Positions 1 through 64,000 of a stretch of DNA of 64,000 nt are shown in pieces; positions within the stretch are counted from its first letter, which is position 1; each line of letters starts with the position of its first letter. The stretch comes from Basidiobolus meristosporus CBS 931.73. Its lineage: Eukaryota > Fungi > Basidiobolomycota. The notes beneath the pieces were generated by a model. It ran no database searches, was not told where the DNA came from, and worked only from the letters and a program-made list of their open reading frames with translations. The DNA lies in contig MCFE01000010.1 in assembly GCA_002104905.1 (NCBI GenBank), positions 124,001 to 188,000 on the forward strand, read 5' to 3'. Position numbers and translations under genes: made by a program.

Positions 1-2
1 CA

Positions 3-731
3 AGGGACAAGCAGGCCAAAACAGATGCATCAGAGCAGAATTTATCCAAGAGAAAATGTAGTTCTTTACAAGAAGCACTCAGACAAAGTAGCAGTGAAAG
101 ACCTGGCAGTGATAAAGGAACAGGTAAAGGGAAAAATGTCTACCCAAGCCTGAGACAGGGAGGCATGCAAAAAAAACTGCAGTTCTTGCCAATTAATGAC
201 GCAAGCCAGGAACAGACTGAATCCCATCATAGCCAAGAAGAATAACCAACAAGAAAACTGCTGTTTTCACAAGAGTTGGATGCACAGCCAGTTGAGCTAC
301 ACTCCAGCAAGGTAGATGAGTTTGCTGAAAAAGGCAATTTGTCTACCACAGCCTCCACAGCCTCCATTGTTGACAGAGTAGAGATCACACTGACAGACAA
401 GGCTACAACATCAAGAGCTTGAAAGACTATCACAATGCCTTTAGTGGAGTTTTGGAACATTAATAGGCACACCAAGAGGTTGCAGCACTTCTTCAAGAGC
501 AGTGCTCAAGAAAACACATTGGAATATTGCAAGGATTTATTGCAAAGACTGGCAGATGAGGAGCTAGACCCTGCAGTGCCAGCTGAAGATCAGGACGTGT
601 GGGAACCAGTGAATGGACAGTGGCATAAAGCCATTGGGTTCCTGCCAAAGTCATGGAACCAGAGCATTACAGCAGAAATACTTATTCAGTGGTGGATTTT
701 AATGGAGTTACTGGTTAAGTATGGGGTATAG
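3..731 (+). pseudogene. Decayed ORF fragment, probably transposon-derived, in CpG-depleted sequence
   Basis: One reading frame runs 3-731, broken by only two stops (TAA 243-245, TGA 420-422) that could be CAA/CGA C>T changes. About 4 CG dinucleotides in 1-1140. No recognisable family motif. Confidence 0.4.
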
Positions 732-3501
732 AGACTTGTATAGGTCAATACAATTGGCAATTGAGGTACAACTGAAGTTTCAATGGAAATAAATCAATTT
801 GTATGCATGAAAAGTAAGAGAAACGGTTGAGTCAGGAAGTAAGGAGTGTGAAAAAGAGGCAATAGCCAATCAATTCACACAAATGTAGGAGGCAATAGAT
901 TGTCTGGGATCAGAAAGTGAGCAAATTGGCAGGGAACCAATCAAAAACCACTTACACATTGTTATGATGAAAAATTTTGACTAAGTTTTTTGTGAAATCT
1001 GGGGTGCAATTATTTTTCAATGGCCTCTGGATGGTGTCCTGACAAGATCAGTACCTCTTAGTCACGGGACTTTAACTTTGTGACAGCCTTTTGACAGGAT
1101 CATCCCAATAATTTTTCATAGGGTTGAAGAAATATAAGCTACCTAAACAACTACATCTGATGATACTCATAGCTTCATTCACCCATCGGAGTTGTAGTAT
1201 TTATATAGGAGAGCACGTATATTTCAAGTACCACTCTGCCAGAGTAGTGGGTCGTGCAGGTGCCACCCTCCTCTACAACCCAACCAGTATCATGCTAACA
1301 GGCATTGTTCACAAAGAAATCCGCCAGATCAATCAATTGCTGGCAACCCATGGGTGATGGAGATGTCCAACCTCAAGACCGTTCATACCATGGAGCAGAC
1401 CCAGGGTAGAACAGTGCTTGTATTACTTCCTGAGTTCCCCACCCAGGCCCAAATGAATCGCCTCATCCCCTCCTGCAAGCCAATGACAATATTTGGGACA
1501 CCAATCAGATTCGTTGCCACCAAAGCGTGCCCTACGAGCTGGGTTTTGCGGAACATAGAGATCTACCCTTACAATTGACAGCAGTCATTGGGCCAACCAC
1601 GAAAGGATCCATTTGTAGCTGGCACGTCACTTTCGCGTACCTGGTTCCACATTGCCCCATGGTTGTGACTGTAGTATGGGAGAGGGAAGGGAGTGGTAGA
1701 TAATAGCAGCTTGGAAGGTGCGGAAGATATGGGCCGGCTGAAGCCCAACTAGCTAGTCTCGGTCGTCAAGCAATTGGATTCTTATTTGGGTAGGTAAGAA
1801 CCTCCCAGGCCTCCAGCAAGGATTAGTGGTTTCTAGTCCTTATCTTACGGCAGATAAGCAAAGGACCCAACCCCCGCTAGCATTTGGCATCGACGGTCTT
1901 GCCTAAATCAACCAGCACTTCGTGAAACGTCGGTTCAGCGGATTTGGTGGCTTGTCGGCACCTGTCAACTCTCAGCGATACCATAGTTGTCTTGGACGCT
2001 AATCTGATGGCATACCGGATTTCCTGCCAAACAGTGGGTCACCTACCAAATGTTGGGGAGCGAAGATTTCCCATGGAACCCAGGTGTTCAACTGCTTCAT
2101 CAGCTGGTTGACCATTGCCCACTGTGAATTAATGTTCTGTGGCCACACCAACATTTCAGTGATCATCCAGTCAGATCTGAAAGGCGGCCCACTTAACCAG
2201 CCCATTCCGAATCAGGAATCTGTGAAGCGGAATGGATTTCATTCGTGGCTGTCTAAATGCATTGCTTGAATGTGTGAGTTGGATGCATGGCCGGTCCATT
2301 GGGCATCTGCCACCGATCATTATCCCTCCACATTGGTCAACCCAGCTCGACTGACAGCATTGGGTAAATTTGAAACAGAGCAGCTTGTGGCTCTGCCCAC
2401 CCCAGCAGCCTGTGGAAGCGTCCGGCCGGTGTCTGCTCTAACCAAGCACCCATCTCTTGTGTGGACCACGTGGCATGTGGAGGTGGATGTTAATAAGCGG
2501 ATGGATGCTGTTGAAGAACCACCGGCGCTCCCCACAGTCGCAACGTTCAGGCCATAGGTTTTCTTGGGGCTAATTGCGAAGTGATAGCGGTCAGATCACC
2601 AAGCGAGCCTTGCGCCTTGCAAATCCCCGAGATTACTAAGTGTGCTGATGACGCCATCTCAAGCCCTGGCTAATGTATGAAAGAGCGTTCGATCGAAATC
2701 AACCCTTCACCGCCATAGAAACCCTTCGGTCGCCGTCACCCGCCTTTCCAGCGGCCGGAGTGGATTCAAAACCCGCGTTCATCGAGCAGCTCGGTTGGCA
2801 TAGTAGGCCAGTGTGGATAGTCGGCTTCGCATCAGGCCTCATCTGCTTCGAGCATAAATGAACCACCGTGCTCCGGTAGTACTGGTTGAAGGTTCATCGG
2901 TAGACGGTTTAGGAAGTCGGTTGGCTTATGTAGTGATCACCAGGATTGTGGAACCACCCAACCTCAGCAATCTATATGATTGATGATACGGATGGGGCGA
3001 CGGTGGGGGCCATGATTGCTGATGCTACTAAGGGTAAGGATATATCATATATACAGTACCACCATGGCTGGGCATTCAATCCCATGGTTGACTCATCATG
3101 AATTCCGCTGGGATCTGATGAGTCTGAACACCAGCGGTGATTGGCCCAGATGAGGAGCCATTCATGCATCTCTCGACGTGATTGGTTGAGAAACATGTTC
3201 CTACGTCAAATGTCAAGTAACAAATGCCTCTTGTACCTCTTCAACTACAGTGTCTAGTTAGAGCCAAGGGGTATTGTCAATCCTAATACCAATGAGTATC
3301 GACGAGCTTGTCGATAAGATCTATTTACCTAGGTTGGGCATGGAGGGTGCGCTGGATCTTGCCATGTCTAAATGAAATTTGTCCAGCCTCGGGCGCTGAT
3401 TGGTGGGATGGAAAATTCTGCCCGCAACCTTCACAGATATAAACTTTCATTAATACTCCATGCTTGGCTGTATCCCCACTCTTCAAACTCCTTTTGTTGC
3501 G

Positions 3502-5538
3502 ATGGCTCCCCAAATTGATACAGTCGCTATTAACACCATCCGTGCTCTTTCGGCCGATGTTGTCCGTAAGGCTAACTCTGGCCATCCAGGCGCCCCAATG
3601 GGTTGTGCTCCCATGGCACACGCCTTATTCTCGAAATTCATGAAATACAACCCAAAGAATCCTCAGTGGGCCACCCGTGATCGCTTCGTCCTCTCCAATG
3701 GCCACGGATGCGCCTTGCACTATGTGATGCTTCATTTGGCTGGATACAATGTCTCCATCGAGGACCTGAAGTCTTTCCGTCAGCTCGACAGTGTTTGCCC
3801 CGGACATCCCGAGAACTTCATGACCGAGGGTATCGAGGTCACCACCGGTCCTTTGGGACAGGGTATCTCCAACGCCGTTGGCCTTGCCATCGCCGAAGCC
3901 AACTTGGCCGCCACCTTCAACAAGGATGGATTCCCTATCATCGATAACTACACCTATGTCATCCTTGGTGACGGCTGTCTCCAGGAAGGTGTTGCCGCTG
4001 AGACAGCCTCCCTCGCTGGCCATCTCAAGCTTGGCAAGCTCATCGCTCTCTACGATGACAACCACATCCAAATTGATGGTGATACCAATTTGGGATTCAC
4101 CGAGGATGTTAATCAGAGATTCGAGTCTTACGGCTGGCATACCCTCACTCTGACCGATGGTGATAACGACTTCGAAGGTCTCGTCGCCGCCATCGAAGAG
4201 GCCAAGCAGGTTACTGACAAGCCCACCTTGATCAAAATCCGTACCACCATCGGCTATGGTTCTAAGAACGAGGGAACTGAGAAGGTCCATGGTGCTCCCT
4301 TGAGCGCTGATGACATTGCTCAAGTCAAGACCAAGTTCGGCTTCAACCCCGAGGAATCCTTCTCAGTTGCCCAAGAGGTCAGCGAGTTGTATGCCAAGGT
4401 TGCTGAGGTTGGAGCTCAACAGAATGCCGAATGGGAGGCTTTGTTCGAGAAATACTCCGCCGAATTCCCCGAACTTGCCGCCGAGTTCAAGCGCCGTTTG
4501 TCCAATGAGCTTCCCAAAGAACTCGAGGAAGCCCTTCCACGCTACACCCCTGCCGACCCTGCTGTCGCCACCAGAAAATTATCGGAGATCGTTTTGAACA
4601 AGGTCGCCGATATTCTCCCCGAATTCATCGGTGGCTCCGCCGATCTTACCGGATCCAACTTGACCAGATGGAAGACCGCTGTTGACTTCCAGCACGAGTC
4701 CACCGGTCTTGGTAGTTATGCTGGTCGTTACATCCGTTTCGGTGTCCGTGAGCATGGTATGGCCGCCATCTGTAACGGTATTGCCGCCTACGGAGGATTC
4801 ATTCCCTTCGGATCCACCTTCTTGAACTTCATCTCCTACGCTGTTGGAGCCACTCGTCTTTCTGCACTCAGCCATTTCCGTGTTGTATACATCATGACTC
4901 ACGACTCTATCGGTTTGGGCGAGGATGGACCCACTCATCAGCCCGTTGAAACTTTGGCCCACCTCCGTGCCACCCCTAACACCTTGGTCTTGCGTCCCGC
5001 TGATGGTAACGAAGTCTCCGGTGCTTACCTCGCCGCCTTCCAAAACACCACTCGTCCCTCCGTCCTGGCTTTGACCAGACAAAACCTTCCCCACTTGGAG
5101 GGATCCTCCATTGAGAACACCCTCAAGGGAGCCTACGCTCTTAAGCCCATCGAATCTCCTGATTTGATCTTGGTCGCCACCGGATCTGAGGTGTCCATCT
5201 GCGTTGAAGCCACCAAGGAGCTCGCTGAGAAGGGAATTCACGCCAGCGTTGTCTCCATGCCCTCCATGGAGCTCTTCGAGGAGCAGGATTTGGCATACAA
5301 GAAGAGTGTCTTCCCCGACGGAGTCCCCGTCATCTCCGCCGAGGCCATGACCACCTTCGGCTGGCAGAAGTATGCCCATGCCTCGATTGGATTGAAGACC
5401 TTCGGCGCATCGGCCCCCTACGAACAATTGTACAAGAAGTTCGGTTTGACCTCCAAGGATATCGCCGAGAAGGGAGTTCAAGTGACCGAATACTACAAGA
5501 CCCAACCTGTCCCCGTCTTGGTTGGTAAACCATTCTGA
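3502..5538 (+). CDS. TKL1: Transketolase (intronless)
   Basis: MAPQIDTVAINTIRALSAD start, SGHPGAPMG, GPLGQG, GDGCLQEG TPP motif, FGVREHGM, THDSIGLGEDGPTHQP. Start set at ATG 3502 inside the longer ORF. Confidence 0.98.
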   Translation: MAPQIDTVAINTIRALSADVVRKANSGHPGAPMGCAPMAHALFSKFMKYNPKNPQWATRDRFVLSNGHGCALHYVMLHLAGYNVSIEDLKSFRQLDSVCPGHPENFMTEGIEVTTGPLGQGISNAVGLAIAEANLAATFNKDGFPIIDNYTYVILGDGCLQEGVAAETASLAGHLKLGKLIALYDDNHIQIDGDTNLGFTEDVNQRFESYGWHTLTLTDGDNDFEGLVAAIEEAKQVTDKPTLIKIRTTIGYGSKNEGTEKVHGAPLSADDIAQVKTKFGFNPEESFSVAQEVSELYAKVAEVGAQQNAEWEALFEKYSAEFPELAAEFKRRLSNELPKELEEALPRYTPADPAVATRKLSEIVLNKVADILPEFIGGSADLTGSNLTRWKTAVDFQHESTGLGSYAGRYIRFGVREHGMAAICNGIAAYGGFIPFGSTFLNFISYAVGATRLSALSHFRVVYIMTHDSIGLGEDGPTHQPVETLAHLRATPNTLVLRPADGNEVSGAYLAAFQNTTRPSVLALTRQNLPHLEGSSIENTLKGAYALKPIESPDLILVATGSEVSICVEATKELAEKGIHASVVSMPSMELFEEQDLAYKKSVFPDGVPVISAEAMTTFGWQKYAHASIGLKTFGASAPYEQLYKKFGLTSKDIAEKGVQVTEYYKTQPVPVLVGKPF

Positions 5539-6182
5539 ACACTCTCACCTCCCGCTCACCAATGTATGATAAATTCTGTGCTTGTTAAACATTTGGGATC
5601 TTCGCCAAGTTAATTAGACAATAAATGTTTCCTAAAAGGAAGTAGGTTCAGGATGTTGAAAGGTCGAGGGGTGCAATGCTCCTTGTGGATTGGTTCGGCC
5701 CGGTGTAACTTGAAGGCGATGACGTATCATTGATCAAGGTTGGGACCCTTGACCGTAATGGAGGATCCCATTAGATCTTAGATACGGTCGGCTATGTCAT
5801 ACCTTCCGAAAATGGGCTCTTGAGAATGGCGACGATGGAGCATGAGAGAGATGGTGTTGAGACAAGGTCTCGGAGAACTTTCCCCGCCATGCGAATATCC
5901 TAGGGATGGAAATTTTTGGTTGGATGGGACAGGCCATGGGGTCGGAGCAAAATTCATTTTATTGTCTTGACTTGGGCAAGTAAGAGAGGTGGAAGAGCGA
6001 AGGCGAACGTGTGGTTCTTTCGTATTGGGGAATGTTCAGGCACTGATGGAATGGAATGGTTCATCCAGCGGGTTATTGGTACGGGATAGGAAATACAATA
6101 TATGTACAAACTCAAATACAATAGCAAAATTGATTCAGGGCGGTGTGGCTAATCGCAGGTAGATCTGGGTCAGCTGACTGGA

Positions 6183-8644
6183 TCACTCTTGGAGTAGACC
6201 TTGGGTGTTGGTCGGCATAGTTTGACTGTGAGTGGCTGGATACTGAGCAATGGCCATCATGTCGTGGGGCACAAGGGGGTTTTTCAGGGAAGAATCTCCC
6301 GAAGAGTTCACGAATAGACTACTCATAAGCTCGTCGAAGAAGGAATCTTGGCTGAACGGCATATCGGCTAGGTCTTGGAACCCGTCGAAGAATTCGAGAT
6401 CTCCATCGCGTACGGTGGACATTTCGTGAGGCGATTGGGATTCCGAGGGGAGGTTGAATTGTTGTTCGGGTGCGGCTTCGGTAGAAGAGCAACCAAATTG
6501 ATTGAATTTCAAACCTGAGGTAGGGGGTTGAAGAGTAACAGGAAATAGTGGGTTCTGTGCTTTGCAAGTGCTGGCCGTTTTGTTAGGAACACTGATCTCT
6601 CGCTGGGTGATGACCCGGTTCCGAATTGACACCAAACCTTTCAGCAGTATTCCATATTTCCCAGCCATAGGCCATTCTCTTTGTAGCATAAGCAGTGTAT
6701 GGTAAGTACGCTCAAGCTTATTCTTGGTTTCTTCGACAGCAGTGGCCATGTGGGAATACAATGAGTGCATGAATACTGTTCCTGCGGTGAAAATACCAAA
6801 GCTGATATGTGGGTAGTTGTAACATGAAGGATAGGAGTAGAGCTCCGGTATGGCAGCAACAATCTCGTTAGCAGAGACGATACATCTTTTCCATGAGGCC
6901 TGAACTACCGACTCCGCGGTGCTCATATCAAGATTGGAGCGATGGAGCAGGATTATAATGGCATGATATAGCATATGGATACATATGATAAATGCAGCCC
7001 TAGAATACCCACTGGGGGTTGCTTCATTCACCACCTTACAAGGATACTTAAATTGTGCAGGCAGCGACTCGGACCATGCGGTGAGGCTGTTTTCCAAGAG
7101 AGTAAACCTTGCCAGCGTTTCGACGCTGGAGCGGGATTTGCGGAATTTGGGACTGTTGACAAATTGCGATACTCTCCCCAACAAGGCAACCAATTTTACC
7201 CAGTGTGCACGATACCCAATGCAGTTCTCCTTTTTGGAGGACTGGTGGGATACGGATGATGGAAGCATGGTAGAAGCGTTGTCGGAAATATCGAGCAGTA
7301 CGGTTTCCACCGGGTTTTCGTTGTTGAAATCCCTGTCATCACAAGGAAGTAAAACTCTAGTGTCCTGCTCGTCGATGGCCATAGATCTGCCGGTTCCGCT
7401 GCTGACCAAACGATCACGGATGAAGCATGACCACCAAACCCTCCTTCGAGTTTCGACTTCAACCCACTCACTCGGACACTGGTTCTCTACCGAACCTCCT
7501 TCATCGATTCTGTTGATTCCAAGCTCTTGGGCCATTCTAATGCAACCATATGTTAGTCCAAGTGAAACAGGGTTCACGTCAATCTAACTCACCGGACAGC
7601 CATCCCGAGGTACATCCAGGATCTTGATATCCGGGCGTTGGTATACTCATAATAGGAGAAAATAAGGAGCGCCTGGATGGTAGACAGACAAGGGTCATCA
7701 AGACACAATACAAGAATATCACGGAATCGGTCCGAGAAGATCTCTCCACGTCTGGTAGATTCATCCGCGACAATAGCTGGATGGTTGGATAGGCGAGATA
7801 CACACGCACATATACTCAGAATCAATATGGGCGGGATTTCTTTGTTCTTCAATTTTCTGAAGAATGTGGGTCGATGAACAAATGGCATTTGGGGATAGAT
7901 GACATCGAAATAAAGATTCGCCAAGTGCTCGGTTATTTGTGGTGGTGGGAGTGAATCGGCTCCCACTAAACAGAGCACTTCAGAATCGCCTTTAGGAGAA
8001 GGAGTCTTCTCCTTACTTCCACCAGTGCTGAGGGAGTGAAGGCCAGAGGTATTTCCCAAATAAGATTGCGACCACACCTGCTCCACCTTCTCTCTAACAG
8101 CACTTTCTTCCTCAACCACTTCCTCCTCTTCCGCATCCGCCTCTTCCTTTGGCCTTTCATTTTGATAGGGTTGGGGGCCTTCAGGTAGCGCAAGGGAGCC
8201 AATGTTCCCAAAGAAAGGCGTACCACCTGCGTCAAAAGAGGGGATTGGAATGTGAGAGAAATTACTAAAATTATTGTAGCTAGTGGATAGCACAGGGATA
8301 GAAATCATGTTGGTGGACGCCTCGACAGGCAAACTAGAAGAACGAACAGAAACGTCTCGCCGTTCAATATTTATGGGCTGAATGGTGCTTGGAGCAGACA
8401 GGCGGCGGAAGAACTCGATGCTGCCGCCGGCAAACTCCTCTTCCATGGCCGGAGGCCCTTGTCGTGGGCCTCTTTTTTTGAAACTTGGTAAATAAGTGCA
8501 GGTCGCGTTTAAACGAATGCAGTTTGAACAACTTGGACGGTTTCCGTCACACTTGACTTTCTTTTTTCGACATACATCACACGCCTGCGTGAGGCGTCTT
8601 CTCTTGATTGGTTTTGAAGAATCCAAGGCTTCTTGAGAGTCCAT
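6183..8644 (-). CDS. Zn(II)2Cys6 transcription factor with fungal-specific TF domain, 2 exons (intron 7537-7592)
   Basis: ACDVCRKKKVKCDGNRPSCSNC zinc cluster; YLGMAVR|MAQELG joined across a GTGAGT...CTAAC...TAG intron; RRRVWWSCFIRD middle homology region. Confidence 0.93.
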
Positions 8645-9856
8645 ATCAAATATACTCAAAGACCAAGAAGAAGGTTGGGCAGTGTTGGGGATAGGATTTT
8701 CGCAGAGGTCAAGAAAAACTGATATCAGGGAAATAACTTAGGTGTAGGGCACTAAAGCACTTCGACTAGGGTTGATTGCGGAAACTAGAAATTAATGAGA
8801 GCAACTATCATATGTCCAAGCAGAGTAAGTGTGAACATGAGAAGGTATATATAGCAAACGTTGGCGGAATCCAGTTGATCCAAGAGTTTCAGTGAAATGG
8901 CAGATATAGAATCAACGCACGCTTTTGTGGGTATTGAAAATGAATACGCTTAGTAAAACATTTTGGCTATATCTTGCTTTCCACCTCTCATTGGCGTTCA
9001 TATGGATCCATTGGCCCAAAAAGCAAATAATTAGATGTCTACAGGAATCTCAAACCTGATGAATGCCATTTTGAACTGTAACATGCAATCTTGATTGAGT
9101 TAGTCTCACTTCAGGAATACCTAATAATCGTACAAACTCCATATCACTGGTCAGATGGAAGTACGACCAGTGATTGTTTTGTGCACATCTAAACTCTTAA
9201 TTCCACTTGCACTGCTGGTGGCTCCTGGCTCCCTAGAGAATGTGCTGCACCTATTACTGCTTGAGTACCGGTAGGCCATCATTCAAGAATTGGCTCAAAT
9301 CCTTGATATCCAGTGCTTGTTTGTTTACTAAAATGGTGCATAACGTGACCCACTGGAGTGAGCATGACTTGGATATTACTAGATTAGGAAGGGGCTATGT
9401 GCAATTATAGTAATACAAATCCTAAATGGAAGCGGGGACAGGGTTAGGTTTGGTTGTGTTGGAAAGCGTGCAATTGCCTTCGGGTGACTCAAATAAATCG
9501 CCTTCCACCAATACCACCACTCGCAGCACCCAAGCCCGATATGCCACGTATACCAGCTTGAATCAAACGAGTAAAATTGGGCACCTGTACTTGCGAACAG
9601 ATTCGCTTCAGTGGGCACATTGTTTCCTCTGAATGACTAAGCTTTAGTCAGGAAACGCTAATCCCTGCACCAAATGGCTGATTGGTGAAAGCGCTACTCC
9701 CACCGAATCGAAGCTTATTACAACGTTCTTTATTACCCATCAACATATTTAGAAGATTCGCACTTTGTATGCCAACTGGATGGTCCAGTGACATGCTGGT
9801 TGATGAAGGCCCAAGCTACCTATACACTCTACTATAATTCAAACAAGCTCATCCAT

Positions 9857-10922
9857 TTACGGCGTGCGAGAACGTGAGCGGCGTGAGCGATGATAGGATC
9901 GAACGGGTGAGCGAGAGCGAGATTCACTGGAAGAGTGTGAGCGACGTGAGCGACGGGATGATCGAGCTGGTGGGGATCGAGAGCGGGAACTTGAGTATGA
10001 GCGTGAGCGTGAGGAACGTTTCGAACGCCTGGATCGGGGTACAGGGGATCGAGATCTAGAATAGCTGGGCGAGCGTGAACGACGGGAGTAACGACGAGAT
10101 CTAGACTGATGTTTGTGTGATGAGGTAGACCTTCCTCTTCGCGATCTACGGGACTTGGAATCGCCGTCGGAAGAATAGGAGTCAGATGAGGATTCGCTGT
10201 CACTCTCACTCTCACTCTCACTTGAGGAGCTGCTAGAGCTATCGGTTGATTCGCTATCACTACTGCCTGAAGAGGAATATGAGCTTCGGCGGTTTCTTGA
10301 TCTAGTCTTCGATCTACTACGATCCTCTCTCTCGGACCTTTGTCGGTCTTCTTTTCGGGATCTTTCTAACGTCTCCAACTCTCGTTTAGCTCTAGCTGCT
10401 TCTTTTGTCGCAGCCTTCCTTTCCTCATCAAATGCCGCTCCTTCTACATAGGTTTCTTGGTTGATCCCGAGAGCTTTCATCATTTTGGCGTTCTCAAGCT
10501 CTTTAGCTTGTGCTAATTGATGAGTGTCGTGAACCTTTAGCTCTTTGGCATTGCTCTCGTCTGTGTTAGATAACTCCAATGTAAGAGTTTCCCTTAACTC
10601 TGATACTTTTTTCTCGATCTCCTCCTCCGGAACCCTACAAAAGTTGAAGGTTAGTACTCCCGGAAAAATCAGTATATTCTCCATTAACATACCCTTCATC
10701 TTCCAATTCAGTCTGCAAAGTAAAACATCTCAGTTCGATCTTTCGTTTACGATCGTGTTCGAGGATTCCCTGGTCCGGTTTTCTGGTGGTAGGTTTATAA
10801 TCTCTGTCGGAATCGAATTTGGACACCGGATCTCTGCGCTCCCTCAGAGCTGATAGGTTTCTTACAACAAAACCGTTGGTGCCCGAACCACGGGGTGTAG
10901 AAAGCCCAATCCCGTTGTACAT
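9857..10922 (-). CDS. CWC21: Pre-mRNA splicing factor Cwc21/SRRM2-like with RS-rich tail, 2 exons (intron 10635-10692)
   Basis: MYNGIGLSTPRGSGTNGFV N-terminus, ILEHDRKRKIEL cwf21 domain, in-frame splice EDEG|VPEEEI, Ser/Arg-rich C-terminus. Confidence 0.93.
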
Positions 10923-11305
10923 TTGTAACGCTGGACTGTGAAAATAAGTTGAAATACAGGAACTAAGAGTCGTTAGAAAAAAAGATATAGGTGTCTAGAA
11001 AAAATGATTTACTATTGACTTGGATGGACCATATCAAAGCAGCTGATCTAGGAATTACTTGATGATCATTTGCATGGATCTCATGTCGAGTGCAAAGTAA
11101 ATCGATATAATTATATGCATTGTACACTAGTTGAGGCCTAGATTATCATGATTAATAGATGTGTGAAAATTGCATATATGCGCTGGTGAATGTGCTAATA
11201 GGTTGAAAAAAAATGACCAACCTCACTCGCTTGCAGTGCTTACTAAGGAAGTATACACTCCACAATAAAGTACCATACCAAGTTCATAGAAATTTGGCGT
11301 ATAGA

Positions 11306-12411
<1,106 letters not shown>

Positions 12412-13331
12412 GTGTAGTACAGTAGCTTGGATGAATCTGGCGCAACAGATAATAAATTTTTCATACGATATTTGAGTCTCGTACAATATCCACTTCCATC
12501 AAGGCAGACTTGGCGTATAGACCAATGACAGATCTTATTCAGAACATCATTGATGCTCATCTGTATCGGATCACGTATGAATCTTGACGGAGTCGACATA
12601 TTATGTGACTGTTTAATGTGGAAACTAATACCAGTTCTTCGTAAAACAAACTCTGAATATTGCCTTTTATCATCGTCCTTTCTGGGAAGGCCCCTGGAAG
12701 GCGTAGCAACAAGCCGATTTTCTCCGACTGCTTCCGCCAGAGAGGTAATCAAGCTAACTGGTTTTGGGACAACTACAGATCAGGAACCATACGTACACTT
12801 GATGGTCTCTCCATGCTGCGAAAGTGGGCTAACTCATCGGAATTGGTAACACATTACATTCGGGGGAGAGGTACAACGGTTTATTGGGTACCTGATGCCT
12901 GATTACTCTCAATGCACCAATTGGCCAGGTAGCCTATCCAGCAGACCTAATTGTTGTTTTCAGCAATTTCGTACGTAAAACAAGAATGAGGCTAACATTA
13001 TCTGATGGCTGTTGAGATCACAGTAACTCAATAACGCCAATTAGCTTCGTGTGTAACTAATATCCCTCGCCTTGCGTCATTGTGAACTCAGGCAATTGAG
13101 ATATCACGCTTTAGCATAATCCACATTGGCGCTGTTTGCCAAATAGTGGAGATTCACTTTACTTGTCAATATGGTAGTACGGTGATCGTGGGCATGTGTG
13201 GGCCTTCTTGTCCAAGTATACTAGTAATTATGGGAAAATATTGAAGATACATGTACATTTCAGATGTTTCCATAAGTTTCTGAGAGGGTAAATGGTGGGG
13301 ATAGATGAATTCTGGAGTGCGTGGCATGAAC

Positions 13332-14750
13332 CTACGGTATTTTACCAGAGTCTACCACAATGTGCTCCACCTCGATAATCTCCAACTCATCTGCAAAGTA
13401 GGCGTCGTTATTTCCTTCGACGATTCTCCCTATGATAAAGGCTGGCCAACCCTCAGCTTCTTTAATGTCATGGATATACTGTTCGGCCTTGTATTCAGGA
13501 ATCATGATCATCCAGCCTCCTAGTCATGGAGATGCATTTCAGCGCACCTGCAGCCTCATCAAATGAACATTATCCACATACCTGATGCTTCTCCCAAGTA
13601 CCCACTGAAAAGACCAAGGTTCAACATCTTTTCAATGGCATAAACACCTTTGAACATTGGAAGTGTGTGGAATTCAGCTGACACTCTCGCATCAAGCGAG
13701 GTCAGCATTTGCTTGGCCTGACCAAGAATTCCCAACTGGGATACTTTGACCACGCCGTGGGTTCCATGCTTATGTAGGAGCTCTGAAGCAACATGATCAG
13801 TGCGAACCATCGATAGGGTGACAGTACTAACGAGTTGGACCACTAAAGTAGCATGGATTCGATTTTAATCAGGCTACCAAGCTCTAGAGTATGACCAGAT
13901 GTTACCTTCTTCTTGTCCAAGGTTTATGCCGAGTTTTTCCCGGTGTGATTGATTGAACAGATACTCGCGAGCCATCATTACCACCTGGGTGCCCAAGGGC
14001 TTGGTAAGCACTATTACATCGCCAGCTATGGGTTTGATAGGCTTGACGTCTGATTTTTGAGGACATATCTTTCGTGCCTCCGAAAGGAACTGCTGGGGAT
14101 CGATTTTGTTACACTTGACGCAGGTCATAAGGTTAGTGCCCTATGCATTCTTTTATAAGGCGCTATGGAATCACCTTAAACAGAGTGTATAGCTCAATCA
14201 AATTGTCTTGCTTCTCTTCGGGTAGATGCTCAAGAAGCGTGTCCAGCAGAGCATCACCGCTGCCTAAAGCGAGATTAATTGAGTTTTAGTTAATGGACAG
14301 GGATGCTTCTGATCCAGCAGAACTTACACCTTCTGAAGGGAGTCGGAGATTCGGAAGCAGGCCCCCCATTGATGTTTGAATACGAAGATTTGCTCAGGCC
14401 TGCGTTGTGGGTCTGGGCTTCTAAATCTGATGTATCACTTTTGCCCGCAACACCATCCATGTTAATGAAACAATGGCTTTGTTACCAGAACACAAGACCT
14501 GACTCTTGTTTTTTGAACGAATCGGTAAGTATGTTGAGAGGCCACTCACTTCTTATATTTCAATCCGAGGCGAAGGTGGGCTAAGGGGATTGACGTGGCT
14601 TGGTGAGATCCGTTTTTCTTCAGAGCTCCAAGTTGCCGCTAAAGTGAGTTTAACATGCTTACCTTTGTTTACATCTAGGTCAATACCTCGACCAATGCGC
14701 GCTACTTGCGAATCATGCGGTTGGTGCAAACAAATAGCAAACTGAGACAT
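13332..14750 (-). CDS. Truncated selenophosphate-synthetase (SelD/SPS) C-terminal-domain protein with an N-terminal RST-like helical domain; 5' end uncertain (ATG 14460 or further upstream)
   Basis: Introns 14264-14327, 14114-14174, 13843-13905 and 13520-13581 splice in frame. GDVIVLTKPLGTQV, HKHGTHG...LGILGQA, FHTLP, GEASGGWMI and GWPAFIIGRIVEG...IIEV match the SPS AIRS_C domain. Confidence 0.75.
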
Positions 14751-15256
14751 TCGTCACCACCTAGGTCCACACTGTGCCTAACCGATTGGGCTCCCATCGG
14801 GTGACCCTCTCAGTTACAAATTTCACTGAACTCACTATGTCTGGCCATCAGTAGAAATCGATATGAATATGTGGCCTAGGTTTAGCCGGACTTCCTGCAC
14901 AGATCAGCCCTCGTTGGGTGTAACTATTTTGATCCAAACCGGTTTCCATATTCGAAAGCACGATACTTGGTTTGTCATGTGAAATGACCAGTGGCTCAGC
15001 TGTCATGTGTAGGAACGATCATGCAAAAACGATCAACCGCTTGTCGAGCTCTACTTGAATTGGCTTGAAGTGCTGACTCACAATGGTCAGGATTTATTTA
15101 TATGGGCTAGATTATGAATTCACCTTTGATAAATACAATAACTTAAGAATTCCTATCATCGGGCAACTTGCGATAGTTAATATTTTGGACAAACGAACTC
15201 TCAGCCACCTCAAGGCAGTTGGCAGCAGTCTTTGGCGGATGTCAAGCTAACCTGCA

Positions 15257-16451
15257 TTATGTCCAAATTCCAATGATCGACATGCTGATCGCACCCGCGT
15301 ACATGGCAATAAAGTAGATGATCTTGCGCAGCTTTCTCTCGGCCTTGAATTGTGGGCTGAACATGAAGTCCATGGTAATCAGATTGACCAATGCCATGTA
15401 GATAAGAATGCCGCCGGATATCGCATCGAAAACTCCCTCAATCACCAGGGTATTTGGGTCGTTGGCCTTGTAAGAGTTTCTTATCAGTATTCCGATAAAT
15501 GCCCCGAATGGTGCCATGAATGCATAGGCGAGGCCGTTTAGGAGAGGTACCATAATCTTGTGGGGGTCCAGCTCACAGATACGTGCACCCAGGCCAATTC
15601 CTTCGAACATTTGATGAAATATTAAGGCTGCGAGCAAGGTCTTAAACTGGTCACCAGTGGTTACTCCAAGAGTGATGCCAACTGGAACGGAATGTAGCCA
15701 GATCCCAAACTCAAGCATGTAGGTAGATAGCTTCCTGCGCTTGAAATTCACACTGTCCATGACCGCGGACATATCGCCATGAGAGTGGGCACAGCTGTGT
15801 GCTTGGGCTTGTGGGTTGGGGTGGTGACTGGCATGCCTGTATTCAACATCTTTTTCTTCGTTGGTGATGGATGAATCTTCGGTCATCCCGCTAGCCAAAT
15901 ATTCAAGTAGCTGGTTCATCAAGGCCGCAGCCATGGCAATTGCCCCTGCCAATGGTGGATACTGGTGGAAAAAGTCGGATTGGCACACGTGAGTCAGACT
16001 TGCAATGGCTTCTGGCATCATGTGTACAAAGCTAAGGATCAAATATTAATTCGGGGGTTGGGGCAGCATACGTCACAACGAATTACCCTGTGGAGATTAC
16101 CACTCCAGTACCAAAATGCCTTCCAAGGTTTACTGGAAAGGAGTCAACACCGATTTTGAAGACCTTGATAAGAAACATCGGGAGGAATACACCGACAATG
16201 CTTGTGACCAAAACAACTACGGCTCCGATGATATGCTGATTTAGGTCGTATTCCCCCATGTCGGTGTGAGCGCAGTAGTATTCTTTGGTCTGGCCATTGT
16301 AGATAAAGCTGCCATCTGCAAAGGGTCATTTAATATACGAACAAGAGCTATCAAAAACCTAAACCAGCCAGTTACCCTCTGCTGAGCCTTGGGCTAGAGT
16401 GAAAGGTGTCCACAGCGTGAGAGAAGTCAGTAGTATAGAGTAGATCAACAT
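15257..16451 (-). CDS. ZIP-family zinc/iron transporter (Zrt1-like) with signal peptide, 3 exons
   Basis: Hydrophobic leader MLIYSILLTSLTLW, GRHFGTGVVISTG|FVHM, His-rich loop, LEFGIWLHSVPVG, FHQMFEGIGLG, DAISGGILIYMAL. Confidence 0.92.
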
Positions 16452-19400
16452 GTTTGTAGAAACAACTGGTAGAACTGATGGTTTGAGAGCCCTCCCCCTC
16501 AATTTATACCAACGTGTTCAGAGAAAAATGTTCGACGCTCTTGATCAATCTGGACGTCCGATGTATGACTCGTTAACCACTTCTATAATTTGTGCAACAT
16601 CAAACCTAATTCAGTATAAGCTACAGCAAAATCTTCCATATGCATCCACCACATTTATCAGATCTGCCTCGACGGTTCTCACAGTGCTGTTTGTCTTTCG
16701 AAGACGTGCGCGCGCGCGAGAGACTCTAGAACGGGAATGCCTCTTCCGAGACCAACAGTGACAAGAACGTAGATCAGTCTCAAAATTTGCCTTAACGAAC
16801 AGCACCGATGAATTGATAAATTGGGCAACATTAGAGTGTTTGGATTTCTAATAGTCTAGGAAGCTAGTCAACTTGGTATATTAATTAGGAATGGAATGGA
16901 AATCTAGATGACAGTGCGAAAGATATCTGATCCGTTTTGTATACCAATTCTACCATCAATGGCCAACTGGCAGAGTCACCTCTCCAATGAATCACATACG
17001 ATGTGTATTAGTGAGGATGGACTAACTTCGGCATGTGCTGGTATGCTTCCATTCGATGTGAGCGGCCACTTCGAATAAGCCGACCAACTTGGAATCCTGT
17101 TGAGTGCAATTGACCGGCATACCTGACGCTCCTCTTCCATTTCCAGGAAATATTCCATATGCATCGAGGCCTCACAAGCTATTTGGAGTAAAGTTAGTAA
17201 TCTTCTCATCTATTGACATTGACATAGCTCCTTCCTTTGTCTTGTCTTTTATTAGCGTGCAAACCGATAGGTTATCTGATTCTACTTGCCAAAATGCGAA
17301 TGTTAGTAACGTAAACTACGGGTGAACGATTAATGTTCTAGTGCATCCAGCGGGCCAACATCCTACCATATTACCAACCACCTGACAGCCCTTCATCTGG
17401 TAACAATTTTTATCTGGACACCTTACCTCCGCCTTTAAAGGGACAATATCTACGATATTGGAGGGGGATTATGGAAGTCAGATGATTGGTAACTGCTTAA
17501 TTTGGGAGGCGGCTTCGAGTATCTCCGTGGCCTAGTGATAAGGCTGGGTGGTAGAAGTATTCAAAATGCGGTGCATTTGGAGCTCCTAGTATCTTCATAC
17601 TATATTACAATGACAGCACTAGCTGTTTCCTAGTCATGGTTATCAGATATATGGTTGATCAGGTCCCATTACTCCATTTAGGTAGTCATAAAATCGGGAA
17701 AAATGCTCCGATGTCAAAAGAATTATTTGCAACTCCTCATAAGAGTGCTGTCAGTACAGACAATAGATTCCACACATTTAAATGTTCTCTATCCTAGTCA
17801 AACACAGAATGGTCCACAGCTGAAATGGTTGCAGCTCATCCGCCAATTTCACGTATGCCTTCTAGCATTCCATTTGGGCTGGCTGAGCATGAAGCCTAAC
17901 CACAAGGATATCAACCGCCCGGACTTTGACAGCAATAAAATTAGCAGCCAGTATTCATAAGGGTGAAATTCATTGCAATCATTGTTCCGGTACTTCGAGT
18001 TCCTGACAGTTGGCTTCGTTCTTGAATATCAAGCGAGCATTCATTGCTTGATGTAATGTTGACGGGATGCGGGGCCCTGCTGATGAACTCTGCTGGATGA
18101 GTAAGGAAGTGCATTCACTATCCAGTCATAGTGTCCGCACTATAGACGCTCGTACTGACTACTAATGCTACGTAGTATTAAGGTATCGGCATCATCTACT
18201 TGTGAATCTAGAAGCATCAATTCGCCATTTATGGATTGACCACAGCTATATCGATGTTATTCTCCAAAATGCGTATTATTAAGAATCATATATCATGCGA
18301 TTCACAACTGTCTTTGGTTCTCCAGCGCTCGTATCTTAGATCAGTTAATATTACCGAACAAAGTTAATCGCGACAATATTCAGGAACACCAAATCGAATA
18401 GCAATAGTCCCTTTTCTAGGCTACTTGCTGGAGATCTTATGGATAATCATGAGGAAACAACGCCCAGCTACAACTTAGTGTAACCGTGAGGAGATGGTAC
18501 TCCACTGAGCTTTCCAATCTCGACTATACAGAGTCAATTGCTTCTGTCTCATAACTACGTTAAGTGATATGATTTCGCTCGCGCCAGGAATTGGAAAACC
18601 ATTACATCATTGGATGTTTCATCCTCCCTCGAATCCGGCAAAACAACCCAAGTTCAGCAGCTAGAGGATTGAATCCACTTTATTCGATACAATCCCCATA
18701 GGCGCTTGCTTTTCACTGATGCCTTGCATGAAGATACTTGCATCCATACCAAACCAGAATTTTGGGGAAATCCGATAAAAAAGTTTAAGCGAGTTCCATA
18801 CGAAGAAGAGCTGTAGCCGACGCTTGATGTCATAGTATCCTGCTACGTAATCAGAGTTATGTCCAAGTCTAATCCGACCTGGGCTGTGAAGTAAATTTGT
18901 TGAACTTGAGAAAGTGCAGGGTCTCAAGATCCCAGGGAGGATGGGCTATACTGTGGAGTTGTCATGCTGTTTGGTTCTGTCTTCATCCTCCTTCAACTAC
19001 AGGGTGTAGAGTCTGCTCATCAAATTGATCTACAGACTTCTCGGTCGATGTAACGCTTCGGCCTGATCTTCAGCCACCAGACACAGGATAATGGCTCCTT
19101 GTATCTAGAGCCGCAACCAATGGTGTTTTACGAGGGGAGTCTCTTGGATGTATCTACCCCAATTAACGTTGATCGACTGCGTGATCTTGGATTGTACGAA
19201 GGTGGCGGTGTCAATGGTAGACTGGTAATTTCCGTACTCAGCAATGTGGCACTTGGATCCAATGGGCTCAGCAAGTACAGGCAGAGTCGAGACAGGGAAA
19301 TTGCAGCAGGGCAATCGATAATGACCTGCCCCCGATCGATAAAAGCCATTCTTGTATGGTGCCCATTTTAAGCAGAAAAGTGGATCAGAGAGAGGCTTCA

Positions 19401-19980
19401 TTATCAGGAGTCTTCCCTAGGTCTCATCCAGCGGCTGTTTAATGAACCTGGGTGGATATGGGTTGGCTAGCGTGAACCGGTTAATCCTGCAGGCTACAGG
19501 CGACTGCAAACGTCCCATATAGATCGAATGGACCGTCCAACCCATTCTTTTCTTGGCTGATGCTGCAAAAGGATATTCAGGCCTACACATAGTGGTTATC
19601 ACTTCATCCAAGTTGGTGGTTACGTAATAGATAGAGACTGTTTATCGCTTGCGATCTAATTTGGTTAGTAGTTTGGCATAATTTCTCAAGACATGATCTG
19701 ATTTCAGCTGAGAATGAATGCTAAATGAATAGACGCATATATTTCTATTGGTTTGGTGGCGGAAATACGAATTGTACTAAAACGGCTGAATTGAGTCCAT
19801 CGAGGGATGGCCGACACAATGTTGATTGGTAGATGCGTGCAAATCCCGATATAATCAGTTACGGTTTGTTTGACATTTGTCAAGGTTGTATATAAAGACA
19901 GGTCTTCGAATACCAAATCTTAGAAGCTAACGCAATCACATCCGTTCTCTCTTTTCTCATAGAAATCCCTCTCTACGAAC

Positions 19981-22569
19981 ATGAACGGTGGTATCCCTGA
20001 AAGACCTAGACCAAGAAGAAGAAGTTCCACTGTACTTCCTCTCCCTGTACTTACTCCAAAGTACGAGGACCATAGAAAGAAGTTTACTGAGGAAGAGCGC
20101 AAGCTTTGGAACGAATTGATCGAAAAAAACGAGGATGACATTACGGCCATTCAAACTGCCATTGCTCGTCATATGGCTACCACCTTGGCTAGAACTCCAT
20201 ATAATGTGGACGACTTTGCCGGTTATCTTGCAACTGCATACAGTGTTCGTGATAGATTGATCAAGCGCTGGAATGAAACTCAAGAGTACCATACCGCACA
20301 TGACCCAAAAAGAGTGTACTACCTCTCCATGGAGTTCTTGATTGGCCGTTCATTAGACAATGCTTTGTTGGCCCTTGGTCTTAAGGACAACTACAAAGAA
20401 GGTGTTAAACAGCTCGGATTCACCATGGAGGATCTTATTGACGAAGAGAAGGACGCCGCCTTGGGTAACGGAGGTCTTGGTCGTCTTGCTGCTTGCTACA
20501 TGGATTCTTTGGCTACTCTTGATTACCCTGCCTGGGGTTATGGTATTCGTTACAACTATGGTATGTTCCAACAGAAGATTGTTGACGGATTTCAGACCGA
20601 GGTGCCAGATTACTGGCTCAATTTCGGAAATCCTTGGGAGCTTCCTCGCCTTGATATTTCGGTAGATGTCCGCTTCTATGGCTACGTAGACAAGAACTAC
20701 GATGGTGCCGGTAGGGCCAAGTACACCTGGGATGGTGGTCAAATTGTTCAGGCAGTTGCCTACGATGTCCCCATCCCCGGTTATGATACCAAGAATTGCA
20801 TCAATATTCGTCTCTGGAGCAGTAAGCCCACTAAGAGCTTTGACCTCGAGAGTTTCAATGAGGGTGATTACGATAAGTCGGTTGGAGAGCAGAAGTCTGC
20901 TGAGAACATCACATCTGTTCTATACCCTAACGACAACCATATGGTCGGGAAGGAGCTCCGTCTCAAACAAGAATACTTCTTCGTCTGTGCCACTCTTCAT
21001 GATATCATCCGTCGTTTCAAGAAGACCAAGCGCCCTTGGAGAGAATTCCCTGAGCAGGTTGCTATCCAGCTCAATGATACTCACCCCACCCTCGGTATCC
21101 CAGAACTACAGCGTCTTCTTATTGATGAGGAGGGTCTTGAATGGGATGCTGCATGGGATATTGTTAGTCGTACTTACGCTTTTACAAATCATACCATTCT
21201 TCCCGAAGCTATGGAGAAATGGTCAGTACCAATGCTTGAGCACGTACTGCCTAGACATATGATGATCATCTACGATATCAATTTATTCTTCCTTCAATCG
21301 GTTGAAAAGAGCTACCCTGGAGATCGTGATCTTCTGAACCGTATCTCCATTATCGAGGAGTCTAGCCCCCAAAACGTTCGAATGGCTCATCTGGCCATTG
21401 TTGGTTCCCACCGGGTTAACGGTGTCGCTGCTCTGCACTCTGACTTGATTCAAAAGACCATTTTCAAAGACTTCGTCGAGTACTATGGACAAAGCAAATT
21501 CGAAAACAAGACCAACGGTGTCACCCCTAGAAGATGGCTTCATCAATGTAACCCAGGCCTTAGTGACCTTATTACCAAGAAACTTGGCGATGACAAATGG
21601 GCCACCCATCTTACCGAGCTCGCCAAACTTAAGCAGTTCGCTGATGATAAGGAATTCCAAAAGGAATGGATGGCAGTCAAGAAGAGTAACAAAGAACGCC
21701 TAGCCAAACATATTGAAGAGCGTTGTGGCGTCAAGGTCAACCCTGAAGCCATGTTTGATGTTCAAGTTAAACGTATTCATGAATACAAACGTCAATACAT
21801 GAACATCCTGAGCGTCATTTATCGCTACTCCTCATTGAAAGCCATGAGCAAGACCGAGAGGGAAAAGCAGGTCCCTAGAGTGGTTATCTTCGGTGGTAAG
21901 GCTGCACCCGGCTACTATGTTGCCAAATTGGTCATCAAGCTTATCAACAGCGTGGCTGATGTGGTGAATGCGGACAAAGAGATTGGTGATTTGCTCAAGG
22001 TTGTATTCATCCCTGATTACAACGTGTCTATCGCCGAGGTTATCATTCCTGCAAGTGATATTTCTCAACATATCTCAACCGCAGGTACTGAGGCATCAGG
22101 TACCTCCAATATGAAGTTCGTTCTGAACGGTGGTATTATTTTGGGCACCGTTGATGGTGCCAACGTCGAAATCAATGAGGAGATCGGTGACGACAACATC
22201 TTCACTTTTGGTGTGCTTACTCATGAGGTTGATGACTATAGACATGCCATGAGATATCGCAACCTACCTATGGATCCTCAACTCCAGAAGGTTCTTGATG
22301 TTATTTATTCTGGCGTCTTCGGCGATCCAAACGTCTTCGCACCTCTGCTATACACTCTTCAAAACGGAGGAGATGTCTACCTTGTCTCGGTAGACTTCCC
22401 AAGATACCTCAAGGCACAGGCGCAGGTTGATGAAGCCTACAAGAACAGAGAGGCATGGGCCAAAAAATCAATTATGTGCACTGCCGGAATGGCCAAGTTC
22501 TCCTCAGATCGCGCCATCAAGGAGTACGCCGAATCCATCTGGAACATCAAACCCTGCCGTCTTCCTTAG
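19981..22569 (+). CDS. GPH1: Glycogen phosphorylase (intronless)
   Basis: [46 protein letters not shown] and [13 protein letters not shown]-lysine motif. Confidence 0.98.
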
Positions 22570-23328
22570 ATGTTGAACTGTAAGATAGTTTTTGCCAGGT
22601 TGCGTGCTCGTGCGCGTCACTCTCGGCCTCTCCAATGTTCACTATTGCCTTTTTCTACCAACTTGTATTTTGAAATTCATATAAAGACAAAGTTACCACT
22701 ATTCAAGCAATTCGAGGCAGATAGGCAGAGATTAAGTCGGTTATCTTGCAAATACGATCTGCTCTTCAACAGGTATCCCTTGTGACAGGATGGTTGGTAG
22801 CGATTTTCATTTAGCTATTGGTCCGTTTCTATTCATTTTGCGCATCTCAAGCATACCGAACCCGGTTGATTTCCAAACCACTAGCCCGAAATGACAATAT
22901 CTACTATGCCACTTCCCAACAATCACCATGGAAATGGTGAAAAATAAGCAGTGACATATCAGCCATTGGCCAGAGCTGTAGCCATCCACTTTTATGGGTT
23001 GTGTACATCTGCAGTCGAATTCTATTTTGAGTTACCAGATCAGTTGCTGGATAAGAAGAGCGATTTGTTTTAAATAATAATCAACCTTTCCATTGCGGGA
23101 GCAGTTATATCTGTCAACCTATTACATGGACTAGCCTTCAGGTAATATCAATAAAATCCGATATGGCCTTCTGTAAGGAAAATCTAAATTGAATAATGCT
23201 AAGGATGCTTGTGACTGAAGCAGCATTTAAATAGAGCCAATCTGCGTGAGCGAACGCAAATCCACTAGGCCTTCATAAACACACATTGCCATCAATCTGA
23301 ACACCGCTTAACATCCCTTACCTCTCTC

Positions 23329-23802
23329 ATGAAGCTCACTACTCTTTTACTTACTGCTGCCACTGGTGCCCTCGCGGTTAAGAATTACGCTCCCGAGTTA
23401 CCCAAAAACACTACTTGCCCAGTGATTCAAGCAGGAACATATGTGCAATGCCGTGTCAATGCATTGCATAGCTCCCCTTGCAGCGATATTAGATGCAAAT
23501 GTCTACAGGCAAGAAACCTTGCTCATTGCATCTCGATTTGCTATGAAGATCCATATATCTACTCCAATCTGCAAAATCAAGAGGATGTAGCTCGCAAATG
23601 GTGCTCTCAACTACCAGCATCTATCTTGGCCGAAATGGCTACCCCATCTTCCACCTCTACAGCTGCAGCCGCCACCTCCACTTCCGGATCTGCCGCTGAC
23701 CCTACTAGTGTTAGCATCTTAACTAACTCTGCTAGCTCTGCCCAGTATTCTCAACTTGTTGGGTTGTCTGTTCTTTTGGCAGGGTTGGTCGCCATGTTTT
23801 AG
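23329..23802 (+). CDS. Secreted, probably GPI-anchored 8-Cys CFEM-like protein
   Basis: Signal peptide MKLTTLLLTAATGALA; 8 Cys including C-S-D-x2-C-x-C-x8-C-x3-C; Ser/Thr/Ala-rich stalk; hydrophobic C-terminal tail. Confidence 0.75.
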   Translation: MKLTTLLLTAATGALAVKNYAPELPKNTTCPVIQAGTYVQCRVNALHSSPCSDIRCKCLQARNLAHCISICYEDPYIYSNLQNQEDVARKWCSQLPASILAEMATPSSTSTAAAATSTSGSAADPTSVSILTNSASSAQYSQLVGLSVLLAGLVAMF

Positions 23803-24967
23803 AGTTGCTCGCACGAACCCCACATTCTTACCTTCGCCTGATTTACTGTACCGAACACTTTCAACGAGGCCAGCCAAGATTTAAATGGGCCACGTAGCTT
23901 TGTTTCATAACCCATCCCTCATTACATTATTTCTAATTACATAATTAAATTCGATTAAATAAACAACCTGTAAAGACATTGAAGATTCCTATAAATGAGT
24001 GGGAATGCCGCTGAATATGTTCGTCAAGATATCCTTGATACAGCCTCATGGCTTCCAAGCACTTTTGCGAGTTAGAGAGCGAGGAAGCCTAAGCAAACTG
24101 CCTAGGCTCTCCCGGCAATCATAAACTTTGAGCAGTGAATATACAACTCAACACACAGATACTAGTAACACAGTGCGCAACCCTACTCTGAAGTGGTAAT
24201 TTTTATATGTAGTAGGCGATGTGGCCTCATTGACTTCAAGATTGGTATTGGTGAACTGCATGGAGATATTTCTGCATGGCTGGTACAAAGGTTCTCCTTG
24301 TTGCAATTAGCTAGCTATCCCTATGTTATTGGTTTCTGCCTGCCTAATAATTTGAAACCTGAATATTGGAATACTCCATTGGTTGCTTGGTTGTGACAGT
24401 GGCAAGTATAGTTCAACTGAAGAGTTTTTTCTGGAAATCCAAGCCTATGCAGTGAGAGGCTGGGAGTCCGAGTTATGACAGCTAGATTCGTCAATTTTGA
24501 GTAATAATGAAGAAGGCAGATTGCTGATCACTGGTCGGTGGGTTTTGGTATTGAGCATTGAGCATTGGATGTAACCCCGTCTTGGCGGTATGCTTCCATA
24601 TAGCAGGTGTTAAGTACATACGCTTTAAATTAAACTCTAGGATACAAAGCATGGTACTATGTAAAACAGACTTGGTGGCTCTGAGTGGCTCTTGAAAACC
24701 CTACAAATTGAACAATCAACTTAACTCCCGATATTTGGAAGAAATGAGGTTGGCTGCGTGACCTTCGGAATGTGAAAAGAAGTTGAAAGGATTGCAATTA
24801 CATTCCTGACAGAACAGAGTAGTTTTATCAGAGGAACAAGATGAAAGAACAGGTGGTTTTCGCGTCTGTCGAAAGCTTTTTGGCCAGACAAACCGTGAAT
24901 CCCATGGATGTACAGTAATAAAGTATCTGATGTTGACATTAGAATGTTGTATTGGGTCATAATTGCC

Positions 24968-26104
24968 TTATGGTTTATCTAACCCAAGTTTGGCATACTG
25001 GTCAACAAATTCATCGAACAGCTTATTCAGTCCTAGAAGATTCAGGGGATCCTTGTCATCTTTATCGTGCATAAAACACAGCATGTTGTGGACATCAAAG
25101 GTGATGGCCAGCATGTATCCGTACTCTGACTCGAGGAATACTTGGTCCCCAGTATCAGAATCCCCCGTCAGTTTGTTCCACTGTTGGGCATATTCTTCGC
25201 AAAAGTGTCTTTTCTCTTGCTCAGTGTATTTTCTGCAATTGGCTATCTTGTTCTCCTCATCGAACCATTTAAACATCTTCTGCATAAAGTGTCCTCCAAT
25301 ATCGAGGGCTCGATAATTTCGCATCACAAATTCGAAGTCGATCAGGGCGACTTTGCTTTCACCTTCCTTTGGATCATTTTTGACCAAGATGTTCATGAAT
25401 TGGATGTCATGTATACACCAGCCTGTTTTGGCGCCAAGGGATTCAAGCTTGTCGATAACTGCTCTTAATCTCGATCCGAATTCGTAGTCAACGAGCTTGT
25501 CCACATTGACACCCCCTTCAGTGCCAAGTGCTTTTAGCTTATCCGCCTTATGATACTTCTGAAGCCCCTTGATAATAGCATCATAGTATGGTTCAACTGG
25601 CCGCTTCTCCAGTGGCGCCTTCATGGCGTGAAACGTTGCCAAGGCTCTAGCAACATCTGCTCGGATGACGGCGTTCTCAACGTCCTCTGGCTCCATGTTA
25701 CGTGCCTCCAGAAACTCATCGATTCTACCAAATGACCCATCCAGTGTCACGAAGAAGCCGTATACTTTTGCTCCAAGTCCAGATTGGCCATACTCATAGC
25801 AAAGAAGCGCCTCCTCTTGCTTACTAGGTGCCAGATTCTTGAAGATTTCGGCGTCCGCTAAGGATGTCTTATGGATTTTGATGAATAACTTCAATGGCTC
25901 AATGGGTGTGCCCATTTTTGGCTGTGGTCGCTCTACCGAACAGTGGGCGTTGACAAAAGAGTCATTGTATGACATTGTGAGGGTCTCTGGACACACCGAG
26001 GGCCACTCTTTAGTCAAAAATGTTCCGATAATGTCGCTAATCAATTGTTTAGTTGGCACCCCGTCCTCAGGAAGAGTAACGGAAACAGGTGTTAACGTCG
26101 CCAT
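24968..26104 (-). CDS. Choline/ethanolamine kinase-like protein (APH/ChoK fold), intronless
   Basis: GLGAKVYGFF, GRIDEFLEAR, Brenner-like CIHDIQFMNILV, and LIDFEF...NYRALDIGGHF choline-kinase motif. Confidence 0.85.
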   Translation of the reverse strand: MATLTPVSVTLPEDGVPTKQLISDIIGTFLTKEWPSVCPETLTMSYNDSFVNAHCSVERPQPKMGTPIEPLKLFIKIHKTSLADAEIFKNLAPSKQEEALLCYEYGQSGLGAKVYGFFVTLDGSFGRIDEFLEARNMEPEDVENAVIRADVARALATFHAMKAPLEKRPVEPYYDAIIKGLQKYHKADKLKALGTEGGVNVDKLVDYEFGSRLRAVIDKLESLGAKTGWCIHDIQFMNILVKNDPKEGESKVALIDFEFVMRNYRALDIGGHFMQKMFKWFDEENKIANCRKYTEQEKRHFCEEYAQQWNKLTGDSDTGDQVFLESEYGYMLAITFDVHNMLCFMHDKDDKDPLNLLGLNKLFDEFVDQYAKLGLDKP

Positions 26105-26975
26105 ACTGATGGGTTAGGTAGGTTACCTATTGTGATGCTTGGTTAGTGGGAGCGGTGCAAGAGGTGGCAATATGGTGGCTGGGGGAAATAGGTGCAATAG
26201 CCTGATCATTCAGCGAAAAATATCAGGATTCCAAAAATTTCGCACCTTAACTGTGGCATTCTAAGCCAACATAGTCAACATCTACAGAGCACAATGCTGA
26301 TAGCTATAAGCTGGTGCCTGCCTGTTTATAATTCTGAGAGATAAGCCTGCGTGTTTTATTTATTGCTATTTTTACAAAGTCGTCAAAGAACGGATGCTGT
26401 ATTTGAACTTAAGAAACCAACAAGCGAATATCATACAAATCTACTGATTTTCCAAACCATCTCCAATTGTCCCAAAATTCTTGCAACAGGTAGCAGTGAT
26501 TCAGGCTATAGGGTGATAGAGTAGTACATTTTCCTTTCTCTTTGTGTATGATTTTGGAGATGCGCATATTCTGCATATAGCTGGTGAGACTGAGAGTCTT
26601 GGTGTGACCACTACTACTAGAGTCGAATGAGAACCCCAACTCTGGCTTTCGGAAGGTGTAACTTTAAATAAGTAGTATTTCAGCAATTTAATCAGAAATT
26701 GCTACTAGTAAAATCTGGGAAACGGTGAAACCTACTAAGATATAGATCGGTCGGTTCTGCCCTCCAAGCTAATTTTTAACTCAGGTACAAGAGACTAGAG
26801 TGCCATTGATCCATACACCCAACAGACCATCCCATCAAGCAGGCGGCATCACACCTTTTGTGATTCATACACCCCTCTACACCCCGTTTCTACAATTAAA
26901 GCATTCATCAGATTTAGTACAACTATCCATTCTTTGCTAATTTATACACAAGTACCAGGTTCCAGAACTTGGGGC

Positions 26976-28282
26976 CTACTCCATCCATAGGGACTTTGGA
27001 CAGGGTAAAGTCGAGGTCGCATGCTTTCTCTTTTTGCCCAATCTACCTGGAATTTGAAAGACGGCAGTATAGCGATGGCCATTGGGTTTGGATAGTACCG
27101 AAGTGGTTCCATGCTCATCGACGCATGGCCTCCAGAACCATAGCACGTTATGGTTGAGCGGCACAGCCACTTTGTACTTGGGGATTATGAAGTACTGCTC
27201 TTCAGTATCTCCATCAAGGAAGCACACGCCTATAGCATATTGAGACCTGTCATTATCGACATGAAGTTTTGTGGAATAATCCTTTGTTGCGAAGAAGCTT
27301 GGGAGTGAGGTGTCCTTATGTAACACAGGTGTCTGATACTCCAATTGGATCTTGTGCCAATCCTGTTTCACATCGGGTAGAAACACATCTACAAAACTCT
27401 GGATCAAAGCTGCTAGCGTCTCAGCATCCTTCTGAATCCTGTTTATATGATCGGTGTCGGATTTCTTCACTGTCGGGATGCTGTAGAGCGAGATTCCAGA
27501 GATATTACCACCCCGTGGGCTTCGGTAGCCCACACCAAACATTTGGCCAGTAATATACTTTGATTTTCGAATCAGGTTATTACGATAGCCAGGAATGCTT
27601 CGCAATGTCTGCAAAGCAAAGTCTTCTTGGTCTCTGGAGAAGGGGTGTTGAATAACTCCGAATACAATCGCATCGTTTTGCAGCAGGAAGGTTGTTCTTT
27701 CTAAGATGGTGAAGCCTTTGGTGTCGTGCATGTGTAGTTCAACATCTTCAAACTGAGAGCAATAGGATTTATCTTCAGGAGTGACGAATCGACATTCGAA
27801 GTTGGTAAGTCCCTATGATTTATGACCAGTTTTGAATCCAGGGTAGCATAAACTGTATAGGCGTGTTCATATGACTATGTACCTTGACAATCAGCCCTTT
27901 CCTGCGGAAGTTCTTTTCTCTTATTTTGAACCTCTGATAGATGCCATATAGGGTCCTCAGTCTTTGAATATCCGGAATCTCTTGATACATAGGGCTCCTC
28001 AATCGGTTGCTCAGGTAGTTGAAGACATGGCACCTTTTGGAATCCTACAAAGCTGTTGGTGAGCAAAGAAGGCAATGGCGAAATGTTTGTGGCTGGACTA
28101 ACATCGAGAGTGACAAACTGATTTGTAAACTCAAAGAGTTGATGTTGATCAGTAAGCAAGGTGGCAAGGTGGGATGGATTGCTCTCAATCAAAGCTATTA
28201 AAGATGCAATCCAACTCCTCCAAGGTGCATAGCGATCTATCTTGGATGTACTCATAATAGGGATAAATATGGAATTAGCCAT
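26976..28282 (-). CDS. TET/JBP-family 2-oxoglutarate Fe(II) dioxygenase, 3 exons (28103-28282, 27883-28044, 26976-27812), about 392 aa
   Basis: GQMFGVGYR, HxD motif KLHVDND, FIIPKYKVAVPL...LWFW, distal His DEHGT and 2OG-binding Arg HRYT. Both introns (58 and 70 nt) are GT-AG and phase 0, giving one open frame. Confidence 0.78.
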
Positions 28283-28376
28283 TCACTCCACTTTTAAGCA
28301 AATTATTATCTCCATATTGCGCCCATTTATCATGGTCATGGTGCTATGTCTTGGAAATTGAGTGAGGATGATGTAA

Positions 28377-28925
28377 CTACACTTTCGAAAGATCTTCCGG
28401 CCAATTGATGGCCAGCAAAACAACATATTGCGCTACACTCGAAATCGCGCTACAACCACACCAGTCATATAATAGCAAGTGGAGCGACCACCGCCTCACG
28501 CTTGCTAAAGATAGGGAATGTGATGGCTCGTCTTCAATACCATAATATGGCACACGATCACAAAGATCATGGTTAAATCTCACTGCGGTATAGACTAGTC
28601 TGACTACTCGGCTATGGATATGCAACTTGGGTATTTGGAAGCTTCTCGCCCGCTTCCTTTGTTACCTTCAACGCATCAAAATCAAATATTGTTGAAGACA
28701 TATATGGGCATTATCTGAGAATATTACATCAGGCCATGATTCATTACCACCTGCACGCACACACATCATATGGAAGTCTGTGCAGATGAGTCGCTGGCGT
28801 GTGCGCTCGAAATCCATCCATGCAACGTGATTGGCACAATTGCAGTATAGTTGGTAAATTGATAACTTACTGTACGCCAATAGACACCGCCCCAACCGTT
28901 TCCCAAATATTGTAAAGCAGAGCAT
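28377..28925 (-). mobile_element. Degenerate Tc1/mariner (IS630-Tc1) transposase relic
   Basis: Across frameshifts: GFRAHTPA (cf. GFRARRPA), SWPDVIFSDNAHI (cf. W..VIFSDE), IEDEPSH (cf. QDNAPCH) and INWP. No terminal inverted repeats found. Confidence 0.5.
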
Positions 28926-29523
28926 TGAGGAGCCTGAAACTAATACATCAATGAATCAAGGATTAAGGTTGGGAACCATCAGTGAGAGGTAGCAGCGCTT
29001 CTGTTGCGTCAGCTAGCCATTCAAACCCGTGATCTTTGTTCCTAATACAGCAGCAAGGAGTTTCGAATTTCTATCCCTCATTCCTCTGCTATCGCCCATC
29101 AAAGCATCTTTCACTGTCAGAAGACTAGATCCGACACCAAGGGCCTCCGAAGTTTGCAACCCAGGCCTAATGAGTATCCAAGAAGTGAGCACAGTTTCGG
29201 GAGCACGAACAGCTGTGTCACAACTGTGTGCATAGGAGATCCGCAGGTGTATTACAGTCACACGGATCTAAATAGATACTAGCCGCCGGTCAACCTGGTA
29301 CTCTCGAAGCACAGTGCGATTTCCGATTGCATTAACCATGCTAGGTACGCTGACTGAATTCCAACACCTTCGTATCATACGAGTCCTCGTACCTGAGATT
29401 TATGCAAGTGCGCGATGCGCCACTTTTTCCTCAGTGTAAATTCACCTCTATACTCAACCTTTGCCTGCATCATGGTAATCAATAAATACATAGCAATCTC
29501 ATAAACGACCATGAGTTGCAAAC

Positions 29524-29706
29524 ATGTTGTCGATGCGTACCAGTATACTCTATGGCTTTTTGCTGCTTTCCGTGGTCCATATCAAGGCAGCCCCGATTAA
29601 CCATGCTAAATGTGTAAGCTTCGGGGGTGGTTGTAATAATCATGAAGATTGTTGCTCCACCACTCTATGTGTAGTTGATCAAATTGGATTTAAATCCTGT
29701 CTTTAA
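29524..29706 (+). CDS. Small secreted cystine-knot (ICK/knottin-type) peptide
   Basis: Signal-like hydrophobic N-terminus, then C-x6-C-x5-CC-x4-C-x9-C (CVSFGGGCNNHEDCCSTTLCVVDQIGFKSC). Confidence 0.7.
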   Translation: MLSMRTSILYGFLLLSVVHIKAAPINHAKCVSFGGGCNNHEDCCSTTLCVVDQIGFKSCL

Positions 29707-30416
29707 AGTCGCTCAAATCATCGGCGAGCATATATTCCTATATGTATGACCTGTAACCATGCATTTCCCTATTTCTTAGTATGTGCAGTAGGATTGCGAA
29801 TAAACTTGCACGAATGAAATGGGCAACCGTAACAACTCGGATGGTATGCTAGCTAAGAGCATGCTACAGACCCTGGAGTCAAAAACCCTTCTGGTATACC
29901 ATTCGCTTTTGCTTAGAGGATTGGTCAAAGTGGGTGTATGAGATTTGGTGCCATTTATATCGCCTTGAATATTACTCGGGCATTTCATTCATTCTGTACT
30001 TCCATAGGATAGGTAAAATGTTAGAAAACTAATTCATGTTCAGAAAAATCACCTAGAAAATTAAAAATGGCGGCACCAAACCATGTAACCAATTATGCAA
30101 TAGGATATTTGGCTTAAGTTATGTAATCTGAAATTCAATTCATGTTGAATGTATTTAGTCCAAGCTATCACTCTCTGGAGTATTTACTACTGTCAATACT
30201 TTTGAAAGATTTACAGTTACATCTAAATACTCCATTAACTTAGTTACATGGATCTTAGTATACGTATCTTTGATTATTTTGCTCAAATTCATTATTGGGA
30301 TTTGTAATTATTTACCAAGATCTAAAGCATTCAGTGAATCATCAAGTGAGAACCACATAATCTACTTGCTCCCCCAGTTGCTAAATATGACCAGCATTCT
30401 GTCCTGACCAAATTTC

Positions 30417-30692
30417 TAGTTGGGACTTACTTAGAATACTGTCACTAACTTATCAGGTATCCAGAACATGAAAATTCTCAACGTAAATTATGACTTTTCT
30501 CAAAGTTGTCCAAAAAACCCCAAACTTTGCGCACATATTCTTGGGACCTTCCTTAACAAACTCTACACGTTTTTTTGCTCTTCTTTATCACAAGTATAAA
30601 TACCATACTTTTGATCAATAAATCAAAAAGTGAATAACACGTAAATCCTCAAGTTCTCCATATCACTTCCAATACTCCTCAGGATGTTGCAA
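30417..30692 (+). repeat. Degenerate LTR-like repeat copy
   Basis: Aligns by eye to 31892-32130 (ttagaata...cagaacatgaaaatt...gttgtccaaa...ccaaactttgc...agtataaatac...caataaatc...tcacttccaata). Confidence 0.7.
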
Positions 30693-31622
30693 CTAGAAGT
30701 AACTATGGGCCTTTAACTCCATCTGCCTAAATGACAAAGCCAACATGCCAATTAAGTGCACAAGTGTCAAATCAGTAAGGTATGCTTGAAAGGCACTGAA
30801 AGATATCTATCAGTCATGTTCAGCTGCCAAGATAATGCACCTAGAGCACAAACACCTTACTGTCAGCATTTTATTAGGGGAAACATGTGATACTTAATTA
30901 GCAAGATTGCCTTGTTAGTTAATTACATGCAATCAGCTGGCATACAAGCCACTAATAAATGCTATAGCCATTGTAAATTTTGTAATACACCAGAATATGC
31001 ACTTATCTTAGTCACTCAATTCATGGTATAATGATCTTATAGTATTTTGCCCAAATTCCTTGTTGGGATTTATCTGGAATTTTTCACCAAACCATCAGTT
31101 GCCCCCCATATAAGAATTCTCAAGATTGTACAAAGAGCCTCAGATATTTCACACTTGCTCTTGTGACCTTCTCAAACAGATCACATATGCTTATCTGGTC
31201 AATATAGTATGACAATATAGATACTACATTTATGCTTAATAAATTAATTATGCAACAATCATAAATACCTGATTAGTGAGCTTCTCTAAATATTAGAAGT
31301 GATCAGGAGAATAAGAATTGCACTGTAATTTCAAACTCTTGATTTCTGTTTGTTGCCATATGGAGTCCTGGAGTCACCAAAGAGGTACTACATCTACAGT
31401 ATCAATGATAGGTCAGATAGACCAAGTCCAGATCTATTGGCTGCTTAATTAGAAACTGAAGCATGGCATGATATATAGAATACACTGTGGTTGGTTAGGG
31501 ACACAATTCAGCAGACAGATGACTCACTATAGGTACTTACCACCAGTTACTAAAGTAGTAATCTTATGGAGCTCAAGAAAGTAACCTACTGTAGCTCTTT
31601 TTGTTGTAACAAATTTGGAATT

Positions 31623-32876
31623 TTAGCACACTTGGCCAATATGCTACAATTGATCTAGATGGTTCTATTGCTGTACTTGTTATATATAACAACACTCCTA
31701 CTCAACTGATATTCATAGCAACTAAGCCTAATTGGAATACAAGATATTCGAATTTGTCTCTAGCTAATGATATTGTGAATATATATTCAATCATTTTTGT
31801 TGTAAAAATTTGGAATTCCACCTAAATATTTACTTAACTTAGTCACTTAGATCATTACCTTCAGATCCTAGAGAATACTGACCAAATTCCTTGTTGGGAT
31901 ATACTTAGAATATTTACCCAGAACATGAAAATTAGATAAGTTGTCCAAACAGCCCCAAACTTTGCACACATGTTCTTGGAACCTTCCTTAGCCTATTCTA
32001 CGTGTTTGTTATGCCAAGACCATGTAAAAGTATAAATACTACTTTTACACTCAATAAATCATTAAGTGAAAACCATATAATCTACTTGTCCTCCCAAATC
32101 ACTTCCAATATCTCCAAGACTCTTACAACACTTTTCACTACTAAAGCAGAGTAAATGTCAGTCTGTGAGACTACAAAGGAAGTATTATGGCTACAAAAGC
32201 TTCTTTAAAACTTGGGCCTATATTGAAGCTCCCCTACCTGAGCATATCATAAAGCTCAGGATATATTCAATTAGGTACAAATCAGATATTTCATACCTGA
32301 GCAAAGCATAAAGATATTGGATGCTGTTTCATTTAGGAAGTGATTGAGGATAATGTAGTTAACTTAGCTTACTGCCCTACTGATAAGATTGTTGAATAAG
32401 TTTTGGAGATATTGAAAGTGATTAGAAGAACAGGTAGATTATGTGGCTTTCACTTAATGATTTATTGAATATAAAAGGAGTATTTATACTTGTACATGGT
32501 CTTGGCATAATAAGCACATATAATATGTCTATGAAGGTCCCAAGAACATGCATGCAAGGTTTGAGGCTGTTTGGACAGCTTATCAAAATTCCATGTTTTG
32601 GGTACCTGATGTTTTAGTAAAAATATTCTAAGATTTGTAAGTAATGATCTAAGTGACTAAATTAGGTGAATATTTAGGTGCAATTATGAATTTCTACAAC
32701 AAAAATGATTGGACATATATTCACAATACCATTAGCTAGAGACAAATTTGAATATCTTGTATTACAATTAGGCCTAGTTGCTATAAATATCAGTTGAGTA
32801 GGAGTGTTGTTATATATAACAAGTACAGCAATAGCACCATCTAGATCAATTGTAACATATTGGCCAAGTGTGCTAA
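31623..32876. repeat. Long imperfect inverted repeat, arms about 31623-32130 and 32390-32876, spacer about 260 bp
   Basis: The reverse complement of 32390-32876 matches 31623-32130 along its length (e.g. ttagcacacttggccaatatg, gctgtacttgttatatataacaacactcctactcaactgatat, gtcacttagatcattac). Confidence 0.9.
31892..32130 (+). mobile_element. Solo LTR-like element (about 240 bp)
   Basis: Starts TGTTG and ends CAACA; TATA box (tataaata 32031) followed by AATAAA (32053); related copies at 30417 and 32390. Confidence 0.65.
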
Positions 32877-33378
32877 CATGATATATGAATGTTGAGGGGA
32901 AATAAAAACCATTTATATCGCAGTAGTAGCTGTGGTAAGGCCATAGTTTATTTCACATGCTTGGTAGAAACAGAGCACGATAGTCACCATTGAATACTTG
33001 AAAGGAGCTCTTGATTACTAGTTAAATCCTGCAAGTAGTATTGTATACCATATTCCAGCATACTAGTTCTCATCCAGCTGGGTGGCAAAATCATGGCTAT
33101 GATATGTTAGCTTAGCATCGAATCACGAGCATTATAATTGTCCAAAAAATTCAAATGTTCGAACTTGTGCTGGAATTTGGACCTATTTAGCAATATTGAT
33201 GTGGGGTTTTCATTCACATCAAGGTGTAAACGTCGGTTGATTCGTGCAAGGCTAAATCCCTTTTGAAGTGTAAAGATCGGCTGACAGCATCCTTTAGAAA
33301 ATATACTTTATTTTGGTGTCCAACTATTATTAATCGTACATCTGCTGTTAGTTTTCTCACCGTATGATCACATTGTTG

Positions 33379-35311
33379 CTAATCTTTCTTTGAATCCGCC
33401 AAAACGCCGATAATACTTTCAGGAGAGTACTTCTCTACAACATCAGGTTTGTGCAACATGTTGAACTCCTCGGATGCATCTCTGCCAGCAAACAGAAGAA
33501 TAGCTTTAGCGCCACCAGGGTGATCAGGCAGAAACTTGGTGACATCGAGCACCTGTCCATTTACAATCACCCAACAATCCTCCTTGGTGTTATGTTTGGC
33601 CACCTCCTCCAATTTATAGATTTTTTCCTTAGCCTCTGGCTGCTTACTGGCCGGAGTGGAAGGAGCTTGACTTGAGGACTGTTGGTTAGTGGGGAACTGG
33701 AAAGATCCGCCACCGTTGGATGAACTCTGTCCTTGACCATTCCACATAATGTCGAGCTGCAAGCGATTCTGTTCCGGGACGAGATTGATGGCTATCTGAG
33801 TTCCCAGATGGCCAGCAATATTGACCAAACGTCTGTTTGCAAGCTCACTGTTATTTCCTTGCTGTGGGTTTTGGCTTAGATATTTGGCAGCGCTGTTTCC
33901 AGCAACCCGTCCAAATACCACACAACCCAGAAGTGAACTGCCACCAAGTCGGTTGGCGCCATGTACACCGCCTGCTAGTTCACCGCAAGCAAACAGGCCC
34001 GGGATCTTGCCTTGGGGTCCTTTGATGCACGACTCTGGGTCAATTTCAACTCCACCCATGGTGTAGTGAAGCACGGGAGTCATCAATGCAACATGGAACT
34101 CCTCATTCATGTTGATGGGTACGTTATGGAAAAACTTCTTACCCCAGGGGTCATTCTTGTTTTTCGCGAAGCCATTATAATCGCTCAAGGTTTTGGCAAG
34201 AGTGTCGGGGGAGCAACCAATCTCCTTAGCCAACTCCTGGCCATTCTTGAATTTTTTCATCAGACCACGACCAACGTAATGCTTGCAGTGCCACTCGATT
34301 TCCTTCGAAGCCGCTTCGTTGAGCACCAGTCGAATGGGGAACTTAGATTTCCACATCTCACCAGTGACATAATCGCGGTGCCCTAGCTCGTCGCAGAAAC
34401 GCTTGCCTTCTGCGTTGATCAGAATCCCACCAACGCCGCGAAGGGCCTCAGCGGCTAAGAACTTCACCTTGGCGTCGGGTTCCTTAGGGTCAACCAGTCC
34501 GGTAGGATGTACTTGGATCTTCTCCAGATCGACCGTATTGCCACCGATAGCCATCACCATTTTGTGGCCATCACCGGTGGAGTACTCCCCATTGGTGGTT
34601 GGGAGGTCAATGAATTCTGGGCGATACTTCTTGATCAAGGAGTTCTGAGTGAAGTCGGCGGCATAACCACCAGTGGCGAGCACCACTGGTCCATATTCTG
34701 TTTGCTTCTCCCCAGCCCTGTTTTGATACTCCACTCCGATCACGGCACCCTTATCATCTTTGAGGAGGCCAGTAACCTGTGCCTTGGTGATGCACTGAAC
34801 ACGATGTGGTTCTACGCGTGAGAGCTCTTCAAGCTTTTCCATCAATGCGTAAGTGATGGTCATTCCTGGGAAACGCTCCTTACCACGATGTGTGCGTGGG
34901 AATGAGTGCCCACCAAGCCGAGCAACCAAGGAGAGGTCGAGGTCAAATCGAGTTTGTAGCCATTCAACAGCAGATGCGCTGTTTCCAGTTAGAACTTTGA
35001 CAAGCTCTGGACGGATCAAGTCCCTGGCTGACTTGGCGGTATCGTCGTAGAACGCTTGTACACTGTCCTGTAATTTCAAGGGGTTCAGTTGAGAATCGCC
35101 TAAGTGGCATGTTCAACGTGCTTACCTTGATTCCTAGTTCTTTCTGTGTCTTCGTAAGTGCACCATTGATACCAGAGGTGGCTTTGGTAGAGTTTCCACC
35201 GAAAAACGAACTCTTATCGATAACTAATACGTTGCCTCCGGCTTCGTAGACGGTGTGTGCAGCAGAGAGACCTGATAGACCTCCTCCGACGACAATGACT
35301 TTGTTTTGCAT
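33379..35311 (-). CDS. OSM1: FAD-dependent fumarate reductase (Osm1/flavocytochrome c type) with C-terminal cytochrome b5 domain, 2 exons (intron 35068-35125)
   Basis: VIVVGGGLSGL FAD motif, GGNSTKATSGIN, LGGHS, QVHPTG, HYTMGG, HGANRLGGSSL; cytochrome b5 motifs HNTKEDCW and HPGG. Confidence 0.93.
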
Positions 35312-36295
35312 AGTAGGAGTACTATGTTGAAGAAAACCAGGTAAGTTTGCTAGAAAGCGGTGGGAATAAAGCCAATCGAAACATTACCTTCGATAAAAAG
35401 GTGGAGAGGGTACGCAATCCTGTGGGTTAATCAGAGGATCAATGGTGTAAAGTGGTAATGATGTGGGCGTGTGTGGACTGCTTTTATTTGCCTGAAGGAT
35501 GACAGGAGAGTGTCCCAGGTTTCTCATTTCGACCCAATGATCCTGATTCGTTTTTTGTAATTGATCAGGAATCCTGGAGCCTCATGTATTAAGCAGGGGA
35601 TATTCACCAATATCTAGTATTGACATGTGAGTGGTGGTTTGATTGGAGTTTGTATTCAAACTCGTATATATTCGACATGGCGATTGTTTTGAAAAGCGGT
35701 CGGAATTGAGATCGGTGGTCGCATGACCCACGATGCTGATATTCAGGTGGGTTGCAACGTTCACAATCAGCAATTCCGTAAGTTCACCCGAGTGAATTTG
35801 GTCTTACATGAATGAGACAGAGCCTTGAATCGTGTAGTGCGATTGGTAACCTTATTTACATCGGCACGTGATGGATTGTGCCTCTACTTCCACTGATCAT
35901 TAGCAACATGCAGGCATAACACGCAACTCTTTAACATTCACCTAGATGTCACTTTATTGCTCCCCTGAACCATTCTCATGATGTCGTAACGATCATATGA
36001 AATTATTGTCTGGAGTTCGGTGACTGGTAGCAATTAAACTGATCTGAATCGGCTTTATTAAGAATTCGTCGGCCCTTGATCTTCCGACCTTCGACTAGCC
36101 TGTTGCAATATTGTTACAAATCTCAGTTGTATACATGAGAAGGTAGCATGTAAATAGCTCGTAAATAGCTTGTAAATAGCTGATATCCGTTACTTGACTT
36201 GGGGACAGGGTTGGGATTCGTACATCTAAAACCGTTCGCAATACACGATAAGCAAATGGGGGATTTCCTAGATATAGGGGTTCGATGAGTCGCAA

Positions 36296-39200
36296 TTAAG
36301 TCTGAACTTCGGTGTAGTGTTGAAAAGCAGTGCCTCCCTCGCACCCAAAGAGTAAATACATGTAGCCACTAATTGTGTCCAACTCTCGAATAAACTCCTC
36401 GATGCTAACTACGTATGCGTAATAATACACGTAGTCCAATTTGCTATCTGCTTCTTCAGGGAGTTTGCCCGATTTCACCGAGTCAAGGTCTCGGATTTTT
36501 TCAACCAAAGTGTGGTGGGCCTCAGCCGCAGGTGGTAGATATGGAGGAAGGGCGGATTTGAGTTTGAAACCAGAGGATATTACATACAAATAGAGCAGTA
36601 TGCTACCAGCCATGCGTCGTCGCTCTCGGCTCGTAGGAAGCAAAAAGTCCTCTTGAACTAGCTGGAACCATTCTTTCTTGGTCACAGCGGTTCTAAGCGC
36701 AAGTAAGCGATCCAATATCAATTGGCAAGAGGATAAGATCTTTGTATACGTGACTTGAGGGAAGGGGCCTTTTAGACGTGGCTCATTAGGCGTCTGTAGT
36801 AGCAAGCTATGAAGATTGAGTAAGCTAATCTGCAGGGAGAACTCAAGCTCCATGAATTCTCGGCGACTATTCTCCAAAAGCTCATTTTTGTTTTTCCTTT
36901 GTGTTGAGCTTAATAGTTGGGAGTCGACGTTTTGCTCTTCCTCCTCCTCTTCCTCATCCATGCTCTCATAGCCATTTAAGGCAAAAGTATAGTAGGAGGA
37001 GGAATTGGTATCCGAGTTATGTTCGTTTGAGTCGACAGGCATAGGAGTTGAATAGACAGCAATGAGCTTTTGATACAATTTGCTTGTATCTCGAAAAAAG
37101 TCGCTTAAGCCTTTTCTAAGTTCAGAACGTGCTTCATATGGCCAGATGTAGCTAGAGAATGAGTTCAGGGTGAGATGAGAGAGAGAGAGAGAGAGAGAGA
37201 CGTCGAGCATTCATGGCACGGCTTACCTGGTCACAAAGAGGCCAACAGTCACACCTACGGACACAGCAATCGCTCGATGGAATGCCATTAAAAATATATC
37301 GATGTCGTCGTCATCCTCGAGGGAGATCACCTTGTTCAGAAGGATTACGTTAAAGGTGAGCAATGTGAATTGGCCTACACGTGGAAAATTGGTGTTTAGG
37401 AATAGGTGCCAACATGGGATTGATATCAAGAAAACCATGAAAGGAAGTAAGAAAGTTGTTTCGGAGAACATGTAATAGAATGCTCCAGCCAAGAAGCCAC
37501 CAAGGAAATTGCATAAAACTCGGTACACTCCAACAACATTTGATGCACCAACGGTGGGCACAAGTATAACAGCCATCTGCAAAAGGGATCAGTGTTGAGC
37601 ATAGCTGATGATGAGAAACAACAGACGTACCGATATTAAGGCCCATTCACCACGATTGGCGCGGAACACCGTCCTCCATTCATCAATAAATGCTGGGATG
37701 GAGAGGACCATGGCAGACACGGCAGTTTTTATGGCAAACTTGACTTCGAATTGTCGGAACCAAGAGAAGAACCCCCACAGTTGGGTGGTGAGTTTATGAC
37801 GCAATTTGGTTGGAGGGCTGTCGTGCTGCCCTAGCGCATCGGAAAATTGTGGCACCATGGATGGGGCCGGTGTCTTGGCTTTTCCTAATACCATTTAATG
37901 GACTGTCCTGAGTGGGATGCAAGTCAACAACTTACTGGACATTATGCGGCGACGTTGAATCTTTTTCCACATCCTTCGAACCCACCAAGATAATACCACG
38001 TATTTCCGCTGCTCTATCTCTACCCCCCGCTGCTCCTCTTCCAAATCCTGAACTGCACCAACGAGATGGATCAACTCCTTGGTGAACTCTTGTAAACTGA
38101 ATACAAAGAAATACACAATAAACACGTTTTCATTCGGCTTCCCATTGACGCCTCGCTGCTGATAGATTTGTGCGACAGCCAGGTTCTGCGATTTCTCGAA
38201 ATCTTTCAATGCCTGGTGAAGGTTCTGCTGCAGCTGAGAGAAATCAACACCTCCCGCAAACGTCTCCTCATCGATGGGCCTACGCTTACTGGATTTACCA
38301 AAGGTGTTTTGCATCACAAGAATGGTTTCTTTGGCGGTATATGTGAGAGAGCGGAGTGCGGGGCCCACTATCTTGGTAAACTCGGATAATGTGACTTCTT
38401 GCTCCAACTCCGGATCGTCCTCGATGGCTGGGCCTAAATTCTTGACAGATGGTCCGTGCGAATCAAATCTGGTTTTGACAATGTTTTCCTGTATCTTAAT
38501 GCCGCTGCTCATGCTACCTAGGTGCTGTGTAAGTCTGTTGAGACTCTTAACCACAGCGTTGTATCGATTAAGGTGGCCAAAGACCTGAATATATTGAGGG
38601 TTAGATAGATGCGCATCTCAGAGGTCAGTATTTGTCATACCATACCTTCCAGTTAAAGAACTCTAAGTGCGCTTCACTGAGTGAAGCCTTCAGAGCGGCA
38701 AAAGATTGTCGATGAGCCTGCATAGCAGTTTGAATATCAATTTTGCTATCAAGGTTGGCATCGAGAAGAAACGTCTTCGTGATGCTTTTGAGAAGAAGTC
38801 GGAACGAACTCATGGTCACCGCGATATTAGTTCTGGAAGCAGGCAGGTGAGTATTATGAAGCATACACCATGACTCGGAAGGACATATACCTGAGACTGT
38901 CCCCACCGCTGACCGGCCAAATCGAAAAGGCAATAATCAAACTCACGCACAGTCCTGTGAAGAGCGATCGGATGATATTCTCCAACACAGTGCTGGTAAA
39001 TTCAATTTTCAAAACACTTGTTTGCTTGATTAACACCGCATAGAGCGTAATGTAAGCAATAGATGCTCCAGTATTCACGGTAGGTTTTCCGAATTTTGCT
39101 TTGAGGTATGCGATGATGAATGTTCCTCCACCACAAAATACGATGATGCTGACCAATTTACTAGCTGTGTGATGCTGGTGGCCGTTAAGTATGGATGCGC

Positions 39201-40277
39201 TCTCACAACTACCCCAGGCTATAATTCCACCAATAGCCAACCCAATTATGCCATACAGGCAGCCCTCCAAAAATGCACCCAATCTACGTGCAGGGTTGAA
39301 GAAAATGATGGCTGTGGCGGCCAGATGTGTCGAGGTGTCTCCTAAAAGATTTCTTAGGAATGGAATGAATGTAAAAAGGGTTGCAACGAAGTAGGCAAAG
39401 GAGGCTTTCAGTACATTCTTGTTCTTGGGGGTAAGTTTAAATAGTCTGTTCAATGGCTCGGAGTATCTCATGACCGTGTGCCACACACCTTTCTTACTGT
39501 AACTGTATTCATCATCAGAGTATAGGTCGCTTGAGTTGTCATAAAGATACCATTGCTCAGCCTCATGAGAATTTGGCGGAATCCTAGCAATGCATAAAAC
39601 ATGTAAATTCTGGGAAATAGGTATAAATTCAAGTAGACGGAACATATTCACCTATTTCGATCCGCAGCGGCAGAGCTAGAGAAATTTGGTTTCTTTGCTC
39701 CAATATTAAATTGCCTTTCAAATTCACCATCAGTGTCTTCAACATGTGGGGCGGATATGAAGGACTCTCGATTCCGGGGGATAGAGTCGAATACATTTTC
39801 AGGAGCTGAGGCCTTTCCTATCTTAGTTGTTTGTGAGGATGCTGCGTATGTGAGCTCCCGCTGGATGTGATTGAGTGAGAGGTCATGACCAATCGAACGC
39901 GGGGGAGCAGAACGATGAAGTCGGCGTCGCATGGAATATGATTTTGAGAGCCACTCCTGGTACTGGTCCCATGTGTGTATCGGATGGGTAGTCATTGGGC
40001 TACCCTGAGGGGATTTTTGTAAATGGTCTCTTTTTGAAAGCTTTCTGGCGTCAGCTAGGGAGGATTTATTAAGTAGATCATGTTCTGCAATTGATGTAGA
40101 GGCTTCCTGTTGTCCGTGCCAGCTTGAAGACCCAGCCTCATTAGAACTGTATGATGTTCTGGAAAGGGGATTATATGTAGCTTGTGGGCCAAGATTGGTC
40201 AAAAGCAACTCGTCAGTATTCTCAATTACTGAGCTGGGAGCTTTTTGAACTTGAGATGGTTTTTTAGAACTACTCAT
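36296..40277 (-). CDS. FUSC/ALMT-like (aromatic acid exporter family, Bre4-like) multi-pass membrane protein, multi-exon
   Basis: Successive minus-strand ORFs linked by GT-AG introns: KASFAYFVATLF, FNPARRLG, FAIKTAVS, RGEWALIS, HRAIAVSVG, WPYEARSELRKGLS, PNEPRLKGPFP, ALPPYLPP. Confidence 0.82.
37179..37200. repeat. (GA)n microsatellite in an intron
   Basis: Uninterrupted GA run, inside a predicted intron of the FUSC-like gene. Confidence 0.85.
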
Positions 40278-42076
40278 TCCCTAACGGCTAGCCACTTTGA
40301 GGCTTATTTCATATATTGGAGTAGTCAAAATATCAGGTTATTGGAAGGCCGATAGGTTTGGTATGCAAAAAGCGCACATGTAACATGAACCAAGGGCTGG
40401 TAAATTCCTGATGTACCCTGGATTTCATATCATATCCTTAGGTTGCTCTCCTGAGCATCAGATACAAGTCCATCAAACCAGTTTCTCCTTGAGTAACAAT
40501 GATAATATCGAGATTTGTCGCACAGGCAGATATTTTGCATCAAGTTATCTCTGGTATTAGTGAACGAAAAACACTGCCAAATCCCATGTACTACTATGTA
40601 GGCGGTGTAATCTAGGTAGGGTGCTACTTATCAACCGGCAGTAGTAGTGCAGTTTCATGATTCAAAGAAACAAGGACTTGGGGTTTGTTGTTCAAAGAGA
40701 CACATCGATTGAACCCTGGTTGATCAAAGCCCCCTCTCTCCAGTGCTCAGCAATTTATTGCTTATGAAGTCACCTGGGTTTGAGTGCCTCTTGATACACA
40801 CAATTGCGAGAAAATGTTATGGGTACACATGTTCACCGGAGGCAATTTGACATGGTGTACCCTCACTCACGCATCGCACTAGTACATAATGAACCGAGTT
40901 GTTTAGTTCTGGCATCTACCAAGTATGTATAATATACTGGATCCCTCCCGAACCTGCTTCTGTGCTATGATGCAAGCTAGCATGGAAACGAAGTACACAG
41001 CCCCACCGCGCTCTCACATGCAGGCTATCATTCTGACTGAGCAGAACAAGTGTCTATTCGAAAAACCTTGATTCCCTTATGTGGAAGTGGAGTACCGTTC
41101 ACATTCACTGGTGCTATATAAGCTTAGTGCTAAGCAAAGTTTTGAGGGAGTCCTGGGTGGTACCGCCTCATGGATACATCTACCGAGCCTTATTTCGAAT
41201 TGGGTTGGCGTCGGAAATCAGACATATTGCATCCTCGTTGTATCACCTAATATAGCATGCGTATTATGCCTACAGTGCAAACTGGTAATTTCACACTCGC
41301 TATCTGATACATTAGATCAACCACCCTTTACGATCGGCTCAGAATCTGCGTTGAAGCGTCATGTTGAGGTATCCGAAAGATCATGGCGCTCGATATCACA
41401 CTTGATTAATAGATCACTGATCAGGACAGTTCATGGACAATTATTAAAATCACAAGCAATCATCACTGGAACTGATTAGTGCGCACGCTATGCCGTATTA
41501 ACTGACGTGACTTGGAGTCAATACACATTTATGCCATGACCGAGGCTCTGAGACGACCAGGGTCATATTTGAGGCTCAGAATCCCGATAGAGAGGGCGCA
41601 TGGATACCGCCACCCAATTGCCGAAGGCCTAGAGGTAAGGTAACAGACAAGGTAATAAATAAGTATACTACAACACAAATTATAAAATACTTTCCAACTG
41701 TTTGAAATTAGCACCTCATGCCCAAAGTTCAGTAGGTAAACAACGTATATCAGAGACCCTAAACGCTACGCTAGTCTGGTAGTTACATAGACAAATGAGT
41801 ACGAGAGGAGTTTCATATTCTTTTGCCACTGTCATTGCTCCCGACGATAGACCAGCCCATTGGCTTGTAGCAAAGATGTTGCATGAACTCTAAGTGTAGC
41901 AACTTTTTCATTTGAGAAGGAATTGGAAACACTAGATTTGTAGGCTCTGGTTATGTAACAACTGGTTTCATTAGACCTAACTGGTTAGCAAATATAAAAG
42001 GATGGAGCACTGATTCACAGTCTTTGCGTCAACTTCCATCGGTTAGCTTTCCACTAAACCGAATCGATCTTTCAAC

Positions 42077-42986
42077 ATGGACTTCCGTGAAATCTTTGCT
42101 ATGCAGTTCAGCACAGCTCAAGAAGCATTCGAATGGTGTCAACAGTTGGCAAAAAAATGTGGGTTTGGGGTAAGAAGAAGAACATCCAAAAGCTCCACAA
42201 TATACATCGTTTGCTCGCGCGAGGGGCGTCCTGAATCAAAAAAGAACACAGTCCGTAAGCGTAACAGAACATCGGAAAGGTGCAATTGCGATTGGCGTGT
42301 CGTGCTCTATCTCACCGATAAGAAATTGTGGGAGTTTCGCGCGGGCAAATGCATGATTCACAATCACTGTCTATCTTATGAGATGAGGTATGTAGAAACA
42401 CACCAAAAGCATTCAATTCAATTGCTCAACAGGTTTATAAATCAAGCTCGAGAAGCCGAACCAAGTCGTTGGATACGGAGCATCGGTCCCACGAAAGTCA
42501 ATTTACCTATCCTTCGTCCAGCATGAGCCCCCCTCCCTTTGGATCGCAAACTCCACAACTCAGCCCTATTACCAAACTCTCTAAGCCTCGGTTAGTTCCG
42601 CTCACTGATCTTACACAGAAGTATCAGGTTTCCTCGTTTCAGAGTTTCCAGCATTCGAGTAATTCTGCGCATTTTGACTTCACGCCTCCTTCCGGGAATC
42701 TTTGCACTCCAACCTCAACAAACAACCCCTCAGTAACACAGAAATCGCGCTCATTCGAGAATCTTCCAACAAAGCTCCCTCCTATTGCCACTCCGCCGCT
42801 TGAGCATGCAAACCCAGGATTTGAGTCGGTTGATTCGGATATGAGTGAGGAAGAGCCACCTTCACGAGGTAAGTGAAATAAGACGACCAAATTAGGCGAT
42901 AGCTAATACCTATTGAAATCACAGCCGTAGTGTGTCCGAGTGCAAGCCGGTCGTTGGCCTTGGAATTTATCCTCAACAAACAGTGA
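42077..42986 (+). CDS. FAR1-type (WRKY/GCM1-like, MULE-derived) DNA-binding protein, 3 exons (introns 42388-42446, 42869-42924)
   Basis: FSTAQEAFEW...GFGVRRRTSK...IVCSREG...SERCNC.W...HNH FAR1 pattern; Ser/Pro-rich tail; spliced end LALEFILNKQ. Confidence 0.75.
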
Positions 42987-44235
42987 AACGTCGGTACTTG
43001 TGCTGGTCCTTCATCCACATCCAATATTTGAGTAAGGCCAAAACTATATATCCACTATGTAAAAACCGTCGTACATAAATTGCGCACAACTAGATTATCG
43101 GTTTCCACCAACGATTAATCAGCACCCCCCTCCCCCGAAGCCGCCCCCATGGTTTCCCACTTTAGATCAACGATTTCTGTACAGTTCTACTCTTCTGGGA
43201 TGATTATGAATAAAAGATCAGTTTATAAACGCGAGAGGAACCACAATACCCCAAGGTATAGACATATTTTGGGACCCCTTGAGCAAGACCTACTTACCAG
43301 ATACTTTTCAGAATACATTAACAATAACCCTTTCCACAGACGGGCAGTAGATTTCTGAGCAAGGAGCTAGATACGTTAGCTACAGTCAAACCAAACCAAA
43401 CATTAGCTAGACACCAATCCCCGGTCAGCGTAGCTCGGGTTTACCCCAAGCTCGTCAAAGGATCGTGCAGCTATCTCCCTACGCAAATCTAAGGAGGTGG
43501 ACATGGGCCTTCCTGAAATCATCAATCATCACCACAAGCCTAAAAGAGTATTCTCGTCTGATTACGCTGAATTACTAATTCAGGGTGACTACTTCGTTCA
43601 TCACCTAGAATCCAGGCGGCCACCCTATTTGGATCATAACGGCCACTTTTCAATCCGCTTGCTAAAATTTCATAATGAAGCAGGGATATGATTCTTCAAC
43701 ATTTTTAGCAATATCCCTCAATCATTGATGTTGATTCGATCTCAGTTGGCCTTTTCACGCACTTTCAATTCATTTGACATGTTGATCACACGTTCAATTG
43801 TGTACAAATGCTCCACGGATAAGGAAGATGAAGAGACTCAAGTGGTGTCTATCATGGATTTAAAGAAACGATAAATAAATTGTGGAAAGTCGATAATTTT
43901 CATCCTATTAGCTACGTAAACACCCCCGTCATTCTGGAATCTGATATTAATGAATCGATTGTTGAACGGAAGAATAATTCCGTGATTTACCACCTGATCA
44001 ATCGATATTTTGTAGATAGAATAGAGATTACATAATATCCAGAGACTAACCAAAACTCTGAAATGTGAGATGAAAAAAAACTTTTTTGTTGATGTATCCT
44101 TTAGTCACCTGATCTCATATTGCGGTAAAACTGAAGAGCCCTCATCAACATGTTGCACGCCACCATAGGCTCTTGTAATAGTGGAACGGTCAAATATCTA
44201 GATACTTCGTCTCACCAATCTCAAGTCAATTGACA

Positions 44236-47200
44236 ATGAATCAATTCCAAGAGGCAGCCTCACAGGATGCCGATTTTAGCTATCTTGAATTTGGTGGAGA
44301 TACTCAAGGTTCGCAATACGATTATCAAGATTTTACGTTAAATTCCCAACTTAATACACAGCTTGACGATGCTGATGGCGCATCCAAGTTCATTGAGCCT
44401 GAGCTGTCTTTAGCTTCCTTGTCCTTGGGATCCCCTTCTCAGTCCCAGGCTCTTGATGAATTGGATCGTCGGGGGCAGGCTGATCAATTCACCTTTGAGG
44501 AAACGGACGATTATGATCTGGCACTGGATCAGGACATGGCTGCTAGAAATTTGCCACCCCATGCTTGCAGATACTGTGGTATCCATTCGCCAGCTTCAGT
44601 GGTAAAATGTATGAGCTGTAGCAAGTGGTTCTGTAATTCACGTGGTAATACCGCTGGATCGCATATCATTACCCATATGGTCCGTGCAAAGCACAAGGAA
44701 GTCACCTTGCATCCTGATTCCCCTCTTGGCGAAACCACTCTTGAGTGCTACAACTGTGGTTGTAAAAATGTGTTCTTGCTGGGCTTCATTCCGGCCAAGA
44801 GTGATACCGTAGTTGTTTTGCTGTGTAGACAGCCATGCGCTTCTATGCCTAGCAGCAAAGATATGAACTGGGATACTTCTCAATGGCTTCCTCTTATTGA
44901 TGATCGCTCATTCTTAAGTTGGTTAGTGAAAGTGCCGTCGGAGCAGGAGCAACTGAGAGCTCGTCAGATCAGCGCCCAGCAAATCAACAAACTAGAAGAG
45001 CTATGGAAAGACAATACCGAGGCAACCCTAGAGGATTTGGAGAAGCCTGGTGTTGACGATGAGCCACATCCAGTTCTTTTGCGCTATGAAGATGCATACC
45101 AATACCAGAACATTTTCGGTCCGCTTGTGAAGATGGAGGCCGACTACGATAAAAAGCTCAAGGAATCCCAAACCCAGGATGATGTTGTTGTTCGTTGGGA
45201 TATGGGCTTGAATCAGAAGCGCATTGCGTGGTTTAATCTTCCCAAATACGAGCTTGGTGAAGTTCGCTTGGCTGTTGGGGACGAGTTGAGGTTACGCTAC
45301 CGTGGTGAGCTCCATTCTCCTTGGGAGAGTGTTGGCCACGTAATTAAGATTCCTGATAATGTTAGTGACGAGGTCGGAATCGAGCTAAGAAGAAATGACA
45401 ACACTCCAATTGATTGCACCCACAACTTTTCAGTTGACTTTGTGTGGAAATCTACCAGCTTCGATAGAATGCAGCTTGCGATGAAGACCTTTGCGTTGGA
45501 CGAAACCTCTGTGAGCGGATATATCTACCACAAATTGCTTGGCCACGATGTCGAGCCACAGATCCTTCGAACCCAAATGCCTAAGCGTTTCTCAGCGCCC
45601 AATCTCCCCGAGCTGAATCATTCCCAAGTGTACGCCGTGAAGAGTGTCTTGCAGAAACCATTGAGTTTAATCCAAGGACCTCCCGGAACCGGTAAAACCG
45701 TTACATCCGCTTCAATTGTTTACCATCTAGCCAAGATGAATCCAGGCCAAGTCCTGGTATGCGCTCCCAGTAACGTTGCTGTTGATCAACTTACGGAGAA
45801 AATCCACGCTACGGGACTGAGGGTCGTTCGTTTGACTGCTAAATCCAGAGAAGCTCTCGAAAGCCCTGTATCTTTCCTCACTCTTCACGAGCAAGTTAGA
45901 AATAACGATACCCATCCTGACTTACAGAAACTCATTCAACTCAAGACTGAGCAAGGTGAATTGAGTAGCAGTGATGAGAGAAAATACAAGATGTTGAAGC
46001 GAGCATGCGAGAAGGAAATTCTTCAAAATGCTGACGTGATTCTTTGTACGTGCGTGGGCGCTGGTGATTCTCGTCTAGCCAAGTTTACCTTCCGTACCGT
46101 GTTGATCGATGAAGCTACACAAGCAGCCGAGCCCGAATGCTTAATCCCGCTTGTTCTTGGATCGAAGCAAGCCGTTTTGGTGGGAGATCACCAGCAATTA
46201 GGTCCAGTCATTATGAACAAGAAAGCTGCTCGTGCTGGATTGTGTCAATCGCTATTTGAGCGTCTTGTTATCCTTGGCATCCGACCAATTCGTTTGCAAG
46301 TTCAATATCGTATGCACCCTTGTCTATCAGAATTCCCCAGCAACATGTTCTACGAAGGAACATTGCAGAATGGCGTTACCACCCAGGAAAGATTGCGTAA
46401 AAATGTTGACTTCCCTTGGCCTGTTCCTGAAACACCCATGTTTTTCCATACCAATCTTGGTCAAGAAGAGATCTCCACTAGCGGAACATCTTATCTGAAT
46501 CGAACTGAGGCTTCTAACTGTGAGAAGGTGGTTACCAAGTTCCTGAAAGCAGGTATCACGCCCTCTCAAATTGGTATCATTACCCCTTATGAAGGACAAA
46601 GAAGTTATATTGTCAGTTACATGCAGTTCAGCGGATCACTTCGCAAGGACCTATACAAGGAAATTGAAGTTGCTAGTGTTGACGCTTTCCAGGGCCGTGA
46701 AAAAGACTATATCATTCTCAGCTGTGTCAGAAGCAACGAACATCAAGGCATTGGTTTCTTGAGCGACCCTAGACGTCTCAATGTCGCTCTTACTAGAGCT
46801 CGATATGGAGTGGTAATTCTTGGAAATCCAAAGGTACTCAGTAAGCACCCATTGTGGCATCACCTTCTAGTCCATTACAAGGAAAACGGATGTCTAGTGG
46901 AGGGACCTCTTAGCAACCTCAAAGTCAGCATGATCCAATTCAGCCGTCCAAGAAAAGCCTACACCCACAATGACAAGTTCAAGCACACCCTGATCCATCA
47001 AGTTGACGCGCGAGAGGCGTTCGCCAAACCTCCACTTGCTAGTGATCATCGACGTGGTGGAAGATACAACGACAGTTTCCTTAGAACGCATGACCCCATC
47101 GGATACATCCCCTCGGATCAGATGGCTGCATCATTTTCATCGCAGTTTACAATTCCCTTGCTCCCTACGCTGAACGGTCCTTTCAGTCAAGATCTTTCAC

Positions 47201-47511
47201 AGACCGGAAATGCCTCCAGAAAAAACACTCAGCCTGTGAACAATATGTATATGAATGCTTACGGCTCGTCGCAAGGACCATTCACCCAGAATGCCTTCAA
47301 CAGCCAACTTTCAACGGGAATTGGATTCTCCCAGTCTGATCGATTAAGGATGCTGGCAAACGCGGGATCTTTGATGTCACAAGATGCCACTGGTTTCATG
47401 GATGGCTACAAGTCCCAAACTGACGATGCTCTATTGAGTCAAGATGCTTTCGATATGTCTTCCCAGGCGAGATCCGAGGCCTTCCAATCTCAAGGCTTTA
47501 CCCAGTTCTAG
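44236..47511 (+). CDS. UPF1: Nonsense-mediated decay RNA helicase Upf1 (intronless)
   Basis: [11 protein letters not shown] domain, [11 protein letters not shown] Walker [38 protein letters not shown]. Confidence 0.98.
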
Positions 47512-48944
47512 GTAACTTAGCTGTCCTCAAATATTTTTCGTTACCTCCTTCGTCGAACAAATGAGGAAGTCGATATCATCGTGTAGCCGTCATCGGATGT
47601 CGGACATCAGCTTGATTCACAACCAAATCAACGGCGTGCCCTTCTCCTTTATTCCTGCTGGTATAACAAAGACCTATTTTCTTCTTGATGCCAATTATGT
47701 CTGTTCTACAAACTCTCGTCACTTTTCTTTCGCGCTGATCTAGTCATTTCTGGGCATATACCGCGCCTCTGCCTAACATGCAGCCATGGCCTGAACTCAT
47801 CCTCGCTTTTCCCGAATCGTCGGATGAGATGGCCGAATATCTGCCTATCAATGGGGTGAAGTGGTCCATGGATGCTAAGTTTTTTGAATCAGAAACCCTG
47901 CCTACAATACATAAACTCTTGCAAGCTTTGGTTTAAGGTGGACCCGTTTATTCAGGCCGTGTGGGAGGAATAGCAACACATCCACCCACTCTCTCAATCA
48001 ATAATGGATTACATGGTGTCCAGGTAGAAATGATTCATCGAATCACACTTAGATAAACGAATAGATTAGGAAACAAGCAAAATGGAACAGCTAACGGCCA
48101 GGGAATAAAATATGCATTGCTATATAATTTTCACGAATAGTTGGTTCTACCAGTCAGTTTCACACTCTCTTGAGAAACCAAGATCGACAAGGCCAATTTG
48201 ATGGCAAATTGGGTGGAGGATCAAGCAATGGAAATGTCAAATCGAGGCTTCCCTGCTTCAAAGGTCCATGATTGAGACGAAGGCCTCAATTTAGCAATGA
48301 TACGTTCCAGTTGTTTCAAGCAAATCATTTGAGCAGTATTCGCAATGTGCTTAGAGAGAGCCATCATATTGTTCATGTGTTCTCAAGTACGGGTTGATCT
48401 AAAGGGAGTGTGCTCACGCACAATTGCAACCTTTCATAGGGGTATGCGAGAAACTTAACCCAGCACTACCAGGGAGTGGAACCATGGAGGCGTGCTGTAC
48501 TCACACAAATGGGCTAAGGTATAATTCACATTATGCATCAGATGCTATTGTTGACAAGATAGCTAATACCACGCTACATTCACATTGTATCAGATGTCCT
48601 CCATTCGGCGCAACAGACTAAAGTCTGAAGAGACCACGGATGAATCTGGCAAATCTGTTGGTCACAACCTTCACAGAGACAAATACAGATGTAAGAATAA
48701 GACATGTTTTTACCATGTCGATTAGGAGGTAGTAGGTCAATATCTTGGGTTGGTTTGAGGCTGTAAATTAACAGTCTCGCTTCTCCTATACAATGATCTC
48801 ATACTGATTCGGTCTCCTGTGATTGTTTAGGATTATTGTCACCTTTTGATACCAATAAGCTGAGGCTGCCTTGCGCAACCACATATATATAAACGCAAGC
48901 ACAATCTTCGCCTTGACTTTGGCTAACTGACGTCCACAAACACC

Positions 48945-50012
48945 ATGGACACCCAACCGACGCATATCTCTACGCAGCTTCAAATGTTGTTCAACTCGAA
49001 CACAAGCATGGCCATCGTAGCCATGGTCACAGTGGTCTTCGTAAACAACACGTACCATGCCATACGCTTGCTCATAAGCAACCGAAAGCCCATGTACATC
49101 CTGAATTTCATCCAGTCGTTGCTGGGCGCCATAACCAACATTACCATGATCGTGACCTTTTTCTATTACGATCGGTTCTGCCCGGTGCGAATCTATTTTG
49201 CCGCCATACTCAACCTGATTTCCACCTCTTCCATCGAACTGATCCTACTCTCCAAAGCGTATTACGGATCAACCAAGGCGAAGAGCATACTACTCCTGGG
49301 TGCAGTATGTGAATCGATCCGGGTGGCAGCTGGAATACTGAATCTGGTACAGATGGAGCCTGTAACTACCTCGTTGCGCACATGCGATACTAGAGTCAGC
49401 CCCTTGGGTGCAATATCAGTGGTGGCAACTGAACTACTTGTCAACGGGTTCTTCTCGGTCTTCTTCTTGTTTAGAATTTATAATCTGTGGAGGTTCACTC
49501 CCACTCGCCTATATGTCACTCTACTGACTGATGGAACGTTCTACTGCCTATGCACGGCCACAGTCAGTGTATTGATGATCGTCTTGGCCATGTCGAACGT
49601 CTTGAGCGAGCAGTCATCCATACTCTTCAACATTAGCTGTACGTGATTATAGATCCACTATACTACTTTGGATTCGCCCTAATTGAATTCTTTCCATGTA
49701 GGGGTGGTCGCCTCAAAGCTTACTTCAGAACAATTAATCCATACACACAAACTTAAGGTTACCAGCCAATCCAACAGGAAAGCAACCGACCCTTCCTCAT
49801 ACGATCAACCTAGTAATCAACCAACTAACCCTAGCCACAACCAAATTAACAAACCAGCAAGTGTTGATCATTGGACCGGTCAAGGCAGTGAAAAGGTGAG
49901 GCCTGACGAGTTCAGCCTTGACATCGACCCAATCGCAAGCCAAACTCCCGTAGCACACGTTCACACTGGGCTCACTCCCCCTCCGCGACCTTCACCAATG
50001 TCGAAAGAGTGA
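48945..50012 (+). CDS. 7TM GPCR-like membrane protein, 2 exons
   Basis: About seven hydrophobic segments, extracellular Cys pair (RFCP, RTCD); splice NIS-W-VVASKL across a GTACGT...TAG intron; hydrophilic C-terminal tail. Confidence 0.7.
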
Positions 50013-50695
50013 AGGTATGGGCCCAAACTACGGGTTGAATCCCTAAACCTCATTAAACAATCATTGGGAATTCTTGTTACAACCGACCCACTCTTACCAA
50101 CTGTTTCAAAGTACGTCTTTTCCCCCTGTTTTATTTTGTAATGTAAACGAATATCAGTAAATTGGAGCATTGATGGTCAGAATACAATATGTTAGTGATT
50201 CGTTCAGTACCTTTCAGAGCTTATGCCACGTTCTGGTGATATATATATATATATAGTTGCCCGGTGCGTCCATATTGTGTAATTATGCAGCAGTTTCCTT
50301 CATGAGGAGAGCTGCGGCAGCATCGAAGACCGCGTAATTTGGACACAGTCACAATCACTTGCTTGATTACCGAGAGTAACCAGTTGCTCGAACATGCAAT
50401 ATCATTGAGCTTTCGAATGGAGTCAATATTTCATCAACCATCGATCCCATACGGCAATTTTTAAGACCTCAATCAATACCAACAAATTGCAGCAGGAAAA
50501 ATGAGAAAAAATCACTTCACCATCATTTGGATTGACAGGCCAACGCCGTTGTATCAGAGGATAAAGACCAAGTGTTGGATATATGTACAGCTTCAACAAC
50601 CTCAAGTGAAAACTCCCTTGATCTTCACAAACCTTTTGCTTGCGAATCATTTGCCCCGCGTCGACTCAATTAATTGATTGCTTTCATCGAGTCGT

Positions 50696-52811
50696 ATGAA
50701 ATACGAACGCGGTAGACAAACCAAGAATAGAGTCAATCGAGGGGATTCTTCCTCCACTTCAAAATCCGGGAAATCCAAACAAGCGGAACTCTCCCAAAAT
50801 TCTCGTAGAAATGGTCGCCTAAAACTCAAAAATAGAAAAGGAAAACCAAAGAGTGACGAACATAGCAGGTCCGAATCTTCGTACGCACAAAGCTCGCAAG
50901 CTGCGACTAATCCAGCGAACGCAGCCCAAGTAAACCAGACTATGCCAGAACTTCCAGGTTTCTATTATGATCCGGAGCGTAAACGATACTTCAAGATCCT
51001 TCCGAACCGAAGTGCACCGGTCAGCCATCCGTATAGGCAGGATAATTTAGTGCAGAAACAAAAACAAAAAGAAGTCGAAGAGAGGAACAAACTGGAATGT
51101 GAGACGGCCAACAGACAGACTGTGCGGACGTCTCATAGAAGCTATTTAAGGGAACGGGAGATAACCTCTAACAAGGACTCTATATCGTTACGGAGGTGAG
51201 TCAACTAGATAATCTTTGGAGATGTCTCATACTCAATACGCCTCACCTTTTACCCAGCAATGCTGAGAAATTCTTCTGTCGTTCGCTTCAATGTCAAGCT
51301 ACGCTTGAAATACCTAATGGGATCGAAATATCAGATATACAGGTGAGCTGCAACTAATGTCCTTTCACGAAGACCTTGATTAAAATACTATTTTCTATCA
51401 ATAGATCCTCCCCCATCGCACGCAGCTGCTATGCGGACAGATGGATGGCCATGTCCGGTACAAAATCATCAGTCATACTCCGCAGATTGAAATTTGTGTA
51501 AACTGATATCCTTTTAGCTTGTTGAATTACCAACACAATACTGGTGACTTCGTTGATCAGGAGTGGCACTCTTACACAAAGCATCCCACGCAGATTACAT
51601 CTATCAGTATCGGAGGAGATGAATTGGTCGTGTAAGTAACCATTGAGTGCTCACATGCACATGTTTCTCTAACCGACTCCTGGTACAGCTGCACTTCTTT
51701 TAATCACTGGTCACTTGGTCGCATTTTAGGAGATCGCGTTACAACGGGTTAGTTACTGGCAAAACGGATTATGTGAGAGTTTTACTAAATCTAGATTAGT
51801 TCATTCCTCACACATGGAGAACACCACGATATGGACATCAACAGCTCATGGAGTAAGGAATATTGCGCTCGGTAAGGCTTTCAACAGATGCTATGCAAGG
51901 CGGAACTAACTCTCGTGAATGAAACAGGTACCTCGGAAGGCTTATTTATGATGGACCCGAATAGAGAGAACATTCACGTTAGACGTATCCGAACTCACAG
52001 CGACGTATTTACGATTGCAGTAGAGCCCAATGAGGTACTTTCCAAATGGATATGGGTGTGTCCATTAAAGTAACTCACCGGTGCTTAGGACAATATCTAT
52101 TATTCTGGCTGTCGCAACGGGAAAATTTCTCTCCTGGATCTTCGTGGGCGTCCCGAAAATGCCTTGGGATATCGACATCGCTCAGCTGTTTGTCAGCTAA
52201 GTCGAGTTGGGGACTGGGGACTGGTTTCTGGTGGGATGGATGGCGCGGTAAGAATTACAACTGGCATTTGGTGTTTACGATGAGTTCAACTAACCACCTC
52301 ATACATACTAGGCTCTCTTATGGGATCTTCGGAAACAATCCGAGCCGCTTCTACATTCCATTGCATCTAAACATCCACCACGGAAAAAACGCAAGCAAGA
52401 AACCCAAGTTACACCGATATTGGACTACCATGGGCATGTTAATGAACATGTTCGCAAGCTTGGGTTCTCCATTAATTCGCAGGGAAGTCAACTGGTGATC
52501 GGTACGTAAAATGAATCAATGTCCGTCTGTGAAGACAAATGCCCAACTAAACCATGATAGCTGGCCAGGATCGCATGCTTCGGTTTTGGGATGTTTATTC
52601 AGGTCAAACACTCCGTCAACCTATCGGACAGTTCGAGGGAGAAATCACAGCTACAAGATGGTGTCAAGAAAATGATATGCAAACTATCCGGAAGATGGAA
52701 AGCCTCCCAGATTTTCAAATAAACTTGGCAAACGCCAAAGATCTGCTAGCCCCCAGGCGAGGTTTGTGGGTCGCAGCAGGAAAGACATTACACTGGTATG
52801 AGATGGCTTGA
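50696..52811 (+). CDS. WD40-repeat protein, DCAF4/WDR21-like, multi-exon
   Basis: PELPGFYYDPERKRYFKILP N-terminal motif; later exons with SDVFTIA, LLDLR, LWDLR and LRFWDV WD-type ends. Confidence 0.75.
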
Positions 52812-53335
52812 GCGACTGTCAGCCGTGTATAGTGAAAAGTAATAAAAATCACTTGCATGGGATATCATTTCTGGTCTACTATTCGGGCAAGATGAAGCAT
52901 AGCATGCATTCAATGGTTACATAGAAACCGTTGGTTCTTGCTTTCAAGAATATTGTCCAAAGTTGGACAATCGCTGTTAATTGGTGACTAACTTTATTTA
53001 AGTGTCACTAAAACCTTAGAGCGTATATGTACCTTGGAAGTTGCCTTGATTGACGTGTGAGACTGAATAATAACACCCATTCTCTACACCAATTGCCAAT
53101 TCAACAAGTGATAATAAGAACAATGATGTCATTAACAAATCATGAGACCTCCAAATCGGAGTCGGCAATTCGCAACTAGCAATTGGGCCATTTAGTCTCC
53201 ACTGCCTCATCAACTTGGAATTAAGTGAGAATCAATCAGACCCTACTATTAAGCACCATCATGACGATTCAATTTAAACAGTCAGAAACTACGCGTGCGC
53301 TATTTCAAACTCTAACGCACACTTGAATAAACCTT

Positions 53336-55466
53336 ATGGAGGACTTCGATTATAATGCGGTGTCTTGGGACACTGGGGATACTACTGAAATCAATACTAA
53401 TGATCCATTAGCCCTGTTTGATAGTACTGCCGATGTGACCACCTCGTTAAGCTATTTCGATGAGGGAGAAACCGCACAACCCTTCAACTACTCCGCTGAC
53501 CAAGGCAGTCCACAACAGCAAACGACAACTCTGGTAATGAGGGGCATCTTGGCGGCATCTTGTTTCTTGAACTCATTGGGCCTTTCTCATTTGAACTACT
53601 TTAGCAAACCACGGAAAACGATAATGATAACGCTCAAGCCTCCACCTCACGAAGCCCTCCTGCAGCCAGTCCTGACAAACTGCTGACTCCAGTGAAGATG
53701 AAAGTTTCTATTGTGGATCCTCAGAAAGAGTATGAGGGGACCACAGCCCAACATATCTCCTACTTGGTAACCACTGAGGTATCTGTTGCCGTGCGAACTT
53801 CTCTGGCTGAGCCTACAAGATGAACTAAATATGCCCCCTGCTTTAGACCGAACTAAGCACTTTTCCTAAACCAAATATCCAAGTGCGTAGAAGATTCCAA
53901 GAATTCGTATGGCTGTATAATACGCTTGTGTATGAATATCCTGCATGCATCATACCACCTTTACCAGAAAAGCACCGAATGGGTAAGTCAGAAAGGCGCT
54001 GAAATCCCCCCCTCAGTATTTAAATTAACTAATCAATGCACCTGATAGAATATCTCAAAGGAGATAGGTTCGGCCAAGAGTTCGTAGAGAAGAGGAAAGA
54101 CAGGTAGAGTGATAATGCCGACTTTATCATTACTTCTCATATTGATGAGGCTTCGCAAATACAATTCCATCAGCTTGGAGCGCTTTTTGCAAAGAATCGC
54201 TAGACATCCCACTCTCCAAAAAAGCGAGTGTCTAAGGATCTTCCTCACCTCTGACAAGTTTGTACGTATCATTTATGCTATATGATCGCATTTGGTAAGA
54301 ACCCCAGGTTAAAGTTTGAATATCAAATGCTGCAGTCAAATGATTCAGCCGCTCGCGCCAAAGGAGAAGGGGTTTTCGAGAATATCGGGGATGCCATTAT
54401 CAACGCCTTCACCAAAGTCCAAAAGCCTGACGACCGGTTTTCTGAGATCAAGGAAACCATCGATAAGTTCGAAGAGAACCTCCATACTATCGAGAAGCTG
54501 TACCAGAAAATCATCAAAAAGCAGAATGGTAGGGAACACATGTTGCTATGATAGAGAACATCTCCTGATGGGTTATTTTGTGTCCAGAACTCGAGTTGGA
54601 GTATGCAGAACTTGGAACCGAAGTCAAGGGACTTAGCGAATTGGAGACTCGGATTGCGGATCCACTGACGAAGTTTGGGGACGCCATCAATAAGCACACC
54701 TCTGCCACAAAGCATATGGTATGCTTCAAAAGCGCGTAGCTTAATGGTCCAACATCCTTATCAGACACTTCTAATAGATTAACCAAGAGGAAGGAGTATT
54801 CCTCAGCCAAATCCACGAGTACATCAGCTACTGTGCTAGTATCAAGGTGTGTTGACGATATGTCTATCCATCTTCGATATACTCACACCGGGGCTCTATT
54901 TCTAGGGAGTTATGAAACTTCGAGAACAGAAGCAAGTGGATTTTGAAGAGCTTACTGCTTTTCTTAACCAACAAAAGAACGAGCGAGAGAAACTCATCAA
55001 TCATGAAAAATCGACCGGCCTTTCATCGTTCATCAAGGGAAAATACGACGAGATCAAAGGGGTAGATCAGGAAAAGGCCAGACAGAACAAGCTCGAAAAA
55101 GTCGAAGCGAAGGTCAAAGAGGTAACATTGAAAACTCACTTGTCACTCAAATATTTGGTTGACTTCTCCGTCTGTATTTAGCTTGAGGACGCAGTGAATA
55201 GCAGTAACGATGTGTCCGTAAAGTTCTCGGAAGAAGTGCTCAAGGAGTTTGAAATTTTCCAAACCTCAAAAACGGTCGACCTTAAAACCTCATTCAACAA
55301 CTACTGTCACAGTCAAGTAGAGTATTACAAGACGGTAATCCAGTTTGTTGAACATTCTTTCGTGGCCCTCATACTAATCAAAATAACCTGGTGTGTAGGG
55401 GATTTCCATTTGGGAAGAGATTATCCCTATTCTCGAAGGCATCCATCCCCAATAGCCTTGTCGTAA
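53336..55466 (+). CDS. SNX4: Sorting nexin 4 (Atg24), PX-BAR, multi-exon
   Basis: HISYLV, VRRRFQEFVWL, IIPPLPEKH, GDRFGQEFVEKR and RIARHPTL PX motifs, followed by BAR coiled-coil exons. Confidence 0.85.
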
Positions 55467-55629
55467 TTCTATGTAATTCAATTTAACAATAAATACATTG
55501 ATCTGTCTTATCACGTGATGTTATGACCAATATCGGATAATGTGAAAAAAGAAAAAAATCGCCAACAAACACTTGATTAGGTTCAGAGTTCGCCAGGAAG
55601 AGCTTCTTTACAGGTTTCCAAGCTTTAAC

Positions 55630-56125
55630 ATGTCTGACGAGGAATTAGATAACTGGGATAACGATCCAATCGTACGTTCTCCGCCATTTTTCAACAGGGA
55701 CTGAAGATTCTGACTCACTTTGCTTTGCGTTCTTTAGGATGAGGGAGAGGAGGCCGAAGAGGGATACGATGAGGTGGATTTCAACCAACAATCCATGATT
55801 ATAGAGAACATGAGTGGCGAGCCCATGGAAAACAAAGAAAAATACACAACCCCTTACATGACGAAGTATGAAAGGGCGCGTATTTTGGGAACGCGAGCTT
55901 TACAGATCAGGTAAGTGAGTACATCTAACCCTGCTACTCGAACACCCAGAGTAACAATCCACCAGTATGAACGCCCCAATTATGGTTGAACTCGACGGCG
56001 AATCGGATGCCTATTCCATTGCTCTGAAGGAGCTCCGTGAAAAGAAGATTCCGTTCGTTGTTAGACGCTTCCTACCCGATGGCAGTTACGAAGATTGGAG
56101 TGTGAAGGACCTCATTATAGACTAA
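55630..56125 (+). CDS. RPB6: RNA polymerase I/II/III shared subunit Rpb6, 3 exons
   Basis: [22 protein letters not shown]|MNAPI...[21 protein letters not shown]. Confidence 0.95.
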
Positions 56126-56431
56126 ACGCTTTCATCCTTGCCATGACGAATGTGCTAGGCTTCCAATGATTAGGATTAGGATCAGAATTAGGAAGAAGTT
56201 GTTTATACTATATTGCTCACTATTCCACGTAGACGTTATTTGTCATTACGTTTAAATAAATCAAATCTCATATATCATCAGGTCGCCAATTCTTGACAAA
56301 AGATTGATCTGAATTGGCCAATCATACAGAATAGCTTAATGGCCCGTTTTTTTTTTCCAGCTAATGTAATTTTATGAAAGTGGAACATTGAACTGGCTCT
56401 TCCCTCCTCTTCCTTATCGAAGTTTGCAACC

Positions 56432-56770
56432 ATGGAAAACGATCAAGGTGTTCTCGTCGACTTGTACGTCCCCAGAAAGTGGTATGTACCCGCAACAACG
56501 TAGAAGAACAAACCCAGCGACGATACAACGGTTCTAATCCTTTGACCTTGATTCAACAGCTCTGCCACTGGCCGTCTCATCCCCGCTAAGGATCACGCCT
56601 CCGTCCAAATCAACATCGGTGAAGTCGATGCCGAAGGTCGTTATACCGGTTCTTTCCAAACCTATGCCTTCTCCGGCTTCGTCCGCAAGCTCGGTGAATC
56701 CGATGATTCCCTTAACCGTCTTGCCACCAAGGATGGTTTCTTGAAGAACGTCTGGTCTTACCAAAAGTAA
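56432..56770 (+). CDS. RPS21: 40S ribosomal protein S21, 2 exons (intron 56482-56559)
   Basis: [17 protein letters not shown]|[19 protein letters not shown]...[11 protein letters not shown]. Confidence 0.97.
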
Positions 56771-58069
56771 GAAACACCCGGGTTCCTAGAGAGCATGTTT
56801 TACATACTTAATAAACGCCATTTTTCTCGGTATTTGCTTTTCATGTTTCCAATGGACTAGCGCTTAGTTGGAGCCGGGGCCAAGATGGATTTTGATGGTT
56901 CCAGCGAAGTAGCCAGCTTCAATGCTGAGTCCTTCAACATATACATTAATTCATCATCTATTACTATGATATAATCGGAGCTCACACAACCAAGGTGCTT
57001 GATGACTCATGTTATTGCTGATGTCGCACACATTTATCTATCTGTAGTTTCCAGCTATCTGTCACTAGTTTCGGTTATTCCAGTTTGGCATCTAGAGTAT
57101 ATCTTACCTAACTTGCAGACTAAGCCCAAAGCTCATCGATACCGTGTTGCCAAGTTCACTCAAGTCATGTAGATATTCACCTCACAATTGGATTCTCACT
57201 GGTAGAATTAATCCATATCAGCAGTTAGATACTAATGGAATCAGATAAATGGCAATCAGGGTTAGATACTCTTAGGTACGAAACTAATTCAACCAAAATG
57301 GATCAAGTTAATCTAGTAACTTCAGGTTAACATTTGATCGTCTGGCGTTGTTTGACGTGGAGTAGTGGAATTCGAGGGCTTACTTGCCACCAAGAGTCCC
57401 CAGACCACTCAGCTGACTCTATCCATCTTCGCTGCACGCGGTGTCTGAGTAATGTTCGATATGGATGTGACGTTGGGAACATTCCAACCTTACTCGAGTT
57501 CTTGCCGGAAATTCATTTGCGAACGCGATGATCGCAGCGCTTTCAGAGTAATCCAAAGGAAATCACTCTGAAAGCCGTTGATGTACTACTTCGTTAAAGG
57601 GAACAGGATCGCCTCCTCATGACCTATTCTGTGTAATGTGAAGAAAAATGTGGATCAAAGCATGAAAATCAACTCACCTACAATCGAGGGGCCCGCGTCC
57701 AGAACGGTTTGCTGTTTTGGCCTTGAGCGAGAATAAAACACCGGTTACCAGTATGTTTCTGTGTTTAATACGAAGGGTTGTGTATTTCCTTTGGTAAGTC
57801 GAAACATCAGATCGCGGTTCACCAAAACTGGCGAACCTTCCTTGCACCTTCTTATAGACATGGTGTCATACCAGGCATTTGTGCGCCAAATCAATCAAGG
57901 TGGAATCGCTGCGTTTTCAAAGATGTTTATTGTGGTTGAGGGCTTGTGAATGACAAAAACATAGACCTCATCGATTAAGTTTCGGCTGAGACCCATCGAA
58001 TTCCACGAAAGCCCGCTCAGGGCTCGAGAAGGTGGTAGGGACAACAGAACATCTCGCTAAATCCGGGAT

Positions 58070-58380
58070 TTACTGAGATTTGGACAATTGCCAGGCAGAG
58101 GCAACAAAAGGTAGAGCGTATCCGAGGCCAAAGAAGGCGACCATCTTCACAGCAAGAGCCTTCTTCTTTTTGACGTCAAATGGCAAATGCTATGTCCACA
58201 CGAAGTTTGCAAGAGAAACCAGTAAGTATCCAGTTTCCAAGGTGAGGAGGAATAGTTAGAGTTTCACAGAAAGGGAATACTTACAGCGCCATTTTCGTTT
58301 TCAAAGTGGTATGCACTTCTGGTAACGTTGGGTCGAACTAACGAGCGGGAACGGATAGCAGCACGGGCAAAGACTGACAT
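58070..58380 (-). CDS. COX7C: Cytochrome c oxidase subunit VIIc (yeast Cox8-like), 2 exons
   Basis: Arg-rich mitochondrial presequence, YHFENENGA|HLPFDVK...FFGLGYALPF..AWQLSK. Confidence 0.85.
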
Positions 58381-60388
58381 GTTTCTGAACTGTTTAGAGT
58401 TGAGAAAGGAGCAGGAGCCGCAAGATAAACTTCGGCATGGTTCTAGACTCTGCCTAATGCTCCCCGGAGCAAAGTACTTGGGGTAATGGGTTGCCTCGTT
58501 TGAATCGTTTCTCATTTTATATTTATTAAATTGTTACAGTACCAAATCAAGTGCAGCTGCCCCAACCTACATCACAACCACGATAGATTAATTAGGATAC
58601 AAAATGGTCGAATCAAGTTTGCTTAACGGAGTGAGCTGCAGAATAAACAAAGAGCCAAGCAGGCATTGAGCAATTATGGGCCTCTTTCCGAGACTATCCC
58701 TGCTTCTTCGCACTGTTGGTTGGCGTTTGGCTGGTGATCTAGTCTAAAGTCTATGGAAATATGAACATACTAGAGGGCACTATGGAGAACAAGATCCACA
58801 GGGATTACTCTACATTTGAGATTGGCATTGTCTTAAATGCTCAGAGAGGTCTAACTCATGCTACTAATGCGAGTTTTTGCCACAATCTGGGGCAACATGT
58901 TTTATATCCTGTGGACGTCAAGCTACCGATCTATACGGTTGGGATTTGAATGAGCTTGAAGATAGTTTAGTTCTACTGACAAGGCGGGTTCAGAATCTTG
59001 CATACCCCCAGACGCTAGGAAATCCAGTTTTCGAACCTGCCCAGTTGTTTTCATCGCAGTTAGAAAGAAATAGGTAGCGACCAGTGCTGCCAAGTAGATG
59101 TATTCAGCTGCAATCAATGGGATAGTTCTGTATTGATGGATGGCTCAGACTCGACGCGTACATGACCATCACGTACTAGAAATCCCAACATAAGTTCCCT
59201 AATCAGGGCGACCTTCCAACTTTTCTGGAATGAGCTCGCTGGTTCCAGAACAGTGTTCCCTATTGACTAATTCATCCGGAAACAGGCAATCAATAATCAA
59301 CAGAAATTGAATCAATCAAAATTAGACTAGCCTTACTTTGACTTCAACTCCGCCGGCTTGAATTGGATTTCGCGGCATACAAGGAGATTTTTCATATTAA
59401 TCCGATCAAGATTTGTGGCAAGTAATTCCTCGAAGAGTAACCGCACTGAATAGGCTTTATACATGGCACGGTGGCCGCAGTTTCCAATACTCCTCCACAC
59501 AGTTCCTTTCCGGGATAACTCATATATACTTTCGCATACACCACTGCCTTTCCAGGGCATATTTTGAGATTACACGAGAATCGGTAATGGGAAACTCACG
59601 ATATAGATCACAAATGAAGCATAATGATCTGTATACAGATGATGATTTGATGGGATTTACTGCACAAACGCAACGAATTGTCAATACAGCGTCAATATTC
59701 CCCGGGGAAATAGGTTGGCTGGAACTGGGACTACTTACAAATTTTGTTGTGTAGACAAGTTTACATTGTAAATCCACATTTTATTATCAGCCTGATATCC
59801 AGTAGGTGCGATGAGACCAGCAGATATGCCAATCACATCTGTGGTGTATGGTTGGACAGTGGTAATTGTGCCCCCAGTTGGTCTTGCTTGGCCAGTGTCT
59901 TTTCCGTGTGTTAAGCGCATTGTTACGTTCAGCAGTCTTGGGCTATACTCGAGCGTGGGTCGGGTGACGATTGGGAAGGGAGACAGCTGCTCAGCGTGGT
60001 GCTAATTCCAGCGGAGCTTTGGTACGGTTCGAAGGGGTGGGGATGCCGTTCGTTCTAGTCGCCGGTTGTTGCACTGCCAAGTATAGTATTTATGTTTGAC
60101 AATGAAGGCTGAAGTAACCATCCAAATCCTGATATGTACTTTGCCGGATTTCGCAGCAAGTGATCATGATCAGCACACAGTTGGATTTGTGAAGGTACTG
60201 GTGCTATGACACCAGCCGAATCAGGCCATATATCTATACATCTACCATGGGAATTCCACGGTGCACGAACAATTAGAAAAACGGAAATAACCTAGCATAG
60301 TCTGGCCTGTTGAGGCTTAGAGCCAATCCACCCGTCGACCAATCCCCTATAAAAAGGCAAGCGGGTCACGGAAGATGCATAGCTCGAG

Positions 60389-61242
60389 ATGTTAGAGGAA
60401 CACATCAGGAAAATCAATGTTCGTATCCCAACATTTGTCCTCAACCTTTATAAGTAAGGCCATCTTCTTTTCTTCTTGCTGTTGCATAGCTAACAGAACC
60501 ACATCTCTAGGATACTCTCTGATTTACAGTATTCGGATACAATAGATTGGGATAAATCTGGCACCAGGTTTATCATCAAGGATCCAGGAAATCTTGCTTC
60601 CAAGGTCCTTCCCCAATACTACGAAACGAGTAAATTCGCTTCGTTCTCGCGTCAACTGAACGTAATTCTCTTTAGTCCAGGCTTCTTTCCAGAAATGATG
60701 TATTAAAGTTTGGATAGATTTATGGGTTCCATAGGGTTTCTGACCGGCGAAGGACCAAACGGGATACCAATTTATCTACCATAATCTATTCACATCCACA
60801 TTTCAGGCGAAACCATCCCAGCTCTCTTCACCTAATTCAGCGCATGTCGGGCCCATATTCTAGAGAAAAACCCAGATTACCCCCCTCGAAAGCCTCCACC
60901 TCAGCATTGGTCTCCACGCCACCTTCACTACCGTCGCCAGCAACGGGCGAACCGGCCCCTCATGGCTCGTGTGAGAGCAATTCTGGGCCCGTAAAGGAGT
61001 GTACAAACTGCAAACATCTTCGTCAGGAAATAGCAGGCCTGAGCAAAGCAATAGCAAATTACATGATGATATTGAACCAGCCATCAATACCAGAAAAACC
61101 CTCCGTTTTCAATGGCAATCCACTTGTAAATCACGAAGTTCCTTGGCTCTCGGACATGTCGCTACCGTTCATCTCCAGCTACTCAGATTCCTTCCTTCTG
61201 GGGGAGGCGTCAAGTAGCTTCTATCACGAGCACAAGATTTAG
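60389..61242 (+). CDS. HSF-type DNA-binding transcription factor, 3 exons
   Basis: IPTFVLNLYK|ILSD...IDWDKSGTRFII...VLPQYYETSKFASFSRQLN|IYGFHRV...HPHFRR HSF domain. Confidence 0.88.
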
Positions 61243-64000
61243 TTCCACCCACATATTGAATATCCCACTATTTTTGATCCGGCTTCTACTCCTGCACAAT
61301 AAAAAGCTATCTAGATAACTTGTACTTTCAGGGATTGAATGCAACTAAGGCTAAATCCATTTGTCACTCACATGGATTGCATCTCCAACTTGACTCCTCA
61401 AATCAGCGCTGCCTCCGAAATCAGGAGTTTTATTCCAGTACTTTACAATGGCCCAGAACAAACCTGAAACGCAGTCTTCTCATCTGATTACGTCTTTGCC
61501 TTCAATAAGGTGACAGTCTATCTGTACTCTGACGATCAGGCATGATTCATTGTTGCGTCCATGGTTGGACACGTATTCCTATGTTGACCATAGCTGAATG
61601 GAGGTTGCTATTTTGTAAGTGGTCAAGGCCAAGTATTCAAAGACCATCAAACAAAGGAAACGGTTCGAATCTAGTTTGAGCTGTGTGTTCTACCTATGTA
61701 CAATGGATGTGCATACAAAGTGGATTTAGCAAGCCTATATGCCCAAGTCTAGATCCAATCTTGTTGAATGAGGCGTTTCCTAGTGGGTTTCAGAGGGGTG
61801 ATTGAGGATGATGTCGCAAATGTTTCATTAATGACATTTCGTCTATTGGTGTGATAGACAGTGCTGTACAGTTATTGGCAACATCTTATCTTGGAATGCA
61901 CGACTATATTCCATATCTGGAGGCGCACACGGCCAATCGTAGGGGTTATGGGTAACACACATCATTCCGACACCACTCAGCAGCAGCAATTATCACGCAC
62001 ACGCTGGCCATTGGTATGGCCACATACACATTTGTAATAAATCTGAGGTTCAAGAAATTGCCATGTAGCATCATGCAAGTATCATCTCGATGGGCCAGTA
62101 ATGGGCATGAACCCAACGACGACCTGATTTCATATGTTTGCAGGACCTGCATGTAAGGAGTCGAGCATCTTGGGGATCTTGTCCGATAATCCATGCTTAC
62201 TTGGCTGACTGCGCTGTCTCAGAGTCTAGATTACGCAAAGCCAATTGGGTCAGTGAGCTAGCCTCAAATACTTGAAAATACTTGCTGCGTGTGAATGCAA
62301 TCGCGTTGGTTTGCTTCTACGAGGCATTAATTGCTTCCTCAAAGCTGCGAGACCGGAACCATATGGGCAATCGGGAAGATGGTCGATTACTCGAGATTTA
62401 TCTGCACCTGATTCTCCGTTCCGATACCCTTATTGACCTCCATGAAACAGCAGTGTTTGTACGCAGGTTTCAGGAGCCACAATCAGTCATTACTGATGGC
62501 AGATAGATCACCATTTCTGAGGCACGTTGGTAGAGCTCATGCTCCGTTTATGCGAGCACACGTCCTAAACAACAAATCCCATAATTGGACGGGTTGTGCT
62601 GATGCCATGTCCCAGTCTACACAAATCTAACCCATAGATGGGCTTATTGGGATTTAATCACTAGAGATGTATACTCGTATTGTACATCATACCACCCTGC
62701 CAGATGCCAAATGTGCGGTGCACGTAGCCTGTTTGAGCAGGTCAATACTGGGGCAGCCGTCTCATTCTTAAACAAAGGTTTTGAACCAAACGGACATCAA
62801 CAAAGCGGAATCATTTTGAATTGTGAGTGTTTGTTGGTGAGAGGCGGGGAACGGGGCATCGGTGGATCAGGAGGACTAAGCGTGTCCGTGTTTAAGATGG
62901 ACTATGATAACAAGGATACCGAGGCCCGCCTGTTCTATGTTCTAACCGCTGAAACTATACGGTTTCGCAAGGTGGTTGAAACGGTGAATGTTATGTCCAA
63001 GAGTTGTATTACAAAATGTCCTACAATCCAGCGAAACATACTGGACGCTTGTCCTTTGTAGAAGAATGTTCTAATGGATTGCTCAATCGGTCGAAATCTG
63101 CCACTGGGGCATATATTGGTGTCAATGTAAACGTAGAAAAAAGGGTTGGTTAGATTGGAGATATTAACTTAATAACGCTTTGATGGAGCATAGTGTACCC
63201 TCAATCTTGTTGAACAATGCATTTAATCTATCCACCAGTTCGTGGGCAAAGATTAGTGTTGTCCTACGCTTCTTACGCGATGCAATAGCGGTGCCAGAGT
63301 GGTGTTGTGATGTTGTTACGTAGCAACCGTTTCCGCTCATTCGCAGATAATATCTGTATTGGTGATACTAAATGTTGATCGGATTGCTTTTTGGGAATAG
63401 CTGCGAACGCCAAGCTGGAAATGACATCAAGCGATTTAAGATTCGCTGGTGGGGAGCTGATGTTGGCTGGATATGTGCGTTAACTAGATAATACAAGCCA
63501 GGGCTTGTAGTTTTTGCTTTGTTGTCAAGTAGCAAACTGAACCATTTTCACCGAAGCTCTTCCAGCTCAAAGAATAAAGCCGTGTAAGTGACGTTCCAGA
63601 GTTTGTATCTGTCGTACTTTCAATGAGAGCTTGCTACAAAGCTCATTTCCACAGGTTACTTAGAGATGAAAAAGGTTGTCAATGACTGGCGACTTATAAG
63701 CATCTCGGAGAAGCGGTTTTTGAGGCTTTTTTAAATATAGTGCTTCGTTCCTCGAAGCTGAGCACGCTACAACCCCTACCCACCTGATTTCTCATCAACT
63801 GGCCCTCGACGACATATTGTAGGCCAATACTAAGATCGTCGTTTGCTTTGCTTCTTAAGGAAACCATTTCAGGTGAGAGACATCCCGACTATTGGCAACA
63901 GAATTAGACCAAATGAACTTTATTTATCACACTGAACATTCTTTTACATTGACTGGATCAATAAACAGAGACTTGTTTTGGCGTTACAAAGTAATGCTGT

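Follow-up and report, generated by a model that had tools for sequence, protein, structure and literature searches.

What does a fungus keep half of a selenium enzyme for? A gene of Basidiobolus meristosporus CBS 931.73 encodes three RST-like helices followed by the C-terminal half of a selenophosphate synthetase (SPS), and it comes from a kingdom in which selenium machinery was long thought to be absent altogether (bioRxiv 10.1101/314781). The gene lies on the minus strand of a 64,000-nucleotide stretch of contig MCFE01000010.1 (here the window, to whose first letter all coordinates refer unless the B. ranarum locus is named). It raises three questions: whether it is a real gene, whether its product could still be an enzyme, and what the product does if it is not. 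The reading that we hold to be most likely, with moderate confidence, is that the gene joins an RST-like hub to a dead SPS half, is under purifying selection, and encodes a non-enzymatic adaptor.

Three-frame translation and splice-site mapping place the gene on the minus strand at 13332–14460, stop included, as five exons encoding a 292-aa product. The original prediction of four canonical, in-frame introns is correct: the introns (64, 61, 63, and 62 nt) are all GT-AG, and the spliced product is identical, letter for letter, to the annotated hypothetical protein K493DRAFT_310297 (P0001), which came up when exon 4 was searched exhaustively with HMMER. The product carries the helical segment SGDALLDTLLEHLPEEKQDNLIELYTLFK / CNKIDPQQFLSEARKIC, plus GDVIVLTKPLGTQV. 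The 5′ limit had been placed too far upstream, at 14750, where an ATG opens a separate ORF of 65 codons (14750–14553); the CDS starts at 14460. Apart from this limit, the features described in the original prediction stand. The features of the locus are as follows.

13332–14460, minus strand: whole CDS (splice model, identical to K493DRAFT_310297 / P0001).
14328–14460, minus strand: exon 1, with the start codon and a disordered, poorly conserved N-terminus (residues 1–44 and the first base of codon 45; from pLDDT and comparison with B. ranarum).
14175–14263, minus strand: exon 2, RST-like helices 1 and 2 (residues 45–74; Pfam RST 49–90, helices at 47–56 and 60–74).
13906–14113, minus strand: whole exon 3 (splice model).
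14066–14113, minus strand: first 16 codons of exon 3, the Ile78 loop and RST-like helix 3 (residues 75–90; helix at 80–90, alignment with TAF4-RST 7ac1 through KIDPQQF).
13906–14059, minus strand: remainder of exon 3, a linker and the start of the SPS C-domain, with GDVIVLTKPLGTQV (phmmer against human SEPHS1 residues 176–224, E 7.5e-5).
13582–13842, minus strand: exon 4, core of the SPS C-domain (Leishmania SPS2, 5l16, and human SEPHS1, 3fd5, E 5e-5 to 8e-4).
13730–13753, minus strand: degenerate motif VVKVSQLG, residues 174–181, with Asp replaced by Lys176 (alignments, column counts).
13332–13519, minus strand: exon 5, end of the SPS C-domain (to residue 281), a short tail, and the stop (SPS HMM 252–307, E 1e-13; AF2 strands to 281).
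14553–14750, minus strand: 65-codon ORF outside the CDS and 5′ of it (frame analysis; tblastn E 0.12).
15257–16317, minus strand: ZIP zinc-transporter gene, the upstream neighbour and a synteny marker (Pfam Zip E 1e-45; tblastx colinearity).

The AlphaFold (AF2) model of the whole protein (mean pLDDT 79.7, pTM 0.74) contains a disordered N-terminus (residues 1–44, with pLDDT below 50 for residues 1–43), three helices (residues 46–90), and a complete AIRS_C domain (residues 104–281). The RST-like and SPS-derived parts are joined inside exon 3, not at an intron, and SPS homology runs from ARKIC onward. An orthologue is present in B. ranarum (K7432_001301; P0016), with a length of 297 aa and 68% identity over 97% of the length.

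The RST domain is an alpha-alpha-hub: in plant RCD1 and TAF4 it docks short motifs of disordered transcription factors, of the (D/E)x(Y/F)x(D/E)L type, and it comprises four helices, with an H2-H3 hairpin and flanking helices. The helical segment of the Basidiobolus protein had been predicted to resemble this domain, and Pfam, a PDB sequence profile, Foldseek, and VIA-align all place RST first. In particular, Pfam RST (PF12174) matches residues 49–90 with 24.6 bits (E 2.4e-5, for segment 40–100) against a cut-off of 22.7; the full-length protein (21.1 bits) and B. ranarum (19.3 bits for the segment, and 16.1) stay below that value. A profile made from the two segments, compared with all PDB sequences, gives a single significant match, Arabidopsis TAF4-RST (7ac1, E 0.004). 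Modelled alone with AF2, the isolated segment forms three helices (pLDDT 78), for which Foldseek returns 7ac1 as the top match (prob 0.99, rmsd 0.9 Å over 42 columns, 33% identity, E 0.29), followed by RCD1-RST and then by the alpha-alpha-hub families HHD, PAH, and TAFH. VIA-align against 48,161 representative chains ranks RCD1-RST first (Z 6.5) and TAF4-RST second (Z 6.3), a Z of about 6 being ordinary for small helical domains. A word search with residues 40–100 returned the protein itself and no other family member, and ESM-Atlas, queried with the helical part by feature and by shape, gave no usable match.

The match covers positions 11–52 of the 67 positions of the RST profile, and the fourth RST helix is missing. 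In the alignment with TAF4-RST, the Ile of NEIPK is matched by Ile78, which lies in the sequence NKIDP (in B. ranarum, NQIDP); an anchoring Ile or Met in the H2-H3 loop is typical of RST (PMC7948954). Relative to the RST domains of plant TAF4 and RCD1/SRO (PF12174; 7ac1, 5oao), the segment thus shares the H1-H2-loop-H3 arrangement with its loop Ile, but differs in having no fourth helix, in its near-threshold scores, and in its fungal host; moreover, it is coupled to AIRS_C, whereas plant RST domains are coupled to PARP/WWE or to a histone fold. Because each score is modest and the fourth helix is missing, we call the segment RST-like and do not treat it as a proven member; because four methods agree, a chance match is unlikely.

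The modest scores would also suit a different account of the helices, in which they are a convergent or much-diverged cap over the face of the C-domain that was bared by loss of the N-domain, the protein being a single-module pseudoenzyme with any function in the C-domain alone. RST scores near or below threshold, the Foldseek E and VIA-align Z values given above, and the missing helix 4 are what a cap might produce; RST has been reported from streptophytes only (PMC6672047, PMC7948954), the junction with the SPS part falls within an exon and not at an exon boundary, and the pTM of the whole protein is compatible with packed domains. We nevertheless consider a cap unlikely. Four different methods independently rank RST first among families or structures, identity to TAF4-RST reaches one third of the aligned columns with the loop Ile conserved, and the isolated segment folds alone with confidence similar to that in the whole protein.

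In SelD structures the C-domain gives one of the four metal-binding aspartates, the Asp of ATDVTGFG, while the other three sit in the N-domain together with the Sec/Cys-x-x-Lys loop. Apart from the near-threshold RST match, Pfam detects AIRS_C alone (PF02769, residues 104–269, E 7e-10), and it finds no AIRS N-domain (PF00586) in either Basidiobolus protein. The SelD models of NCBIfam match over model positions 166–345 only, with 38–64 bits for B. meristosporus and 45–78 bits for B. ranarum against cut-offs of 125–299; specifically, TIGR00476 (cut-off 125) gives 38 and 45 bits and NF010705 (cut-off 291) gives 64 and 78 bits, each below the cut-off. The closest solved relatives by sequence are eukaryotic SPS, namely human SEPHS1 from residue 176 and Leishmania SPS2, and the C-domain of the AF2 model superimposes on human SEPHS1 (3fd6) with E 6e-16 and an rmsd of 1.8 Å over 188 columns (32% identity). 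Bacterial SelD is 15–19% identical, and SelD, HypE, ThiL, and PurM are much weaker fold matches (13–19% identity). We assign the half to the eukaryotic SPS type because eukaryotic SPS match it best and the bacterial SelD, HypE, ThiL, and PurM match it far more weakly.

The absence of a Cys/Sec-x-x-Lys segment and of an AIRS N-domain, claimed in the original prediction, was confirmed in the protein and in the upstream DNA: the 292-aa product has no Sec/Cys-x-x-Lys segment, and SPS profile HMMs detect none upstream. Likewise, VVKVSQLG was found at 13753–13730, as predicted, in place of ATD(V/I)TGFG; the corresponding sequence in B. ranarum is VTTVSHLG. The catalytic Asp176 is thereby replaced by Lys in B. 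meristosporus and by Thr in B. ranarum, with its invariant neighbours T178, G179, and F180 altered too. At the 62 positions where conservation among 42 SPS C-domains is 90% or more, both fungi keep the conserved residue in 34 and both have lost it in 24, and 20 of the 24 altered columns carry one and the same new residue in the two species. The core motifs TKPLGTQ, HTLP, and ETSGG are intact. Compared with eukaryotic SPS2/SEPHS2 (SelD; e.g. Leishmania 5l16), the protein has a homologous AIRS_C (32–37% identity, rmsd 1.8–2.4 Å) and the common motifs GDV-x-VLTKPLGTQV, HTLP, and ETSGG, but has no N-domain, has the ATDVTGFG Asp replaced, has the 24 near-invariant columns altered, and stands on a very long branch. 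To judge from these residues, the Basidiobolus protein is a catalytically dead SPS C-half, one that cannot make selenophosphate because the N-domain is missing whole and the sole catalytic Asp of the C-half is substituted.

Retention of more than half of the conserved columns, and of many core motifs, would be in keeping with a split enzyme, its C-half catalytic together with an SPS-type or PurM-type N-half from another locus. This we consider very unlikely, as the catalytic Asp of the C-half is replaced, and by a different residue in each species, its three invariant neighbours are changed, and tblastn detects no SPS N-domain above chance anywhere in the 64-kb window. The known distribution of the selenocysteine (Sec) pathway also speaks against a split enzyme: as far as the available text of the surveys goes, nine species of fungi have been found to carry Sec machinery, Harpellales accounting for seven, and Basidiobolus does not appear among the Sec users (bioRxiv 10.1101/314781, PMC10386755). 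The same text describes the Sec-using fungi as a few early-diverging species, with "no traces" in other members of their phyla (bioRxiv 10.1101/314781, PMC10386755). In the DNA at hand, no tRNA was detected in the 64-kb window, and no Rfam or SECIS match was detected at 12300–15300.

The loss of catalysis has not been followed by decay of the gene. The B. ranarum gene has four introns, which match those of B. meristosporus in codon and phase, and the same ZIP neighbour. The fusion, whose conservation in relatives had been proposed as a check, is retained in this second species. Selection was estimated (Nei-Gojobori) from one pairwise comparison, B. meristosporus with B. ranarum, as the gene is found in two species only; dS is saturated, and because pS is saturated (0.76 overall) we give no number for dN/dS. 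The RST-like part (residues 45–92) has pS 0.64, pN 0.146, and 75% protein identity, and AIRS_C (residues 104–275) has pS 0.76, pN 0.137, and 76% protein identity, such that pN is about one fifth of pS in both folded domains; the N-terminus (residues 1–44), with pS 0.89, pN 0.61, and 26% identity, is unconstrained. In a maximum-likelihood tree built without named fungal SPS sequences, the Basidiobolus pair branches off on a stem of about 2.4 changes per site, and the two species are separated by 0.3. The pattern is not one of decay: a burst of change came first, and constraint then returned. Saturation of pS contradicts a recent transfer between the two Basidiobolus species.

Neutral evolution, which had been named among the outcomes that would refute the original prediction, is incompatible with pN of 0.14 against saturated pS in the folded domains, and the gene is a real protein-coding gene under purifying selection. 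A decaying pseudogene or annotation artefact, that is, a functionless leftover of a truncated SPS, might be suspected from the truncation of the enzyme, the dead motif, and the annotation of the protein only as hypothetical; it is extremely unlikely in view of the intact ORFs and identical intron positions in two species with saturated synonymous sites, the low pN in both domains, and the 20 derived residues that are common to both species and were then kept.

The start codon and the stop of the ZIP gene at 15257 are about 800 nt apart; in the B. ranarum locus (L001) the gap is about 500 nt. An upstream exon supplying the AIRS N-domain, likewise named as a refuting outcome, was found in neither species: two profile HMMs of SPS (from 108 and 20 full-length sequences), applied with filters off (--max) to all frames from the ZIP gene to the CDS, match from the C-half onward only. 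The ORF at 14553–14750 contains ARIGRGIDLDVNKGKHVKLTLAAT, which resembles a strand of arthropod SPS N-domains (15/35 identities; tblastn 14631–14723, E 0.12). As a candidate relic of the N-domain, the stretch at 14631–14723 (ARIGRGIDLDV...) was rejected; neither SPS HMM sees it, and it has no B. ranarum counterpart. The upstream regions of the two loci have no conserved block in common, the whole ORF has no counterpart in B. ranarum, and splicing cannot join the 65 codons in frame to the CDS. The likeness of this ORF to an SPS strand is probably due to chance, and the ORF could be a uORF. A mis-modelled full-length SPS with missed N-terminal exons, for which that weak match, upstream and on the same strand, is the one positive sign, has next to no probability given that unfiltered HMMs find nothing N-terminal between the ZIP stop and the start codon, that the match lies in an ORF that is neither spliceable in frame nor present in B. 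ranarum, and that in both species the interval ends at the ZIP gene. The pseudogene and the mis-modelled gene are largely excluded by these data.

Single-sequence and profile searches of a collection of 5.8 billion proteins yielded about 3,400 scored homologues, among which only the two Basidiobolus proteins align beyond the C-half, over nearly the whole query. The other matches listed align with the C-half alone, covering 61–68% of the query; among the matches listed, nearly all carry both PF00586 and PF02769, and the few with AIRS_C only are shorter fragments. The exhaustive HMMER search with exon 4 returned, besides the protein itself, SPS fragments and no further family member, and two metagenome scans found no family member. 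The combination of an RST-like segment with an SPS half therefore looks new, as the original prediction had suggested, and has been seen so far in Basidiobolus only.

The SPS fusions in the literature are of another kind. All published cases are full-length enzymes with N-terminal extensions; they come from bacteria and protists, non-protist eukaryotes having yielded none (PMC4561486). Specifically, the fusions with an NADH-dehydrogenase-like protein, with NifS, or with a methyltransferase, and the Plasmodium extension, are like the Basidiobolus protein in having extra sequence N-terminal of SPS, but they are complete, presumably active, and found in Sec-using bacteria and protists, whereas the Basidiobolus extension replaces the N-domain of a dead enzyme (PMC4561486). 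Another parallel is with animal SPS1/SEPHS1 and the paralogues annotated as "inactive selenide, water dikinase-like", which are likewise derived from SPS and retained for a function other than selenophosphate synthesis. Non-catalytic paralogues of the SPS1/SEPHS1 type, however, are full-length, two-domain SPS with a residue other than Sec or Cys at the catalytic position, and SEPHS1 keeps ATDITGFG, whereas the Basidiobolus protein consists of a C-half, with no second SPS domain, and a foreign N-terminal hub. The Basidiobolus protein arose independently of SEPHS1.

The non-enzymatic adaptor that we favour would work through two surfaces, one on the RST-like hub, where a linear motif of a partner would be docked, and a second, conserved one on the re-purposed SPS half. 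We infer the adaptor or scaffold function, the nature of the partners, and the origin from a fungal Sec pathway. What seems to have been re-used is a remnant of the lost selenocysteine pathway, since the dead half and the hub are both kept under purifying selection. From the analogy of RST proteins and of human SEPHS1 in Zincore, one may reasonably guess that the protein acts in transcriptional regulation; the SEPHS1:QRICH1 "Zincore" is described as a transcription-factor coregulator that controls gene expression (title of PDB 9hjt; PMC13134290, PMC13538652). A bolder proposal, which we consider doubtful and decidedly unlikely, is that SPS-derived scaffolds have been recruited to transcription more than once, with the Basidiobolus protein as the fungal counterpart of Zincore SEPHS1 and its RST-type hub docking a factor in cis. 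If this were true, RST would be older, or more widely spread, than the accepted origin in streptophytes allows.

On the adaptor reading, the gene is a trace of selenium machinery in a lineage outside the known Sec users, kept and reshaped, not lost. It would join animal SEPHS1 as an independent example of an SPS turned non-enzymatic, and it is the first case found in which the C-terminal half of SPS is the sole survivor. It would also place in a fungus an RST-like alpha-alpha-hub, a fold regarded as a land-plant invention. Being a small protein of two modules, it is suited to testing what an isolated AIRS_C binds.

In both species the ZIP zinc-transporter gene lies directly upstream and is co-oriented with the SPS-half gene (window 15257–16317; L001 4296–5495), and the two ZIP genes are 88% identical in their C-terminal part. 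Besides this pair, the only gene common to both loci is a transcription-factor gene of the Zn-cluster / Fungal_trans type (window 6750–8650; L001 10344–12612), with 37–51% translated identity, whose distance and order relative to the SPS-half gene differ between the two species. On the 3′ side, an intron-containing gene on the plus strand (window 11207–12408) converges on the SPS-half gene; it matches Ala_racemase_N weakly (E 5e-4) and shows motifs characteristic of the YggS/PROSC pyridoxal-phosphate homeostasis family. In B. ranarum, a COX6B gene stands where this Ala_racemase_N-like gene would be. Farther along the window, at 30000–34000, the G+C content is 0.34–0.39, compared with about 0.44 elsewhere in the window.

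Follow-up and report, generated by a model that had tools for sequence, protein, structure and literature searches.

The gene and its structure

The window, by which we mean the whole 64-kb stretch of Basidiobolus meristosporus DNA that was analysed, carries on its minus strand a three-exon gene (28255..26976) whose exons lie in three different reading frames. The gene is real and intact, and it encodes an Fe(II)/2-oxoglutarate (2OG)-type dioxygenase of the TET/JBP superfamily, a family of iron-dependent enzymes that oxidise modified DNA bases. Public annotation already has the gene: the deposited record is K493DRAFT_295613, its UniRef name is "Tet-like 2OG-Fe(II) oxygenase domain-containing protein", and the deposited protein ORY07220.1 is 100% identical to exon 3. 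It is otherwise an ordinary family member flagged by automatic annotation, and in the literature searched we found no paper naming Basidiobolus together with TET/JBP. The features on which our argument draws are as follows.

30000..32900, strand not assigned: AT-rich, degenerate, CpG-depleted local repeats with an inverted pair (31620-32140 / 32378-32879); context, not gene
28256..29216, minus strand: non-coding upstream region shared with a paralogue (about 70-78% identity)
28280..28282, minus strand: upstream in-frame ATG, taken as the start codon in the preliminary description
28103..28255, minus strand: exon 1, 51 aa, with the conserved ATG at 28255; first half of the N-terminal helical domain
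28045..28102, minus strand: intron 1, 58 nt, GTTAGT...TTTGTAG
27883..28044, minus strand: exon 2, 54 aa; second half of the N-terminal helical domain
27813..27882, minus strand: intron 2, 70 nt, GTACAT...CATAG, phase 0
26976..27812, minus strand: exon 3, 278 aa plus stop (coding to 26979); linker and entire TET/JBP-type double-stranded beta-helix domain
27255..27263, minus strand: HVD, the HxD of the predicted iron-binding triad; exon-3 residues 184-186, residues 289-291 of the 383-aa model
27105..27113, minus strand: HGT, with the predicted second iron-binding His; exon-3 residue 234, residue 339 of the model
27066..27074, minus strand: RYT (in HRYT), Arg codon at 27074-27072; exon-3 Arg247, Arg352 of the model
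27024..27035, minus strand: KKRK basic patch near the C-terminus, read from the translation

The preliminary description had proposed a three-exon model of about 392 aa. Its three exons in three frames stand, but its start codon, first intron and length do not survive alignment with the paralogue and with the orthologue from B. ranarum. Both of these sequences support a corrected model of 28255-28103, 28044-27883 and 27812-26979, with a predicted product of 383 aa, and it is this model that protein expression would need. The start and the 153-nt length of exon 1 are identical in the paralogue (L001/L002) and in B. ranarum (L004 410-562). The upstream ATG at 28282 is probably not the start codon, as it is missing in both and the alignment collapses upstream of 28255. 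The GT and AG of intron 1 fall at equal aligned positions in all three sequences; in B. ranarum this intron is 63 nt long and contains two in-frame stops, and divergence between the paralogues is 33% within it versus 12% in the exon that follows. The first intron of the preliminary description, which we reconstruct as having its donor at 28033 and its acceptor just before 27978, was rejected because the paralogue has GC in place of the donor GT and a conserved GT/AG pair is available at 28102/28045. It is this conserved intron (28102-28045), together with exon 2 at 28044-27883, that gives 383 aa and not about 392.

The frame of exon 2 required an outside reference. Neither candidate frame is closed in either B. 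meristosporus paralogue, and a codon-position test against the paralogue (20 substitutions) revealed no third-position bias, so the frame was settled by B. ranarum, where the exon has the same 162 nt and the modelled frame alone is open, the other two containing several stops. Joined, exons 1 and 2 encode 105 N-terminal aa, over which the paralogue (P0003) and B. ranarum (P0017) align without gaps at 48% identity. Intron 2 has conserved borders in the paralogue and in B. ranarum, its length in the latter being 56 nt, and the acceptor modelled here is used by all deposited models. All three deposited B. meristosporus models are partly wrong; the two-exon model P0001, in which ...HLSE is joined to GLTNF, was rejected since its frame has several stops in B. 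ranarum.

Duplication and selection

Among the deposited proteins of this genome, three belong to the family, and they fall on two loci, one of which is represented by two contigs that are 98-99% identical. Homology to the paralogue covers window positions 29216-26998, a 2.2-kb unit limited to the gene and about 0.9 kb of upstream non-coding DNA. We considered whether this upstream stretch might be coding and rejected the idea, because every frame is interrupted by stops in the paralogue and the region therefore holds no conserved ORF; it probably represents 5' UTR and promoter sequence that was copied with the gene in a segmental duplication. The dN/dS values against the paralogue are 0.31 for exon 1, 0.34 for exon 2 and 0.12 for exon 3, and the exon 3 substitutions are distributed 24/22/85 over the three codon positions. 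These values show the gene to be under purifying selection, and it probably duplicated once inside the B. meristosporus lineage.

The catalytic core

Exon 3 matches Pfam family PF20515 (34.4 bits, E 2.9e-8, gathering score 27), as do 12 of 20 relatives; PF12851 (Tet_JBP) is matched by 2 of the 20. The HVD...HGT...HRYT set named in the preliminary description is present in full, all of it in the last exon, and its columns are nearly invariant among the 20 relatives: the His and the Asp of HVD each occur in 90% or more of them, HGT is nearly invariant, and the Arg of RYT is found in 17 of the 19 that cover that column. HVD and HGT are also present in both paralogue copies and in B. ranarum. In the alignment with CMD1 of Chlamydomonas reinhardtii, HVD falls without gaps on H345/D347 and HGT on the HGT of that enzyme.

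Structural comparison, for which the exons were analysed separately, points the same way. For the AlphaFold model bearing on the exon 3 core (pLDDT 77.8), the best 25 Foldseek matches were to CcTet, TET2, CMD1 and NgTET1, starting from E 2e-11, and all sixteen structures at the top of the ranking are DNA-base-modifying TET-family enzymes, roughly 2-5 Z units above generic 2OG oxygenases. A best match to a 2OG oxygenase that does not act on nucleic acids, which the preliminary description had named as an outcome that would refute it, was not seen; the best matches are nucleic-acid TET enzymes, and the original assignment to a TET/JBP-type dioxygenase is borne out by the fold, by a PF20515 score above threshold and by the full motif set. 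Searched against solved structures, the profile of the clade found CMD1 alone (E 1.6e-7); a direct phmmer search of the PDB gave no match. The characterised TETs are only 12-15% identical to the Basidiobolus protein. This low figure, measured against TETs that act on DNA, is what could be said for a 2OG oxygenase of TET-like fold whose target is RNA, protein or a small molecule. We consider such an enzyme very improbable given the structure ranking, the fact that the Pfam and profile matches are specific to Tet-like families, and a C-terminal basic patch of a type typical of nuclear proteins.

Our working model of the reaction is as follows. The C-terminal 240 or so residues form a TET-type double-stranded beta-helix, in which His289, Asp291 and His339 would hold the iron and Arg352 would be placed to hold the distal carboxylate of 2OG. 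Arg352 is likely the ligand of the 2OG C5 carboxylate, its position after the second His suggesting that it is the equivalent of TET2 R1896 and NgTET1 R289, which bind that carboxylate (PMC7854593). By analogy with TET2, NgTET1 and CcTet, a methylated base would be flipped from duplex DNA into the pocket and its methyl group hydroxylated.

Known enzymes and relatives

There is precedent in the fungi for an enzyme of this kind. CcTet of Coprinopsis cinerea (PDB 7VPN, 7W5P, 8JKK), the characterised member of the fungal Tet-like 2OG-Fe(II) oxygenases, is the best Foldseek match (E 2e-11) and shares with the Basidiobolus protein the PF20515 family, the HxD...H...R set and a single-domain make-up without the Cys-rich and CXXC parts of metazoan enzymes. 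Identity between the two is, however, only 12-14%, and the Basidiobolus gene adds a lineage-specific N-terminal helical domain. The catalytic domain of human TET2 (PDB 4NM6) and Naegleria NgTET1 (PDB 4LT5) have in common with it the iron triad and the Arg for 2OG, but the Basidiobolus protein is without a Cys-rich domain and without a large low-complexity insert, and the similarity is too low for a direct phmmer match.

CMD1 (PDB 7CY4-7CY8) is the nearest solved protein by profile, and the alignment with it is gapless through HxD and HGT. This likeness raises the question of whether the Basidiobolus enzyme might, as CMD1 does, use ascorbate instead of 2OG and transfer a glyceryl group to 5-methylcytosine (5mC). 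CMD1 is unable to bind 2OG because Trp358 fills the site of the Arg that would take the C5 carboxylate and its own Arg410 points away (PMC7854593). In the Basidiobolus protein the position of the blocking Trp is occupied by Cys and the Arg after the second His (that of RYT) is kept, as it is across the clade; we therefore expect use of 2OG and regard a CMD1-like reaction as extremely improbable.

A HMMER search of 1.84 billion representative sequences returned 21 matches, the query included, at identities of at most 33%. Outside Basidiobolus these come from the Spizellomycetales chytrids Geranomyces variabilis (KAJ3183836.1) and Powellomyces hirtus, from Planoprotostelium fungivorum (PRP78645.1) and from metagenomes; we found no others, and a word search with the profile added Powellomyces alone. 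These relatives share the pattern H-x-D-x-D-R-S...HGT...RYT but lack the Basidiobolus N-terminal domain, and Geranomyces and one metagenome relative have HVA where Basidiobolus has HxD. In a tree of the clade, Basidiobolus forms its own long-stemmed group without a supported sister.

Genomic context

The gene is flanked by a choline kinase gene on one side and a fumarate-reductase/cytochrome b5 gene on the other, and every large gene nearby for which Pfam gave a convincing match is a housekeeping gene. About 1.7 kb upstream begins the block of repeats at 30000-32900, in line with an early remark that strongly CpG-depleted repeats lie within about 2 kb. The block has a GC content of 0.34 and a CpG observed/expected ratio of 0.10 overall (8 CpG in 2.9 kb; 0.03-0.21 per kb), compared with about 0.75 elsewhere, and its ORFs match no protein family. 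The footprint of CpG decay adjoins both paralogues, with CpG-depleted, AT-rich blocks 1.5-3.5 kb away from each.

The preliminary description had read the gene as associated with or domesticated from a transposable element, possibly one other than KDZ, and had reported a Tc1-like relic in its flank. In fungi, transposon-borne TET/JBP genes are found as cargo of KDZ, Plavaka, hAT, Harbinger, EnSpm and Helitron elements and fall into PU, AG and PE types. No sequence of the PU, AG or PE type is among the 21 HMMER matches, which argues for distance from those types. In its strongest form the transposon reading would have the gene carried by a DNA transposon (Tc1-like or another non-KDZ element) or recently domesticated from one, with the product serving as an anti-silencing enzyme that demethylates the element. 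It draws on the fact that in rusts, mushrooms and Pezizomycetes many lineages of DNA transposons carry TET/JBP genes (PMC12730594), on the nearness of CpG-depleted blocks to both paralogues and on a 53-nt repeat fragment that occurs both in the repeat block of the window and in the 3' flank of the paralogue. Several observations nevertheless make us consider it improbable: (i) scanned with Pfam, 28 flanking ORFs (43-165 aa) from the window and from beside the paralogue showed no transposase family, and with this the Tc1-like relic was rejected; (ii) the 2.2-kb unit shared with the paralogue has no terminal inverted repeats (TIR) or target-site duplication (TSD) at its ends, so that the gene is not found within a bounded element with a transposase of its own; (iii) the deposited proteins of this family fall on only two loci, each beside ordinary genes, and show no lineage-specific expansion to many copies; (iv) the named relatives in two chytrids are likewise single genes embedded among housekeeping genes and (v) purifying selection is strong and the exon structure is conserved across two species. 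An 11-nt inverted match does occur near the ends of the shared unit, but it falls beyond the homologous stretch, and the paralogue does not have it. The two loci without transposon linkage also set B. meristosporus apart from Laccaria and Coprinopsis, where TET/JBP gene numbers are reported to be extremely high (PMC12730594).

We favor the possibility that the locus is a chromosomal host gene for a 383-aa Fe(II)/2OG-dependent TET/JBP dioxygenase, presumed to act on 5mC and not carried by a transposon, and we hold this account as a whole to be reasonably probable. To our knowledge, the characterised TET/JBP enzymes of fungi come from Dikarya, and most of them there are carried by transposons. 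In a zoopagomycete, a TET-like gene that is conserved and not part of a transposon would be a candidate for an enzyme with which an early-diverging fungus itself erases or edits its DNA methylation.

Substrate

With regard to the base that is acted upon, we consider 5mC most likely. Our reasoning for this is that repeats in this genome bear the mutational footprint of CpG methylation, which favors 5mC as the substrate and indicates that it is, or was, available. The active site complicates the matter. The cytosine N4 of 5mC is read by N1387 in TET2, D234 in NgTET1 and D350 in CMD1 (PMC7854593). When the profile is aligned with CMD1, which takes no gap in this part, the position five residues past the first His holds Arg preceded by Asp, here and in most of the clade; in the model these are Arg294 and Asp293 (exon-3 R189 and D188). 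The Basidiobolus protein differs from all three enzymes in having this Arg in place of Asn1387, Asp234 or Asp350. Because Arg replaces the N4-reading Asn/Asp, cytosine recognition is not simply transferable. CcTet also departs from the N4-reader rule, so the Arg bears on the substrate and not on membership in the superfamily.

An alternative that would accommodate the Arg, and the DRS motif of which it is part in most of the clade, is a TET/JBP dioxygenase with another substrate: N6-methyladenine (6mA), thymine (in a JBP-like reaction giving 5hmU) or an undescribed base. Precedent comes from CcTet, which acts on 6mA in duplex DNA (PDB 7w5p; PMC12730594), and another substrate is made plausible by the richness in 6mA that PMC8298701 reports for early-diverging fungi, with B. 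meristosporus in its list of species. However, Gly331 and Asp337, the 6mA determinants of CcTet, are unmatched at the same offsets, where Basidiobolus has Arg and Gly; the neighbouring Asp, four positions after the first His, could take over recognition of N4; and the genome carries the footprint of CpG methylation. We regard a substrate other than 5mC as unlikely. A fuller version of this alternative, to which we assign a somewhat smaller chance, is that the gene represents a host-encoded Basidiobolus lineage of TET/JBP enzymes, marked by the private N-terminal helical domain and the Arg at the N4 position, whose substrate or product is non-canonical (erasure of 6mA, hydroxylation of thymine or a new hypermodified base). 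Were this true, Basidiobolus would provide the first eraser or writer of this kind from beyond Dikarya, working at the boundary of CpG methylation that is confined to repeats.

The N-terminal domain and the basic patch

Returning to 5mC oxidation by a host enzyme as the preferred reading, the remaining parts of the protein may bear on how it reaches its target. The fold of the N-terminus was taken from residues 1-200 of paralogue P0003, whose deposited model has the correct join of exons 1 and 2. Its first 100 or so residues fold confidently as a helical domain with five helices, most of residues 11-90 having block-mean pLDDT values of 72-94. The domain had been described as unrecognised, and this agrees with our searches: Pfam gave no match to it, sequence searches found no relatives outside Basidiobolus, and the closest folds in the ESM Atlas reached a TM score of 0.33 or lower, with no feature match. 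MAFFT misalignments hinted at an internal repeat between the N-terminus and the core, which was rejected (BLASTP E 4.4). We suggest that this Basidiobolus-specific domain, attached to the core by a disordered linker, probably serves in targeting or partner binding. Together with the Arg at the cytosine-N4-reading position, it is a concrete feature that can be tested. The KKRK patch near the C-terminus is a possible nuclear localisation signal, as far as its composition indicates, and would probably send the protein to the nucleus; the patch is kept in the paralogue, and B. ranarum has KKR.

A host-encoded TET/JBP-family gene and its structure

In Basidiobolus meristosporus CBS 931.73 the minus-strand locus at 28255-26976 is a genuine, host-genome encoded gene under selection, and it belongs to a sparse and very divergent clade of the TET/JBP family. 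It is an uncharacterised addition to that family, already in public databases as Tet-like; exon 3 is 100% identical to ORY07220.1 (K493DRAFT_295613), labelled 'hypothetical protein' by NCBI and 'Tet-like 2OG-Fe(II) oxygenase domain-containing protein' by UniRef. What it offers is a corrected gene model and, from an early-diverging fungal lineage, a candidate eraser of DNA methylation that can be tested.

The preliminary description stated that the ORF track splits the gene across three frames, as the mechanical ORF list does. Its model, as reconstructed (28282-28034, 27978-27883, 27812-26979; 83+32+278 = 393 aa), conflicts with the deposited models, and these conflict with one another: P0001, the deposited protein of this locus, has two exons, and the deposited paralogue proteins P0002 and P0003 differ in their middle part. 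We settled the model by comparing the gene with its paralogue, found on two contigs (L001 and L002) that are 98-99% identical, and with the B. ranarum orthologue, which is divided between the overlapping contigs L004 and L003. The start at 28255 is common to all of these relatives; the paralogue and B. ranarum lack the ATG at 28282, which was rejected as a start. The remaining features are as follows.

28102-28045, minus strand: intron 1, GT...AG, conserved in three sequences
28044-27883, minus strand: exon 2, from the comparative alignment
27882-27813, minus strand: intron 2, from the comparative alignment

Intron 1 has the donors GTTAGT, GTTGGT and GTAAAT across the three sequences, and the acceptor TTTGTAG in all three. 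Exons 1 (153 nt) and 2 (162 nt) are of identical length in both species, and the two paralogues diverge by 33% in intron 1 but by only 12% in exon 2. In B. ranarum two in-frame stops interrupt intron 1 and neither alternative frame of exon 2 is open, so that only the corrected model works there; the joined N-terminal 105 aa of P0003 and of the B. ranarum protein P0017 align without gaps at 48% identity. Given the conserved start, introns and exon lengths, the predicted protein is one of 383 aa (51+54+278). In the alignment of relatives the three exons, the three frames and the exon-2 frame of the earlier model held, while its start codon and intron-1 borders did not; its first-intron donor (reconstructed at 28033) was rejected, as the paralogue has GC there.

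Exon 2 (window 28046-27883; L001 10212-10373) has two overlapping frames fully open in both B. meristosporus paralogues, with third-position bias in neither these nor the remaining frame, and a single open frame in B. ranarum; the double open frames misled the deposited gene models. The 39 aa absent from P0003 are an annotation artefact, since the DNA of L002 is intact.

Family, relatives and fold

Exon 3 scores 34.4 bits against PF20515 (Tet-like 2OG-Fe(II) oxygenase), for which the gathering score is 27. When 1.84 billion representatives were searched exhaustively with HMMER, only 21 proteins, one of them the query, reached E <= 0.001, and the best match outside Basidiobolus had 33% identity (E 9e-15). 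The named relatives come from the Spizellomycetales chytrids Geranomyces and Powellomyces and from the amoebozoan Planoprotostelium; the remainder are short metagenome contigs. PF20515 is detected in 12 of 20 aligned relatives and PF12851 (Tet_JBP) in two of the 20. The HxD...H...R catalytic set proposed earlier is borne out: conservation among relatives is at least 90% at exon-3 positions H184, D186 and H234-G-T, and the RYT Arg is conserved across the clade (17 of 19 relatives). Two relatives, P0008 (Geranomyces variabilis; L005 8001-9038) and P0015 (metagenome), have HVA, followed directly by Asp, in place of HxD; their iron-binding carboxylate is missing or shifted, resembling inactive or halogenase-type 2OG enzymes.

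Structure matches (first value in Z units; second value as reported with the match)
TET2: 18.5; 245
CMD1: 17.6; 242
NgTET1: 16.2; 217
CcTet: 15.5; 207
FTO, PHD2, AlkB: <=13.7

TET2, CMD1, NgTET1 and CcTet all rank above FTO, PHD2 and AlkB, so the top match is not a non-nucleic-acid oxygenase, the result that the preliminary description had named as counting against its reading. Against solved sequences the clade profile matched CMD1 alone (E 1.6e-7); the alignment has no gaps across HxD and HGT.

The N-terminal 105 aa (exons 1 and 2) had no Pfam match, in keeping with the unrecognised domain described earlier. Relatives of this part were confined to Basidiobolus, both for exon 1 in the exhaustive HMMER search and in a word search that used residues 1-105 of the paralogue protein with the correct exon join. 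Exon-3 residues 11-31, disordered in the predicted model, resemble a linker. Close to its C-terminus the protein has a KKRK patch that is shared with the paralogue, is present as KKR in B. ranarum and may be a nuclear localisation signal.

Co-substrate and base specificity

CMD1 is unable to use 2OG: Trp358 takes the place of the C5-carboxylate-binding Arg, and its Arg410 points away (PMC7854593). By contrast, the profile alignment places Cys at the Trp358 position here. Together with the conserved RYT Arg, this leads us to expect a normal 2OG-dependent enzyme.

In TET2, NgTET1 and CMD1, recognition of the 5mC N4 falls to the residue five positions beyond the first His (TET2 N1387, NgTET1 D234, CMD1 D350; PMC7854593). 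This protein and most of the clade instead have Arg there, with Asp just before (clade consensus H-x-D-x-D-R-S), and the special CcTet residues Gly331 and Asp337 (PMC12730594) are without a match by offset. Base specificity is therefore not readable from homology. We would rank 5mC first as candidate substrate because repeats in the genome show CpG decay.

Selection and duplication

Between exon 3 and its paralogue, substitutions number 24, 22 and 85 at the first, second and third codon positions, and dN/dS is 0.31, 0.34 and 0.12 for exons 1, 2 and 3. In the comparison with B. ranarum, dN is about 0.35-0.44 and dS has reached saturation. The B. meristosporus copies share 80-85% amino acid identity and are closer to each other than either is to B. 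ranarum, placing the duplication later than the species split.

The paralogue contigs L001 (MCFE01000311.1) and L002 (MCFE01000871.1) carry an identical neighbour set at 98-99% identity, and over about 1290 nt of the gene the two show 14 differences. The pair represents either haplotigs or a segmental duplication of very recent date. No twin contig was seen for the window locus.

Genomic context

The preliminary description associated the gene with transposons and placed it beside a Tc1-like relic. We did not find this relic: 28 flanking ORFs gave no match to any transposase family. The large neighbours with a convincing Pfam match are listed here.

19981-22569: glycogen phosphorylase
24968-26104: choline/ethanolamine kinase, 870 bp downstream of the TET-like gene
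33379-35079: fumarate-reductase/cytochrome b5 protein
Further large neighbours: BRE4-like protein; UPF1

Homology between the window and the paralogue is confined to 29216-26998, that is, the gene and about 0.9 kb upstream, and no TIR or TSD was found at the ends of this unit. The shared upstream part is non-coding, because the paralogue has stops in every frame across it. The paralogue's neighbours are likewise ordinary (an aminotransferase, an aconitase-like gene and a probable carnitine acyltransferase exon), and the chytrid homologues are surrounded by dense housekeeping genes. In a 2025 survey covering TET/JBP genes carried by transposons, the only groups listed are Pucciniomycetes, Agaricomycetes and Pezizomycetes, with Basidiobolus absent (PMC12730594), and our literature search found no paper joining Basidiobolus to TET/JBP. 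Transposon linkage of the gene is not supported.

A 60-aa ORF at 29524-29706 (plus strand), between the TET-like gene and the repeat block, has a signal-peptide-like start and six Cys spaced C-C-CC-C-C. It may encode a small secreted cysteine-knot peptide; its match to the knottin family Toxin_12 is weak and below threshold (E 0.01).

CpG-depleted repeats

The CpG-depleted repeats described earlier are real: 30000-32900 has a GC content of 0.34 and only 8 CpG (o/e 0.10), and is built from degenerate local copies, two of which form an inverted pair of 520 bp. Upstream of the paralogue, at 2-3 kb, lies a comparable block (o/e 0.07) that is not homologous to this one. We attach little weight to the closeness of the repeats to the gene. 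The inverted arms (31620-32140 and 32378-32879; spacer 240 bp) are 82% identical over their whole length and up to 90% locally, and may represent a foldback or MITE-like element or head-to-head insertions. Older direct copies lie at 30235-30680 and 30975-31095, and all of these copies are nearly without CpG. A second strongly depleted stretch (CpG o/e 0.07) occupies 1-1000, at the window start. Within the repeat block upstream of the gene, 30775-30827 matches 11820-11872 of L002, in the 3' flank of the paralogue, over 53 nt at 83%, and may belong, as a fragment, to a dispersed repeat family.
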